Origin: Promethearchaeota archaeon | Lineage (GTDB): Archaea; Asgardarchaeota; Lokiarchaeia; Sigyniarchaeales; SOKP01 | NCBI GenBank assembly: GCA_048938025.1 | Contig: JBHLMP010000002.1 | Coordinates: forward strand, 32,001 to 96,000 | DNA length: 64,000 nucleotides | Direction: 5' to 3' | In this document: positions 1 through 64,000 of the stretch, in pieces | How positions within the stretch are numbered: the first letter of the stretch is position 1 | Layout: each line of letters opens with the position of its first letter | Notes under the pieces: model-generated | Database searches by the model: none | What the model saw: the letters and a program-made list of their open reading frames with translations, nothing else | What the model was told of the DNA's origin: nothing | Translations under genes and position numbers: made by a program

Positions 1-399
1 GCATTTGGATTTCCTGAAATTCAACGAGGCATTTTTCCTGCTAATGGTGGTACTCAAAGATTAATAAGAAATCTTGGTAAACAGAGGGTGAAAAGAATGA
101 TGTTTTTTGGTGAACATTATACTGCTGAGCAGATGTTTGAGTGGGGAGTTATTTCTTTTGTGGTTGATGATGATAAATTTGAGGATTTTGTTCATGAAAG
201 AGCATCATGGTTAGGGAATGCCGCTACAAATAGCCTATTTATAATTAAAAAATCCATTGACTACGGAACTCAAGTACCATTAAGAATAGGCTTACAATTT
301 GAACAAATGGGTTATGCGATTAATTCTAGAAGCAAAGATGTGACTGAAGGGGTCACTGCCTTCCTAGAAAAAAGAAAACCTAAATTTCAAGGTAAATAA
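1..399 (+). CDS. Enoyl-CoA hydratase/isomerase (crotonase) family, 5'-truncated by window edge
   Basis: Frame is open from base 1: AFGFPEIQRGIFPANGGTQRLIR (crotonase PE..G..P..GGT motif). C-terminus is EGVTAFLEKRKPKFQGK. Confidence 0.9.
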   Translation, partial: AFGFPEIQRGIFPANGGTQRLIRNLGKQRVKRMMFFGEHYTAEQMFEWGVISFVVDDDKFEDFVHERASWLGNAATNSLFIIKKSIDYGTQVPLRIGLQFEQMGYAINSRSKDVTEGVTAFLEKRKPKFQGK

Positions 400-500
400 G
401 GAGAATTTTGATATACATTTCTATTTTTTTTTTTAATTTTTGCTTACTTGATAAATTTTATAATAAATGAAGTTTTTTAGAATAAAAAACATCATAAAAA

Positions 501-1796
501 TTGAGTGAAAATAGATTGAATTTAAAAGAAGTCTGGTTAATTGATTACACTAGAACACCTTTTTCACGTTCCAGACCAGAACAACCTGAAAGGGATGTTT
601 TTGGAGAAATTCGTGGAGATGAATTACTTGCTGAATTATTAATAAAGTTTTTTGATGGAAAATTAGCTGATAAAGGCATAGTGAGAAAAGATATTGAGGA
701 AGCATCAATAGGGATTGCTTCTGGTGTATTAGAAAATTGGACTTACGGTGGAAAAATTCCTCTTTTTTTAGCAGGGTTCCCACCCGAAGTCTCTTCATTT
801 ATGATAGATAAACAATGTGCTTCAGCAGGCGTAGGAATGCATACATTGATCATGCATATTATGACAGGAAATAGCAAAAGAGTATTAGCAACTGGTATGG
901 AACATATGACAAGAGTCCGTAGAGTCGGAATTGCACCTGAGTGGGAGCGATTTTCTGACGAGAAAAGCAAATATTACTACCCTGATATTGATATAATGAA
1001 TTCGATTAATATGTTACAAACAGCTCAAAGATTATATGAAGAAGAAGTGCCACGATTTACAAAAGAAGATTTAGATAAGTTTGGCGTAAGATCTCATAAT
1101 TTAACCGTTAAAAATACAGAAGAAGGCTGGTTTAAGGGGGAAATTATTCCAATAAAAGGCCATGTTGAAGGCAATGTTGAGGAACCAATGATGGTGGATA
1201 GAGACATGGCCGCTAGAAAATCTACCTTAGAAGGAGTCGCAGGACTACGTAGAATAACTACACCATTCTATTTAGAAAAAAATGGTGGCAAACAGGGATA
1301 TATTGAGAGAGAAGGAACGGAAGAAGGTGTAATAACAGCGGGAAATTCATCTCCGTTAAATGCTGGAGCTACAGCAGCAGTTCTTATGGAGGCTGAAGAG
1401 GCAAGAAAAAGAGGATTAGAACCAATGGCACGGATTGTTTCAATTGGGTGGGCAGCAGTGGATCCAAGAGTTATGGGAAGAGGACCAGTTCCGGCTACTC
1501 GTAAAGCACTAGAATCTGCTGGTTTACAAGCAGATGATATTGATTACTGGGAAATAAATGAAGCTTTTTGTATAGTTGCTTTGAATTGTATGGACAAATT
1601 CAATATTCCGGAAGAAAAAGTCAATATTATGGGAGGTTCTACTGCGATAGGACATCCTTTAGGATCAACGGTGATTCGTCTTACAGGGACTCTTGCTAGA
1701 ATTTTAAAAGACAGAAAAGCCAGATTCGGAGTAGCTAACGCCTGCGTTGGTGGAGGTCAGGGATTAGCGACTGTAATTGAGAATCTAGATGCTTAA
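501..1796 (+). CDS. Acetyl-CoA C-acyltransferase (thiolase)
   Basis: RTPF, QCASA (catalytic Cys), NEAF, GHPLG and CVGGGQG motifs. Confidence 0.95.
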   Translation: MSENRLNLKEVWLIDYTRTPFSRSRPEQPERDVFGEIRGDELLAELLIKFFDGKLADKGIVRKDIEEASIGIASGVLENWTYGGKIPLFLAGFPPEVSSFMIDKQCASAGVGMHTLIMHIMTGNSKRVLATGMEHMTRVRRVGIAPEWERFSDEKSKYYYPDIDIMNSINMLQTAQRLYEEEVPRFTKEDLDKFGVRSHNLTVKNTEEGWFKGEIIPIKGHVEGNVEEPMMVDRDMAARKSTLEGVAGLRRITTPFYLEKNGGKQGYIEREGTEEGVITAGNSSPLNAGATAAVLMEAEEARKRGLEPMARIVSIGWAAVDPRVMGRGPVPATRKALESAGLQADDIDYWEINEAFCIVALNCMDKFNIPEEKVNIMGGSTAIGHPLGSTVIRLTGTLARILKDRKARFGVANACVGGGQGLATVIENLDA

Positions 1797-1866
1797 GAAC
1801 ATTCATAACATAAATCTCTCATTTTTTATTTATTAATTTAGTAAAAACTACAAAGATCTGAATATT

Positions 1867-2751
1867 TTGGTCTATATAAATAAAGAAGGAAAGTTTAATG
1901 CCAATACTTGGTTGATTGATGGATATTTATTTGGACAGAAGGGAAATCTTTCACTTTATATTATTGAAAATGATGGCATAAGATTGATGATTGATGCTTC
2001 TGAAAAAGCAGCAGTACCTAAAATTATTGAAAAATTGAAGAAATTCGAGATTTATCCAATTCATAAAATTTTTCTTACTCATTCCCATTTTGATCACGTA
2101 GATGGGGTCCATGAATTACAGAAATCAATGAAGGATACAAAGATTGAAGTTTTAGCCTCGGAAAATGCAATAGAGAATTTAAAAAATCCAAATAATATGA
2201 ATGAAGTATTTGCAGCCAAAATGGAACCAATAGAAGATGTTATACCTTTAAAAGATAATGAAATTATTAATCTAAATGGCTTAGAATTAGAAGTCCTGAA
2301 TTTTTTCGGACATTCAATGGATTCTATAGCACTTTTTGATAAAAAAAATATGAATATATTCACTGGTGATGCAATTATCGATAAATCTAGTATTTATTAT
2401 TTCCAACCTACCTTTATGCCACCAGATTTCCATGAAACGGAATTATTAAAGACATTTCAGAGACTTAGGAGTATGAAAAATAAATTGAATTCAATATCAC
2501 TAGCCCATTATGGTGTATGGACAGAGGAAGATTTCGAACAAATAGTAAATAGTATGGAAGAATTACATTTCGCTACAAAAAATTCAATTATTAAGTGGTA
2601 TAAAGAAAATCCTTCATTCAATTACTTAGCTCTCAAGTTTCATGAAACTTTCACACCCAAATCTAAAATTATCAAATATGGAAATATAGGATTTTTAGAA
2701 AGACAAATGGAATTTTTTGTTGATAGTTTAAAGAGAAGCGGATTTATTTAA
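1867..2751 (+). CDS. Metallo-beta-lactamase-fold hydrolase
   Basis: THSHFDH, GHS, TGDA and AHYG motifs. Confidence 0.85.
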   Translation: MVYINKEGKFNANTWLIDGYLFGQKGNLSLYIIENDGIRLMIDASEKAAVPKIIEKLKKFEIYPIHKIFLTHSHFDHVDGVHELQKSMKDTKIEVLASENAIENLKNPNNMNEVFAAKMEPIEDVIPLKDNEIINLNGLELEVLNFFGHSMDSIALFDKKNMNIFTGDAIIDKSSIYYFQPTFMPPDFHETELLKTFQRLRSMKNKLNSISLAHYGVWTEEDFEQIVNSMEELHFATKNSIIKWYKENPSFNYLALKFHETFTPKSKIIKYGNIGFLERQMEFFVDSLKRSGFI

Positions 2752-2813
2752 CATAAAAAATTGATATTCAATATGAAAAATAAATGTATTATTTTGTTAA
2801 AGGTGATAAAATA

Positions 2814-3653
2814 TTGTCTGGATTAAATCTTGATGTTATAGGTAAAAAATTTCCTGAGGTTACTTTTAAATATAATTGGAAAGATGTAGTACTTTATGCT
2901 TTAGGGATTGGGGCTCAGGTTGATGAGTTACAATTTTTATATGAAGGATTCTCTGGAGGATTAAAAGTTTTCCCTAGTTACGCCTGTATAGTCGGAGGGG
3001 CAGGTCTTCAGCTTAATAGGCTTGGTAAAATCGCTTTTTCGCACTTTGTTCATGGGGAACAGTCAATTAAGCTATACAAATCCTTTTCTTCATCAGATGA
3101 AATAATTTGTCAAGGTGAGGTTGAGAATATCTTTGATAAAGGAAAAGCTGCTGTTATTCATATGAACGTTTCAGGACATAAGAAAGGAGGTGAACCTATA
3201 TTTGAAACGAAATGGGTATTTTTTTACCTTAAAGGAGGAGGATTTGGAGGTGATCCAGGTCCTAAAACTAAACCGTTAAATCCTCCAGAAGGGGTAGAAC
3301 CAGATTTTAGGATATCTTATAAAACTAATGAAAATCAAGCAGCTTTGTATAGGCTTAATGGAGATTTAAACCCCTTACATATAGATCCTGAATTTGCCAG
3401 TAGAAGTGGAAGATTTAAAGGACCAATACTCCATGGACTATGTACATATGGTTTTGCAACTCGTGCTATAATTTATGGTGCCTGTAATGGAGACATTGAA
3501 CGTTTTAAAGAGTTCAAAGCACGATTTGCAAGTGAAGTTTATCCCGGAGAACCTTTAACTACAGAGGGTTGGAAAGATAATGGACGGTATATAATTCAAG
3601 TCCGAACAGAAAGAGCTGTTGTTCTTGGAAATGCATATGCTATTGTAGAATGA
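2814..3653 (+). CDS. Double hot-dog MaoC / MFE-2 hydratase-2-like (R)-enoyl-CoA hydratase
   Basis: LYALGIG, VHGEQ, YRLNGDLNPLHIDP and ILHGLCTYG motifs. Start placed at TTG 2814 after a GGTGAT SD (ORF track starts at 2784). Confidence 0.88.
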   Translation: MSGLNLDVIGKKFPEVTFKYNWKDVVLYALGIGAQVDELQFLYEGFSGGLKVFPSYACIVGGAGLQLNRLGKIAFSHFVHGEQSIKLYKSFSSSDEIICQGEVENIFDKGKAAVIHMNVSGHKKGGEPIFETKWVFFYLKGGGFGGDPGPKTKPLNPPEGVEPDFRISYKTNENQAALYRLNGDLNPLHIDPEFASRSGRFKGPILHGLCTYGFATRAIIYGACNGDIERFKEFKARFASEVYPGEPLTTEGWKDNGRYIIQVRTERAVVLGNAYAIVE

Positions 3654-3678
3654 AATAATAAGAATAAAAATATTTATT

Positions 3679-4824
3679 TTAATTTTTTCGAGGAGGGAGC
3701 ATTCTAACCATTCTAAAACCTTCAACCATGGATATAGCATTTTCTGGGCAAAAGTAAGCACAAACTCCACAACCAATACAAAATTCCTTGATTCTTTCAG
3801 CTTTATTCTCATCATTCAAAAATATTGCATTATTATAACATTTTTCGATACACGTTCCACATCCTATACATAAGTCTGGATCAATCTGTGCTAAATAAAA
3901 TGTTGCATTAACTACGGCATTATTTTGCACATTTCTGCTATTTGGACAACAACATGAGCAACAATTGCATATTGCTACTTCTTCCTTTGAAATATCTGAA
4001 TGGAGATGATAAGCCTTATGAACTAATCCATCTTGTTCAGACTGTTTTAGGATTTCTAATGCTTCTTCTTTGGTTACCATTCTAGCAAATCCTTGAGTTG
4101 ATGTATGTCTAGCACTTTTTCCTATTGTAAAGCAATTTTCTCTTAGATCTGTAGCTTTACACGGATCTCCAAGCATATCTTTATGTTGACGGCAAAAACA
4201 ATGTCCAACAGCAATATCATCAAATTTTTCAATAATATCTTTTACTGTTTGAGCTGGTAAAATCATTTCAGTAGGAACTTCTAATTCTTTATCAACAAGT
4301 ATATCAATTTCATCGCCGTCTTTATTAATTAAATGAGGGACTGTTCTATCTACTGGTAACCTCTTTTCTATCGTAGAAGCGACAAAATCATAATTATTTT
4401 GAACGAAAGTCTCAATTTCCTCATCAAATTTAGAATAAAGAGTTGCTAATTTTCTAAACTCTTGTGTATTTTCAAGTTTTTTCATAAAAGTATACTCAAA
4501 CTGCCTTGCTACTGGTAATAACCGAAATATCATTAAACCTGTGCGATTGGGTTGATTAAAAATCACACCTTTCTTCGCCAGAGCATCAACTTTTTGCAAA
4601 ATATCTTCTTCACGTAGACCACAACTAGCTTTTAACTGTTCTATTGTTTGAGATAGGTTTTTTTCAAAAGCCATAATAAAGTCTAAGTTTTCCTCTTTTA
4701 TGTTATGCTTTAATATTTCAATTAATGTATCAGTCACAGGATAAGGAAACTGTCCAGCTTTATTAATTATGTCTGCTGCTTTCCTATATTTCATATCTAT
4801 ATTCTTATCTTTTATTTTCGACAT
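3679..4824 (-). CDS. 4Fe-4S dicluster protein (N-terminal HTH-like region, CxCR, CNCCxCCC, C-terminal 2x CxxCxxCxxxC)
   Basis: Cys motifs HCFCRQ, ICNCCSCCC, CIGCGTCIEKC and CIGCGVCAYFCP. Confidence 0.8.
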   Translation of the reverse strand: MSKIKDKNIDMKYRKAADIINKAGQFPYPVTDTLIEILKHNIKEENLDFIMAFEKNLSQTIEQLKASCGLREEDILQKVDALAKKGVIFNQPNRTGLMIFRLLPVARQFEYTFMKKLENTQEFRKLATLYSKFDEEIETFVQNNYDFVASTIEKRLPVDRTVPHLINKDGDEIDILVDKELEVPTEMILPAQTVKDIIEKFDDIAVGHCFCRQHKDMLGDPCKATDLRENCFTIGKSARHTSTQGFARMVTKEEALEILKQSEQDGLVHKAYHLHSDISKEEVAICNCCSCCCPNSRNVQNNAVVNATFYLAQIDPDLCIGCGTCIEKCYNNAIFLNDENKAERIKEFCIGCGVCAYFCPENAISMVEGFRMVRMLPPRKN

Positions 4825-5128
4825 ATTCCTTCAATTTTTTCTTTAATATTTTTCATAAAGTAACATAATTTTAAATTAAATAAATTCATAATCTTCTTTT
4901 TGGTATTGGAGGATTATAATATATTAACGGGTCTGTTCCCTCATCAGGTTTAAATTGAAAAAATATCTTTTCAGAAATCATCTTTCTAAATTTTTTTCCT
5001 TCTTAGTATATTTTTTATGTATATATAAACTTCTCTCAAAAAAATAAAATTTTATAATTAAACAACACAAATTTACTCACCAACAAAAGTTTTAATAAAA
5101 ATAAGAAAGAAGTAGGTAGAAATTTAAA

Positions 5129-5557
5129 ATGGTTGATGAAAATATAATTAAAGAATTAAAAGAATTAAGAGAAAAAGGCGCAAGGCAACCTTCAGATGCT
5201 CTTAAAACTTATGAGTTTGTAAAACAACTTGCTGAAGAAAACGAAGAATTAAAGGAAGAATTAGAAGATATCGATCCTATGGTTGTTCAACTAGTAATTA
5301 CTGATGTAGATTATAAATATTGGGTTAAAATTGGGGAAGGTAAGTTAGATTATGGTGAAGGTGAGGGTAAAGATCCAAGTGTTACCATGTCAGCAACCGG
5401 AGCAACGTGGACAGGATTAACCTCAGGTGAAATTGATTCGACTTCAGCATACATGTCTGGGGATCTTGTTATAGAAGGTAATCTTCAAGATGCAATCGCA
5501 TATGGAGAGGTCATGGCATTAGCACAGGAATTAGGCGCAGATTATTTTGAGGATTAA
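5129..5557 (+). CDS. SCP2 sterol/lipid-binding domain protein
   Basis: PSVTMS...GEIDSTSAYMSGDLVIEGN is the SCP2 signature region. Confidence 0.85.
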   Translation: MVDENIIKELKELREKGARQPSDALKTYEFVKQLAEENEELKEELEDIDPMVVQLVITDVDYKYWVKIGEGKLDYGEGEGKDPSVTMSATGATWTGLTSGEIDSTSAYMSGDLVIEGNLQDAIAYGEVMALAQELGADYFED

Positions 5558-5607
5558 ATAATATACTTTAATAATTTTTAAATTATCTTTTCTTTTATTT
5601 TAAAGTC

Positions 5608-7287
5608 TTATTTTAAGTTTTTATGATCAATGCATGCTTTTATGAATTCGAAATATAGAGGAGAGGGTTTATAGGGTCTTGATTTAAACTCTGGGTGGAA
5701 TTGTGTCCCTACCATCCAATGGTCTTTTCTATTTAATTCTATACTGTTAATTATCCTTCCAGTTTCGTCTCGACTGGAAACTATTAGACCTTTATTTTTC
5801 GCTTCTTCAGTTATAAAACGTTCTTGTATGTGATATCTATGTCTAAATCTTTCATAAATCTCTTTTTGTTTATAAGCCTCAAATAATTTGGTATTTTTTT
5901 CAATAACAATCTTTTGAGCTCCAAGTCTCATAGTCCCTCCTTTTTCAGAAATTTCTTTCTGACTTTCTAAAAGATCAACTACTGGGTAAGGTGTTTTAGA
6001 ATCAATTTCCGTAGAATTTGCTTCATTTAAACCTAGATATTTTCTACAGAAAGCTACAAAAAATAATTGTGCCCCAAAACATACTCCAAGAAATGGGATT
6101 TTATTTTCCATAGCATATTCAGCAGATTTTATCATTCCCTCTACAGCTCTTTCCCCAAAGCCTGGTGTGAGTAATATACCATCACAATCCTTTAACTGTT
6201 CTTCAATATTTATATTTTCGTCAATATTTATCATTTTTAATTCTGTCTTATATCCTTGATGGGCAGCAGCATCTTCTATAGCAACATTTATAGATATATA
6301 AGAATCAGAAATGTTAAAGTACTTACCAGGCATTCCAATTGTTATATTCTTATTAGCATCTTTGAACAATTCGACCATTTTTACCCATTCTGAGTAGTTG
6401 GTTACCTCATTATAAGATACTAATTTTGCTTTTAAATCTATAAGCTCACAGATCAAATCGCCTAAACCTTGCTCTTCAAATAATAAAGGCAATTCATATA
6501 CAACTTCTAAATCGGGATTTGAAATCACAGCATTTTCAGGTACGTTAGAGTATAAGGAAATTTTTCTTTTAATATCATGATCTAAGGGTTTTTCACTTCT
6601 GCCTATTATTATATCAGGCTGTAATCCTAGACTTTGCAGCATCTTAACAGAATGTTGTGTTGGTTTTGATTTTTGTTGTCCTACAGCACGAGAATAAGGT
6701 ATAAGAGTTACATGGACAAATGCCGTGCGTTTGGGGTATTCTAATTTTATTTGTCTGAATGCTTCCAAAAAGATACTCGATTCTAAATCACCCACAGTTC
6801 CTCCACATTCAATTAATAAAACATCTAACTCTTCGGATTCTGCTATTTCCATTAACCTTTCTTTTATGATATTTGTTACATGAGGGATTAATTGAACTGT
6901 TTTGCCTAAAAACCTTCCCTTCCTTTCACTAAGGATTGTGGTGAGATAAATTTGTCCAGAGGTTATATTGTGTGAAGGATGCATTTCAATTCCTAATATC
7001 CTAGAATATGTCCCAAAATCTTGATCAATCTCAGAAATTCTATAAGATCTTTCATCAGATTCAAGAACAGGTTGGAAATCCCAAACATTTTCCGTAATAA
7101 AGCATTCTCCATGCTCAATAGGGTTAAGTGTGCCTGGATCTACATTTAAGTAAGGATCTATTTTAACTACTGACACTTTAAATCCACGAAATTGAAGTAC
7201 TTTTCCAATACTTGCAGTGGCGACACCTTTCCCTATACCTGACATAACTCCGCCTGTTACAAATACAAACTTGCACATAGAGCTCAT
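5608..7287 (-). CDS. pyrG: CTP synthase
   Basis: FVTGGVMSGIGKG, KIDPYLNVDPGT, GGTVGDLES, KSKPTQHSV, GVCFG, RHRY and QFHPEF motifs. Confidence 0.97.
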   Translation of the reverse strand: MSSMCKFVFVTGGVMSGIGKGVATASIGKVLQFRGFKVSVVKIDPYLNVDPGTLNPIEHGECFITENVWDFQPVLESDERSYRISEIDQDFGTYSRILGIEMHPSHNITSGQIYLTTILSERKGRFLGKTVQLIPHVTNIIKERLMEIAESEELDVLLIECGGTVGDLESSIFLEAFRQIKLEYPKRTAFVHVTLIPYSRAVGQQKSKPTQHSVKMLQSLGLQPDIIIGRSEKPLDHDIKRKISLYSNVPENAVISNPDLEVVYELPLLFEEQGLGDLICELIDLKAKLVSYNEVTNYSEWVKMVELFKDANKNITIGMPGKYFNISDSYISINVAIEDAAAHQGYKTELKMINIDENINIEEQLKDCDGILLTPGFGERAVEGMIKSAEYAMENKIPFLGVCFGAQLFFVAFCRKYLGLNEANSTEIDSKTPYPVVDLLESQKEISEKGGTMRLGAQKIVIEKNTKLFEAYKQKEIYERFRHRYHIQERFITEEAKNKGLIVSSRDETGRIINSIELNRKDHWMVGTQFHPEFKSRPYKPSPLYFEFIKACIDHKNLK

Positions 7288-7418
7288 AATTATTACTTTA
7301 ATAATATAAATTTCTAATATAATAATGTCAAAATAAAAATATTAAATATTAACCACATTTAATAAGAGTTTCGATGAGAATAAAAAATAACATTATTAAT
7401 TTTATAATATTAAATAAT

Positions 7419-8234
7419 TTATTTTCCTTTAAAAACTGGCTCTCTTTTTTGAATTAGTGATTTTAACGATTCTCTGAAATCATGTGTTTTAAATAACTCT
7501 CTAAGTCCTTCATTTTCAAGATCTAAAGTTTTCGATATAATATCTTTAAAATAATTATGCATGGTTTTTTTCATTAACTTAATTGATAAGCTAGGTCCTT
7601 CTGGAGGTATTAACCGTAATGCTTGTTCCCTAGCATATGGTATTAAATCTGCAGAAGGTACAACCTTATTAACTAAACCAAGTTTTTCAGCTTCCCTTGC
7701 ACTAATTCTTTCACCAAAATATACAATTTCTTTTGCCTTTTGAAAGCCTACGTAAAATGGAAGTAAAAAATCAGCACTAAATTCAGGTATAACAGAACGT
7801 TTAACAAAAGATAAACCAATCCAGGCATCCTCTGCCATATATATTAAATCAGCTCCCGCTAATAGCATTGTAAATCCTGCGCCTACTGCTAAACCATTAA
7901 TTGCAGCAATAACAGGCTTAGAAAAATTCCAAAATTTCATACATAACCTTTTTTGAGCAATATCCATTAAATCTATATCTTTCATTATCTCTGGAGGGAT
8001 AGAAGAATACATTTTCATATTGAAATATCCTCCAGACGAGAATGATCCTTCACTTCCTGTAATAATCAAAACTTTCGCACGTTTATCTCCTTCCATATCA
8101 GCTAATACTGTCTCAATTTCTAAGAAAGTAACGTATGACATTGCATTCTTTCTCTTAGGGATATTGAGTGTTATTGTACAAATTCCACTATCTTCCTTTT
8201 CGTATTTTATATCTTTAAATTCTTCAATGTTCAT
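7419..8234 (-). CDS. Enoyl-CoA hydratase/isomerase family
   Basis: RKNAM, FSSGG, KPVIAAINGLAVGAG, AEKLGLVNKVV. Confidence 0.9.
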   Translation of the reverse strand: MNIEEFKDIKYEKEDSGICTITLNIPKRKNAMSYVTFLEIETVLADMEGDKRAKVLIITGSEGSFSSGGYFNMKMYSSIPPEIMKDIDLMDIAQKRLCMKFWNFSKPVIAAINGLAVGAGFTMLLAGADLIYMAEDAWIGLSFVKRSVIPEFSADFLLPFYVGFQKAKEIVYFGERISAREAEKLGLVNKVVPSADLIPYAREQALRLIPPEGPSLSIKLMKKTMHNYFKDIISKTLDLENEGLRELFKTHDFRESLKSLIQKREPVFKGK

Positions 8235-8278
8235 AATAGTAATTTACAACCTGGTTTTAATTAAAAATTAAATTTAAT

Positions 8279-9568
8279 TTATAATAGTTTAAATAATTGT
8301 CTTAGACTAAGGCTCATGATATATTGTTGGATTTGTCTTGTTCCACCTCCCATCTCCTGGATTCTTGATATTCCCAAGAGATCATGCATCAAAGTATTGT
8401 CACAAGCTCCAGCACCTCCCATAAGATTTGCACATTCATAACATACTCTTTCACTTAATTTTGCTGATTGAGATTTCAATTGTGAAGCTGTTGCTACAAG
8501 TGCAAGATTAAAGTCTTTTGGAAGAGTTCCTAATTTCTCTATTTTTTCGTCAATAATTTGACAAATATGTAATGCAGCAAAGGTTAAACTCATAGTCTGA
8601 GCCCACTGGTCTGATAAGGGAAACCCAACGCCTTGATATTTTAATATTTCTTGATCAAATTGCTTTCTCATATTTGCATAAATAACTGCATGTGATAAGG
8701 CATTCCAAGCTTGTGCAACATTAAGAATCACCATTCCCAAACGTTCCAAATTTAATCCTTCAAATAAATGAGATCTACCTTGTCCTGGTGAACCTAATAC
8801 ATATTCTGGAGGAACTTTTAAATCTGTAAATGTTTCTTTACCAACATACATTCTTGGCGTCCAGGGTATATTTACTTTTTCAGCTTCCCAACCCTCCCAT
8901 GAAGTATCCACTAAGAATTGTGCCATTGTGTTTCCATTATTTTTTTCAGCAACAGCATAAATTACTGCCCAATCAGCTTTAGGTCCATTAGTTTGATATA
9001 TTTTTTCACCATTGACAATATAACTTCCATCATCCTGCTCTTCACAGGTAGTTAACATATGGACCGCATCTGAGCCTCTTTCTGGTTCAGTAATACATAA
9101 ACATCCTATTTTTTCACCCATTACCATCTCCTTTACAGCTGTTAACCGTTCCTCCACATCTTCGTGATGTAATAAAACTGGATTGATTGCTAAAATAGTA
9201 GCTCCAGCTGCCATAGCTAATTGAGGGTCAAAAAAATCTATGGCAAGTGTTCTCATAAATTCAGCTGTAAATCCATATGGCTCAAAATTTAATCCTATAT
9301 CATCAAATTTATGAACGCGAGTAATTAAATCTGCTTTTCCAATATCCGGAATCCAGTCATAAAAATCTTCATTATGAGTAATGTTATGCTCTTTTTCAAA
9401 CTTTATAAAAAACTTTTGAGCTTTCTTAAGAAAATCAAAATGTCCTTTTGGCAAATAAGACATTAGATTGTAATTTAAGAAATTATAGCGATTTTTTAAT
9501 GAGAGTTTTTCAAGTATCTCCTCATTTATACATTGTACATCTCCTTTTTTACCAACCATTATATTCAA
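8279..9568 (-). CDS. Acyl-CoA dehydrogenase
   Basis: CITEPERGSD, NGEKIYQTNG, RKQFDQ, MGGAG and GGTRQIQ motifs. Confidence 0.92.
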   Translation of the reverse strand: MNIMVGKKGDVQCINEEILEKLSLKNRYNFLNYNLMSYLPKGHFDFLKKAQKFFIKFEKEHNITHNEDFYDWIPDIGKADLITRVHKFDDIGLNFEPYGFTAEFMRTLAIDFFDPQLAMAAGATILAINPVLLHHEDVEERLTAVKEMVMGEKIGCLCITEPERGSDAVHMLTTCEEQDDGSYIVNGEKIYQTNGPKADWAVIYAVAEKNNGNTMAQFLVDTSWEGWEAEKVNIPWTPRMYVGKETFTDLKVPPEYVLGSPGQGRSHLFEGLNLERLGMVILNVAQAWNALSHAVIYANMRKQFDQEILKYQGVGFPLSDQWAQTMSLTFAALHICQIIDEKIEKLGTLPKDFNLALVATASQLKSQSAKLSERVCYECANLMGGAGACDNTLMHDLLGISRIQEMGGGTRQIQQYIMSLSLRQLFKLL

Positions 9569-9649
9569 CCCGATACTTATATAACTTTTTAATTATATGT
9601 ACTATTAACCGATATTCTTAAAATATTTTTAGGAATAATAAAAAAATCT

Positions 9650-10861
9650 TTAATCGTATTCAAAAACTACTTTGATTGAATTGTATTTATCCTTTTGAGA
9701 AGCGACTTCTAATGCTTCTTTATATTTTTCCAAAGAAAACTTATGGGTAACAAAACCAGAGACGTCGATATTTCCAGAAGAGATTAAATCTAAGGCAATC
9801 TGCATTGTTCTTTTTCTCTCATTATTAATCTTTTCAATACCAAAAGTATTTGAAGCAATACTTGTCATTTCTTTAACAAATAATGGTGTCCAATCAATCT
9901 CTAAGGTAGCAGGCTGTCCTATTAATATGAGAGTCCCTTTTGGTTTAACTAATTTAAAACTCGTTGTCAATGATGATGGGATTCCTACGCAATCATAAAC
10001 GATATCAGCTCCACCACCTACTAGTATTGGATCAAGAAATGGTGGTGAAACTGTTCTTGCTCCTAATAATCTCGCAAATTTTCTAATATACATACTTTTA
10101 CTTGCTAAAAATACTTCATCAGCACCTATTTTCATTGCTAAATCAAGCTGTTGTTGTCTTGTATCAATAGCAATGATTTTACATTTAGAAAAGACCTTTA
10201 AAACTAGTATAACAGATAATCCCATAACTCCACATCCAACAACCGCTACATTATCAGCATCTTTTGGAAGAGATTTAAAAACACCATGAATTGAACCCGA
10301 TAGTGGTTCAGCCATCAATGCTTCTTCATAAGGGACTGTATCTGGAATTTTAAAAAGTTGACTTTTATGTGCAATAACATATTCTCCCCAACCACCACCA
10401 GTATCTTTACATAAACCCATCATAAATCCTGGTGCAATATCGCCTTTATCGAAATTATAACATAAGCTAAAATCTCCTTCTTTGCAAGCATCACATAATT
10501 CAAGACCTCTTACTTCACAACTCAGAACCTCGTCAATTAATACTCTATCTCCCACTGAAAAGTTTTCCACATTTGCTCCTAATTCTATTACATTCCCTAC
10601 AATTTCATGACCCGGTATTGCTGGAGTCGAAACAAAATTAAGTTGATATGTAGATTGCTTAATCTCTAAAATATGAATATCTGTTCCGCAAATACCTCCC
10701 AATTTAACTTTTATTTTAACCCAATTTTCATTAATTATTTCTGGCTCAGGGACATCTTTATATGAGACTAATTCAAATATTTTTGGTGTAAATGTAGGCT
10801 CTTCGATTTTTTTTTGTAGTAGTTCAAGAAATTTTTCAGTTGTTAAAATTAATGCTTTCAT
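9650..10861 (-). CDS. Zn-dependent medium-chain alcohol dehydrogenase
   Basis: GICGTD, GHEIVG, structural-Zn Cys cluster and GCGVMG Rossmann motif. Confidence 0.9.
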   Translation of the reverse strand: MKALILTTEKFLELLQKKIEEPTFTPKIFELVSYKDVPEPEIINENWVKIKVKLGGICGTDIHILEIKQSTYQLNFVSTPAIPGHEIVGNVIELGANVENFSVGDRVLIDEVLSCEVRGLELCDACKEGDFSLCYNFDKGDIAPGFMMGLCKDTGGGWGEYVIAHKSQLFKIPDTVPYEEALMAEPLSGSIHGVFKSLPKDADNVAVVGCGVMGLSVILVLKVFSKCKIIAIDTRQQQLDLAMKIGADEVFLASKSMYIRKFARLLGARTVSPPFLDPILVGGGADIVYDCVGIPSSLTTSFKLVKPKGTLILIGQPATLEIDWTPLFVKEMTSIASNTFGIEKINNERKRTMQIALDLISSGNIDVSGFVTHKFSLEKYKEALEVASQKDKYNSIKVVFEYD

Positions 10862-10927
10862 AATACTATTTCCACTTAAACATTTTCAATTTATTCCATT
10901 TAATTCCTAGGTTAAAATATTAATATT

Positions 10928-12652
10928 CTATAAAACTCCCATTGAACCTAATAATTTCGTGGTGTCTGGAGTATCGAAATCTATTTTTACATCTAAAACT
11001 GCTGGTCTACCAGCATTTTTTGCTCGTTCGAAAGCTGGCTTAATTTCATTAGGATCAGTAACTACTTCACCATAACAGCCAAAACCTTCTGCACATTTAG
11101 CATAGTCAAATTCAGGAAGATCAACATCAATATATCGTTTACCCATAAATAATTTCTGACCTGACTTGATCATACCCCATGCATTATTATTTGCTACGAC
11201 ATATATAAGGTTTTTTAAATTTAGCCTAACGGCAGTTTCTAAATCTTGAATATTAATCATAAAAGCACCATCTCCAGCTATAGCCACTACTTGTTTATCT
11301 GGTTTTGCTAATTTTGTTCCAATTCCATAAGGAACTGCAGTACCTAACTGACCCATTCCAACAGCAACGAGTGTTGAAAGTGGTGGACGACTTTTATACC
11401 AATCAACTTGTTCAGCAACAGAAATTGCAATATCTCCACCGTCCATTATAAGGATTGCATCATCATCTATAGATTCTAATATATCTTTAATTAATCTCTT
11501 TGTCATTATAGGAATTTTATCTTTTGACACCTTTTTGTTTATTTTGTTGATTGTATTTTGACGTGTTTGAACAAGTTCCTCTAACCATTCTCTTTTATCT
11601 ACTTTTTCAGACTTTTTAACTTCATTTAGTATTTGATTCAAAAATTGTTTACAATCTCCAACGATACCTAATGTTATTGGTTTTGCACGCCCAATTATTG
11701 ATGGATCAATATCTATTTGTATTAATTTTTGTGTGTTTTTCCAAAATGGTTCTTCTCCATGTCCTAAAGTAAATGAAAATTTACATCCTAGCGCTAATAT
11801 AACATCTGTTTCAGGCGCAATTCTTAGACCTGGACCTGCTATTGCAGTACCAATTAAACACTTTGATTGTTTTGTAATAGTACCGATACCCATAACCGTT
11901 GTAATAACTGGAATTTGCAAGTATTCAGCAAATTCTCGTAGTTCATGCCATGCTTCTGATCTCGAAACACCACCTCCAGATAAAATTAGTGGTTTTTCTG
12001 AATTCAATATTAAATCTAATGCACTTTTTATTTGTTTATCGTTTATCGATGGCTTATCAATACTACGGTATCTTTCTATATCAAAGATTTGGATTTTATC
12101 TTCTTCAATTTCCTCTAAAAAAGCATCTTCAAAAAATTCTAATAACACTGGTTGTGGTCGACCTCCCATAGCTTCTCTAAATGCTTTATGAACTGCATCA
12201 GGAATTTCTTCAACTTTTCTTACACTTTTTTGATATTTTGTTACAGGCTTATACATTGTTATTTGATCGAGATTTCCTTGTAATGTAAAGGAATCTTGGA
12301 ATTTAGAAATTACTTGAGGTACTACTGTGATTACTGGTATATTATCTGCCCAGGCAGCACCTACTCCCGCAATCAAATTTAATGCTCCAGGACCAACTGT
12401 TCCAAAACATATACCGGGAGTATTAGTCACTCTTGCCCATGCATCCGCAGCATGTGCAGCAGCAGCTTCATGTCTAAATAATACAGTTTGAATACCTTGC
12501 TCTCTTCCCCATTTGTATACTGCATCATACATGTTTAAAAACTGACCACCAGGAATGCCAAACATATATTTAACATTTTCTTTTAAGAGACACTTGATTA
12601 AAACATCCCCACCATTAATCAATTTCTTTTCTTCTCCCATTAAATTCACCAT
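10928..12652 (-). CDS. Thiamine-pyrophosphate enzyme, acetolactate synthase / 2-hydroxyacyl-CoA lyase superfamily
   Basis: FGIPGG, RHEAAA, GPGALN and GDGAF...NNNAWG motifs. Confidence 0.88.
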   Translation of the reverse strand: MVNLMGEEKKLINGGDVLIKCLLKENVKYMFGIPGGQFLNMYDAVYKWGREQGIQTVLFRHEAAAAHAADAWARVTNTPGICFGTVGPGALNLIAGVGAAWADNIPVITVVPQVISKFQDSFTLQGNLDQITMYKPVTKYQKSVRKVEEIPDAVHKAFREAMGGRPQPVLLEFFEDAFLEEIEEDKIQIFDIERYRSIDKPSINDKQIKSALDLILNSEKPLILSGGGVSRSEAWHELREFAEYLQIPVITTVMGIGTITKQSKCLIGTAIAGPGLRIAPETDVILALGCKFSFTLGHGEEPFWKNTQKLIQIDIDPSIIGRAKPITLGIVGDCKQFLNQILNEVKKSEKVDKREWLEELVQTRQNTINKINKKVSKDKIPIMTKRLIKDILESIDDDAILIMDGGDIAISVAEQVDWYKSRPPLSTLVAVGMGQLGTAVPYGIGTKLAKPDKQVVAIAGDGAFMINIQDLETAVRLNLKNLIYVVANNNAWGMIKSGQKLFMGKRYIDVDLPEFDYAKCAEGFGCYGEVVTDPNEIKPAFERAKNAGRPAVLDVKIDFDTPDTTKLLGSMGVL

Positions 12653-12758
12653 CTTATAAAATCTAGAATATTGTTGATATTACCTTTATTTTATCTAAAG
12701 ATTTAATGTTAAAAAAATGTTCTAAAAATAACTGCAGTAGTAATCTTTTTTTCTATAT

Positions 12759-13745
12759 TTAATATTTAAAATATTTAAGAGAATTCAAAAAGGGGTTTAA
12801 TGTATCTGGGATTTTTGGAATATTATTATGGTTTAGGTTTAACCTTTCAAGATTTCTGAGGAATCCTATTGATAAAGGAATCTCTTGAATGTTATTATGA
12901 CTTAAATCTAATTTATTAAGTGATTTAAGCTTACTTATTGATTCTGGAATTTTTTGAATGTTGTTTCTTTTTAAAATTAATATCCTTAAATAAGTAAGTC
13001 TAGCAAGTGACTCGGGAATTTTTTGAAGATATATATCATCATAACTGTATTTGCTAATCGAATTGAGATATACATCCAAATATCTCAGCTTTGAAAAAGA
13101 ATCAATAATGTCTTGATTTTCTTTAATAAATTTCCAATTATAATAATTGAAATTTAGAATTTCAACATGCTTATTTTTAATTAAGAGCCAAGGTTCACTG
13201 TCTTTAGAGTCACTTAATTGCTGAAAATTTTTATAGCTATCTGGATCTATCTTATAGTTCGTTTTATTTTGAGCGAATAAAGCTTCAAGATCTAAAAAAA
13301 ATTTTGTTTCTTTTGGCACAATATCCAACATCTCCGAAAAGTCTTTATTCCAATTAGTTAAATTTTGCTCCATTTTTTTAAAACTTTCAACTTCAGAATT
13401 CTCAATCTTATCAAATAATACTCTCAAAACTAAAGGAGATCTATCATTATTAACGACCCATTCTAACAGACCTAACCCTTTATCAGTAAAATTAAGAATA
13501 ATTCCTTTTACTGCTGAAGCTCTTACTATAGCATTCTCATCTGAGACGAGAGAATTTTCAAGAATTTTAAAATTTTCGTTATCTATTACTCCTATGTTAT
13601 TTAATATTTCAATAGATTGCGATCTAATTTGAGCATCATTACTACTTTCAATTAGGGATTTTAAGAGTTCTAAAGCTTTCTCTTTACTTAATTCTCCAGT
13701 CTGTAGAGCATTATTAATTGCTATAGGGGATAAAGGCTTTCTCAT
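12759..13745 (-). CDS. HEAT-repeat plus leucine-rich-repeat protein
   Basis: N-terminal SDENAIVRASA HEAT-like helices. C-terminal LxxLxLxxNxIxxIP repeats (three to four). Confidence 0.85.
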   Translation of the reverse strand: MRKPLSPIAINNALQTGELSKEKALELLKSLIESSNDAQIRSQSIEILNNIGVIDNENFKILENSLVSDENAIVRASAVKGIILNFTDKGLGLLEWVVNNDRSPLVLRVLFDKIENSEVESFKKMEQNLTNWNKDFSEMLDIVPKETKFFLDLEALFAQNKTNYKIDPDSYKNFQQLSDSKDSEPWLLIKNKHVEILNFNYYNWKFIKENQDIIDSFSKLRYLDVYLNSISKYSYDDIYLQKIPESLARLTYLRILILKRNNIQKIPESISKLKSLNKLDLSHNNIQEIPLSIGFLRNLERLNLNHNNIPKIPDTLNPFLNSLKYFKY

Positions 13746-13969
13746 CTATAACTCAATTCTAGAAAAGATATTTTTAATTTTAAAATACAGATTTTAATAA
13801 ATTACTATATCTAATTATGAAAAAATAGGAGATCGTAAAAAAGATTATTTTTTAATTGTTTTAAAGAAAAATGTTAAAATAAAAATTAGAGTTATAACTA
13901 ATATTATTGTATTTATTTCAAATTTAATAATAAATAAAAATCTTAAACTAAAGAATGTGGTGAATAAAA

Positions 13970-15505
13970 ATTCGAACGTATGAACAATATATTGAAGATC
14001 TAAAGAAAATGAAACCTAATATATACATTGGCGACGAAAAAGTTGATCGTAAGGATTCCAGACTTGCAGGAGGCATGCGAATAATGAAAGAAACTTTTGA
14101 TAGAGCTCATGATCCGGAATGGGAGGATTTATGCACAGCAACTTCCCATATTACTGGAAAAAAGATTAATAGATTTACGCATATACATCAAAATGAAGAT
14201 GATCTACTCAAAAAGCAACTTATGACTCGTCGACTCTGTCATCTAACTGGAGGATGCATACAGAGATGTATGGGTATTGATGCGTTGAATGCTCTCTCGG
14301 TCATAACTTATGAACTCGATGAAGCTTTAGGAACAGACCATTATCAAAGATTTTTAAAATATATGGAATATTTTCAAGAAAATGATCTTGTAGCAAGTTG
14401 CGCTCAAACTGATGCAAAGGGAGATCGATTAAAGCGTCCTCATCAACAAGATGATCCGGATCAATATCTTCGTGTAATTGAATCAAGAGAGGATGGTATA
14501 GTTGTTAGGGGTTGTAAGATTAATATTACTAATACACCATATGCAGATGAGTGTGTAGTTGTTCCATGTAGATATATGGGTCCTGAGGATAAGGATTATG
14601 CTGTTGCTTTTGCTTTACCAGCAGATTGGGAAGGGCTCAGACTCTTAACAAGACCTGCATATATTAGAGCACCTAAACATTTAGAAATTCCGCACTCTGC
14701 GCTTGGAGATGCTGAAACATTTATTATTTTTGATGATGTCTTTGTCCCAAAAGAGAGAGTATTTCTTAATGGTCATGGAGATCCTAGACAAACACCTTAC
14801 GCTGGATTTTTAGCACTCATGTTTGCTCACTATCACAGGCACAGTTATACTGGTTGCAAGCCTGCTATGTCAGAGGTCTTAGGAAGTGCTGCAGCATTAG
14901 TTGCGGAATACAATGGTATTGAGAGCACTTCTCATGTGCGAGATAAACTTTCACACATAATTGGTACTGCAGAGTTAGTTTTTGCTGCTGGAGAATCAAG
15001 TGCAAAGCATTCAGAAAAAGCACCTTCAGGAACACAAGTACCTGATGAGGTTTTAACTAATGCTGGAAGGCGGCTTGCAGGGGAAATGATATATGAAGAA
15101 TATAAGATCTTAGCTGATCTTTCTGGAGGTATAATTGCAACATTACCGTTTGAAGATTCCTTCTTCAATGAAGAAGTGGGAGAGCTTGCTATGAAATATT
15201 TAACGAGAAATCCTCGAGTTAAACCAGAAAATATGTACAGATGTTTTAAAGGTATTGAAAATCTTGTAGTATCCGATTTGGCAGGATTAATGCAAGTTGC
15301 AGGGCTTCATGGTGGAGGAAGCCCTCAAATGGAAACTATCACGATGATGATGAGGTACGATGTAGAGAGACTTAAGGATATCGCTAAATATCTCTTTGGA
15401 ATAAAATCTAAATTAAAACCTTATGAAAGACCAACTGTGACTCCACGAAAACAACTTGAAAAGTTTAGAGCAGCAATGTTAAGAAAGAAGGAAGAAAATC
15501 CTTAA
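13970..15505 (+). CDS. abfD: 4-hydroxybutyryl-CoA dehydratase / HpaB-family flavoprotein
   Basis: GCIQRC, AQTDAKGDR, HRHSYTGCK and HGGGSPQ motifs (Cys/His Fe-S ligands). The conserved N-terminus RTYEQYIEDLKK lies upstream of the ATG at 14009, so an ATT start at 13970 is inferred. Confidence 0.8.
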   Translation: MRTYEQYIEDLKKMKPNIYIGDEKVDRKDSRLAGGMRIMKETFDRAHDPEWEDLCTATSHITGKKINRFTHIHQNEDDLLKKQLMTRRLCHLTGGCIQRCMGIDALNALSVITYELDEALGTDHYQRFLKYMEYFQENDLVASCAQTDAKGDRLKRPHQQDDPDQYLRVIESREDGIVVRGCKINITNTPYADECVVVPCRYMGPEDKDYAVAFALPADWEGLRLLTRPAYIRAPKHLEIPHSALGDAETFIIFDDVFVPKERVFLNGHGDPRQTPYAGFLALMFAHYHRHSYTGCKPAMSEVLGSAAALVAEYNGIESTSHVRDKLSHIIGTAELVFAAGESSAKHSEKAPSGTQVPDEVLTNAGRRLAGEMIYEEYKILADLSGGIIATLPFEDSFFNEEVGELAMKYLTRNPRVKPENMYRCFKGIENLVVSDLAGLMQVAGLHGGGSPQMETITMMMRYDVERLKDIAKYLFGIKSKLKPYERPTVTPRKQLEKFRAAMLRKKEENP

Positions 15506-15570
15506 AATCAATTTATTTAATCTTTTTTTTTATTTAAATTATATATTGCATCCTTTGCTAATGAATAGCA

Positions 15571-16533
15571 TTATAAAATACATAATACAAATGATTGACT
15601 TTCAGTAAGTGAATCGAGAGTTATTTTTTTGTCTTTTTTTATGAATTGCTTGATTGGAACACCTTTTTCATAAATTTCTTTAAATTTATCATTAAAAATT
15701 TGATAAATATTCTTATTTCGAGAGATATAAGCCCCAATTAAAATATTAGTGGGGTCAAAACTTGGTTGGATAAGCTCATTATCAGTTAAACTGAAATTAC
15801 TGAAATTCTCATCAGTTATTTTTATATCAAATTTTTTAAATTCTAAATTAAAGTTATCAATATGTTTAGATAAAATCTCGAGTTCTCTGCTCCCCAATAG
15901 TTCCCTTACTACTTCTGAATTGAATATAACCTGTATATCTATATTTTTAATGTTTTCCTTAATTCTTTTGATTCCTGTAGCCATATCATCCTTAATATCG
16001 TTAGGTATCCCTTTAATTTGATATTTTTGAATTAAGGAAATCAATGGATTATCATATCTGATTCCAACTGCAATTTTACATAATTTTGGTGCTAAAAATG
16101 AGTAATATGTTTCAGCAAAATTTTTAATATCATAATTTATAAACTCAACGGGTTCTTGAACAACTTGTTCTTCTAGATTATACTTTTTTATGAATTCCTC
16201 AATTGATGTTTCACATCTATTTTGTCTTTCTAAAAATTGATTTTGAAGTTCTTCAATTCTTTTATGGATTAATTTTTGCCAAAGTGTGAGCACCGGAGTT
16301 GCTAGATGGACTTTCATAGGACGATCATAAGTCTGAACAAGTTCCAAATCATTTAATACCGAACAAATCTTATAGCCTCTTTTTAAGGAGAGATTAAATT
16401 GATTGCATACTTGCTTTAACTCATCAATTCTCTTATTCAGTAATAGATAGTGATAAATCCTCTCTATTCCCTTTTCGATAATGCCAATTGAATCGAATAA
16501 TTGGCTCAGAGTTAAAAATTCGGTATCTTCCAT
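15571..16533 (-). CDS. TrmB-like winged-HTH putative transcriptional regulator
   Basis: N-terminal IYHYLL...GYKICSVLNDLELV...RP pattern, a coiled segment, then an effector-like domain ending FNDKFKEIYEKG. Confidence 0.55.
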   Translation of the reverse strand: MEDTEFLTLSQLFDSIGIIEKGIERIYHYLLLNKRIDELKQVCNQFNLSLKRGYKICSVLNDLELVQTYDRPMKVHLATPVLTLWQKLIHKRIEELQNQFLERQNRCETSIEEFIKKYNLEEQVVQEPVEFINYDIKNFAETYYSFLAPKLCKIAVGIRYDNPLISLIQKYQIKGIPNDIKDDMATGIKRIKENIKNIDIQVIFNSEVVRELLGSRELEILSKHIDNFNLEFKKFDIKITDENFSNFSLTDNELIQPSFDPTNILIGAYISRNKNIYQIFNDKFKEIYEKGVPIKQFIKKDKKITLDSLTESQSFVLCIL

Positions 16534-16537
16534 TTGA

Positions 16538-17068
16538 TCACCTGTTACCTGTTCGTTCTAGAGTTAGTTCAGTCAGAACATTAAAAGATTTTTCAACATT
16601 CAGATTTTCTTTAGCGGAGATTTCAGCAAAACTCGCCATTTTATTTTTTTCAGCAATTTGGATACCATATTCTCTTGGAACTTGACGTTGGGTATTTTCA
16701 AGATCTGTTTTCGAACCAACTAACATAATAGGGATAGGACCACCTTTTTGTCTCACAATTGTAATCCATTCAGAGATATTATCTAATGTGGATGGTCTTG
16801 TAATATCATATAAGAGAAATGCAGCATTTGCACCAAGACAATAGGTTGGTAAAAGGAATCGAAACCTTTCTTCACCCCCCACATCCCAAATTTGGAGCTT
16901 TACCTTTTTACCCATAAGATCAATTGTTTTTACATGGAAATCCACTCCAATAGTTAACCGCTCCGAGGGATTAAAAATATTATAACAATACCTCTTGGTA
17001 AAGGAAGTCTTTCCAACGCTAGCATCTCCTAACAAAAGAATTTTAAAAGTATAATCATAATTTGAAAT
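16538..17068 (-). CDS. Rab-like small GTPase
   Basis: YDYTFKILLLGDASVGKT, TIGVDF, WDVGGEERF, GSKTD and EISAK motifs. Frame extends upstream of 17035 with no ATG/GTG, so an ATT start at 17068 is inferred. Confidence 0.9.
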   Translation of the reverse strand: MSNYDYTFKILLLGDASVGKTSFTKRYCYNIFNPSERLTIGVDFHVKTIDLMGKKVKLQIWDVGGEERFRFLLPTYCLGANAAFLLYDITRPSTLDNISEWITIVRQKGGPIPIMLVGSKTDLENTQRQVPREYGIQIAEKNKMASFAEISAKENLNVEKSFNVLTELTLERTGNR

Positions 17069-17377
17069 TTTAATACACCCAAGTTATAAATTGGTTATAA
17101 TTTTTGATAAAATTTAATTTTCTATTAATTTCACTAAAATTCTGTTTTTGTTAAATTGATAATTCAATTAATATATTTTTATGTTATTATACCACACTTG
17201 TATATCTTTAATAAATTGCACATTTTTAAATATAGTTTGAAAAATTTTTGTACAGATTTTTAGCACATAAATTGTTTTAGATCTCAATTTAAAAAAATTT
17301 TCACTATAGATAAGATTTTATTATTATTATGTAAAATCTTATAATCTTAAATTAAAATAAAGTAAAAAAAAATAATT

Positions 17378-17947
17378 TCAGAATTTTTTAAAAATATTTT
17401 TCACTTTTTCTTTGATTACTGGATTTGATTCTTTTTCAAAGTAATTTTTTAGTTCCCTATAAACTAAGGGATTTTTTATTAGATTATGTGTATCTAAGAA
17501 TTTTGTAGCTGCCCATCGAACGGAATCATCTGGATCATTCAATAAAGGCAATATAAAATTAAGATACTTTAAATCACCTATTTTTGCTATTCTAAGTATT
17601 GTTCTTGCCCTAGTATTAAAATCAGGGTGATATAAATAGGGAACTAAAATATCCTCAATTATTTCATTTTTTATGAAATCGATAATGAAATTAAAAATAT
17701 CGAGTTTAAAGTTATGAATTTTATTCGTTTCTTCGATATATGATTCAATAACAGATTCGGCTCTCTTTCCTATTTTTAAGAGACTTTCAAATGATATAAA
17801 AAAATGGTCTGATAAATCTGGTGTATCCAATTTCAAGTTATTAATCAATCTTCTTATAATTTTGTCGTCTACTTTCGAGATTTCTATTACATCCCAATTT
17901 ACATTTTCTGATTCATCCCAGATTTTATTATTCCTTAAATAACTCAC
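17378..17947 (-). CDS. HEAT-repeat (PBS-lyase-like) protein
   Basis: LLNDPDDSVRWAA and ESNPVIKE repeats. The ORF-track N-terminus is AT-rich and probably noncoding, so the GTG at 17947 is preferred (start uncertain). Confidence 0.7.
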   Translation of the reverse strand: MSYLRNNKIWDESENVNWDVIEISKVDDKIIRRLINNLKLDTPDLSDHFFISFESLLKIGKRAESVIESYIEETNKIHNFKLDIFNFIIDFIKNEIIEDILVPYLYHPDFNTRARTILRIAKIGDLKYLNFILPLLNDPDDSVRWAATKFLDTHNLIKNPLVYRELKNYFEKESNPVIKEKVKNIFKKF

Positions 17948-18355
17948 CGTATCTACTTTAATAATTTTTAAGTTAATTACAAAAAAAAATAGGTGAAGTA
18001 CTTTAATTAATTTATTATTAAAATAAAAATAAAAAGCGAACAATATAATAAATTTGCAAGGAATTAACCTTAGTCGATTAATAATAAAATTAATTGATTA
18101 ATAATAAGATAAATTTTGATATATGTTAATTACCTGTTAATTAAATTGCTTACATTGTTATACAAAATATCTTGTTTTTGTTTATTAGAAATTTTTGGTA
18201 AAGTGATTATCTAGTCAATTTCAATTGATAGAGTAGAATCTGAACCATTCAAGATTCTTTTATGAGCTACTGTCCTAATATCTTAAAAGAATTTTTATTT
18301 ATGAAAAAATTATTCATTTTATAATTTATTCCATATATAAAAAGGTTAGAATTAA

Positions 18356-19804
18356 TTGAATGATTTATTTTCGGAAATTGATGACATCTTCCATTCAAGG
18401 TCTCTGGCAATTTATGGTGTGAGTAGAAAAGGTGGTTTAGGAAATATTTTATTACAGGGATTTATTGATCAAGAATTTCCTAAAATATTTATCGTTAATC
18501 CTAAAATAACGGAACCTAATGTTACAATATTGGGAATACCTGTTTTCTCAGATTTGAAATCCATTGGAGAGCCTGTAGATTTGGTTATATGTTCCACTCA
18601 TCCTAAATTTGTTCGAGATATTATTATTGAATGTGGTCAATACGATGTAAAAGCAGTGATAATTTTTTCAGCTGGATTTGGCGAAAAAAATGAAGAAGGT
18701 AAAAAAGCTGAAGAAGAATTATTAAAAATTGCTCGAAAATATCAAATGAGATTAATTGGACCGAATTGTATGGGATTATATTGTCCCAAATCAGGACTTT
18801 CGTTCTTTCCAGCCTTACCAAAAGAATCAGGGACGTTAGGGGTTATTAGCCAAAGCGGTTCAATCGCTAATATCATGGCTTTTAGTTCAATGTTGAAAGG
18901 AATTCATTTTTCCAAATCCATAAGCTATGGCAATGGCATTGATTTAGACTTCAATGACTTTTTAGAATATTTGGGAGATGATCCTGATACTAATCTACTA
19001 GCATGTTACATAGAAGGAGTTAATGATGGAAGAAGATTCATTGAATTAGTACAAAAAATAAAAAAACCTATGATCATTTGGAAGGCTGGAGTCACTCCTG
19101 CTGGATCAAAAGCAGCTCATTCGCACACAGGATCCCTAAGTGGAAAAGATAAACTATGGAATAATGTATTTGACCAATATGGTGTGATCAGGGTATATAA
19201 TTTGGAAGAAATGATTAGTATGATTCAAGCATTCATCAATCCTATGCCATTAAGAAATTGTCGAGTTGCGATTATATCAGGACCAGGAGGACCTGCCGTA
19301 TCATCAGCCGATGCATGTGAGATGAATAATTTAAAATTGGCAGAACTGACCAATGAATCAAAATTGAAACTCCAAGAATATATCCCTGAATTTGGGTCAA
19401 GTATGTCAAACCCTATTGATTTAAGTCTTCAAGCAACATTTGATCCAATATTGGAAAAAAAAGCGTATGAAATCGTTGGAATGGATCCTAATGTTGATAT
19501 GATTCTAATTTATTTAACGATGTTAAATCCTCGTTATAAGGATTTAATAAAGTTACAAGAAAAAATTTCTAAACCAATTGCTATCGTATCTGCCATAGAT
19601 GTAAATGTTTCAGCAGATTCTTTCAGCAATATTGTTAAACGATCATTTATACATATAAGAGCAAAAAAGGTTCCTAATATAATAAAAAATATGAATCAGA
19701 ACGGGATTTCAGTACATCCGAACGAAAATCTAGCCGCTAAGGCGTTATATAACATTTATCAGTTTTATAACAAAACTAAGAAATCGATTGTTTTAAAACA
19801 ATAG
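18356..19804 (+). CDS. NDP-forming acyl-CoA synthetase alpha-subunit-like (CoA-binding) protein
   Basis: SAGFGE, GPNCMG, SQSG, YIEG, SHTGSL (phospho-His) and NPIDL motifs. No ATP-grasp domain. Confidence 0.88.
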   Translation: MNDLFSEIDDIFHSRSLAIYGVSRKGGLGNILLQGFIDQEFPKIFIVNPKITEPNVTILGIPVFSDLKSIGEPVDLVICSTHPKFVRDIIIECGQYDVKAVIIFSAGFGEKNEEGKKAEEELLKIARKYQMRLIGPNCMGLYCPKSGLSFFPALPKESGTLGVISQSGSIANIMAFSSMLKGIHFSKSISYGNGIDLDFNDFLEYLGDDPDTNLLACYIEGVNDGRRFIELVQKIKKPMIIWKAGVTPAGSKAAHSHTGSLSGKDKLWNNVFDQYGVIRVYNLEEMISMIQAFINPMPLRNCRVAIISGPGGPAVSSADACEMNNLKLAELTNESKLKLQEYIPEFGSSMSNPIDLSLQATFDPILEKKAYEIVGMDPNVDMILIYLTMLNPRYKDLIKLQEKISKPIAIVSAIDVNVSADSFSNIVKRSFIHIRAKKVPNIIKNMNQNGISVHPNENLAAKALYNIYQFYNKTKKSIVLKQ

Positions 19805-19891
19805 AAAAGACTTTGATATTACCAAGATTCGGATCTTTTAAATTTATACAAATCAAAAAACAATGATTAAATGGAAATAAAAGAAGAAAAG

Positions 19892-20749
19892 TTAATTTTG
19901 CTTTATAAAGATATCATTTTGATATTCCTGAAAAGCTATCCTTAATTCTTCTTCAGTATTCATAACAATGGGTCCACGCCAAGCCACTGGCTCTCCAATT
20001 GGCTTTCCAGAGATTAAAAGAAATCGAACTTTTTCATTTCCAGTACTGATTTTTACCTCATCACCATCTTTGTAAATAACAAGATTTTCTACGCCTATTA
20101 ATTTGTCTCGATCCTGATCAAAATAACCTTTTCCTTCTATAATGTAAGCAAAGACATTATGTCCTCTTTTTACTGGATGAGAAAATTCATAATTAGGATT
20201 TATAGTGATATCTAGATATTCAGGTTCCGTAATAATATCTTGAACGGGTCCTGTTGTACCGTTCACTTTACCACTAATTATTTTAATTTTCACAGTGCCC
20301 TCGTTAAGAGATATTTCAGGGATCTCATCCCTTTTAACGTCTCGATAACGAGGATTCATCATTTTATGAGACGCAGGAAGATTCGCCCATAGCTGAAGTC
20401 CCCAAATTAGAGGATTTTTACCTTTTTTAGGCATTTCTTGATGAATGATTCCACTACCAGCAGTCATCCACTGAACATCCCCTGATTCTATAACCCCACC
20501 ATTTCCTAAGCTGTCGCCATGCTCAACTTTGCCGTGAAGCATATATGTTATGGTTTCTATACCTCGATGAGGATGCCAAGGGAAACCTGCTATATAATCA
20601 TTGGGATTATCGGAATGAAAATCATCTAAAAGTAGAAAAGGATCTAATGAAGAATCAATATAACCAAATGCACGCTTTAAACGAACTCCAGCACCTTCCA
20701 TTGTAGGTCTACTTTTTAATGTTAATTTAACTTTTCGAACAATACTCAT
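19892..20749 (-). CDS. Pirin family protein
   Basis: EGAGV, DPFLLLDDF, HPHRGIETITY, QWMTAGSGIIHQE and GPIVMNT motifs. Confidence 0.95.
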   Translation of the reverse strand: MSIVRKVKLTLKSRPTMEGAGVRLKRAFGYIDSSLDPFLLLDDFHSDNPNDYIAGFPWHPHRGIETITYMLHGKVEHGDSLGNGGVIESGDVQWMTAGSGIIHQEMPKKGKNPLIWGLQLWANLPASHKMMNPRYRDVKRDEIPEISLNEGTVKIKIISGKVNGTTGPVQDIITEPEYLDITINPNYEFSHPVKRGHNVFAYIIEGKGYFDQDRDKLIGVENLVIYKDGDEVKISTGNEKVRFLLISGKPIGEPVAWRGPIVMNTEEELRIAFQEYQNDIFIKQN

Positions 20750-20967
20750 ATTTTATCACTTTATAATTGTAAAAAAAAATATTTTTGTCTTAAAAACCTC
20801 TATAGGTTCTAAGATGGTAAATATTTGATTACAAACTTAAATATTTTCTTTATAACCAATAAATTTGTTATATTTTTGCTTATTAGACTTAACATAAAAA
20901 TATCCAAACCTAATATCATAATAGTTTAATAAATGCACTTATTTTATAATAGAAATTATTATTTTCA

Positions 20968-22155
20968 ATGTTAAATCATAGATTAATAGATCCTCCTAAA
21001 GAGCCTGAAAAATTTGTAAAGGTAGCAGTACAATTTTTACATAAGTATGCTATGGATAAGAAAGTATTTTGTGCTCTTTCCGGTGGTATTGATAGTTCAT
21101 TAACATATCTATTATTAAAAGAAGCAGATATCAATACGATTCCCGTTTTCATAGACCATGGACTTATGAGGATTATAAGAGAAGTAGAAGAACGTGAGTA
21201 TATAAAAAGATTCTTCCCTGATATTGTGATTCTAGACATTAGAGAGCAATTTCTTCCTAAAATCCTAGGGGAAGGTGATGCTGAGAAAAAAAGACATCTT
21301 TTTAAAGATGTTTACTCGGGAACCATTAGTAAAGTAATCAGAGAAGAAAAATGTGATTTGCTTGCAGATGGAACAATTCTTCCAGATATTGAAGAAAGTT
21401 TTGGGGTAAAAATCACAGATTTAAAAGAGACAATGAATATTGAAGAAGAATTAACCTTAAAAGAAAAGTATAAACAAGGATTTGTGAAAAGTCAACATAA
21501 TGTTGAAATTGAATACGATGTTGAAGCCACAATTCAACCAGTTGCAAGTCTTACTAAAAATGAAGTACGTAGTATACTCGAATACTTCAACATGCCGCTG
21601 GAATTAGTTTATAGAAAAGCCTTTCCAGGACCTGCTTTAGCTGCAAGAATCATTGGTCCAGTTACTTATAACAACTTGAATTTTGAGAAGAAAGTACATG
21701 ATCTTGTAGAATCATCAGTAGAGGATTATTACAAGGAGAAATATGGGAAAACAATGATTATAAATCAAAATGGTGAGCAAGAACCATTCCAAGTTTTTGC
21801 TGCTATAAGTAAAGATATTCTTAACAAAAAGGTGACTGGTCTAGTAGATGGAAAGAGGATATATGAAATCCCTCTATGCGAAATTGGAAAGTGGGATTTT
21901 AAGAAACTTACTAAAAAAGCATCCAAAATAAAAGAATATGCAAGAGTCTTGTATAAATTAGGAACTAATCCAGAAGGCCTATATGATGTAGTTATAAGAT
22001 CTATTAATAGTATAGATGCAAGAACAGCAAGTGTTACTCATTTACCAATAGATTTTTTAAATAATTTGACACAAGAAATCCTTAAAATCTCTGAAACCAA
22101 CGCTGTTTTTTTTGATGTTACTCCAAAACCTCCAGCAACAATTGAATATGTTTGA
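20968..22155 (+). CDS. guaAB: GMP synthase, ATP-pyrophosphatase (B) subunit
   Basis: SGGIDS, GTILPD, KSQHNV, FPGPALAARI and DVTPKPPATIE motifs. No GATase domain. Confidence 0.85.
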   Translation: MLNHRLIDPPKEPEKFVKVAVQFLHKYAMDKKVFCALSGGIDSSLTYLLLKEADINTIPVFIDHGLMRIIREVEEREYIKRFFPDIVILDIREQFLPKILGEGDAEKKRHLFKDVYSGTISKVIREEKCDLLADGTILPDIEESFGVKITDLKETMNIEEELTLKEKYKQGFVKSQHNVEIEYDVEATIQPVASLTKNEVRSILEYFNMPLELVYRKAFPGPALAARIIGPVTYNNLNFEKKVHDLVESSVEDYYKEKYGKTMIINQNGEQEPFQVFAAISKDILNKKVTGLVDGKRIYEIPLCEIGKWDFKKLTKKASKIKEYARVLYKLGTNPEGLYDVVIRSINSIDARTASVTHLPIDFLNNLTQEILKISETNAVFFDVTPKPPATIEYV

Positions 22156-22325
22156 ATCTTGGAAATATAATCAATTTTCAATAAGGCTCAGGTATAATAT
22201 TAACTGTATAAGTTGCTTTCATACTTTCTTTATAATTAAATCCTTTAAACATAAAAAATAAGAATGATTATTGAAATTAATTAGGAGGATTATTTATTAT
22301 AAAAAATATCTCATTTTTGTAAAAA

Positions 22326-24251
22326 ATGTTGTTAAAAACAAAGAATGAATGGTTTATTGATGAAAAGGGTAGAACAGTATTATTGAGAGGGGTTAATTTA
22401 GGAGGGAGTACAAAAGTTCCTTTTACTCCTAATGGAGCAACTCATATTAAAACTGATTTTAGTGATCATAGAGACGTCTCATTTATAGGTAGACCTTTTC
22501 CAATAAAAGAAGCAGATGAACATTTATCACGATTAAAACACTGGGGTTTTAATTGCTTAAGATTTCTCGTGACTTGGGAGGCAATTGAACATAAGGGTCC
22601 GAAGCAATACGATAAGGAATATTTAGATTATGTAGCAGAGGTTTTAAAGATTGCTGAAAGTCATAAATTTTACACGTTCATAGATCCTCATCAAGATGTC
22701 TGGAGTAGAATGACGGGAGGGGATGGTGCCCCTGGTTGGACATTTGAAAAAGTAGGGTTAGATTTTACAAAGTTTGATGCTTCTGATGTTGCATTAGTTA
22801 TGCAATATAGATATGACCTTAATAATCCTTCTGCATACCCTCCAATGCAATGGTCTAGTAATGCCATAAGATTTGCTAATGCAACTATGTGGACCTTATT
22901 TTTTGGTGGAAAGGATTTTACTCCTTCTTGTAAAATTGATGGAATAAATGCCCAGGACTATTTACAGGAACATTATATAAATGCTATAAAACAAATTGCT
23001 ATACAAGTAAAAGATAATCCCTATGTAATTGGTTTCGACATTCTTAACGAACCTGAGCAAGGATGGATTGAAAAAAAAGTAGATGGTGTTGGAGCTGAAA
23101 AGTTTACTGAACCATTAGGATATGTATTTACTCCTATTGATGCTATGTTAACTGGTTCTGGATATACAAGAGTTGTAGGATTTAATGAAATAAAACGACT
23201 TGGAATTAAGCAGACCAGAATAGATGAAATGAATAAAAAAAATGTGTCATGTTGGCTCAAAGACACAGATGATATTTGGAAAAAAGAAGGTATCTGGGGG
23301 TTAGATAAAAATGGAGAACCAATAATTCTTAACAATGATTATTTTGTATTGAAAAATGGTGAAAATGTAGATTTTTATAGAGATTACCTCTCCCCGTTTA
23401 CTAATAGCTATAGTGAATCAATTAGAAAAGTAATTCCACACACTATCATCTTTTTTGAATCACACCCGATAAGAGTTCTAAAAGGTGAAAAATTTACTCT
23501 TAATGTTCCTGAAAATGCAGTACACGCAGGACATTGGTATGATGGCATTACATTAGTGACTAAGCGATCAATGATAAAGGCTAATTATGATATATTAACT
23601 AATAAAGTGGTTATGGGAAAAAAAAATGTTCAAGCAATGTTCATTAATCAATTAAGTAATATAAAAAACATTGCAGATTCTATTCATGGAGGAATTCCCA
23701 CTTTAATAGGGGAATTTGGATTACCATATGATCTTAATAAAAAAGAAGCATTTCAAAAGTTTAAAACTAATCCCGATGATGCTTGGGAAAAACATATAAA
23801 ACTATTAACTATGTACTATAATGCTCTAGATGCGAATTTATTACATGCAACTCAATGGAATTATACTGCCGATAATAATAATGAATGGGGAGATCTATGG
23901 AATATGGAAGATCTTTCAATTTTTAGTAGGGATCAACAGCTAGATCCAAATGATATTAACAGTGGTGGAAGGGCAATTGAAGGATTTTCTCGCCCTCGTT
24001 TTATTTATTGTGCCGGATCACCAATAAAGATGGAGTTTAATTTCAAAGAAAAATCGTTTAATTTCGAATTTGATGCAGATTCTTCTATAAGAGCACCCAC
24101 GATAATTTATGTACCGAAAATTCAATACCCAAATGGTTATGAAATTAAAGTTTCTGAAGGAAAAATAATTGAAAAAGCAGATGAGCAACTAGTTCACATA
24201 GAAATAGAAAAAGATGGAATCCATGCAGTTAATATAATAAAAAAAATGTAA
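22326..24251 (+). CDS. GH5 glycosidase, endoglycoceramidase-related (EGCrP / GH5_12-like)
   Basis: LRGVNLGG, FIGRPFP, WEAIEH, DPHQDVWSR.TGGDGAP, NEP (acid/base), GEFG (nucleophile) and WNYTADN motifs. Confidence 0.85.
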   Translation: MLLKTKNEWFIDEKGRTVLLRGVNLGGSTKVPFTPNGATHIKTDFSDHRDVSFIGRPFPIKEADEHLSRLKHWGFNCLRFLVTWEAIEHKGPKQYDKEYLDYVAEVLKIAESHKFYTFIDPHQDVWSRMTGGDGAPGWTFEKVGLDFTKFDASDVALVMQYRYDLNNPSAYPPMQWSSNAIRFANATMWTLFFGGKDFTPSCKIDGINAQDYLQEHYINAIKQIAIQVKDNPYVIGFDILNEPEQGWIEKKVDGVGAEKFTEPLGYVFTPIDAMLTGSGYTRVVGFNEIKRLGIKQTRIDEMNKKNVSCWLKDTDDIWKKEGIWGLDKNGEPIILNNDYFVLKNGENVDFYRDYLSPFTNSYSESIRKVIPHTIIFFESHPIRVLKGEKFTLNVPENAVHAGHWYDGITLVTKRSMIKANYDILTNKVVMGKKNVQAMFINQLSNIKNIADSIHGGIPTLIGEFGLPYDLNKKEAFQKFKTNPDDAWEKHIKLLTMYYNALDANLLHATQWNYTADNNNEWGDLWNMEDLSIFSRDQQLDPNDINSGGRAIEGFSRPRFIYCAGSPIKMEFNFKEKSFNFEFDADSSIRAPTIIYVPKIQYPNGYEIKVSEGKIIEKADEQLVHIEIEKDGIHAVNIIKKM

Positions 24252-24358
24252 AATTTTTGTGATATAATTTTCTTTTTAATACTGAATAGATATATAAATT
24301 TAAATGGTATCTCGATAAAAAACTGATAAAAATTATTAAACAAGAGTGAAAAATTATT

Positions 24359-25165
24359 ATGAATAAACACCAAAAAATGATTATTACTGCAACAACAGCT
24401 AACTCCTGGATATATCCAGAGCTAAAAAATTGGTCACAGACAGCTGATGATTTAATCACTGATGTCATAAAATGTTATGAAGCGGGAGCCTCTATTGCTC
24501 ATGTACATTTACCTAGGGGGGAAGAGGTGGAGGTTGTCCAAAGAATAAGAGATAAATGTGATATTATAATTCAAGCAGGAATGTCGATCGAATCAATTCC
24601 AAACAGAAAGGGTGATTTTAAATCTAAACCAGATATGATGTCAGTAATGTTAAGTCATCATGCAGAACATTTTACTCAAATTACTGTTGATGTTTTGCAT
24701 CCTTTAAATGAGTTAGAAGAGTATTGTAAAAAGTGTAAGGAATATAATGTAAAACCGGAATGGGAAGTTTGGCACACAGGTTCATTTTGGAATTTAAAGT
24801 ATTTAATTGATATTGGATTATTAGATTGGTCAAAACCTCATTTTTTAACCTTATTTTTTAACTGGCCAGGAGGAACTTGGACACCTCCGAAGTATGATGA
24901 GTATATGCATAGGAAAAATTACATACCATCGGATTGTATACATAACGTTAGCGTAATGGGTGAAGAACAAATGAAATTATTAGTTTTTGTTCTTACTCAT
25001 GGGGGTAATATTAGGGTAGGAACGGAAGATTATCCCTTTTTAAGCAAGGGAAAACCAGCAAGAGATAATGCCGAAATAATAGAACAATATGTGAATATCA
25101 GTAAATATGTAGAACGAGAGATAGCAGACCCTACAGAAGCACGGAAAATGTTAGGATTAAAATAG
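24359..25165 (+). CDS. Beta-keto acid cleavage enzyme (BKACE / 3-keto-5-aminohexanoate cleavage family)
   Basis: AGASIAHVH, KPEWE, RVGTED and IADPTEARKMLG motifs. Confidence 0.85.
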   Translation: MNKHQKMIITATTANSWIYPELKNWSQTADDLITDVIKCYEAGASIAHVHLPRGEEVEVVQRIRDKCDIIIQAGMSIESIPNRKGDFKSKPDMMSVMLSHHAEHFTQITVDVLHPLNELEEYCKKCKEYNVKPEWEVWHTGSFWNLKYLIDIGLLDWSKPHFLTLFFNWPGGTWTPPKYDEYMHRKNYIPSDCIHNVSVMGEEQMKLLVFVLTHGGNIRVGTEDYPFLSKGKPARDNAEIIEQYVNISKYVEREIADPTEARKMLGLK

Positions 25166-25173
25166 GTGAAATT

Positions 25174-25350
25174 ATGAAATTAAAGGATAGAATTGCAATT
25201 ATAACTGGAACCGGAGTAGGTATAGGCGAAGCAACTGCTTTTTTATTTGCTAAGGAAGGTGCTAAAGTATGGTGTAATTTAATATCTAAATCTGCTAAAA
25301 TAGTCGCTGAAAAAATCAAATTAAAAAATAAGAAAAAGGTAATAACTTAA
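25174..25350 (+). pseudogene. Truncated SDR oxidoreductase (N-terminal Rossmann fragment only)
   Basis: GGTGA SD, then MKLKDRIAIITGTGVGIGEATAFLFAKEGAKV, stop after 58 aa. Not in the ORF track. Confidence 0.75.
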
Positions 25351-25365
25351 TCTTAAATGATTTAA

Positions 25366-26322
25366 TCAGGAAATATCTCGTTTTTTCAACATAAATGTTC
25401 CAATAAGTAAAAAGGTTCCTCCAATAATGATTAAATAGAGAAATGAAGCTACAGGATGGTAATAATGGGTTATAACATACCCATAACCATCTCCAGTATC
25501 AACGTATTTTGTAATACCAAACATTGAAAACATAGCCCCTAAATAATCCCAAATATCAGGGACAAAAAATTCTCCGATCCACATGAATACATTAGCAAAA
25601 TGATATCCTATGTCGAAATTGTATAATAAGTATTTTTCATATCTATTTACACCATAACCATACCCTATTAATAATGGTTTGAACATCATAAAAACGAGAA
25701 ATGAAAAAATTACTAACGCAAGCGGGAAGAGTAAAACATTCCTTGGTTTTTCAAATATTGATGAAAAACCCATGGTTATTCCTCCAAAAAAGAATATTAT
25801 AATCAATGAATAGAGAAAATTCATCCCTAAATAAGAAGCAATATCAACAAATGGATATTTAATTGTTGCAATTATACAAACTATAGATAAGCTCACGAAA
25901 CTTACTACTATTCCAAATAGATAAAGAGCAACAAACTTACTTAATACTATTTTTGTTCGATTAATTGGTTTGCTTACTAGAAATAACATCGTTCCTGTTC
26001 TTAATTCTTCAGAAATTAAGGGTCCCGTAGAACCAATAATAATGATTGGAAACATTATGGCAAAATTGTAATACCATGTAACAAATCCTAATCCTGCTAT
26101 CTCTATTACTGATTTTTCTCCAGACAGTGGGGGCATAAAAGCAAATATTAATGCAGGGACTAATACCATGAAAAAAGTCGTAATAATAAGTCTTTTTATC
26201 GTACATAAATCAAAAATAAACGTTTTCTTGATCATTGCAATAGAAGGTATTGAGCTTATTCCTGAAAAAGGATTTCCTTCTTTAAGATTTTCTTTAATTG
26301 GATTGGATTCAGGAGTATTCAT
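25366..26322 (-). CDS. ABC-2 type transporter permease
   Basis: About six hydrophobic segments, ISEELRTGT..LVSKPINR motif, C-terminal KKRDIS. Confidence 0.85.
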   Translation of the reverse strand: MNTPESNPIKENLKEGNPFSGISSIPSIAMIKKTFIFDLCTIKRLIITTFFMVLVPALIFAFMPPLSGEKSVIEIAGLGFVTWYYNFAIMFPIIIIGSTGPLISEELRTGTMLFLVSKPINRTKIVLSKFVALYLFGIVVSFVSLSIVCIIATIKYPFVDIASYLGMNFLYSLIIIFFFGGITMGFSSIFEKPRNVLLFPLALVIFSFLVFMMFKPLLIGYGYGVNRYEKYLLYNFDIGYHFANVFMWIGEFFVPDIWDYLGAMFSMFGITKYVDTGDGYGYVITHYYHPVASFLYLIIIGGTFLLIGTFMLKKRDIS

Positions 26323-27305
26323 TCATTCTTCACCTCATCTTCCATTATTTCTATAAAAATATCCTGTAAAGAAGTTTCAGGTTGATGAAACTCTCTTAAA
26401 ATTACATCATTTTCGATTATAATTCCAGGAATGGCTTTCTGAAGCATTTCAATATCTCTTGATAAGATATGTATTTTATTATCTTGTTTATCAATCCAGA
26501 CATTTCCTATATAATCTTTTTCCTTTAATTGTGGAATAATTTTTTCATTTGAACTGGTATCTAAAATAGTGATATTGCGACCAGCTTTAATTGAATGCAT
26601 TTTTTTGATATTTTTGATGGTGTCTGCAAGAACTATTTTTCCTTTGTTAATCATCGTGACTTTTTCGCACATTTGTTCAATTTCAGATAAAATATGGCTT
26701 GAAACAAACACGCTAACATCTTTTGATAATTCTTTAATGTCTTTTATAATATTAGACCTTCCGATAGGATCTAAATTTGATGTTGGTTCATCCAATATTA
26801 ACAATTTAGGTTCATGTAAAAGAGCAGCGGCAATCCCAATTCTCTGTTTCATTCCCTCTGAATATTTTCCAATTTGCCTATCTCGAGCTTCAAATAACTC
26901 TAATTTTTTTAATAGTTCAAGAGTTTTTTCTTTTGAATTATTTCTTCTCAAACCACTTAATTCCCCTATATATATTAAGTATTGTTCTCCAGTCATGTTA
27001 TCATAAAAAGCAGGGTCTTGAGGTAAAAAACCTATTATTCGGCGCGCTCTTATAGAACCTGCATCTTCACCTTTAATTTTCGCTTCTCCATCAGTAATAG
27101 AAATTGCTCCTATTAACATATTGATTGTTGAAGTTTTTCCCGCACCGTTTGGACCTAAAAATCCGTGAACTCCTGGCTCCACTGAAATATCAATTTTATT
27201 TACTGCTTTTATACTTTGTTCTCCTCTACCATAAATTTTTGTTAAATTATGTGTCCAGATTTCTGGTACTACTGATTTTTCTTTTATCATATTTTTTTTA
27301 CCCAT
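26319..27305 (-). CDS. ABC transporter ATP-binding protein
   Basis: GPNGAGKTS, YSEGMKQR, LILDEPT and SSH motifs. Confidence 0.93.
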   Translation of the reverse strand: MGKKNMIKEKSVVPEIWTHNLTKIYGRGEQSIKAVNKIDISVEPGVHGFLGPNGAGKTSTINMLIGAISITDGEAKIKGEDAGSIRARRIIGFLPQDPAFYDNMTGEQYLIYIGELSGLRRNNSKEKTLELLKKLELFEARDRQIGKYSEGMKQRIGIAAALLHEPKLLILDEPTSNLDPIGRSNIIKDIKELSKDVSVFVSSHILSEIEQMCEKVTMINKGKIVLADTIKNIKKMHSIKAGRNITILDTSSNEKIIPQLKEKDYIGNVWIDKQDNKIHILSRDIEMLQKAIPGIIIENDVILREFHQPETSLQDIFIEIMEDEVKNE

Positions 27306-27457
27306 TCTCCTTTTATTTTTTTAAAATTTTTTACAAAGATGGATTGTGCCTATATTTTTTGGATATATGTTTAATATAAATTTTTTATACTAATAAAATT
27401 AATATTATTGAAAATGATAATAATAGAATATAGAATATCGAAAGAGATGAAAAAATA

Positions 27458-27880
27458 ATGATGAATGAAGATTTAAAAAGTTTTATCCAAGAACATTTAG
27501 GTTATACTGATGAAGAAATGAAGATATTTTTGGAAAACCCAAAAAATATTAAAATTCTTGCCAAAGCACCTAAAATAATGAATAAAACAATTGTTATTGA
27601 AGTTATGAAATCACATGGATGCAATAGCCAACATAAGGAGGGTGATAAGTTTTATTTTGATGGAATGGGTAATCTCCTTACAAAACTTTGCCCAAAAAGA
27701 ATCTGCATTTCCGCTTTGAGTGCCGTTGAAAAATTAATTTATGCCGCTACTGCCCTTATATATGCAGGATCAGATCCTAACGAGATGGAATTTAACAGAG
27801 TTGGGTGTTCTGATGTAGGACTGCAGTGTGGTGGATGGGGCAATATTGTCATGGAAATTAGAGTGGAAGATCGTAAATAA
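27458..27880 (+). CDS. Cys-rich hypothetical protein (TIGR04076-like)
   Basis: GCNSQHKEGDKF, CPKRIC and GCSDVGLQCGGWG motifs. Confidence 0.6.
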   Translation: MMNEDLKSFIQEHLGYTDEEMKIFLENPKNIKILAKAPKIMNKTIVIEVMKSHGCNSQHKEGDKFYFDGMGNLLTKLCPKRICISALSAVEKLIYAATALIYAGSDPNEMEFNRVGCSDVGLQCGGWGNIVMEIRVEDRK

Positions 27881-27941
27881 GAGTATAATTAATTTGAACT
27901 TCTTTCTAATAATCTTATTGTAATTAAAAACAGATAAAAAA

Positions 27942-29435
27942 ATGGAAATCAAAAAGGTTAAGATCCAAACTATTTTTATTAGTAAACCACAGTGGGAAGC
28001 TGGATGGCCTTATATAGGTTATGATAACGAACAAATGAAAAAATTTATTCTTGACCATTTAAACCAGAAATTTCCAGATATTCAGTTCAGTAGCAATGAA
28101 GTCATTACAAATTATGACAAAAAATTAATTGAAAAGATTAAAGAAGATATTGAAAAATCAGATGGAGTTCTAATATATACAATTGGACATTATGGAGATC
28201 CTGGAATTGTAGAAGCAGGCATAGAAATTATTAAAATTGGAAAGCCTACTATTCTTATCAATATTATATACGGAGGGGATCACACATTTACAAAAATTTA
28301 TACAAAAATAAAGGGTGAAAATTTACCAATTTATCCGATATCCTCTCAAAATATTGAAGATTTTGACGATACTATTGAAATTATGCATAACATCCTTCAG
28401 ATTAGAGGAAAAAAGATTTTAATCTATGCTAGTGAATCAAAAGACATAAACTGGAAAACAATATTAGATTTAGTAAATCTAGAACGTAAAAGAATTATTA
28501 TGGATCATCCGGAATTCATTGAGCAAGTTGGAAAGATGAGTGGTGAAAAGTATGAGTTTTATACTGATCTAGATGGATTTGATCAAGCTCACCAGTGGAG
28601 AAAAGATGAGAATAAATACCAAGAAAATTTAAAAGAGATTTTTGGTGTGGAACTGCAAAAAGAAAATCCAGATGTAATCCTTAGCTATTATGATAAAGTA
28701 GAGGAAGAAGAAGCAAAAAAGATTGCAAAGAAATGGATTAATAATGCTAAAAAAGTTCAACCTACTGAAAAAACAATAATAAATTCTGCGAAATTATATC
28801 TTGCTTTTAAAAAGATTTTAACTGAAAAAAAAGGTGAAATACTCGCACCTGATTGCGGTACGTTATTATTACTAGGTAAAATGCCTGCCTACCCTTGTAT
28901 GGCATTTTTCGAATTAACTAATGAGAGAATATATGGTATTTGTGAGTCAGATCTTGATTGTGCAATTAGTTATTTGTTTGGATTGTATTTAACCAATCGA
29001 CCAGGATTTGTATCTAATCATACTCTTGATTTACTTAATAATCAAATAACTTATCTGCATTGTGTGGCCGCAAATAGATTATACGGTGTCAATGGTCCTT
29101 CTGCTGACTTTGATATAGTATATCATGGCGAAACTCATATTATAGGGGCATCACCACGAGTTAAATTCCCAATAGGTCAATTAGCAACAACTATAAAAAT
29201 AAGCATTTTCGAAAGGAAGATTGCTATCCGCCAAGGTAAAATCATAGATAATATTATAGATGATCGTGCTTGCGTCTCAAAAATGCTAGTAGAAGGTGAT
29301 ACAAAGAAAATTTTAGATAATTACGATTGGGATACTTTTGGGTGGCATAGAGTGACTTTTGTTGGTGATTGGAAAGATAAATTTATAATTGGAGCTAAAA
29401 TTTTGGGATTAGAGGTTGTAGAGGAAGATAAATAA
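27942..29435 (+). CDS. L-fucose/L-arabinose isomerase-like protein
   Basis: PCMAF, CESD, YLHC, and C-terminal HRV..VGD of the fucose-isomerase fold. Confidence 0.65.
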   Translation: MEIKKVKIQTIFISKPQWEAGWPYIGYDNEQMKKFILDHLNQKFPDIQFSSNEVITNYDKKLIEKIKEDIEKSDGVLIYTIGHYGDPGIVEAGIEIIKIGKPTILINIIYGGDHTFTKIYTKIKGENLPIYPISSQNIEDFDDTIEIMHNILQIRGKKILIYASESKDINWKTILDLVNLERKRIIMDHPEFIEQVGKMSGEKYEFYTDLDGFDQAHQWRKDENKYQENLKEIFGVELQKENPDVILSYYDKVEEEEAKKIAKKWINNAKKVQPTEKTIINSAKLYLAFKKILTEKKGEILAPDCGTLLLLGKMPAYPCMAFFELTNERIYGICESDLDCAISYLFGLYLTNRPGFVSNHTLDLLNNQITYLHCVAANRLYGVNGPSADFDIVYHGETHIIGASPRVKFPIGQLATTIKISIFERKIAIRQGKIIDNIIDDRACVSKMLVEGDTKKILDNYDWDTFGWHRVTFVGDWKDKFIIGAKILGLEVVEEDK

Positions 29436-29543
29436 TTATCCTTTTCTAAATTAGTGCTTCTCTGATTATGTTTTGGAAATATTAAAATATTAATCTAACA
29501 AATTAACATTTACACTAAAGTTTTTATGAAAATCTAAAGGAAT

Positions 29544-30884
29544 TTGAAAATCAATATAACTCAAGAAGAAATAATTGAAAGAAGTAAAAGTACGCCGAGG
29601 AAGTACTTAACATTTGCCCTACCTAATTTATCAACGTCATTAGTTATGGGATTTGCAGACTTTGCGCTTTTTACCCTTTATGCAAGAGCATATGAACTTA
29701 ACACTGTTCTGGTCGGTATTGCTTTAGCTCTTGGAAAGCTCGCTGTAGCTTCTTCCCAGTTTTTCTTTGGATGGTTAAGTGATTCTAAATATACCAAATG
29801 GGGAAGAAGAAAACCATATTTAGTGATTCTAAGTCCAATTTTAACTATCTCATTCCTATTACTATTATTACCAATTCTAGTAATTGATTATACTAATACA
29901 ACAGCTCTATTTAGTTGGTTATTAATTTGGAACATCATATTTAATCTTAGTTATGGAATTACTTCTCCATATCTTTCATGGATGGCGGAACAATTTACAG
30001 TTGAAGATCGTCCTAAAGCATCTCAATATCTAAGTATTATTGGCTTTATTGGTACGGCTGTAATGTCAGTTTTTTCATTACTTGTTTTGACAGATTTTGA
30101 TGATAAATTGAAAGCGAATCCAGATACCATCCCAGCAGAGTTTTTATATAGTGTGATTATCTTTTCTGTTCTGCCTTTAATATTATTTTACTTAACAACC
30201 TTTTTAATACAAATAGAGCCTCATTTTAAAATAAAATCAAAGATGATCCAAAATTTAAAAATTATTTTAAAGAATAGGAATTTCTTGCTAGTTACAATTA
30301 TGCAGGGTATATGTTCTGTCGCATTTATAATGATAGGTCAAACCATGTTATTATTTACTGAAAAAGTCTTAAAATTAAAGGATATGGATTATTATATAGT
30401 AGCAGGTTTAATGGTTATTGGTATTATTACAGCTATCTATCTCTGGAGAAAACTAATAGAGCATTTTGGTAAAAAAAAAACTCTCTTATACGTTTTTCTA
30501 TCAGCAATTATTTTCCTTCCAACGACTTTAATAGGGGCGATTCCAATGGATTCTTATCTAATTTTTGGGATTATTTTTATTCTTGGAATAGCAGCATGTT
30601 TAGGAGGATGGTTTCTCTTTCCTAATATTATGTATGCTGACATTGCTGAAGATGATGAAAAAGAAACAGGAGAACTGAGAGCAGGGATATATATGGGATT
30701 TCCAAGTATAACTCTTAATATTTTTCAAGCAATTGGGTTACTTTTATTAGGCTTTATATTGGATTTGCCAAAAGGCTTAGGCTTTCTGATCTGGGGGCCC
30801 ATTTGCTCAATTATTCTAATTATAGCTTATCTCTATACTGAACGGTTTATAAAAATTGATTTTGATTGGGAAAAACATAAATAA
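29544..30884 (+). CDS. MFS transporter, GPH (glycoside/sugar) family
   Basis: GWLSD...KWGRRKPY, ADIAEDDE..TG..RAG, about 12 TM segments. Confidence 0.85.
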   Translation: MKINITQEEIIERSKSTPRKYLTFALPNLSTSLVMGFADFALFTLYARAYELNTVLVGIALALGKLAVASSQFFFGWLSDSKYTKWGRRKPYLVILSPILTISFLLLLLPILVIDYTNTTALFSWLLIWNIIFNLSYGITSPYLSWMAEQFTVEDRPKASQYLSIIGFIGTAVMSVFSLLVLTDFDDKLKANPDTIPAEFLYSVIIFSVLPLILFYLTTFLIQIEPHFKIKSKMIQNLKIILKNRNFLLVTIMQGICSVAFIMIGQTMLLFTEKVLKLKDMDYYIVAGLMVIGIITAIYLWRKLIEHFGKKKTLLYVFLSAIIFLPTTLIGAIPMDSYLIFGIIFILGIAACLGGWFLFPNIMYADIAEDDEKETGELRAGIYMGFPSITLNIFQAIGLLLLGFILDLPKGLGFLIWGPICSIILIIAYLYTERFIKIDFDWEKHK

Positions 30885-30941
30885 AAATTTATGCAACCTT
30901 CCTTTTTTTTTATATAATTAATTTTCAAAGGTTGATATAAA

Positions 30942-31796
30942 TTGGAATGTGAACTTAAGCGAATTAAAATTTACTATGAAATATACGGCGAAGGACATCC
31001 AATTCTTATGATTCATGGTTTTATGCCTGATCATCGGTTAATGAAAGGATGCATGGAACCCATTTTTAAAGATAGACCAAACTATAAACGTATTTATTTT
31101 GATTTACCAGGAATGGGAAAAACTAAAAGTAAACAATGGATAAAAAATTCTGATCAAATATTCGAACTAGTCTTAGAATTTATAGACAAGATAATTCCAA
31201 ATCAATCGTTTATAATTGCTAGTGAATCATATGGATGTTATTTAGCACGTGGGCTTATCTACAAAAGAATGAAATTTATCGATGGAGTATTATTTTTATG
31301 TCCTCTTATAATACCTCAACCCTCAAAGCGTTCTCTACCAGAACCTATAACTCTGAAAGAAGATAGAAAACTTCTTTCAAAATTAAGTTCTCAAGACAGG
31401 GAAGAGTTTAAAGGTACGGCAGTAGTCCAAAATCAAAGAATTTGGGAAAGGTTTAAGGAGGAAGTTTTAAATGGTATTAGGATTGCAGATGATGAATTTT
31501 TAAACGAGATATTTGAAAAAGGTTATGCATTTTCTTTTGATGTTGATAAGTTAATTTTGAGATTCGATAAACCTACATTATTTCTACTAGGAAGACAAGA
31601 TATTAGTGTGGGTTATAGAGACGCATGGAACACCATTGAACAATACCCTCGAGCTACTTTTGCCATCTTAGATGAAGCAGGACATATTCTTGAAATTGAA
31701 AAAGAAATACTATTTAATTATTTAGTTAATGAGTGGTTAGATCGGGTTGAATATTATATTTCTTCAGAAATACAACAAAATAAAGATAGAAAATAA
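30942..31796 (+). CDS. Alpha/beta hydrolase
   Basis: HGF, DLPGMG, ESYG nucleophile elbow, GRQD and AGH motifs. Confidence 0.88.
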   Translation: MECELKRIKIYYEIYGEGHPILMIHGFMPDHRLMKGCMEPIFKDRPNYKRIYFDLPGMGKTKSKQWIKNSDQIFELVLEFIDKIIPNQSFIIASESYGCYLARGLIYKRMKFIDGVLFLCPLIIPQPSKRSLPEPITLKEDRKLLSKLSSQDREEFKGTAVVQNQRIWERFKEEVLNGIRIADDEFLNEIFEKGYAFSFDVDKLILRFDKPTLFLLGRQDISVGYRDAWNTIEQYPRATFAILDEAGHILEIEKEILFNYLVNEWLDRVEYYISSEIQQNKDRK

Positions 31797-31830
31797 AAAT
31801 AAGAATTTTGTTTTTGATCTTTTAATCAAA

Positions 31831-32664
31831 TTATTTCTTCTTTATAATGATGTAAATTAGACACACTATAGCTAGAGTAGTTGTCCCTATTAAGAAAGTA
31901 AAGCTGAAACCAGGAATAGCCGATTCTTTGGAGGGAAATTTATGCTCCGCTTCTGTTTCATAAATTACACTACTTTCATTATTCTGTAATTTATAACCAA
32001 TAAATGCACCAGAGTCGCTATCAAATGTGTAATTTATAGTATAATTTGTTAAAAACCAAGTAGGATCAAGTGGAGGTATCGCGTTCTCAACGGTTAGAAT
32101 GAACTCATTGATTGTATGACCTGAAGACCAATTTAATTCCGCTAAGTAACTATTCGCAGGTATTGGGAGGAAATAAAAATGCTCTATAATAGAAACGCTA
32201 CCACTCACCCAAAAATCAAGTATAGAAACATTTCTTCCATTGTTAGCTGAAAGTGCTTGAACATCGTGAGGATCATATAAGGTATAATAAGAATCTGGAA
32301 ATGGGGTTACTGATTCAAACCCTGTAGTTGTCCAAGGCCATTGTCTAGTATAAATCTGGAAAGCAGACATATAACCTAATCCATAATCTATAGATACACT
32401 AGAAAGAAAATTTTCTATTTCCCATTTCATTTTCGCTCCAAGTTGATTCCAGCCTACACCAAATTGAGTATTTCCTTTTGTAACGTAGTCAGGACCTAAA
32501 ACCTCTTCTAAACCTGTAGGATCAAAAGAGACAACCTCCCAAATTATCTCACTACCTTTCTTTACTCCAGCTTGATATGTTGGATATTGAGCTCTTACAC
32601 TCAAATTAAAAGCTACAATCGATAATAATACTAATCCTATAAGAAAATATTTTGATTTTTTCAT
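31831..32664 (-). CDS. Secreted/surface protein with C-terminal IPGF-TM-basic sorting signal (Loki-CTERM-like)
   Basis: N-terminal signal peptide MKKSKYFLIGLVLL. C-terminus is AIPGFS plus a hydrophobic helix plus KKK. Confidence 0.75.
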   Translation of the reverse strand: MKKSKYFLIGLVLLSIVAFNLSVRAQYPTYQAGVKKGSEIIWEVVSFDPTGLEEVLGPDYVTKGNTQFGVGWNQLGAKMKWEIENFLSSVSIDYGLGYMSAFQIYTRQWPWTTTGFESVTPFPDSYYTLYDPHDVQALSANNGRNVSILDFWVSGSVSIIEHFYFLPIPANSYLAELNWSSGHTINEFILTVENAIPPLDPTWFLTNYTINYTFDSDSGAFIGYKLQNNESSVIYETEAEHKFPSKESAIPGFSFTFLIGTTTLAIVCLIYIIIKKK

Positions 32665-32782
32665 TTTTTTATATACTCCAATTAATCTCTTTTTTCATTT
32701 TTGGATTCGATTTATTAAATATATGTTAATTTTCTATATAAATATTTAATTTTTGGAAATTATTGGATGATGGTGAATTATT

Positions 32783-32854
32783 ATGGAATTCAAGCTTGAA
32801 AAGATAAACTTCTACTATGAGATTTTTGGTAGAGTCGAGGAAGTTATTAAATAG
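32783..32854 (+). pseudogene. 5' remnant of an alpha/beta-hydrolase paralogue
   Basis: GGTGA SD, then MEFKLEKINFYYEIFG, versus MECELKRIKIYYEIYG at 30942. Stops after 23 aa. Confidence 0.55.
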
Positions 32855-33974
32855 TTATATGTTTTAGATCTTCAAGAAAATCTTCTTTAATATCAGCGCC
32901 ATGACCGGGAAAATCTGGTATGATTATTTTTCCGTTATTCTTTACATCATATTCTATTCCGCCTACGATTGGGTCTTCCTTATGCATGAGAGCTGCATCT
33001 AAATCTACAAATACAATGTTGGGACATGCAGATACTAAATGAGCTCCAGCAGTTAAACCGAGGCGAGATTCATTGAAACATCCAATCATACATTTTATTC
33101 CACAACTTAGAGCTATAGCGTTTATCTTTAAAGCAGTAGATATTCCTCCAGATTTGCCTAATTTTATATTCAAATAATCACATGCACCCATCGAAGCCAG
33201 TTTAAATGCGTCGTGATGATCGAATATGGATTCATCAGCACAAATTGGAGCTAAACCTGTTTTTCTTAATCGTTTCATATTTTCATAATCCCAGAATGGC
33301 AAAGGTTGTTCTGCATATTCTAGATTATACGGTTCTATAGCTTTTAAAACCTGCACTGCTGTAGGATAATCCCATCCTTGGTTAGCATCGGTTCGGATTG
33401 ATATATCTTCGCTAATCTCTTTCCTAATTGTTTTAACAAGGTTAATATCCAAATCTTTATTCAAACCAACCTTCAATTTCAATGTAGAGAACCCCATATT
33501 AATTACCTCTTTAACCTTATCTATGGCTATTTCTAAATTTTCTTGGATTCCTATTGAGTAGTCAGTATTAATAATCCTTTTTTCACCACCTAATACCCTA
33601 TAAAGAGGTAATCCTGTAGCTTTGCCAATTATATCATAAAGAGCTAAATTAAAGGCTGATTTTATTTGGGTTTGTCTATTAATAGCTAGATCAATATCTC
33701 TCATCCGAGCTTCTATCGCTAACGGATCTTTGCCTTTAATAAATTTAGCGATATGAATACCTGCTTCATAAGCACTTGCTTGGGTATCACCAGTTATTCG
33801 CGGAGAAGGACATGCCTCTCCGACTCCATAAATATCATTATCGGTATTAATTCGAACTAAGATGTTATCTGCTTCATAGACTGTACCTAATGAGATTTTA
33901 AATGGAAATTTTAATGGAATATTGAGTTTAAAGATTTCAATATCACTTATTTTGAGTAAATTATATGGATTCAT
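32847..33974 (-). CDS. L-Ala-D/L-Glu dipeptide epimerase (enolase superfamily)
   Basis: KLKVG, DANQGW, EQP, DES, NIKLGKSGG and DLD motifs. Confidence 0.88.
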   Translation of the reverse strand: MNPYNLLKISDIEIFKLNIPLKFPFKISLGTVYEADNILVRINTDNDIYGVGEACPSPRITGDTQASAYEAGIHIAKFIKGKDPLAIEARMRDIDLAINRQTQIKSAFNLALYDIIGKATGLPLYRVLGGEKRIINTDYSIGIQENLEIAIDKVKEVINMGFSTLKLKVGLNKDLDINLVKTIRKEISEDISIRTDANQGWDYPTAVQVLKAIEPYNLEYAEQPLPFWDYENMKRLRKTGLAPICADESIFDHHDAFKLASMGACDYLNIKLGKSGGISTALKINAIALSCGIKCMIGCFNESRLGLTAGAHLVSACPNIVFVDLDAALMHKEDPIVGGIEYDVKNNGKIIIPDFPGHGADIKEDFLEDLKHITI

Positions 33975-34069
33975 TTTTAATAATAATTATATTAAAAATT
34001 TAATTTTTTTCTATCGAAATCAAAAATTAAAAAGGTTCTTAACTTAATATCATCTTAGTATCTTTTTAA

Positions 34070-35470
34070 ATGGTGAAATATGTGAGCGAAAATCAAATTG
34101 AATTATTTGAACTAGAAATAGCAGAATTAATGAGAGAATTTAAAATCCCCGGTCTTGCAATTGGAATTGTTAAAGATGGAAAACCTTTTTATGTTAAAGG
34201 GTTTGGAGCGAGAAATTTAGAAAAGAATCTTCCATTCACAGAGAACACATTATTTGGAATTGGGTCTATCTCAAAATCGTTTACAGCAATGGCAATAATG
34301 CAACTAATGGAGCAAGGGAAAATTAATCTACAAGATTCTTTAAATAAGTATTTAAATTTTAGACTAGGAGATCACGAAAATCCAATAAATTTATGTCATA
34401 TGCTTTCTCATTCCTCAGGAATTCCTGAATTAGATGGAAATGTTACAGCAATAGCACGGCAACTGGGTTCAATTGATGCTATTATTCCTATAAGTAGCTG
34501 GGATGATTTTCTTCTTCACTTGAATGGAGCAACTAAAGAAATTTTTAATAAACCAGACAAAAATTTCTTCTATAATAATGATATGTTTACATGTGCGGGT
34601 TTAATAATTGAAAAACTAACAGATATGAAATTTAATGAATATATTAAAAATTTCATTCTAAAACCTCTTGAAATGAATAGATCTACCTATTTAAAAGCAG
34701 AGTTTGAGAAAGATAACGATATTTTAACTGGATATCTTCCTTCTGAAGAAAAAAAGCCTTTTAAAGCCAGTATGCATCCATTCGACAAGTTAATCTATGC
34801 TCCTGGAGGTTTATTGAGTTCGGTTAAAGAAATGCAAAATTATATTATTATGTTGATTAATGAAGGGAGGTTTAATGATTCGGAAATTGTTCAAAAATCT
34901 TCAATAGAAGAAATGTGGAAACCTTATATAAAATCACCAATTGGCGCTGGAGATGCTTGGTATGGTTATGGTTGGATAATAGAAAAAGACTTTGTTGGAC
35001 ACCGATTAATATGTCATGGTGGAAATGTGGCAACTTCAACAGCTTTTTTGGCAATTATTCCAGATCAGAAGATGGGCGTTATTATAGGAGCGAATTGTGA
35101 TGCATCGGTAGTTATTGGTGCGATTGCTCGTAAATATCTTGGAATTCTCCTTGATAAAAATATTGACGAAGCCGCTCCATTTTTCAATGTTCATAAAAAA
35201 TTAAAATCACTAACGGGGAAATATAAAACCTATAAAGAAATTCAAATAATAGAAGTATCTCTTAATAATGGTATGCTATTCTTGAATCTTGAAGATCAAA
35301 TTGAACCTAAGCCAATAAACTTGCCACTTGCTCTTGAAAATTTGGAGGAATTGAAATTTTTCGTTCCAGTCCTTTATCCAGACCAAGAAATAAAAGTACA
35401 ATTTTTTGTCGATGAGCAAGCAAAAAAAGTGGATTTAATATTTGATCGGTATTATTTCCACAAAATCTAA
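34070..35470 (+). CDS. Serine hydrolase, beta-lactamase class C / D-peptidase family, with C-terminal domain
   Basis: SISK (SxxK), YNN, LSHSSG, GGLLSS and HGG motifs. Confidence 0.88.
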   Translation: MVKYVSENQIELFELEIAELMREFKIPGLAIGIVKDGKPFYVKGFGARNLEKNLPFTENTLFGIGSISKSFTAMAIMQLMEQGKINLQDSLNKYLNFRLGDHENPINLCHMLSHSSGIPELDGNVTAIARQLGSIDAIIPISSWDDFLLHLNGATKEIFNKPDKNFFYNNDMFTCAGLIIEKLTDMKFNEYIKNFILKPLEMNRSTYLKAEFEKDNDILTGYLPSEEKKPFKASMHPFDKLIYAPGGLLSSVKEMQNYIIMLINEGRFNDSEIVQKSSIEEMWKPYIKSPIGAGDAWYGYGWIIEKDFVGHRLICHGGNVATSTAFLAIIPDQKMGVIIGANCDASVVIGAIARKYLGILLDKNIDEAAPFFNVHKKLKSLTGKYKTYKEIQIIEVSLNNGMLFLNLEDQIEPKPINLPLALENLEELKFFVPVLYPDQEIKVQFFVDEQAKKVDLIFDRYYFHKI

Positions 35471-35482
35471 ATCTTATTTTAT

Positions 35483-36538
35483 TTATTCTATTTCCTTAGG
35501 TTCTTCTCTAGGTAATCTTTCATTAACGGGCAATATTGATTTAAATGCTTTATGAGGTTCTGTCTGATACCAATAAACAGTAGAGGACCAATCATCTGAA
35601 CGTTGATTTGCATGACCATGCTCTATTTTAACTTTGATATTTTTATGGAAATATATAGGATCTTCAATATGATATCTGTAATAGGAAATTTTTCCACTCC
35701 AATTCTTCCCACCTGGTAAAGGAATCCCAAAATAAGGGGAACAATAATATTGGGTAGGACACCATGCGCCACAAAAATAGTCCTCTGTTCCAGTACCAAA
35801 AAGTACTATTTCACCATCATCAATTTCAATATAATCATCTCCCTCACCTGGCCAATTATGCTTTTCTGTTTCATATAAATTATGGATATCCAAGTGACAT
35901 CCAACATAATGTCCCTGACCTTCTGCTTCTAATAATATAAAATCATTTTGATGAGTAGGATTTTTTTTAAAAAAAGTTTCCTTAAATTTTTGAGTTTTAT
36001 AATTTTTACCACTACATGGATTTTGACGATTCCAATAAACATGAAATTTTCCTAATGAAGAATCTAATTCATTATATTCCTCATAGTCAATATAGTAATA
36101 ATTCACAAGTTTTTCATTTGTTTCATTTTCAACCTCAATTTTTGCATTTTTAGCGAAAGGCATTGGAAACCAACAATTAAAGCCTTTACCCTCCTCAGGT
36201 CCCATAGAAAGTGGCAAACTCCAAAAGTTTACTGATTTAGCATGTCCTACTCCAAAAAAATCGCCAATGGGAGACTCTACGGAAGGATATTCTTCATTAT
36301 CCCACCACATCCGTATAATAACTTTCCTAAGATATAATGGATCCCTTGATGCTAAGGTCATCCAGATATGTTTTATAATTCCTGTTCCTCTAATATTACA
36401 AAGCACTTGTTTTTCCATTGGATTTATAGTAATAAAGTCCATATTTGCACCAGACTTATCATAACTAGAAATTCGCCTCCTTTTAACATCCTTTTTTATT
36501 TTTGCGAGATTATTTATAGAAGATATTCTAATTTCCAT
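35483..36538 (-). CDS. DUF2961 / GH172-family glycoside hydrolase
   Basis: SSYDKSGAN.D, PIGDFFG, PMPF, GEGD, GTGTEDYF and EHGHAN motifs. Confidence 0.88.
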   Translation of the reverse strand: MEIRISSINNLAKIKKDVKRRRISSYDKSGANMDFITINPMEKQVLCNIRGTGIIKHIWMTLASRDPLYLRKVIIRMWWDNEEYPSVESPIGDFFGVGHAKSVNFWSLPLSMGPEEGKGFNCWFPMPFAKNAKIEVENETNEKLVNYYYIDYEEYNELDSSLGKFHVYWNRQNPCSGKNYKTQKFKETFFKKNPTHQNDFILLEAEGQGHYVGCHLDIHNLYETEKHNWPGEGDDYIEIDDGEIVLFGTGTEDYFCGAWCPTQYYCSPYFGIPLPGGKNWSGKISYYRYHIEDPIYFHKNIKVKIEHGHANQRSDDWSSTVYWYQTEPHKAFKSILPVNERLPREEPKEIE

Positions 36539-36624
36539 TTATCCCAACCTATTCTAATAATAATTAAATGGAAAAAGAAAAGAGTATAAAAAAACTTATT
36601 TTTTTCTAATTAATAGATTTTAAC

Positions 36625-37041
36625 TTATTCTCCTTGAATTTGAACGAAAACTCGTCTATTCCGAGGTCCATCATATTCAGCAAACATTATACCCTGCCAG
36701 GTCCCAAGCATTAATCTTTTCTTATGGATTAATAGTTCAATCGAATGCCCTGTAAGGGAACATTTAATGTGGGCATCAGAGTTTCCCTCTCTATGCTTAA
36801 AAGAGTAGCCTAATCCTCCACCATTCGGGATTAGTTTGCCTAAATAATTACTAATATCCTTTATTACCGAAGGATCTGCGTTTTCATTAATAGTTATACC
36901 AGCAGTAGTATGAGGGACAAAAACTCTACAAACTCCTTCTTCAACATTTGAATCTCTAAAAATCTTACGGATCTCATTTGTAATATCTAAAAGAATTTCT
37001 CTTTCTGGGGTTTTTATTCTAAATTCCTCAAATAATATCAT
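36625..37041 (-). CDS. yjbQ: YjbQ / UPF0047 family protein
   Basis: HTTAGITINENADP, GNSDAHIK and LGTWQ...EYDGPR motifs. Confidence 0.92.
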   Translation of the reverse strand: MILFEEFRIKTPEREILLDITNEIRKIFRDSNVEEGVCRVFVPHTTAGITINENADPSVIKDISNYLGKLIPNGGGLGYSFKHREGNSDAHIKCSLTGHSIELLIHKKRLMLGTWQGIMFAEYDGPRNRRVFVQIQGE

Positions 37042-37087
37042 TATATCACCAAGTTTTAATTAATCTATAAAAGTTTAAATTAATTTC

Positions 37088-37855
37088 CTAATCATTAAAA
37101 GAACCGTGTTTTCCTTTACCTCCTGTGAAAGCAATACTTCCTTTCAAATATTCACCACTCTCCAGAGTTTTTAATCCATATTCAAATTCATTACCCATAG
37201 CATCTTCTATATTTAGATTAAATTGCTCATAAGTGGATAGTCGATCATTTCTCATGCAAGTTTTTGGAAAAGCAGCTATTTCTCTTGCTAACTTCTCTGC
37301 TTCTTGTCTTGATTGCCCTTCCTCAACAATCTTATTGGCGAGACCCCATGAATATGCTTCTTCGGCTGTTATTGGGCGTCCAGTAAGAATCATATCCATA
37401 GCTCGACTTAATCCTATGAGTCGAGGTAAGCGTACAGTTCCTCCATCAACTAACGGGACACCAAATCTACGATTAAACACACCAAATATAGTATTCTTCT
37501 CAACAACGCGTATATCACACCATAATGCAAGTTCAAGACCACCAGCAACAGCATATCCTGCTACAGCGGCAATTACAGGTTTAGATAATCTCATCCTGGT
37601 AGGCCCCATAGGACCATCTCCTTCTTTCTCGATTAGATTTCCATAACCATCAACAATCGCTTTTAAATTAGCACCAGAACAAAAGGTTCCATTATCACCC
37701 CAAAGAATAGCTACTTCAGCTTTTTCATCCTTCTCAAATTCTCGAAATGCATCAGCGAGCGCTTTTGCTGTAGGACCATCTACTGCATTTTTAACTTTAG
37801 GATTATTTATAATAACCGTATATATAGGATATTTCCTTTCAATCATAACTACCAT
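37088..37855 (-). CDS. Crotonase / enoyl-CoA hydratase
   Basis: FCSGANL, GYAVAGGLELALWCD and GVPLVDGGTVRLPRLIG motifs. Confidence 0.92.
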   Translation of the reverse strand: MVVMIERKYPIYTVIINNPKVKNAVDGPTAKALADAFREFEKDEKAEVAILWGDNGTFCSGANLKAIVDGYGNLIEKEGDGPMGPTRMRLSKPVIAAVAGYAVAGGLELALWCDIRVVEKNTIFGVFNRRFGVPLVDGGTVRLPRLIGLSRAMDMILTGRPITAEEAYSWGLANKIVEEGQSRQEAEKLAREIAAFPKTCMRNDRLSTYEQFNLNIEDAMGNEFEYGLKTLESGEYLKGSIAFTGGKGKHGSFND

Positions 37856-38233
37856 GGAAAAAAATAAATTTTTAGAAATAAAAAATTTTTTTCTATTTTT
37901 AGATTATTCTTTAAAAGTTATGTTTATAGATTTATTAATTTAGATTACTTTTTTTATTGACTCAGATTAAATCAAATATTATCTCTAGTTTGATTTTGAG
38001 AGATTGCTACAAATTTAATTTAATCTGTTCAATAAATTTCTTTAAGCATTAAAGATCACTTCTAATAATTATACTTATTAATCAGCTTTAATAATTACAG
38101 ACGAATCGGTTAAACTTATATATGATGCAGATTATTCAACTCAATATCGAATTAATTAATTATTTTATTGAAAAAATAGATAGTTATTTTATTAAAAAAT
38201 AAGAAAACTTTTAATAATTAAAGGTCGGAAAAA

Positions 38234-39259
38234 ATGGTTATAAAAACCAATATAACTGAAATGTTAGGCATTAAACATCCTATAATTGCAGCACCAATGG
38301 GACCCTTTTACACAACAAAACTAACAATAGCTGTTTCTGAGGCCGGTGGTTTAGGTGTTTTAAGCCATATAACATTAAGTGAAGGAGTTACGTTAAACCA
38401 AATAAAAGAAAGTATGAAAACAGTAGTTGACTATACTGATAAGCCTTTTGGACTGAATATTAGAACAGCAACACTACAACCTGATGCGATAAAATTATGT
38501 AGACAAATTCCAAGATTTATAATGAATAATCCTAAAATCAAGGATCAATGTAATTATTTAATTACTAGCGCAGGATCTCCAAAATTATTATACAACAAGT
38601 ATTTTCAGGCATTGAAAGAATGTTCAAATATTAAGCATTTTCATGTAATACCTTCCTTAATGCTAGCTAAAAAAGTAATAAAGTATGGAGTTGATGGAGT
38701 GGTCGCAACTGGACATGAAGGTGGTGGTCATCAATCATATGAAAATACAAGCACATTAATTCTATTACAACAAATTAGAAAAGAATTACCAGAAGTTCCT
38801 GTGATTGCCTGTGGAGGGTATGCTACTGGAGAAGGATTAGCATCAGCTTTAGCGATGGGAGCTGGGGCTATTTCAATGGGAACAAGATTTATTGCATCAA
38901 AGGAATGTGAATTCCATGAAAATTATAAAAGTAAGGTCAAAAGTTCAACTGTATCTGATATTAAATTAGTTACAGGGGTTTTTGGACCTGCTCGAGTATT
39001 GAAGAATAGTTATACGGAAAACAGTACTACAGTTTCAAATAAAACAGAAAAAAGAGCTGAAGAAACATCAATCTCAGTTATAAGAGAGGATGTAATTAGA
39101 TTAGAAAAAGCCTATAAGGGAAATGTCGATGACGGTATTGTTCTTTTAGGACAGAGTTGTGGGTTGGTAGATGATATTAATAGTGTCTCAGACATTATTA
39201 ATTCAATTGTATATAATGCTGAGGAATGTTTAAAGAGTGCATACAACATGATAACATAA
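38234..39259 (+). CDS. Nitronate monooxygenase / FabK-like FMN oxidoreductase
   Basis: PIIAAPMG, AGGLG, GHEGGGH, PVIACGG, MGTRF and GQSCG motifs. Confidence 0.88.
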   Translation: MVIKTNITEMLGIKHPIIAAPMGPFYTTKLTIAVSEAGGLGVLSHITLSEGVTLNQIKESMKTVVDYTDKPFGLNIRTATLQPDAIKLCRQIPRFIMNNPKIKDQCNYLITSAGSPKLLYNKYFQALKECSNIKHFHVIPSLMLAKKVIKYGVDGVVATGHEGGGHQSYENTSTLILLQQIRKELPEVPVIACGGYATGEGLASALAMGAGAISMGTRFIASKECEFHENYKSKVKSSTVSDIKLVTGVFGPARVLKNSYTENSTTVSNKTEKRAEETSISVIREDVIRLEKAYKGNVDDGIVLLGQSCGLVDDINSVSDIINSIVYNAEECLKSAYNMIT

Positions 39260-39293
39260 GTTTATAATTAAGAAAACCGAGGGATTTAAAAAA

Positions 39294-39509
39294 ATGTCTG
39301 ATTCCGTGGTTATGTCAATCTTTCAAAAAACTAATATCGCAGAAATAAATAGCATGAGATTATTCGATTATGAAAATTCTCTATATAATTATTTTAGTGA
39401 CAATAATAGTTCAAACTTTTGTCAACGGTATTTTAAATGGTTTGAACATACTAAATTTGATAAAACCAATAATTCTTTCTTAAGTGATTTTGAAAAAAAT
39501 TTTATGTGA
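39294..39509 (+). CDS. Hypothetical small protein
   Basis: 71-aa ORF preceded by GAGGG. No recognised motif. Confidence 0.35.
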   Translation: MSDSVVMSIFQKTNIAEINSMRLFDYENSLYNYFSDNNSSNFCQRYFKWFEHTKFDKTNNSFLSDFEKNFM

Positions 39510-39552
39510 AATTAGAATTAATTGAAGGAAAAAAAGTATTAATTAAAAAATT

Positions 39553-40641
39553 TTATTTTTGATTTTTCAAATACTCATTCATTTCCACAAAACTACTCGT
39601 TCTTATTAATGCAGCTTTAAGAAATTGGAAACCAATATCATATGTCGATCCATCACCTCCGATATGAATAATCCAAGGAATTTCATGATCATATAGCCCT
39701 TTAGCTTTCATAATCTTTTTCGCAGTGGAGATAGCTTCAGCGACAGTAGCACCAGATTCAAATAAGTGGTGTACCCAAGGAACATTCCATGAGGTCACGT
39801 TATCTTTTGAAGTTGAGACCTCTGAACAACTAGTGTTATTCACATAAATTATGTTAGTATTAGCAACCGCAGTCGCAGCTGTTGCCATTTGATTTAATAC
39901 CATTCCGGCACCACAACCAGGACATAAACCATGACCTGGTTGTAGATGAGTTTGAGGCTGTAATTTCTTCCGATTAATTCTATAAACTTCAACAGGTTTC
40001 TCAGCACCGAAATTTTCTATTAATTTTTTCAGTTTATTATTTCTTTGTTCTGTTAGATAAATAATTTCATCAATCTCTTTTTCCATAAATTTAGGTTTAA
40101 ATAGATGCCTAAATTTGCCCATCGATTTAAGATACTCTACAAATTTTTCTTTATCAATATCTAATCCGCGATAATAGGTAAAAACAGGGACGCCATCTTC
40201 TACTCTGACTGTATAAAGCGGCCAATATCCACAATCAGTTGCCAATTTTGAGATTTTGAGAGTATCAGCAGCACCATGTCTCCACCCTCTCATACAATCC
40301 GAATATGCTTGAATGAAAGCAGATCCATCCGATTTAAGAGCGTCTGCTACCTTTCCCATAAAATCATTAGGATATGCTGGATTTACAGTAGCTAAGAAGA
40401 GCTTTATTGTCCCATAGAAAGCAAATGGGGTAACTAAATCTTGCTTGACACCTATTTTACCTGGGATCTTTTCTCCCGCAGGACCAGTCGTAGTGGAAGC
40501 ATAAGGTGGTGTAGCTCCACTTTCTTGAATTCCTGTATTCATAAAAGCTTCATTATCGTAGTTGAAAAATAGAACATTAGATTTTTCATTTCGGACTAAA
40601 ATATCCTCAAAATTAATTACATTCCTCTCTGGTTTTGACAT
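39553..40641 (-). CDS. porB: Pyruvate/2-oxoacid:ferredoxin oxidoreductase beta subunit, circularly permuted
   Basis: All PorB motifs are present but in permuted order: YDNEAFMNTG.Q.S..TP, SDC..GW, GYWPLY, then PGHGLCPGCG, TSCSEV, HLFE, GGDGSTYDIGFQ. Confidence 0.88.
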   Translation of the reverse strand: MSKPERNVINFEDILVRNEKSNVLFFNYDNEAFMNTGIQESGATPPYASTTTGPAGEKIPGKIGVKQDLVTPFAFYGTIKLFLATVNPAYPNDFMGKVADALKSDGSAFIQAYSDCMRGWRHGAADTLKISKLATDCGYWPLYTVRVEDGVPVFTYYRGLDIDKEKFVEYLKSMGKFRHLFKPKFMEKEIDEIIYLTEQRNNKLKKLIENFGAEKPVEVYRINRKKLQPQTHLQPGHGLCPGCGAGMVLNQMATAATAVANTNIIYVNNTSCSEVSTSKDNVTSWNVPWVHHLFESGATVAEAISTAKKIMKAKGLYDHEIPWIIHIGGDGSTYDIGFQFLKAALIRTSSFVEMNEYLKNQK

Positions 40642-40645
40642 TTTA

Positions 40646-41872
40646 TTAATCCACCCCGTATATTTTTTCTTTAGTTTCTCTCACTCCTAGATAATGATAT
40701 AGTTGTCCCTTCATGTCTGTAACAGCTTCCATTTTCTTTTTCGCTACATTAAACTCATCTCTCGTAACATCACGTCCACCTAAACCAACTATAAAACTTC
40801 TAAATAAAGTGCCTAGTGGATATAACGCAGAGGCAACAGACATTGAAAATGGTGGTAGCATCCCATTTAACGAGTCGCTTTTTTCTAATAGAATTAATTT
40901 TTCTATATTATGGTCTTCCACAATTTTTCGAAATTCTTCATATGGAAATGGTCGATATGCTCTTATTTTAATTAAACCGACATCCTTGTTTTTTGTCATC
41001 CAACTAATAATATTACCGCATACTGAGCCCATTGTACAAAAAGCAGTTTTTGAAGAGTTGTCTAAATTATAAGTTTCAATCAGATTATAGGCTCTTCCCG
41101 TTTCGGCTTCGAACTTTTTGAAGACATCAACCATTTGACCTAAAACTGGTTGTTTTGCTTCTTCCAACTGTGCTCTTCCTTCCATAAAATAAGAAGGAGT
41201 AACAATACCACCCCATGTACCGGGTTTTGAAGGATCAATTGTATGTCTTGGCTTTTTAGGGGTCATTTTTTTGACTCTTTCATCTGGAATTAGTGTTAGT
41301 TTCTGTACTGAATGAGATATTATAAAGCCATCATGTACAAATATAGTTGGAAATAATGAGTCTTCTGAGATCATAACAGAAATGATTGCAGCATCATAGG
41401 TCTCTTGAACATTTTCAGATACAATTATATTCCAACCAAGTTCAGAATTCGTTTGAGTATATTCCCAAGAATTCCAAATAGATAAATTCGGTGAATTAAA
41501 AGCCCGAGCAGAAATCATCATCGTTAAAGGCAATCTCCACCCTACAGCCATAGGAAGAGCTTCTGTCATCAATAAATAACCTTGACTTGCGGTAGCTGTA
41601 AAAGCTCTTGCTCCTGCTGCACAAGCAGCAGTTGAAAAACTTATTGCAGCTAATTCGGATTCTACATTTACAAATGCTGCTTTTAATCTTCCGTTATGAA
41701 CAACATCGGATAATCCTTCAACTGATTGGGTCTGAGGGGTGATAGGAAAGGCGCATATGACATCTGGATCAGTTTGAGTAACTCCCCCGGCAACTGCATA
41801 ATTTCCAATCATAGTAGTTACTATAGGTTCCTTAATTTCCTTAAAAAATATCCTCATCGGTTCTATTGACAT
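40646..41872 (-). CDS. porA: Pyruvate/2-oxoacid:ferredoxin oxidoreductase alpha subunit
   Basis: GNYAVA, AFPITPQT, ESE, TATASQG, DGFIISH, RPFP and GLGGRD motifs. Start placed at ATG 41872 after a GAGGTG SD. Confidence 0.92.
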   Translation of the reverse strand: MSIEPMRIFFKEIKEPIVTTMIGNYAVAGGVTQTDPDVICAFPITPQTQSVEGLSDVVHNGRLKAAFVNVESELAAISFSTAACAAGARAFTATASQGYLLMTEALPMAVGWRLPLTMMISARAFNSPNLSIWNSWEYTQTNSELGWNIIVSENVQETYDAAIISVMISEDSLFPTIFVHDGFIISHSVQKLTLIPDERVKKMTPKKPRHTIDPSKPGTWGGIVTPSYFMEGRAQLEEAKQPVLGQMVDVFKKFEAETGRAYNLIETYNLDNSSKTAFCTMGSVCGNIISWMTKNKDVGLIKIRAYRPFPYEEFRKIVEDHNIEKLILLEKSDSLNGMLPPFSMSVASALYPLGTLFRSFIVGLGGRDVTRDEFNVAKKKMEAVTDMKGQLYHYLGVRETKEKIYGVD

Positions 41873-41886
41873 TTTTTTCACCTCAT

Positions 41887-42905
41887 CTATTCTGGAGCGG
41901 CACAAGCTGCTGGTCCTTGTTTTAATCGTTTGCTAATAGCTTCAACAGGACAGATTTCTAAACAATTTTGGCATGATTTACAATGCGATTGATCAATACC
42001 TTTCATATGCCATAAACCATCCTCACCTTTTTCTCTAATAATAGCAAAATCAGGACAGATATACCAACATTGAGCACAATCAGTACATTTTTCTTCATCC
42101 CAAATCATATCCCATTCACCCCATGAACCAGTATTTACTTGCTTGCTACCTATCTCTATAACATCTTCATCGCAATACCACACACCAGCTTTATCTACTT
42201 CCTTATACCCCGGTAATCCTGGAAAAACTTGTTGCCAAGAAACTTTTGTATCTTCAGCAAAATTAATTGTAGGAGCATTTGAAGTCTCATATATACAAGT
42301 TTCTTCATAAGCTTTTTTTATAGCTGCTACATTTTTACCAGCGATTTCACCTTTAAACCGACGCAGTATTGCATCAGCTAAAGCATCCATAGAGAAGATT
42401 GGAACCACATGAATAAGTGCTCCTAAAATTATTGTATTAGTTATATTTCTGCCAAGAATTTCCATTGCAATATTTAATGCATCAATCGTTGCGATATTTA
42501 TATCTTTTCGACCAACAATATCTTGAATAGTCCTTTGATCCATGACAGTATTTACTATAAGCCATCCACCGGGAGCCAATCCTGCAGTAACATCTATTTC
42601 ACCAAGAAGAGAGGGATCTAATACTGCGACTGCATGTGGAGCATAAACTTGCTCATTGCTTCTTACTAAATCATCATTTGCACTTAAACGTACATAACTT
42701 TCAGTTGGAGATCCCATTCTTTCGGCTCCAAATAAGGGTTGACAAACACCATACCCGTAAAATGCTTCCACACACAGATTTGAGGCGGTCACTCCGCCTT
42801 GTCCTACGGGAGAGAGAGAAACTCTCAAATCTCTCCGCGGGCATGAAAGCGTAAATTTATAACATTCGATTTTAATATTTCTTTTAATTGTTCTGGAGTT
42901 AACAT
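41887..42905 (-). CDS. porC: POR gamma subunit fused to delta (2x4Fe-4S), interrupted by a 29-nt insert: join(42905..42833,42803..41887), 329 aa after removal
   Basis: Exon 1 is MLTPEQLKEILKSNVINLRFHARG. Exon 2 is GQGGVTASNL...FGAERMGSP...NTIILGAL...CTDCAQCWYICPD...CKSCQNCLEICP. Confidence 0.85.
42804..42832 (-). other. Candidate bulge-helix-bulge (relaxed HBh') mRNA intron, 29 nt
   Basis: Sequence AGAUUUGAGAGUUUCUCUCUCUCCCGUAG. Central helix GCGG/CCGU, both junctions fall after the second bulge base (AG|A, AG|G), internal GA+GAGAG/CUCUC+UC stem. Removal restores the frame and the RGGQG motif. Confidence 0.6.
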
Positions 42906-43051
42906 TTTTGGAAAATCTCTTTAAATTTATTAAAAAGTCAATTTCTATTAAATAAATCTTAGGATTGAATTTAAGTTTTTTATATTAATTTTATAAAAAA
43001 TTCAAGAGATACCCTAAAAAAATTAATACATAAATTTAAATAAAAAACCCA

Positions 43052-44230
43052 TTAAGAAAATTCATTATTTAACTTTTTAACGACTTCCACACATAGAAAT
43101 AGAGTATTTTTCATACTTTCTTTAGAAACTATCCTCATATTATCTTTTTTAGTATGCACTAGTTTTAAACCAGGCTGAGAAGCTATCCAACATGCTTCAA
43201 AACCTTCTTGAACAACAGGCATATAATCAGACCAAGCACCAGTTGGTAAATATATATCCTTAGCTTTAATATTTAATTCCTTTGCGCTCTTAAGAAATAA
43301 TTTATTTAATTTTTTTGAAGAGACTTTTCGTGGTATTCCAAATGAAGTTATTATTCTAATTAGGTCAGTACCTCCAATTAAATCAAAATTAATAAAATAT
43401 GTGGAATTTTTATCAAACTTATCCTTATGTTGTTGTAGAAAACTCTTAATTCCTCCTAGATTCAATTCCTCAGAACTAGTGCACAAAAAGATAAAATCTA
43501 AATTATTTACTAAATTATTCTTGAAATATCTGGCGAGTTCAATGACAACTCCGACTCCTGCTGCGTTATCATAAGCTCCAGGAGAATCATTGCCAGTTTT
43601 ATTAAAAGAATTAAGTATTCCTATAACTGAAACAGTAATACTAATACCTAACAAAACATGATTTAATATTGGTATTTGGTAAGGATTAAATATTTGAATT
43701 ATACTTAAAATTAAATATAATAAGAGAATGATAATCGCTCCTAAAGCAGCAATAATTATAATAATAATCCTCATTGACGAGGAAAATAATTGAGATTTCG
43801 AGTCCCAATGAGCTATGAAAACAACTGTGCCTTTAGAATCACTATTTTTTAAATTACCATAAATATTTTCAGTTTCATAATTTTTCTCTTCATTCTTCAT
43901 AAGCTTTATTTCTGAAGTAGTTGCCATACCAAGAGCTCTAGATGCGACAAAAGCATTTATTATAATCAAAATTAAAGTAATCCACGGATTTATATAAAAA
44001 GAGATGGCTAAAAGAACTAAAAAGAGTCCAATTGGCAAAAATAATAATCGGACTGCAATCCAATTATGAAAAGAAGTTTTAAATTTTTCACGATGAATTG
44101 TATCATACCCCGCTTTTCGAAACTCCTCTAAAACGACTTCAATTGCTTTTTTTTCTCCCTCTGAACCTATTAGACGAGGAAAAGCGAGACGTTCGGTTAT
44201 TCGATATGCATTATCTCCATTAACAGCCAT
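43052..44230 (-). CDS. M28-family metallopeptidase with transmembrane insertions
   Basis: AHWDSK, GAYDNAAG, SEE, SDY and HT..D motifs, with four hydrophobic helices. Confidence 0.82.
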   Translation of the reverse strand: MAVNGDNAYRITERLAFPRLIGSEGEKKAIEVVLEEFRKAGYDTIHREKFKTSFHNWIAVRLLFLPIGLFLVLLAISFYINPWITLILIIINAFVASRALGMATTSEIKLMKNEEKNYETENIYGNLKNSDSKGTVVFIAHWDSKSQLFSSSMRIIIIIIAALGAIIILLLYLILSIIQIFNPYQIPILNHVLLGISITVSVIGILNSFNKTGNDSPGAYDNAAGVGVVIELARYFKNNLVNNLDFIFLCTSSEELNLGGIKSFLQQHKDKFDKNSTYFINFDLIGGTDLIRIITSFGIPRKVSSKKLNKLFLKSAKELNIKAKDIYLPTGAWSDYMPVVQEGFEACWIASQPGLKLVHTKKDNMRIVSKESMKNTLFLCVEVVKKLNNEFS

Positions 44231-44399
44231 TTGATTTATCTTATTTTAAATATCTTCTTATATTATCTATATATTTATCTTTAAAAACTATTCTATTTAA
44301 TATATTTTCAATAAAATCAAGTTTATAGGACTTAGAATATTTTTCTTAATAATAATTAAGCAAGGCTCATAATGATATATACGTATCTCGTCTACTAAG

Positions 44400-45731
44400 A
44401 TGAATTTATCCAAAAAAAAATTACCTTCAAATCCCACTTCTCATAAGATTACGCCAGATTTCGTGCCTATGATTCGAATTGTTTTTTGGAATAGTATGGG
44501 CTTTTTCTTTTTTTCATTTCTGATTCCTTATGTAACAGCTCAACTCTTAGGAGCTTCAGGTACACAATTAGGTTTTATGTATGCTAGTCAAATCTTTGGT
44601 GCGTTAATTAGCGCACCAATAGTTGGATATTTAACTGATCGATTCTCTAAGAAGTTGCTGGTTCTAATTGGAAGTTTTGGTCGTGGAACTTGTTATCTTT
44701 TAATGTATCTAGGAATCATTTTTTCCTCTTTAATAATATTTGCAATTGGTCTGTTTGTTCAAGGATTTTTCGTTGGATTCTTTTGGACTCCTTTAGATGC
44801 ATTAATATCCGAAAAATCCCATAAAACAACTCGATCGTATGCTTTTGGTAAACGAGGGGGAATGATGGGCTGGGGCAATTTTTTTGGGTCCATCCTTAGC
44901 TTTATAATCTTTGGCATTGCTAATTTTTTTGTACCAAATAATAGATTTTTGGTTTATAGCCCTTTAATCTTATTTACCATTTCTAATGTATACGCAGGAA
45001 TTATTTTTAATCGTCATGTAAATGAGGAACTTACATATGACCATTATATTACTAATATATATCCCCCTTCAGTAGAATTTTTTATAGAATCCCAAACTAT
45101 TGATGTTTCTTCTTCTAACTCTCAAACACATAATAATCTAGCTTTTGGTTTTTTAGTAGGATTTATCTTTTTAACCGTTGCATTTATGACTAGCAATATA
45201 AATCAGTCATTAGCTCCCCCCTTCTTTCAAGTGTATTTAATAGATGAGATTGGAGTAAATAATGCTACAATGGTTATGTTAATATATTTCCCGAGTCAAA
45301 TTATAGCTATGCTCCTAGCACCTAAATTAGGTAAGATTTCCGATAAGATAAATCCAATGTTAGGAATTGCTATTGCAAGTAGTTTTGGATCATTGGTTAC
45401 TTGGTTGATTGTTAATACAACCTCAGGATGGGAATTTGGCGTTATTTTAACTTTTGATGCGACATTTGCTTGGGCAGGAATGTTAATTTTACAAAATTTT
45501 GTTAGCCGTGTTTCAAAAAGTCACCGAGGTAAAATTTTTGGATTAACTCAGTGGATGAGTTTATTTGGAGCATTAATAGGCCCCATTTTAGGAGGATTAG
45601 TATGGGATCATATAGGTCCTAAAGCACCATTTATTATATCTATTTTCGTAGAATTATCAGTAATTCCTCTTTATTTTATAGCAATTAGGTTTTTAACTCC
45701 TCATATGGCTGAGAAAATAGAAGAAAATTGA
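44400..45731 (+). CDS. MFS transporter
   Basis: GYLTDRFSKK and GKISDK motif-A repeats, about 12 TM segments. Confidence 0.88.
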   Translation: MNLSKKKLPSNPTSHKITPDFVPMIRIVFWNSMGFFFFSFLIPYVTAQLLGASGTQLGFMYASQIFGALISAPIVGYLTDRFSKKLLVLIGSFGRGTCYLLMYLGIIFSSLIIFAIGLFVQGFFVGFFWTPLDALISEKSHKTTRSYAFGKRGGMMGWGNFFGSILSFIIFGIANFFVPNNRFLVYSPLILFTISNVYAGIIFNRHVNEELTYDHYITNIYPPSVEFFIESQTIDVSSSNSQTHNNLAFGFLVGFIFLTVAFMTSNINQSLAPPFFQVYLIDEIGVNNATMVMLIYFPSQIIAMLLAPKLGKISDKINPMLGIAIASSFGSLVTWLIVNTTSGWEFGVILTFDATFAWAGMLILQNFVSRVSKSHRGKIFGLTQWMSLFGALIGPILGGLVWDHIGPKAPFIISIFVELSVIPLYFIAIRFLTPHMAEKIEEN

Positions 45732-45751
45732 AAAAGAATTTAACAAATCTT

Positions 45752-46672
45752 TCATAAAAACTCCTTATACCATTCAATTGGAAGATTTTCCTTAGCAAGT
45801 TTTAAAAATTCTTCCATTTTTAAAATTCCTAAATCAGAAATAATCCCAGTTATGTATTTCGAAGGAGTTATATCAAAATAATAATTATGGATTTTTAATA
45901 ATTCTTTTTGACTTTCCTCAGAGTATAATTCGTTAGTCGGTTTCTCTTCAATAATAACTTCCTTACCATAATGATCTTTTAAATTATATTTAAAAAAATC
46001 CCCCACCGCATAAACATCAATATTTTTTTCATTAGCTAAGACTGCTAATGGAAATGTACCGATTTTATTTATTATTGAACCATCTTTTAAAATACTGTCA
46101 ACACCAATCAATATTAGATCGATCTGATCAATAAATTTACCCATTGCTGCATCTATTATGAGATTCGTTTTAAAATACGATGATAGGGTTTCGGCAACCC
46201 GTATTCCTTCAAGGAGAGGCCTTGATTCTAAGATAAAAATCTCAAAATCATAATTTTTATTTTCTATTAATTGGTTAATAATAGTTGAACTATAGGATAT
46301 TAACATGATTTTAGGAGAAGAAACTTTTATATTTCTTAAAAAGGTGCGGAAAGCTTTTGTAAGTGCTTTTTCTCTTTCTACTTTATCAACATAAAATTGA
46401 TCTATTCTTTCTTCTAAAATTAATTTATTTACTTTTTCTAAATCATGAATCAAATATCCTATCATATTGATAAGTGGAGCCATACTTGGTCGTGAATCAA
46501 TTATTTGCTTTATTAATTTAAATATTTCTTCTTTAATACTTTCATTTGGTTCTTCAACGGACTTTAACTGTATTTTTACTATTTCAAGAGCTTTATCAAT
46601 TAATTCATTTGCTCCTGATATATTATCATTCCTTAAATCTTCCAACATTAGTTGAATATTAACATTATTCAA
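45752..46672 (-). CDS. eIF-2B alpha/beta/delta (IF-2B) family protein
   Basis: SGA, RPSMAPL, SYSST, ESRPLLEG, GVDSI, NKIGT, FDITP and IISDLG motifs. Confidence 0.85.
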   Translation of the reverse strand: MNNVNIQLMLEDLRNDNISGANELIDKALEIVKIQLKSVEEPNESIKEEIFKLIKQIIDSRPSMAPLINMIGYLIHDLEKVNKLILEERIDQFYVDKVEREKALTKAFRTFLRNIKVSSPKIMLISYSSTIINQLIENKNYDFEIFILESRPLLEGIRVAETLSSYFKTNLIIDAAMGKFIDQIDLILIGVDSILKDGSIINKIGTFPLAVLANEKNIDVYAVGDFFKYNLKDHYGKEVIIEEKPTNELYSEESQKELLKIHNYYFDITPSKYITGIISDLGILKMEEFLKLAKENLPIEWYKEFL

Positions 46673-47043
46673 CTTGGTAATTCCCCTATTTCCGATTTTT
46701 TTATCATAAAATCAATTTTCATTAATAGTTTTTGCACAAATTTTTACACCCAATCAATAGAAATTTTTAAGAATTCTGCATATGACTTTTTATTCTTTCT
46801 TTTTCAGACATATATGATTGTCATCTGTATTATTAATTCATTTAATTACTTATTATAGAATTAATGATTTGATATTAATTAATAAGAGAAAATAAATTTG
46901 TTTTAGTATAATTCTTAAAAGAATATGTTATAACAACTCTTTCTAATAAATTTAATAGATTTACCTTAAAAAGTTGTTAATATAGAATTAAAATAATAAA
47001 AAAAAAAATTTTAATTTTTAAGTCTTCTGAAATAACAGAATTA

Positions 47044-49272
47044 CTATCTGCAGTGGAACCAGGTATACTTGTTTATAGAGAAGCTGTAATCCGCAGGTCC
47101 ATTTAGAGGAGTTATTATCGCAATCATATTTGAACCACCAAAAAGAAATGGGGACAACCAAGCAGTACCATCGTTATTCTCATCAATTACCATATCATAG
47201 ATAAAAGTGTAAATTGTTCTATAATATGCTCTTCTCCTATACCAATATCTCACATGATCTTCTCGAATTAAGGTTACCATGAAATCGTCGATTAAGGGAG
47301 GTATTGGGAAAAAGACTGCATCTGTTGTATCAGCATCTTCAACTAGAATATCACCAATATAAATATTATCAACCCAAAAACCTGGTCTTTCAGTTCCCCA
47401 ATCTGTCATATATCGAAATCCGATCCATACCGTTTGACCCGCATAGGGTGTTAAATCAAAACTCATTGTCATCCAACCATCACTCACACCTGTTAAGCCA
47501 GGTAGATTATCAATTATGTCAGGATAGGCACTAGGATCATGGTCTAATGTTGTATACTCATTTGCTAATGATGTCCAAGTTGCACCTTGATCAGTTGATA
47601 CTTGAACAAATCCATAATCCCAAAGCAATTCGATGTCATAGTATGTGTCAAATGTTAATGTTGAGGCTGCGCTTAAATCAACTTCTATAAACATTTGCAT
47701 ATCTGCTTCAGGTCCAGCAGGAGTAGAATACCATTCTAAATCTCCATCATCATCCATATCTTCCTTTATCCAAGTTGGAAGTATTATACTATCATCTCCA
47801 TTGAATTCGAATGTTGAGAAAAGAGAGTAAAACCCACAAAAACCACCTATATTATGACCAAATCTGATGTAATCTGAAGCGTATGAACTAACATAGTATG
47901 TCTCATATAAAGGAAAGTCATCCCAACATACAGTATGACCAAATCCATAACCAGTTAAATCTTTAGGCCAGTGTGATCCGTCATAATCAACATTATCTTC
48001 AAGATCATACACCCGAATAGGAATAAATATATCTTCATCCCCTAAATCAAAGGTGTCATAGTTATATTTTCCATTCCCAGGCCAGTCTGTATGGATTAAG
48101 TTTGCAATTCGCCAGTCATGAAATACTTCATCGAATGTTAAATCAAATCCAAAATAATTAAGAGCATTCTCAACTCCTGCAAATCCAGGCATCCCTACTT
48201 CCATATAATAGCTTAAGAAGTCAGGTCCACCAAAATGGTCACTGATATAGGCTGTCCACATGAATGCTTGACCATAATCGGCTAATATGTTATTGTCGCC
48301 TTCTTGATCACCCCATTCTGTAAGGGAATTATCTGGGGTGGCTAGGAAATAGTTTATATCTCCTGTTGGCACTCCATAGCCACAGAGATATTCTGCAAAT
48401 GTAGAGAAACCTTCATTCATAATAAGTAGGTCTCCAGGGACGTAATCTGAATGAAGTAGGTGTTGATATTCATGAGCAATTGTGCCTTCATAAAGATGTG
48501 GACGATCAACAGGTGGATAGTCCATACCAAGCACTTCAGAATGCCATACATATCCTTCAGGTCCGATCCTTCTATACCATTGATGACTATCAATAGATAT
48601 GATATTTCTGTCTATATATCTCTCAATTGTAGAGGAAAAGAAACCAGCAATGTAGAATCGAAAACCTTCATAATAAGCAGCATCTCTAACGTTTGAAACT
48701 AAGATAATATTCTTTCCAGTTTCATCGTAGTAATATCCTGGTGGAACATAACCCAAAGCTTCTAATAATGAAGCACTTCCGTCATGATAGTCTGGAGCTC
48801 CATAATAAAGTGTATCCTGTGGATAAATATTATCGTCAAATTCAGCTAACAAATATGCAATTTGAGCATCGGTTATTTCTGGATAATAATAAAAACCATC
48901 CTCATCTTGGTAGGCTGGATTATTTCTTACATCATCTACAGGATAAGATCTATCGAGTTGTACCCAAATCTCTGTATTAGGACTTTCAGCTCTTAATTCA
49001 AAGTCAGTAAAGAAATAATAACCCATATAATCATCAAGGGATAAAAAGGTCTTAACATCACCTACAGCTGCTGCTTTTGTTAGTGAACTTGTAGTTAATC
49101 CCTTGAAATTTATATCATAAGCAAATCTGTCAGGAGTATCGTCAATTATTAATGGTTCAGTATCCAAAATTTCTTCAGGAGTGCTTCCTGTGGTAGTTGA
49201 AATCAGTGATATACTCGCAATATTTATAAATAAGAAGACTACTAGTAATGCGGTTAGTTGATTTTTTTTCAT
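47044..49272 (-). CDS. Secreted zinc metalloprotease (immune inhibitor A / M6-M30-like) with C-terminal beta-sandwich
   Basis: Signal peptide, AHEYQH...NEG gluzincin-type motif, YDIE..WDYGFVQVSTD.G.TW, FDLTPYAG and FRYMTD motifs. Confidence 0.8.
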   Translation of the reverse strand: MKKNQLTALLVVFLFINIASISLISTTTGSTPEEILDTEPLIIDDTPDRFAYDINFKGLTTSSLTKAAAVGDVKTFLSLDDYMGYYFFTDFELRAESPNTEIWVQLDRSYPVDDVRNNPAYQDEDGFYYYPEITDAQIAYLLAEFDDNIYPQDTLYYGAPDYHDGSASLLEALGYVPPGYYYDETGKNIILVSNVRDAAYYEGFRFYIAGFFSSTIERYIDRNIISIDSHQWYRRIGPEGYVWHSEVLGMDYPPVDRPHLYEGTIAHEYQHLLHSDYVPGDLLIMNEGFSTFAEYLCGYGVPTGDINYFLATPDNSLTEWGDQEGDNNILADYGQAFMWTAYISDHFGGPDFLSYYMEVGMPGFAGVENALNYFGFDLTFDEVFHDWRIANLIHTDWPGNGKYNYDTFDLGDEDIFIPIRVYDLEDNVDYDGSHWPKDLTGYGFGHTVCWDDFPLYETYYVSSYASDYIRFGHNIGGFCGFYSLFSTFEFNGDDSIILPTWIKEDMDDDGDLEWYSTPAGPEADMQMFIEVDLSAASTLTFDTYYDIELLWDYGFVQVSTDQGATWTSLANEYTTLDHDPSAYPDIIDNLPGLTGVSDGWMTMSFDLTPYAGQTVWIGFRYMTDWGTERPGFWVDNIYIGDILVEDADTTDAVFFPIPPLIDDFMVTLIREDHVRYWYRRRAYYRTIYTFIYDMVIDENNDGTAWLSPFLFGGSNMIAIITPLNGPADYSFSINKYTWFHCR

Positions 49273-49627
49273 TTTTTTATCAACTCATTTTTTTTTTTTA
49301 TAAATTTTTTTTTTTGGTTCAAAATATCTATTTACTTACACAAAAAGTTGAAATATTTTGAACACATTGAAAGAGTCATAACTTTTTTGAATGTACATTA
49401 CAATCAACTAGAATTACGACATTTTCAATTGATTTTTATAATTGATACCTTCTTATTTAAAATTTTCTTTTTTGTCATGTAAGTAGTAGGAAAAAAGAGA
49501 AATGGGATAGAAATCCCATATCTGATTTTAAAAGAGAGAGAAGTAAGAAGAACTTATTAAAAAGAAGAGATTTAGGTGAGATCTATAAATCTTAAAAATT
49601 TAATTATTTGTATTATTTAAACACTTA

Positions 49628-51067
49628 ATGACTAAGCAAGATCAAACTACCTTAAATATTAAGGATATAACATTTATAAACAAAATTAAATCCATTGCTG
49701 TAATTGGTCCATCGAAAAAGAGAGACTACTTTTTTTTAAGAAACCATGCTGAAAATTTTAAGGGAAATATATATGCAGTACATCCTACAATAAAACAAAT
49801 TCCTGATTTTCCCCGTGAAAAGATATTTCCTTCATTAATGGCTATCCCTGATGAGATTGATTTTGCGTTTATAACTGTTCCTCCATCTCAAATTCTAAAT
49901 GTTATGGATGATTGCGTTGAAAAAGGAGTAAAGTTAGTTACTGTGTTTACTTCTGAGTTTTCTGATGCTGGAACAGAAGAAGGTCTTAAATTAGAAAAGG
50001 AATTAATAAATAGAGCAAATAACAAACTAAGAATTTTAGGACCAAATGGAATGGGTTTATTTTATCCAAAAATAGGACTTGCTTGGCGCCCAAAATTTCC
50101 AAATATTGCCGGTAATATTGGATTTATCGCACAATCTGGTGGGATATGTAATATTGCGGTTTATTCTGCTTGGGAACTAGGTCTTCATTTTTCAAAGGTA
50201 TTTTCCTTTGGAAATGGTGCAGATTTGGATTTTGTAGATTTATTATATTTTCTGAGTAATGATCCTGAGACAGATATTATCTTATGCTATGTAGAAGGAA
50301 TAAAAGAAGGAAGAAGTAATGATTTACAAAAAGTATTAGCACAAAACAAAAAGCCTATGGTAATTTTAAAGGGAGGTCAAACAAGAACAGGTTCAATTGC
50401 AGCAAAGACACATACAGCTTCAATTTCAGGTGATAAACGTCTATGGGAAGCTCTTTTTAGGCAATACAATTTAATTGAGGTAGATACTTTAGAGGAATTA
50501 CTATTTGTAGCACAATTAATAGATTGTTATGGAATTTTTGAAATGACTAACGTAGCAGTATTTAGCATTAGTGGAGGATATGGAGTTATTTTAGTTGATT
50601 TGATTGAAAAAGAGGGAATGAATGTCCCTCCTTTTAGCCCTGATATTCAATCACAATTAAAAGAAAAGTTCTTTTTGCCGGGGACTAGTTCTAATAATCC
50701 ATTAGATATGGCAGCACAATTCTTCTTTAGTAAAACAGTGTATGAAATTATAGATCTTGCTTTATCTGATGAAAAGATAAATGGATTGATTATGGATTTA
50801 CCAAGTTTCTATTTTTCTCGGCATTTTCGTGTAAAGACCGATCTTGCATTTGAAAATGAGATGATTGAAAGTTTGTGTTTAGGTCATAAACATAAAAAGC
50901 CACTAATTCCGATTATTCAACATGTTAATTGCCCCGATGAGAGAGCAAGAGCTTTAAAGAAATTAATTGAAAGAAAAGTTCCAGTTTTTGCTAATCCTCT
51001 TGAAGTAATTCCGTTATTATCCAAAATTGCTAAATATAAAAGAAATTTGCAACTAAATCCTTTTTAA
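49628..51067 (+). CDS. NDP-forming acyl-CoA synthetase alpha-subunit-like (CoA-binding) protein
   Basis: GPNGMG, AQSGG, YVEG, THTASI, SGGYG and NPLD motifs. Confidence 0.88.
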   Translation: MTKQDQTTLNIKDITFINKIKSIAVIGPSKKRDYFFLRNHAENFKGNIYAVHPTIKQIPDFPREKIFPSLMAIPDEIDFAFITVPPSQILNVMDDCVEKGVKLVTVFTSEFSDAGTEEGLKLEKELINRANNKLRILGPNGMGLFYPKIGLAWRPKFPNIAGNIGFIAQSGGICNIAVYSAWELGLHFSKVFSFGNGADLDFVDLLYFLSNDPETDIILCYVEGIKEGRSNDLQKVLAQNKKPMVILKGGQTRTGSIAAKTHTASISGDKRLWEALFRQYNLIEVDTLEELLFVAQLIDCYGIFEMTNVAVFSISGGYGVILVDLIEKEGMNVPPFSPDIQSQLKEKFFLPGTSSNNPLDMAAQFFFSKTVYEIIDLALSDEKINGLIMDLPSFYFSRHFRVKTDLAFENEMIESLCLGHKHKKPLIPIIQHVNCPDERARALKKLIERKVPVFANPLEVIPLLSKIAKYKRNLQLNPF

Positions 51068-51105
51068 AAGATCCCCTTATTGAACTAAAAGCAAGAAATA
51101 AATAT

Positions 51106-53469
51106 CTACTTTAAAGCTATTTTACTTACTTGCGAGACTAACTCGGCAAATTTTTTTCCTTCTGCGGCAGAGATCCATGCAATGACAAATCTCTCATCAG
51201 AAATATTATTTTTCTTCATCCAGCTTCTAATTTTTTTTTCACGTTTTATGGCAAAATCATTTCCAGAAATATAATGACAATCTTGTGGATGACATCCTGT
51301 CAACATAACAGCTCCAGCTCCGCGTTTAAAACAATGTTTAATAAAAGAAATATCTACTCGTCCTGAACACATAGTTCTAACAATTCTCGTATTAGTTGGA
51401 TATTGGATTCGACTTGTTCCAGCCAAATCAGCTCCAGCATAGGAACACCAATTACAAGCAAAAATCAATACTTTTTCCGAAGCATTTTCACGAAGAGCTA
51501 TATCAATTTGTCTGAGGATCATTGCATCTGTAAAATTTGTCATGGTAATAGCATCTGTAGGGCAATCTGCTGCACATGTTCCACAACCTTTACATAACAC
51601 TGGAATAATTCGTGCAGGTGTTTTTTTTTCTCGATCAACACTAATAGCACCGTAAGGACAACGAGATACACAGGTTCCACAACTAGTGCACTTAAACGTA
51701 TCCACAAATGCATATAAAGGCTCTACATGGAATTCTTCTTCTGAAAGTAAATTCCCACAGCGCCCTGCTGCAGCACTAGCTTGTGTAACAGTTTCCCTAA
51801 TATCCTTTGGTGATTCTGCTCCACCAGCAATGAAAATACCATCAGTTGGGGTATCTACTGGTCGAAGTTTAGGATGTGCTTCTATATAAAATCCTTTTGA
51901 ATCCTTAGCAATAGGAAAGGGAATAGATTCTGATGAACCTTCAACTCCTATAGAAAGGACTACTAAATCAAATTCTTCAGAGAGAATTGTTCCAGTGCTT
52001 ATATTTTCAACATTAACAATAAGATTCTTAGTGATGGGATTTTCTTTAATTTGACCAGGGCGCCCTCGTATAAAAAGAACACTTTCTTCTCTTGACCGTG
52101 AATAAAGTTCCTCAAATCCTTTACCAAAAGCCCTAATATCAATAAAGAATATTGTAACCTCAACATCAGGCCAGTGTTCTTTAATTAAAAGGCTATCCTT
52201 TATACTTTCCATACAACAGAAGTTAGAACAGTATGGATTAAATCGCTTATCACGCGATCCTACACAATTAATAAAAGCAACTTTTTTTGGCTGCTTAAGA
52301 TCACTGGGACGTACAAGTTCTCCATTTGTTGGTCCTGCCGCATTAATTAACCTTTCAAATTCAAAGGTTGTTATAACGTTGGAATAATGACCCCATCCAT
52401 ATTCTGGGAGTTTAGAGGCATCAAAAAGTTCAAAACCTACTGCGATGATAATGGCTCCAACTTTATAATTAAAAGTTTTTTCGGAATCCTCATAATTTAT
52501 GGCTTCTTTTTCACATTCAGGAACACATTTTCCACAGGCTAAAGGAGAGAGACCTAAACAGCTCTTTTCATCAATAATATAACAAGCTGGTACTGCTTGT
52601 GGATATGGGATATATATTGCTTTCCTCCAACCTAAGTTGCCAGAATATTCATCAACAACATTTTCAGGGCAGATTGAGACACAATCCCCGCATGCGGTAC
52701 AGAGGTTTTCATCTACATAGCGAGGGTATTTTTTAATTGTGACCTCAAAATTACCAATGTATCCAGATATATTTATAACTTCAGCACAGGAAATTAAATT
52801 AATATTTTCATGATTACCTACATCAGCCATTTTGGGACCTAAAATACAGATCGAACAATCCATTGTTGGAAATGTTTTATCGATGAGAGCCATCCTTCCT
52901 CCAATAGTAGGTGCTTTTTCAACAAGAATAACTTCAAATTCATCAGCTAAATCTAACGCAGCTTGAATTCCTGCTACTCCTCCTCCAATGATTAAGACTC
53001 TTCGTGTAATGGGAACTATGATATCATCAATTGCTTCTAATAACTCAGCTTTTGCGATAGCCATTTCAAGAATTTCTTTAGCTTTTTTAGTCGCTTCTTC
53101 TTTCTCTGAAAGATGTACCCAGCTACATTGTTCTCGGATATTAGCTACTTCTACAAGCGAAGGATTTATTCCAACTCGGTTTAGAAGTTTTTTCCATGTT
53201 GGACCATGTAATCTCGGGGAACATGCTGCTACAACTATCTTCTCTATACCTTGCTCGTTAATTGCTGTTTCGATTTCTACTTGCCCAGGATCAGAACAAG
53301 TATATGTATTAACTTGAACAAGTTTGACTCTTGTATCTTCTTCAATTTCTTTAGCTAATTGATCAATATCAACAGTTCCACCAATATTTTTACCGCATTT
53401 ACATAGGAAAACCCCAATGTTTGGTTCACTTTCAGGTTTGTCATCACTTTCAGTCATATATTCAATCAC
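51106..53469 (-). CDS. hdrA: Heterodisulfide reductase subunit A fused to C-terminal MvhD [2Fe-2S] domain
   Basis: FLCKCGKNI, AACSP, NIREQCSW, GGGVAG, KTFPTMDCSIC, CVGSR, YCSNFCC and HPKLRP motifs. MvhD part is FACNWCSYAGAD, MCSGR, GCHPQDCHY, WISAAEG. True start may be ATG 53457. Confidence 0.92.
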   Translation of the reverse strand: MIEYMTESDDKPESEPNIGVFLCKCGKNIGGTVDIDQLAKEIEEDTRVKLVQVNTYTCSDPGQVEIETAINEQGIEKIVVAACSPRLHGPTWKKLLNRVGINPSLVEVANIREQCSWVHLSEKEEATKKAKEILEMAIAKAELLEAIDDIIVPITRRVLIIGGGVAGIQAALDLADEFEVILVEKAPTIGGRMALIDKTFPTMDCSICILGPKMADVGNHENINLISCAEVINISGYIGNFEVTIKKYPRYVDENLCTACGDCVSICPENVVDEYSGNLGWRKAIYIPYPQAVPACYIIDEKSCLGLSPLACGKCVPECEKEAINYEDSEKTFNYKVGAIIIAVGFELFDASKLPEYGWGHYSNVITTFEFERLINAAGPTNGELVRPSDLKQPKKVAFINCVGSRDKRFNPYCSNFCCMESIKDSLLIKEHWPDVEVTIFFIDIRAFGKGFEELYSRSREESVLFIRGRPGQIKENPITKNLIVNVENISTGTILSEEFDLVVLSIGVEGSSESIPFPIAKDSKGFYIEAHPKLRPVDTPTDGIFIAGGAESPKDIRETVTQASAAAGRCGNLLSEEEFHVEPLYAFVDTFKCTSCGTCVSRCPYGAISVDREKKTPARIIPVLCKGCGTCAADCPTDAITMTNFTDAMILRQIDIALRENASEKVLIFACNWCSYAGADLAGTSRIQYPTNTRIVRTMCSGRVDISFIKHCFKRGAGAVMLTGCHPQDCHYISGNDFAIKREKKIRSWMKKNNISDERFVIAWISAAEGKKFAELVSQVSKIALK

Positions 53470-54346
53470 TATCTTTAATTAATTTACCAATTTTCTTATT
53501 TTGCGCTTTAATTCGAAGTTGCTCTATGTTTTTGCTAAATCCTTCTCGCTCCTCTTCAACAAATTCCCCACATATAATAATTCCTTTCTTGAAATCAAAA
53601 GTTGCTTGATGAGGGGGCCAATCAACTTTAATCCTAATTTGCTTTTTTAACCATTCTAGCATCTCTACAGCATCGCCTAATCTATTTTTTGACCCATATT
53701 GGACAAAACAAGGAGCTAGTACTTCTATAAAACTGAATCCTTGATTGTCTATGCATTTAAAAATACTTTTTTGTAATCTAAGGGTGTCGTATCCAGGCCA
53801 TCTAGCGACATATGTAGCTCCTGCAGCTGCTGCTAGACTTACCAAATTGAAGGGAGGTTCCACATTCCCATATGGTGTTGTTGAAGTGATGTCGCCAATC
53901 TGACTTGTAGGGGCCACTTGTCCTCCAGTCATGCCATATATATTGTTATTTATACAGAGAACAGTTATCTCTACATTTCTTCTAGCAGCATGGATAAAAT
54001 GATTCCCTCCTATTGCAAAGAGATCTCCATCTCCCGACAAAACAATAACCTTTAATTTAGGATTTGCTAATTTTATACCCGTCGCAAAGGGTATAGCTCT
54101 CCCATGTGTAGTATGGAAAGCAGGTGCTTTAAAACAGCCACTAGATCGACCTGTACATCCTATGCCGGATACAATAGCATAATCTTTAGATGTGAGGCCT
54201 CTTTCTTTTAGACAGCTTGTAATTGATGTAATTACTGTTCCAATTAAACAGCCAGGACAAAAAATGAAACGATGTAAATTTAACATATCAATTAAGGGAT
54301 GACCAAGTGCTTCAGTAGGGATTGATATTTGATCTGATGGACTCAT
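53462..54346 (-). CDS. korB: 2-oxoacid:ferredoxin oxidoreductase beta subunit (canonical order)
   Basis: CPGC, SGIGC, HGRAIP, GDGD, NNNIYGMTGGQ and EVLAPC motifs. Confidence 0.92.
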   Translation of the reverse strand: MSPSDQISIPTEALGHPLIDMLNLHRFIFCPGCLIGTVITSITSCLKERGLTSKDYAIVSGIGCTGRSSGCFKAPAFHTTHGRAIPFATGIKLANPKLKVIVLSGDGDLFAIGGNHFIHAARRNVEITVLCINNNIYGMTGGQVAPTSQIGDITSTTPYGNVEPPFNLVSLAAAAGATYVARWPGYDTLRLQKSIFKCIDNQGFSFIEVLAPCFVQYGSKNRLGDAVEMLEWLKKQIRIKVDWPPHQATFDFKKGIIICGEFVEEEREGFSKNIEQLRIKAQNKKIGKLIKDSD

Positions 54347-54349
54347 ATT

Positions 54350-55495
54350 TTAAACCTCCTTCATCAATTTCTCATAAATAAATTTAGGACTAAAAGGTAT
54401 GGTAGTAGGAATTGTAATACCAGAAACCGTAAACAAATGCCGAAATCTCTGGACTTCTCTAATTATCATCCCATTGTTCATTTCACAAACAATAACCTTT
54501 GAAGCCCCCATTTGCCCAATTCTTTCCATTAATTCATCAGGAAAGGGCCATAGACTTTTTAATCGTACTAGTCCTACCTTATATCCTTTTTGGCGTGCTT
54601 GCTCAACGACTTCTGGTACCCCTCTTGCATTAATTCCATAAGCTAAGATAACGATATTAGCATCATCTAAATGCTTTTCCTCCCAATCATTAATTTGAGG
54701 TCTTGCTTTCCTAATTTTTTCACAAAGCCGCTTAATGAGAACTTCTGCCGCCTCCGGCGTCATTTCTGGATTACCCTCTATATCATGAGTTAAACCTGTG
54801 ACATAAAAAGAATAGTTGGTTCCTGCAATTGCCATTCCAGGTACAAGATCATCATCAAAAGCTTCAAAAGGTTTATATTTCTCAGGTGGAACTTGGGGTT
54901 TCTTACGCTCTACCAATTCAATATTTGAATGTATATTAACAACTTCCATCATTTGTCCTAAAATTCCGTCTGAAGCGACAACTACCGGTATACGATATTT
55001 CTCAGATAAATTAAATGCACGTATGGTTAAATCGTACATTTCTTGAACTGTAGATGGAGCTAAAACAATTATTTCATAATCTCCATGAGAAGCATATCTC
55101 GTTTGATATATATCAGACTGAGATGCATTTGTAGGTTGTCCTGTACTAGGACCTCCTCTCATTATGGTGACGATAACTGCTGGTGCTTCTAACATCACGC
55201 CCAAACCTATACTTTCAGCCATAAGTGAAAAACCTGGTCCTGAAGTTGCTGTCATAGCTTTCATTCCAGCATAAGAAGCTCCAAAACAGCTTGTGATTGA
55301 AGCCAACTCATCTTCCATTTGAACAAATGTTCCATTAACTTGAGGAAGACGTCTTGACATATAAGCAGCAATTTCTGAGGATGGTGTGATAGGATACCCC
55401 GCAAAATATAAACATCCTGCGGTAATCGCACCTTCTGCACATGCATAATTTCCAGTAGTTAATATTCTCTTTTCTTGGAAGCTTGTCTTACTCAT
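54350..55495 (-). CDS. korA: 2-oxoacid:ferredoxin oxidoreductase alpha subunit
   Basis: GYPITPSSE, QMEDE, TATSGPGFSLM, RGGPSTG and EMN motifs. Confidence 0.93.
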   Translation of the reverse strand: MSKTSFQEKRILTTGNYACAEGAITAGCLYFAGYPITPSSEIAAYMSRRLPQVNGTFVQMEDELASITSCFGASYAGMKAMTATSGPGFSLMAESIGLGVMLEAPAVIVTIMRGGPSTGQPTNASQSDIYQTRYASHGDYEIIVLAPSTVQEMYDLTIRAFNLSEKYRIPVVVASDGILGQMMEVVNIHSNIELVERKKPQVPPEKYKPFEAFDDDLVPGMAIAGTNYSFYVTGLTHDIEGNPEMTPEAAEVLIKRLCEKIRKARPQINDWEEKHLDDANIVILAYGINARGVPEVVEQARQKGYKVGLVRLKSLWPFPDELMERIGQMGASKVIVCEMNNGMIIREVQRFRHLFTVSGITIPTTIPFSPKFIYEKLMKEV

Positions 55496-55775
55496 TGTTT
55501 ATAACCTCCTTAATTTCTGTTTCCAAAATATATAATGAAACTGTAGGACATAACCGTTCACATTGTCTACATCCTGCACACTCTTCAGATTTAACCACGA
55601 TTGCATAGTGGAGCATGCGACTATTGAACTTATCTTCACTTATTTCGATTATATCTTTTGGACAAAATGTCAAACATAATTCGCAACCATCGCATTGTTC
55701 AGAATCTATTAATATTTCATATTTTTTCTCAGGGGAAGGAGGTGGTAAAATGGGAGTTCGTTTAGACTTTAACAT
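55488..55775 (-). CDS. korD: 2x[4Fe-4S] ferredoxin (delta subunit)
   Basis: CDGCELCLTFCP and CAGCRQCERLCP. Confidence 0.88.
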   Translation of the reverse strand: MLKSKRTPILPPPSPEKKYEILIDSEQCDGCELCLTFCPKDIIEISEDKFNSRMLHYAIVVKSEECAGCRQCERLCPTVSLYILETEIKEVINNE

Positions 55776-55965
55776 TTTTTAATCCTCTAGTATACATACA
55801 CTTCTGACTATATTTTTTTCTCTTATGCTTTAAAATAATAGTTACTCTTTTAAATTTGCTTTTTCATAGTATAAGTAATTCATTAAATAGCGCTTTCTTT
55901 TATGAAATTACCTTGACGAGAAATAAAAAGTTAAATCTAATAAGGTTTTATTAAAGAAATACAAT

Positions 55966-56538
55966 TTATTGGGATTTATTTACATATTCCTTATAGAGAG
56001 CTTGGCCAAGTTGATAACTTTGAATATTGATGGCTCTAAACCGTTCTGGCATACTATTTAAAACTTGGTCATAATACTTTTCTTTTAAATCAATTTTTCC
56101 ATTCTCTTTAAGATATTGAGAGAGGAATCCTAAACAAAGAATATTCGCGCTCTTAGGCATTTTATTTTCATCAGCTCGTCTTGTAATTGGAACACGGTGG
56201 ATTTTACCTTTCTGGATGATTTCTTCGGCATTAGCAATTGTATGTTCATCGATAAAGGAGACTGTTTTTTCATATATACATTCAGAGGCGCGTTCGAATC
56301 CTTTTTGATCTATGGCAATAAATATGTCTGCATCTTTATCGCAGAATGGGTATGATATGGGAGCAGAGTCTAGAATAACATCACAAAAAATAGGACCACC
56401 TCTAACTGAAGGTGTATAGTCAACTGTGAGTGTCACATAATAATTAGCAGCCATTGCAACTCGAACTAATACACTTCCTAAAAATTTGATACCTTGGCCT
56501 CCTCTACCAGAAAATCTTATTTTTAATTTTTCATTCAT
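55966..56538 (-). CDS. korC: 2-oxoacid:ferredoxin oxidoreductase gamma subunit
   Basis: IRFSGRGGQG, YTPSVRGG and NILCLG motifs. Confidence 0.88.
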   Translation of the reverse strand: MNEKLKIRFSGRGGQGIKFLGSVLVRVAMAANYYVTLTVDYTPSVRGGPIFCDVILDSAPISYPFCDKDADIFIAIDQKGFERASECIYEKTVSFIDEHTIANAEEIIQKGKIHRVPITRRADENKMPKSANILCLGFLSQYLKENGKIDLKEKYYDQVLNSMPERFRAINIQSYQLGQALYKEYVNKSQ

Positions 56539-56787
56539 AGAGAATATAAAAATATTTGCTACCTATTATTTTAATTTAGTTTATCATATTTTTAAAATAT
56601 TATAATAAAGAGAAAATGAAATTCAATAATATTTAAAACAATTACTAATTTTCACCAACCTTAGGATGATTCTAATATCTTAAAAATAATTTATTTATAT
56701 GTATTTATCATTCACATATTAGATAAAGAATTGATTAAAATTTTAGTCTTTTAGAATTTATTTATAATCAAATAGGTAAATAACATA

Positions 56788-57981
56788 ATGAAATTTATTG
56801 TATTTTTTGAGTTTCAACTAGATAGGCTAGAAGAACTTCTTGAAATTTGGTCAAGAGAGAATCAAACTGAAAATAATTTAGAAATCCTCTATCCTTTTCA
56901 AATTTTAGCCGAAACTTATAAGGGAATCACTGGTTTTGTAATATTCAAGTCTGAGAACATATTTAGTCCCAAAATTAGAAAATATCTATTAAAATACACT
57001 CATGAAGGTGTAACCATAAAACTTATCCCTATCTGGGAAAACACCAAAATCAAAAAAGAACTTAAGATCTTTAGGGAAGCGAAACAAAAAGCAGAACAGC
57101 AATGGGATAGATCTAAATACCAAAAGATTAAGAATCTTGGATCTACAAAAACTGTTGAAATTCTTCCACTTATAGATTGGCATTCAAATCGAGAGGATTT
57201 GAAGGTTGAACTTGGAGTTTCTTATCTAATTAAAACTGATGAAGATTCAATTCTGTTTGATGTTGGATTAAATTCAGTTCAAAGAGATCCATCACCATTA
57301 CTAATTAATATGAACCAATTGGGAATCTCGATAGAGGATTTTAATATCATTGTTATTTCTCATAACCATAGAGATCATGTTGGTGGAGGTAAATGGGTTA
57401 AAAATAAGACGTTTTCACTCACTGCTAATCAAATAGATCTTAGTGATAAGAAGGTGTATACTCCAATTCCAATGACGTATCCTGGATTGAACCCTGTTTG
57501 CTCAGATGAACCAATGATCCTTGCCAAAGGAGTTGCAACTATAGGAACAATATCCAATTCCTTGTTTTTATTTGGTCTAGAAAAAGAACAAGCATTAGCT
57601 ATAAATGTTGAAGGAAAGGGGATAGTAATAGTAGTAGGATGTGGTCATCAAACACTACCCAAAATAATTGAACGAACTGAAGCGTTATTTGATGAACCTA
57701 TTTATGGTCTTATAGGTGGACTTCATTATCCAGTCAACGGTGGACCTATCGGGATAATGGGATGGTTTCCTCACAAGATGTTAGGAACTGGGAAACTCCC
57801 ATGGAACCCAATCACAAAAGAAGAATTACAAGAAAATATTGAATTTTTAAAGAAGAGAAATCCTAAGATAGTTGCCCTTTCTGCTCATGATAGCAGTGAA
57901 GTAAGTTTAAAAGCATTCCATAATGCATTTCCAAACGCTATTAGAGATATCAATGTAGGAGAGAGAATAATCATTAAGTAG
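56788..57981 (+). CDS. MBL-fold metallo-hydrolase with an extra N-terminal domain of about 100 aa
   Basis: LFDVG, SHNHRDHVGG, GCGH, GGLH and AHDS motifs. Confidence 0.8.
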   Translation: MKFIVFFEFQLDRLEELLEIWSRENQTENNLEILYPFQILAETYKGITGFVIFKSENIFSPKIRKYLLKYTHEGVTIKLIPIWENTKIKKELKIFREAKQKAEQQWDRSKYQKIKNLGSTKTVEILPLIDWHSNREDLKVELGVSYLIKTDEDSILFDVGLNSVQRDPSPLLINMNQLGISIEDFNIIVISHNHRDHVGGGKWVKNKTFSLTANQIDLSDKKVYTPIPMTYPGLNPVCSDEPMILAKGVATIGTISNSLFLFGLEKEQALAINVEGKGIVIVVGCGHQTLPKIIERTEALFDEPIYGLIGGLHYPVNGGPIGIMGWFPHKMLGTGKLPWNPITKEELQENIEFLKKRNPKIVALSAHDSSEVSLKAFHNAFPNAIRDINVGERIIIK

Positions 57982-58327
57982 GTTCAAATACATAAGCATT
58001 TACTTCCTTTCCATCTAAATTTTCACAAATTTTTCTATATACAGGCTTTAATTTCATACCAACTTCTAAATTATCCTGAGTGGTAATTTGGCCCATTGCT
58101 TTTATTCCATTTTCAAATTCTACAACTCCAATTGCATAAGATGGTTTATCTCGAAATTCTATTGGAGGTGCAGTTAAAATAGTAAATGTAATTAATGTGC
58201 ATTCTCCTGAAGCTTCTATTAATGTAAATTTATCATTCTTACATTTTAAACATCTCAAATGAGCCTTATGCTGTAAAAATCCACAATTATTACACTTTTT
58301 CCATCTAATTTTAATTTCACCAGTCAT
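57974..58327 (-). CDS. DUF35 (Zn-ribbon + OB-fold) acyl-CoA-binding protein
   Basis: CNNCG...CLKC, then PP.EF, GVVEFENG and VGMKLKPV. Confidence 0.85.
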   Translation of the reverse strand: MTGEIKIRWKKCNNCGFLQHKAHLRCLKCKNDKFTLIEASGECTLITFTILTAPPIEFRDKPSYAIGVVEFENGIKAMGQITTQDNLEVGMKLKPVYRKICENLDGKEVNAYVFEPT

Positions 58328-58367
58328 AAATCTCTTATTGGTTCAAACTTAATCCTTAAAATAAGTT

Positions 58368-60209
58368 TTATTCTTTCAATAACCATTGATCTGTGGTAAG
58401 AAAGCTCTCCATAATTAGATCTTTGAGATCAGGATTTTCTTTCAGTTGAACAGTATGAAAATTTTGTAAAAACTTATTAAAAATTTGCCATATAGAAGAA
58501 TCACGTTCAATGTGGTCTGTAAAATACCCCAGCTTCTGTTTTGCGAAATATGATTGTCCTTTAAATAGATAACAAACTAGGAAATTCTCTACAGGGTTTA
58601 TGAGAATCGTATGGTGACCAAATTTAGCACGATCAAGCCCTTCTGAGAAAACTTCTTTACTAATTGAATCGAATGAAGTTAAAAAACCACTAAGGAGATC
58701 ATCTGAAAAGTCCCAATCTTTAGAAAAAGTGTGAGAAAATGCCGGTACTCCTCCTTCGGACATGACTAAAAGTAATAAAGGGTCCTCTTCAGATAATTTG
58801 GGGATTTCTACTGTACGTTTTTGTATCATTCTTTTCATTTCAGCTTCGATTTTGGTTAAATTCAATCGTTCGCCTATAGGGGAATCTGATTTTTTTAATT
58901 TTTCCCATAAATCCATTTGTTTTAATAGTTCGTCATGTTCATTTGAAATTTTCATAGATAATCGGTTAAGTCCGTATTTTTCGGCTATATGTTGAGCTTC
59001 AGATAATAATTGTCTAGCATTTTTAATATTAAAAGTAAGTAATGCAAGTCTGGCTTGTAAGAGTTTCGTTTCAGCAATTAAGGGATATGAGTTGTTTTTT
59101 TCAGCAATATCCAATAGTCGAGAAAAATAGGGTTGCATCTCTTTTAATATCTCAAGATCATTAGTATTACGGAGATCCATTAAGAGTAAATCACAAAGAT
59201 TGAGCAAAGCATCAATATGAGCTTCGTATAAAACAACATCCTCCTCTACTGCTTTTCTCAATATCTTTTCAGCCTCGGAAAGATTACTAGCACGAGGATT
59301 TGCCTTCAATAATAAAGCTTTATTTATTAAATAGTCTAATTTGATAATTTCATACTCTTCTTGGTCTTTAAGCTCCTTCATTTGACTTAAATAATTTTGT
59401 GCTAACTTAAGATCACCTTTATCAAGGGCTACATGAAAAAGTGAATCGAGGATTATATGAATTTTAGGACTATTTATCTCCTTACAAAGAGCATAACTCT
59501 GATTTATACTTTTAAAAGCATCATCTAATTTACCTTGCATTCTATATACCCACCCTAAATTATTGAGAGCTATAATCGTATTCTGTTTATCATTAATCTC
59601 CTTAGCGACGGCTAATGCCTGGCTATGATATTTGATTGCAAGGTCTATATTACCTTTTATTCCATAGTAGGTACCAGTATTAAGTGTAAATTGCATTATT
59701 AATTTTTTATCATTTATTAGTTTAACAAGTTCTAGACCTTCTTCCAAACATTTTTTAATAAGCTCTAAATTTCCCCTCGCAAAAAATATACCTCCTTTTA
59801 TTAAAAACAAAGAGGCATGTTTTTTCTGAATTTCTGCAATAGGTTTTGGAAATTGGGCACTGATTATTTCTTCAGCTTTACTAATCTCGTCAAGAGCGTC
59901 TTCTAATTTGCCAAGTCGCCAATAAACCCAAGCGATGAGATTTAAAGCATCAATTGATTTATCATAAAATTGTAATTTTTCACTCTGCTCTAACACTCTT
60001 TCTGCAAGGTTTTGTGCGTCTTTTAATTGTCCAAGAGCTAATAACAAAGAACTTTTTAGAATGTGTAAAGAGAGTAAATCTTCTTCAGTAAAACTTTCTT
60101 CTTTTTCTAAATTAGTTACAATTTGAAGAGCTTCTTCAAACTTACCAGCATTTTTAAGTTCTTCTGCTTGCTTTAATTCTTTTGATTTTAACTTAAACAT
60201 AAAATTCAA
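58368..60209 (-). CDS. TPR-repeat protein with C-terminal longin/roadblock-like domain
   Basis: TPR-like repeats (ALNNLGWVYRMQGKLDDA). C-terminus is LLVMSEGGVPAFSHTF...DDLLSGFLTSF..ISKEVF. Confidence 0.72.
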   Translation of the reverse strand: MNFMFKLKSKELKQAEELKNAGKFEEALQIVTNLEKEESFTEEDLLSLHILKSSLLLALGQLKDAQNLAERVLEQSEKLQFYDKSIDALNLIAWVYWRLGKLEDALDEISKAEEIISAQFPKPIAEIQKKHASLFLIKGGIFFARGNLELIKKCLEEGLELVKLINDKKLIMQFTLNTGTYYGIKGNIDLAIKYHSQALAVAKEINDKQNTIIALNNLGWVYRMQGKLDDAFKSINQSYALCKEINSPKIHIILDSLFHVALDKGDLKLAQNYLSQMKELKDQEEYEIIKLDYLINKALLLKANPRASNLSEAEKILRKAVEEDVVLYEAHIDALLNLCDLLLMDLRNTNDLEILKEMQPYFSRLLDIAEKNNSYPLIAETKLLQARLALLTFNIKNARQLLSEAQHIAEKYGLNRLSMKISNEHDELLKQMDLWEKLKKSDSPIGERLNLTKIEAEMKRMIQKRTVEIPKLSEEDPLLLLVMSEGGVPAFSHTFSKDWDFSDDLLSGFLTSFDSISKEVFSEGLDRAKFGHHTILINPVENFLVCYLFKGQSYFAKQKLGYFTDHIERDSSIWQIFNKFLQNFHTVQLKENPDLKDLIMESFLTTDQWLLKE

Positions 60210-60274
60210 TTAAAAAAAGAAGTTACATTTACTTAAAAGCCTTTTTAATCTGATCCTTTTTGAGTTGAAGATAA

Positions 60275-60829
60275 TTACTTATATTTATTATATAATAAAT
60301 CTATGATTGCGTTAAATGCGTTTATGACTCCTTGTCCAGTTTTTGCAGAGGTTATATAATATCCAATAAAATTTTGCTTATCCACAATTTCTTGGATTTC
60401 AGAATGATCTATACTATTCTCATCTATTAAATCAACTTTGTTAGCAAACATAACTACTGGAATATTTCCGCAAAATTGATTAATATCTGAATACCAATCA
60501 GGAATATGAGCAAAACTATCTTTACCAAGGTCATTTTCTTCTAAACTATACACAATTATGGCTGCTACACTATTTTTAAAAAAAGAAGGGCGTAAAAAAT
60601 TGAAACTATCCTGACCAGCTATATCCCAGAATAATAACCTAATTTTATCTTCCTTTATGACCTTATCATATACAGAGAATTGGGCTCCTATAGTCTTGAT
60701 ATAATCCTCCTGAAAAGAACCTTTTGTAAACTTTTGTATTAAGGATGTTTTCCCTACTTGGCCATCTCCTATGACTGTAATCTTAAATCGAAACTTTTCT
60801 ACTATTTCATTCATTTTTGATATATGCAC
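60275..60829 (-). CDS. Rab-like small GTPase
   Basis: GDGQVGKT, TIGAQF, WDIAGQ, NKVD and TSAKTG motifs. Confidence 0.92.
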   Translation of the reverse strand: MHISKMNEIVEKFRFKITVIGDGQVGKTSLIQKFTKGSFQEDYIKTIGAQFSVYDKVIKEDKIRLLFWDIAGQDSFNFLRPSFFKNSVAAIIVYSLEENDLGKDSFAHIPDWYSDINQFCGNIPVVMFANKVDLIDENSIDHSEIQEIVDKQNFIGYYITSAKTGQGVINAFNAIIDLLYNKYK

Positions 60830-60949
60830 TATTAACCAAAACTTGATTAATGTAAGATTGAATTTTTCCTTATATAAAATTTTAGTTTATTGTATTAGAA
60901 ATCAATAAATTAAAAATTAAAAAATGAAAAAAATAAAAAAAAAAATTAA

Positions 60950-61147
60950 TTATTCCTTTTTAGCAAACTTAGACAAATAATGCCAAATCTTGCCATTGGT
61001 TCCATAAGAATATGTTGATACTTTAATAATAGCTTTCTTTGAATTTTCTTTTGTACTATTATTAAATCTGAAATCAGATAAATTGTCTAAAATTACTTCC
61101 TTATTTTGCTTTAAATCGGGGATTACCATCCTCTTACTCTCTGTCAG
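60950..61147 (-). CDS. Small hypothetical protein (65 aa from CTG, or 59 aa from ATG 61129)
   Basis: Strong SD GGAGGTGG just upstream of the CTG. Translation (M)TESKRMVIPDLK...YGTNGKIWHYLSKFAKKE. Not in the ORF track. Confidence 0.6.
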   Translation of the reverse strand: MTESKRMVIPDLKQNKEVILDNLSDFRFNNSTKENSKKAIIKVSTYSYGTNGKIWHYLSKFAKKE

Positions 61148-61171
61148 ATTTAACCACCTCCTTTAATATTA

Positions 61172-61588
61172 TTAAATAATTGTTTTTAATCCTTGAAAGA
61201 ATTTTTCAGGAGAAATTCCATACAATAACGCTTTATGAAGTAACTCTAGCTTTATTTCAGCAGCACTAAAAGAATTTTCTCTATACTTTGATTTTTCTTT
61301 TAATTCCTTTAGAATTATATATAGTATATATTCAGGTTTCTTATATTTACCAAAATATCCACCAAAAGCAGTGAAAAGATTTACCATTAACTCAATATCA
61401 TTTGTAGAAAATTTTTTCAAACATGATTCGCAGATAACTCTTGTATAAACTCCTGAATGGTAGATTGAAGCCCTATTTTTAATTTCGGTACTACAAATAC
61501 CACAATTCATCGAGCTATTAATTATATTAGGTTTTTTTCCAATAATTTGTGCCATTTTATGTATCCACCACCTTTTAAATTTACTCAT
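61172..61588 (-). CDS. Hypothetical protein with CxxC...CxxC zinc finger
   Basis: CGIC...CESC, followed by FTAFGGYFG. Overlaps the upstream gene's stop (ATGA). Confidence 0.7.
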   Translation of the reverse strand: MSKFKRWWIHKMAQIIGKKPNIINSSMNCGICSTEIKNRASIYHSGVYTRVICESCLKKFSTNDIELMVNLFTAFGGYFGKYKKPEYILYIILKELKEKSKYRENSFSAAEIKLELLHKALLYGISPEKFFQGLKTII

Positions 61589-61812
61589 AGGTCTTTAAAT
61601 CCAAATTTAAATTTCTCAGGATGTAAATAATAATAATCAAGAGACTTTTCCCATCTTTTTAGTGCTCTCCTCTTATCTATTATATCTAAATCATCTGGGA
61701 TTGTATAGATTTGACTAAGCTGATTTATCAAATCTCTCTTAATCTCATCGTTCTTAGTTTCAGATAAGATTTCTTCAAATTCATATGATATTTGTTTTTT
61801 AACTTCTGTCAA
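61585..61812 (-). CDS. Small hypothetical protein
   Basis: GAGGTA SD before a TTG start. Translationally coupled to the next gene. Confidence 0.6.
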   Translation of the reverse strand: MTEVKKQISYEFEEILSETKNDEIKRDLINQLSQIYTIPDDLDIIDKRRALKRWEKSLDYYYLHPEKFKFGFKDL

Positions 61813-61889
61813 ATTTAATTACCTCTTTTTTATTTCAATTTTTTGATATATTTATAACTATAAATTTTTCTATTTCGTAATTTTAATGT

Positions 61890-61934
61890 GGAGAGCTCAA
61901 ATTGTTATTCAGAATATGAACAATTGAGCTCTCC
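61890..61934. repeat. Inverted repeat / 16-bp hairpin with one bulge
   Basis: GGAGAGCTCAA(A)TTGTT ... AACAATTGAGCTCTCC. Confidence 0.75.
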
Positions 61935-62093
61935 TTTAACCACGCCCTCTATTCTCTCTCTGAATTACCTTTCTATATAGTTGACAAATAAATTTTACAA
62001 GTTCAGTATGATTTGTATCAGTGTTTTTTTATTTTTCCGTTTATTTATTAATATTTATTAGATCAGAGTTCAATATATAGTTTTACTCCAGAA

Positions 62094-62107
62094 ACTCCAA
62101 TTGGAGT
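62094..62107. promoter_or_regulatory. Perfect 14-bp palindrome, candidate operator
   Basis: ACTCCAATTGGAGT in the divergent intergenic region upstream of the wHTH-TPR gene. Confidence 0.45.
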
Positions 62108-62208
62108 CTCGGAAAAGTTTCCAGACAGAAACATTTTTATAGATTTTTATACTATTTCTAATTGAGAACCTGTAATTATTATGAAAAATGTAATACTGGA
62201 AGATTACC

Positions 62209-64000
62209 TTGGAAAATACAATCAATTATCCCCCGAATGAACTTTTGGAACCTCTTTCCAAGTTGAGTAAGCCTAATTTTGAATTAGTAATTCTTTGGAT
62301 GTTAAATAACAATGAGTCATGTACAAGTTCAGATTTTCTCACAATTGAAAATTCTGAATCTGATACAATATTTTCAAAATCAACATTATATAATTATTTT
62401 AAAACTCTTATTGAAGAAGCTTATGTTAATAAAAGTGCTTATAATAAATACGAGATCACTCCTAAAGGCAAAGATAGATTTTATGAATTATCTCAAACGA
62501 AGTTTGCAAGAAGAAAATTAAGTTATCCTCCTAAAGCAATCACAAATAAGAGGAACTATGACCATTGGATTCTCTGGATGGTATATAATAATAATTTTTG
62601 CAAATGGGCTGATTTCCTTGCTGAACCTCTCTCTATTAACCAATCTTCATTATCAAAAAATATGAATTCATTAATGGATGATGGATTTTTAGAAAAGGAA
62701 AACAAGAAATATAGGATTACACAATTAGGTAAATCAGCATATTCTGATATGTTAAGAGAGTATGATTTAGATAGACAGTCAATTTTAGAGGCAGAAAGTA
62801 AACGGATTAGGGAGATAACTAAAAAGACCAAAAATTTCTTCGAGAAATTCAAAATTAAGGATAATAATATTAAGTTCCGATATCTCAATAATATTTTAAA
62901 ATTACCTTATGAAAATGAAAAGATTAAATCTACTTTAGATGTGGAAGAAGATTTTAACAAAGTTTTACTCTTTCTCTCATTAAACCATCCGAATGAGTTT
63001 CCTCATTATATTTCTCCTCAGGATTTTTCTAAGAAATATGATATTAGTCTTATCAAACTTAATTTCACCATACTACGAATTGTTGAAGAAGATATTTATC
63101 CTGTAAAGTTTTTTAAATTGGAGGTAGAGGATGATAAAAATTATTATTTTCAAGTAAATGAGAAATTAGAAAGAATGCTTAATGCTATTGTTGAGGAACA
63201 TATTGCTAAGCTCACATATTTATATAATTTATATGAAGAGTATCCAGATGAAACTCCTCCATTAACATTGGAATTTACAGTTGAGGCCATTTTAGATGAG
63301 ATCTGTGATAATTTATTTTCCAATGGTTTAAGAAATGCTCTTAGGAAGTTTTTACCGGATTATATCCATTACTTAGCATATAAAATTGAGAAAGAGAAAA
63401 AATTAATAGATAGCTATGATAAATTAGAAGGATTAATTTGGCAAGAGATCCAAGCATACAATTTTAATAATCAACAAGTAAACTTTAATGAGCAAAATGC
63501 AACCAATTTTAACGAGGCTCTTAAAGAGATTGATAAAGTTATTAACTTAAATCCCCATAACATTGATCTATATTATTCGAAGAGCAAAATCCTAATTAAT
63601 ATGAATCGATACAGAGAAGTATTAGCCTTATTAGATAAAATGCTTATAGATTTTCCTCAAGAAGAAAAGAATATCCAAATCAAAAGGGCCTATATTCTTA
63701 AAGAAATGAGAAATGCTGAAGCAGGTTTGGAAATTATTGATAATATGATTAAAAAATATCCAGAAGATAATGATCTTCTTAATTATAAAGCTTGCTGGTT
63801 ACAATATCTAAATAAAAAAGAAGAATCTTTAGAGGTTATTAAAAATCTCATAAAGCGTGTGCCTGATAATGCTACTTATCATGATACTTATGGCGAAATT
63901 CTAATGTTCTTTAATGAACATGAGCATGCGATAGAAGAATTCCTGAAAACCATAGAGATAGGAGATAAAAATTGGTATGTTTATCAAACTTACATTAAAT
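62209..64000 (+). CDS. Tandem winged-HTH plus TPR protein, 3'-truncated by window edge
   Basis: Open frame from TTG 62209 to the window end: LENTINYPP...STLYNYFKTL...YEITPKG, a second ...SSLSKNMNSL...YRITQLG wHTH, then TPRs (PDNATYHDTYGEIL). Not in the ORF track because it has no stop. Confidence 0.8.
   Translation, partial: MENTINYPPNELLEPLSKLSKPNFELVILWMLNNNESCTSSDFLTIENSESDTIFSKSTLYNYFKTLIEEAYVNKSAYNKYEITPKGKDRFYELSQTKFARRKLSYPPKAITNKRNYDHWILWMVYNNNFCKWADFLAEPLSINQSSLSKNMNSLMDDGFLEKENKKYRITQLGKSAYSDMLREYDLDRQSILEAESKRIREITKKTKNFFEKFKIKDNNIKFRYLNNILKLPYENEKIKSTLDVEEDFNKVLLFLSLNHPNEFPHYISPQDFSKKYDISLIKLNFTILRIVEEDIYPVKFFKLEVEDDKNYYFQVNEKLERMLNAIVEEHIAKLTYLYNLYEEYPDETPPLTLEFTVEAILDEICDNLFSNGLRNALRKFLPDYIHYLAYKIEKEKKLIDSYDKLEGLIWQEIQAYNFNNQQVNFNEQNATNFNEALKEIDKVINLNPHNIDLYYSKSKILINMNRYREVLALLDKMLIDFPQEEKNIQIKRAYILKEMRNAEAGLEIIDNMIKKYPEDNDLLNYKACWLQYLNKKEESLEVIKNLIKRVPDNATYHDTYGEILMFFNEHEHAIEEFLKTIEIGDKNWYVYQTYIK

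Follow-up and report, generated by a model that had tools for sequence, protein, structure and literature searches.

A circularly permuted porB gene in a putative 2-oxoacid:ferredoxin oxidoreductase operon of Asgard archaea

Genes of the locus

The DNA analysed here, referred to as the window, is a stretch of 64,000 nucleotides from a Promethearchaeota archaeon (assembly GCA_048938025.1, contig JBHLMP010000002.1, positions 32,001 to 96,000). Three genes for subunits of an oxidoreductase of the OFOR (2-oxoacid:ferredoxin oxidoreductase) type lie on its reverse strand in the order porCD, porA, and a permuted porB, which is the last of the three (Table 1). The porA gene is counted from the ATG at 41872, and its reading frame extends without a stop codon to a TTG further upstream, at 41905. 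Its stop codon (40646-40648) and the ATG of porB (40639-40641) are separated by 4 nt. The product of porCD is matched by the NCBIfam models of PorC (residues 9-177), PorD (228-301), and the delta subunit of oxalate oxidoreductase (OOR; NF045790, residues 36-299, 79.5 bits). This three-gene architecture with a fused gamma-delta subunit is shared with the oxalate oxidoreductase of Moorella thermoacetica (5c4i, 5exd, 5exe), whereas gamma and delta are separate in the four-subunit pyruvate:ferredoxin oxidoreductase (PFOR) of Methanosarcina acetivorans (9bt4), to whose PorA the window PorA aligns with 193 bits.

Table 1. Features of the operon and of the permuted porB gene, in window coordinates
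Feature	Coordinates	Strand	Details
Permuted porB, OFOR beta subunit (PorB-type)	39553..40641	-	362 aa, ATG start; two swapped homology stretches
New N-terminal extension, aa 1-19	40585..40641	-	Not covered by the PorB profile
Canonical C-terminal half of PorB, aa 20-208	40018..40584	-	Profile positions 121-298, 140.6 bits
YDNEAFMNTG, second half of the GDG-X-N ThDP/Mg motif, aa 28-37	40531..40560	-	Y28-A32 and N35-G37 invariant in 29 of 29
Linker, about aa 209-224, from canonical C-terminus to canonical N-terminus	39970..40017	-	Gap between the profile alignments
Canonical N-terminal half of PorB, aa 225-347	39601..39969	-	Profile positions 6-125, 104.7 bits
GDG, first half of the ThDP/Mg motif, aa 329-331	39649..39657	-	Invariant; 32 residues before the chain end
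New C-terminal extension, aa 348-362, and stop codon	39553..39600	-	Prolongs the post-GDG helix
porA, alpha subunit (domains I and II)	40646..41872	-	408 aa; POR_N 186.8 bits, PFOR_II 47 bits
Shine-Dalgarno-like GGGGTGG	40651..40657	-	Read from sequence; within the 3' end of porA and 10-16 nt ahead of the porB start codon
porCD, fused gamma-delta subunit	41887..42828	-	313 aa; POR 90.3 bits and Fer4 families; two 4Fe-4S motifs

Swapped halves and a split cofactor motif

The permuted PorB matches known beta subunits in two separate stretches. Its best sequence match in the PDB is chain C of the M. acetivorans PFOR (9bt4_C; phmmer, E 1.1e-46 for the whole protein), in which residues 226-347 of the query correspond to residues 3-115 (i-Evalue 4.5e-18) and residues 23-193 to residues 119-282 (i-Evalue 1.4e-25). 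The beta subunit of oxalate oxidoreductase (5c4i_C), which has the normal order, is matched by phmmer in the same two swapped stretches. Both matches to PorB are far beyond chance, and the halves are therefore swapped. A profile of 49 normal-order PorBs gives the same picture, its positions 121-298 aligning with aa 20-208 and its positions 6-125 with aa 225-352. A sequence-only reading of this DNA had proposed two PorB halves in swapped order, to be checked by aligning each half to PorB models; the phmmer and profile alignments bear the proposal out. It had also described a linker between the halves. A linker is present, but its extent was overestimated: most of what had been claimed belongs to the usual PorB fold, namely its C-terminal helix and its N-terminus, both nearly complete here, and since the profile covers aa 20-208 and 225-352, the true linker spans only about aa 209-224.

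The canonical C-terminal half, which comes first in the chain, holds the strand with DNE..NTG, the fourth cluster cysteine (C116), WPLY, and the C-terminal helix, and the canonical N-terminal half holds PGHGLCPGCG, CSEV, HHLFE, and GGDG with the helix that follows it. In chain order, the landmarks are YDNEAFMNTG (aa 28-37), SDCMRGW (114-120), WPLYT (140-144), FGAEKPVEVYRINRKKLQ (212-229), PGHGLCPGCG (235-244), CSEV (272-275), HHLFE (291-295), and GGDGSTYDIGFQFLKAALIR (328-347), after which 15 residues remain to the end. These positions confirm that the chain starts near the DNE..NTG half and ends just past the GDG half, as had been read from the sequence, and PGHGLCPGCG lies at exactly the coordinates that were given for it (39910-39939).

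The GDG-X(about 26-28)-N motif is non-contiguous in the permuted PorB: GDG stands at aa 329-331 and DNE at aa 29-31, and both halves are invariant. The new termini lie between the helix after GDG and the strand before DNE, where normal PorBs have a short '..ERGHD..' loop (consensus of the normal-order profile). In a doubly wound alpha/beta domain, the helix-to-strand loops face away from the cofactor side of the sheet. The cut should therefore be spatially remote from Mg-ThDP, although the motif is split in sequence. The earlier statement that the cut falls within the TPP motif thus holds only for the linear sequence; the cut is in a helix-to-strand loop between the motif halves.

Compared with chain C of 9bt4, the ThDP/Mg motif residues, the four cluster cysteines, and the pairing with PorA are shared; the permuted PorB differs in its swapped halves, in extensions of about 19 and about 15 aa, and in a linker of about 16 aa. 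Curated models recognize it poorly. The NCBIfam PorB model NF008819 reaches 205.3 bits over two stretches, below its cut-off of 405, and Pfam TPP_enzyme_C is barely passed (23.5 against a cut-off of 21.9), with no single stretch passing alone. Other NCBIfam beta models score lower still (OOR beta 181 bits, VOR beta 168 bits). All 26 NCBI-named homologues among the matches listed are called 'hypothetical protein'.

Predicted structure and pairing with PorA

An AlphaFold2 monomer model built from a 29-row alignment has a mean pLDDT of 74.2 and a pTM of 0.82. In this model, a strand (323-329) leads into GDG, a helix (337-354) runs to the C-terminus, and another strand (21-29) leads into DNE. A long helix (187-211) is predicted to precede the linker, and the N-terminal extension is modelled as a strand (7-10) and a helix (11-15). 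Cofactor loops of the monomer fall below pLDDT 50 (aa 31-68, 235-239, and 272-293). The best Foldseek match is 9bt4_C (E 6.6e-08, TMq 0.39), and VIA-align superposes the model on the beta subunits or domain VI of PFOR and OOR with Z 9.6-11.3 and rmsd 3.2-4.6 over 166-179 aligned residues. Both programs are sequential aligners, and about half of the model was aligned, as expected for a permutant.

The alpha-beta complex was modelled with alignments made for this analysis and reached an ipSAE of 0.86, the best control reaching 0.00. For comparison, 58 of 80 solved complexes and 2 of 110 mismatched pairs score this high; similar OFOR complexes have been solved (9bt4, 5c4i), and likeness to them may explain the score. 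Three runs had at least 98% of contacts in common, and the pLDDT of the partner was at least 84. Confident contacts with PorA involve residues 262-358 of the PorB model, including 347, 351, 355, and 357-358 of the new C-terminal helix. The model thus supports binding of the permuted PorB to PorA.

Conservation and selection

Conservation was assessed in 29 homologues at 54-88% identity. The residues of the NYDNEA..NTG.Q block, among them N27, Y28, D29, N30, E31, A32, N35, T36, and G37, are invariant in all 29, and so are C116, C240, C243, C272, E274, G329, D330, and G331. The four cysteines align with the cluster cysteines of 9bt4_C, in agreement with the earlier view that all four Fe-S ligands are kept. 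In the linker region, L207, Y220, and Q230 are invariant and P216 is nearly so (n=29).

Whole-gene dN/dS is 0.02-0.07 in 13 pairs with relatives, and values for both PorB cores are at most 0.10. Over a wider linker window (aa 194-232), dN/dS was computable in 8 of the 13 pairs and lies at 0.07-0.20; over a window containing the N-terminal extension (aa 1-22), it is 0.05-0.34. Strong purifying selection thus appears to keep the permuted porB, a pattern that supports function. The low dN/dS and the invariant cofactor residues together support the proposal that the gene encodes a functional natural permutant and is not debris. One metatranscriptome (X20) contained three short, partly fitting contigs, which give no evidence of expression.

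Distribution of the permuted order

A word-indexed search of 5.8 billion clusters returned 240 matches. The 120 listed have 55-89% identity, mostly full coverage, and lengths of about 360 aa; 108 of them, from NCBI, JGI, ENA, and Logan, have the permuted order. Motif order over 270 collected proteins was permuted in 110 (these 108 together with P0121 and P0122) and normal in 88; the other 72 lack one motif or are fragments. A HMMER search over 1.84 billion representatives at 50% identity gave 1346 matches, of which the best 150 were examined. Among these 150, collinearity with the window protein is limited to P0121 (53% identity, 365 aa), P0122 (a fragment of 257 aa), and a few short pieces. 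The remaining matches of the 150 have at most 52% identity (full-length ones at most 45%), align mostly in two stretches, and have the normal order wherever both motifs were found.

The sequence-only reading had suggested a search of Asgard genomes for the same order, and it was found across the class of the window. In a survey of 400 genomes of the phylum, full-length collinear matches at 51-96% identity occur in this class. Matches at E<1e-100 were found in 106 of 134 genomes of the window's own family (f1), and in 1 of 1 (f2), 12 of 14 (f3), 4 of 4 (f4), 1 of 3 (f5), 2 of 2 (f6), and 2 of 2 (f7) of the other families. In other classes, a single genome out of 239 (G075) has a full-length match; the others show nothing beyond half-length similarity to PorBs of normal order (E 1e-13 to 1e-39). 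In G075, a 2.8-kb contig holds the entire operon, 80-89% identical to that of the window. As this is a short contig in a bin with 8% contamination, the copy is probably a contaminant. The NCBI labels of the listed homologues include Promethearchaeota, Lokiarchaeota, and Helarchaeota, with one Thorarchaeota- and one Hermodarchaeota-labelled MAG at 83-85% identity (labels as deposited); the NCBI class Promethearchaeia comprises Promethearchaeales and Helarchaeales. The permuted order is real, conserved, and clade-specific.

Of 31 loci, 28 have the operon complete and collinear (porCD-porA-porB), and 30 have porA next to the permuted porB. One incomplete locus (L030) ends at a contig end, another (L026) has no porCD match at E 1e-20, and in the third (L027, genome G279) porB stands alone and the cognate porA (61% identity) is about 540 kb distant. 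YjbQ, an enoyl-CoA hydratase, and an NMO-family gene are recurrent neighbours only in close relatives; among ten flanking ORFs from five distant permuted-porB loci, no common neighbours were found.

Within the window's family, 28 of the 134 genomes have no strong match. Some of these cases are assembly gaps, as in G207 and G257, which are cut at contig ends; the cognate porA is present at the contig end in G207. Three relatives that are 99-100% complete (G179, G200, and G267) contain neither the permuted porB nor the cognate porA, their best porA matches having 34-37% identity. The permuted porB is dispensable. Five genomes (G123, G159, G163, G273, and G274) have in-frame stops within the match. 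We propose that the permuted PorB is part of an accessory operon whose genes come and go together.

Phylogeny and route of the permutation

A tree of 65 rows was built from 16 permuted proteins (rotated), 39 of the 150 representatives, 8 PorBs from other Asgard classes, and the 2 normal-order PorBs of the window genome. Representatives were taken only if they were unfused, had 270-350 aa and the normal order, and carried the first motif ahead of residue 45; fragments and rows with fusions or inteins were omitted. The permuted proteins form one clade (SH-aLRT 100) with a stem of 1.37 changes per column and short inner branches. This clade falls within a poorly separated group together with PorBs of other Asgard classes. 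The operons of those PorBs have the order porC, porD, porA, porB, with separate gamma and delta genes, and their PorAs are 31-37% identical to the window PorA. The whole enzyme is therefore a divergent lineage and not a recent copy.

The two homology stretches overlap slightly on the normal-order profile, at positions 121-125 in the window protein and at 111-121 or 113-121 in P0114 and P0113. Such an overlap is what a trimmed tandem duplicate would leave. On visual inspection, the N-terminal extension looks like the post-GDG helix, and the C-terminal one like the strand with DNE. Alignment of the extensions to the PorB profile was no better than that of shuffled sequences in 13 of 13 family members; across these 13 proteins, the real score was reached by 20-144 of 200 shuffles for the N-terminal extension and by 27-115 of 200 for the C-terminal one. 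The extensions are accordingly not claimed as duplication relics. No protein with two copies of either motif, that is, a tandem beta-beta fusion, was present among the 270 collected proteins, and no tandem or split intermediate was found in the best 150 of the 1346 representatives or in the cluster matches listed. Five proteins with the C-terminal half only (P0177, P0220, P0228, P0236, and P0254) were considered as split intermediates and rejected; they look like truncated gene calls or intein-related pieces.

Proposed enzyme and alternative explanations

On our reading, the gene encodes the beta subunit (PP domain, domain VI), which binds ThDP and a [4Fe-4S] cluster, of a 2-oxoacid:ferredoxin oxidoreductase with three subunits: a gamma-delta fusion, alpha, and beta. 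In this protein, a linker of about 16 residues joins the canonical termini, and the chain now begins and ends at the loop that separates the post-GDG helix from the DNE strand. Judging from the conserved fold, the two motif halves should meet as usual upon folding and hold Mg-ThDP against the PYR domain of PorA, and electrons would pass from the beta cluster through the two delta clusters to ferredoxin. The permutation probably has a single origin, which we place at the base of the window's class or close to it (Promethearchaeota, Lokiarchaeota, and Helarchaeota in NCBI terms), and has afterwards been kept by strong purifying selection within this accessory operon. On the evidence of residue conservation and selection, the permuted PorB is probably catalytically active. 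To the whole account, a functional circularly permuted OFOR beta subunit of single origin under purifying selection in an accessory operon, we assign a probability of roughly 0.85.

Two other explanations would deprive the gene of this role. Pieces of a normal porB may have been joined in the wrong order during assembly or binning, and the window does come from a draft genome of 88 contigs with 5.14% contamination. However, the same order is shared by 108 of the 120 clusters listed, which come from four data sources, and by five closed single-contig genomes (G135, G138, G143, G189, and G279). Contigs from two other studies (P2 and P3) cross the linker (X4 record 13, 39920-40248; X5 record 21, 39781-40165), and the linker has conserved residues of its own. 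An exact contig (X1 record 3) spans the porA/porB junction, although X1 may be the source sample. The independent assemblies, closed genomes, and linker-crossing contigs rule out the misassembly against which the first reading had cautioned, and we give an artefact practically no weight. A decaying or non-catalytic paralogue with a structural or regulatory role and without ThDP chemistry would fit the low NCBIfam PorB score (205 against 405), the other OFORs in the genome, the absence of the operon from some complete relatives, and the in-frame stops in five copies from other genomes. Such a paralogue would not be expected to have a dN/dS of 0.02-0.07, to keep all Mg/ThDP and cluster residues invariant at 54-88% identity, to be encoded with a full subunit set, or to pair with a PorA that retains the ThDP-activating Glu and the substrate residues. 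We therefore regard it as quite improbable.

The remaining alternative accepts a functional permuted OFOR and concerns its substrate, for which PorA is informative. Residues T45 (Thr of PITP), R123 (Arg of SARA), I132 (Ile of LSIW), and E73 (Glu of S-E) align with their counterparts in PFOR structures (9bt4_B, 7plm_A, and 1b0p_A) and are invariant in 21 of 21 cognate PorAs. In PFOR, as in that of D. africanus, we take the substrate pocket to include the PITP Thr, the (T/S)ARA Arg, and the LSI Ile of PorA together with the NTG Asn of the beta subunit. This set is found here as T45, R123, and I132 in PorA and N35 in the permuted PorB. The pocket residues may be common to other OFORs that act on small 2-oxoacids, so the substrate is not fixed by them. 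Pyruvate or another small 2-oxoacid would be the likeliest substrate; the assignment is based on a few residues and on NCBIfam scores below threshold.

A different 2-oxoacid (for example a branched-chain or aromatic one) or oxalate-like chemistry would instead be in line with the beta scores of OOR (181 bits) and VOR (168 bits), which are close to that of PorB (205 bits), and with the OOR-like gamma-delta fusion and its match to OOR delta. The window genome also contains two further normal-order alpha-beta loci of the POR/VOR type, among eight POR_N genes in all, and these two loci could cover pyruvate. Against oxalate, the PITP position carries Thr in the window PorA and in PFORs but Arg (PIRP) in the alpha subunit of oxalate oxidoreductase. 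The best alpha model is archaeal PorA (PorA_Arch, 307.6 bits with a cut-off of 550), compared with 143 bits for OOR alpha, and distant loci have no conserved neighbours that point to a pathway. A substrate other than pyruvate is thus a possibility to be taken seriously, though the less probable one.

Significance and relation to known ThDP enzymes

The GDG-X-N motif has for decades been treated as one contiguous signature, and the permuted PorB indicates that it can be split over both ends of a chain in nature. The site of the cut marks a permissive position in the PP fold, and the design of permuted or split OFORs may take this protein as its natural model. A practical consequence concerns annotation. 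Since the homologues are named 'hypothetical protein' and the PorB model reaches only half its cut-off, reconstructions would miss one complete OFOR. For metabolic reconstructions that rely on such models, this would concern 106 of 134 genomes in the window's family, and these reconstructions feed scenarios of syntrophy and eukaryogenesis that need ferredoxin-reducing 2-oxoacid oxidation. Because of its single origin, the permutation may also be used as a clean rare genomic change and clade marker for the window's class.

We lean slightly towards a wider interpretation, in which this is the first natural circular permutation within the PP domain of a ThDP enzyme, with a single origin in an ancestor of Promethearchaeia/Lokiarchaeia-type Asgard archaea, and in which the enzyme forms a fully active and distinct OFOR subclass with the C-terminal helix in the alpha-beta interface. 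The capacity of these genomes to oxidize pyruvate or other 2-oxoacids would then have been undercounted, since profile-based annotation misses the permuted porB. The sequence-only reading had raised the question of whether the permuted order is an already described family. In the openly searchable full-text literature, no description of an intradomain permutation of an OFOR beta subunit was found; the one permutation that came up was the known difference in domain order between groups of ThDP enzymes.

Related rearrangements have been described at other levels. According to a preprint (bioRxiv 10.1101/2021.03.21.436335), families of ThDP enzymes differ in the order of their domains, PP-PYR-x or PYR-x-PP. 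As is proposed here, order was rearranged in those families while the cofactor site stayed intact; those rearrangements move whole domains, whereas the cut in the permuted PorB is inside the PP domain, between the halves of GDG-X-N. A natural ThDP enzyme encoded by split genes, the transketolase of Carboxydothermus hydrogenoformans, is reported to be active (PMC7661550). It likewise has an unusual chain connectivity, but one that arises from fission into two chains and not from permutation.

Inteins in PorB homologues

Homing-endonuclease-type (LAGLIDADG) inteins are present in eight PorB homologues of normal order (P0126, P0133, P0148, P0150, P0159, P0165, P0172, and P0218), which were retrieved among the best 150 of 1346 matches in a HMMER search of 1.84 billion 50%-identity representatives. 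Two intein sites are used in these proteins, and both lie in the interval between GDG and DNE, the two halves of the ThDP/Mg motif. One is immediately past GDG, and the other is in the strand right before CYDNE, a few residues from the point at which the chain of the permuted protein is cut. A split intein at the latter site might, speculatively, have been the seed of porB fission.

Operon organization in other genomes

The permuted-porB operon is not always kept together. In the closed genome G279 (C1), permuted porB stands alone (L027, at ~1.50 Mb) and a porA of the type found in the operon (L049, 61% identity) is located at ~2.05 Mb. The operon is split apart in this genome, with ~540 kb between the two genes. 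In five further genomes (G123, G159, G163, G273, and G274), the permuted-porB match contains one or two in-frame stops (TGA, TAA, or TAG), which could reflect pseudogenes, sequencing errors, or split alignments.

An entire permuted-porB operon is also found on a 2.8-kb contig (L047, G075:C23:1-2799) of a genome assigned to a different class, at 80–89% identity to that of the window. Contamination of G075 is 8%, and binning contamination is the most likely origin of this copy; alternatively, the operon may have been transferred recently into the lineage of G075.

The nearest normal-order operons, from other Asgard classes (L037, L038, L044, and L046), encode gamma and delta as separate genes, unlike the permuted-porB operon, in which they are fused. 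A second operon, also with a fused gamma-delta gene, is present at L040 and L045.

Neighboring genes and a second OFOR

The three flanking genes adjoin the operon again in close relatives only. Another 2-oxoacid:ferredoxin oxidoreductase (OFOR), a KOR-type set in normal order, is also present in the window at 51106-56538 (-). Its beta gene overlaps the following HdrA2-like gene by 8 nt, and this linkage hints at coupling of the KOR-type enzyme to a heterodisulfide-reductase-type flavoprotein.

Coordinates of the fused gene, flanking genes, and KOR-type set in the window
Feature	Position	Strand	Remark
YjbQ-family gene	36625-37041		Flanks operon; named by reading of translation
Enoyl-CoA hydratase gene	37088-37855		Flanks operon; named by reading of translation
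NMO-family gene	38234-39259		Flanks operon
Fused gamma-delta gene (porCD)	41887-42828	(-)	Permuted-porB operon
HdrA2-like gene	51106-53469	(-)	Scores 1053 bits with NF040770 (cut-off 1100)
KOR-type beta gene	53462-54346	(-)	
KOR-type alpha gene	54350-55495	(-)	
KOR-type gamma gene	55966-56538	(-)
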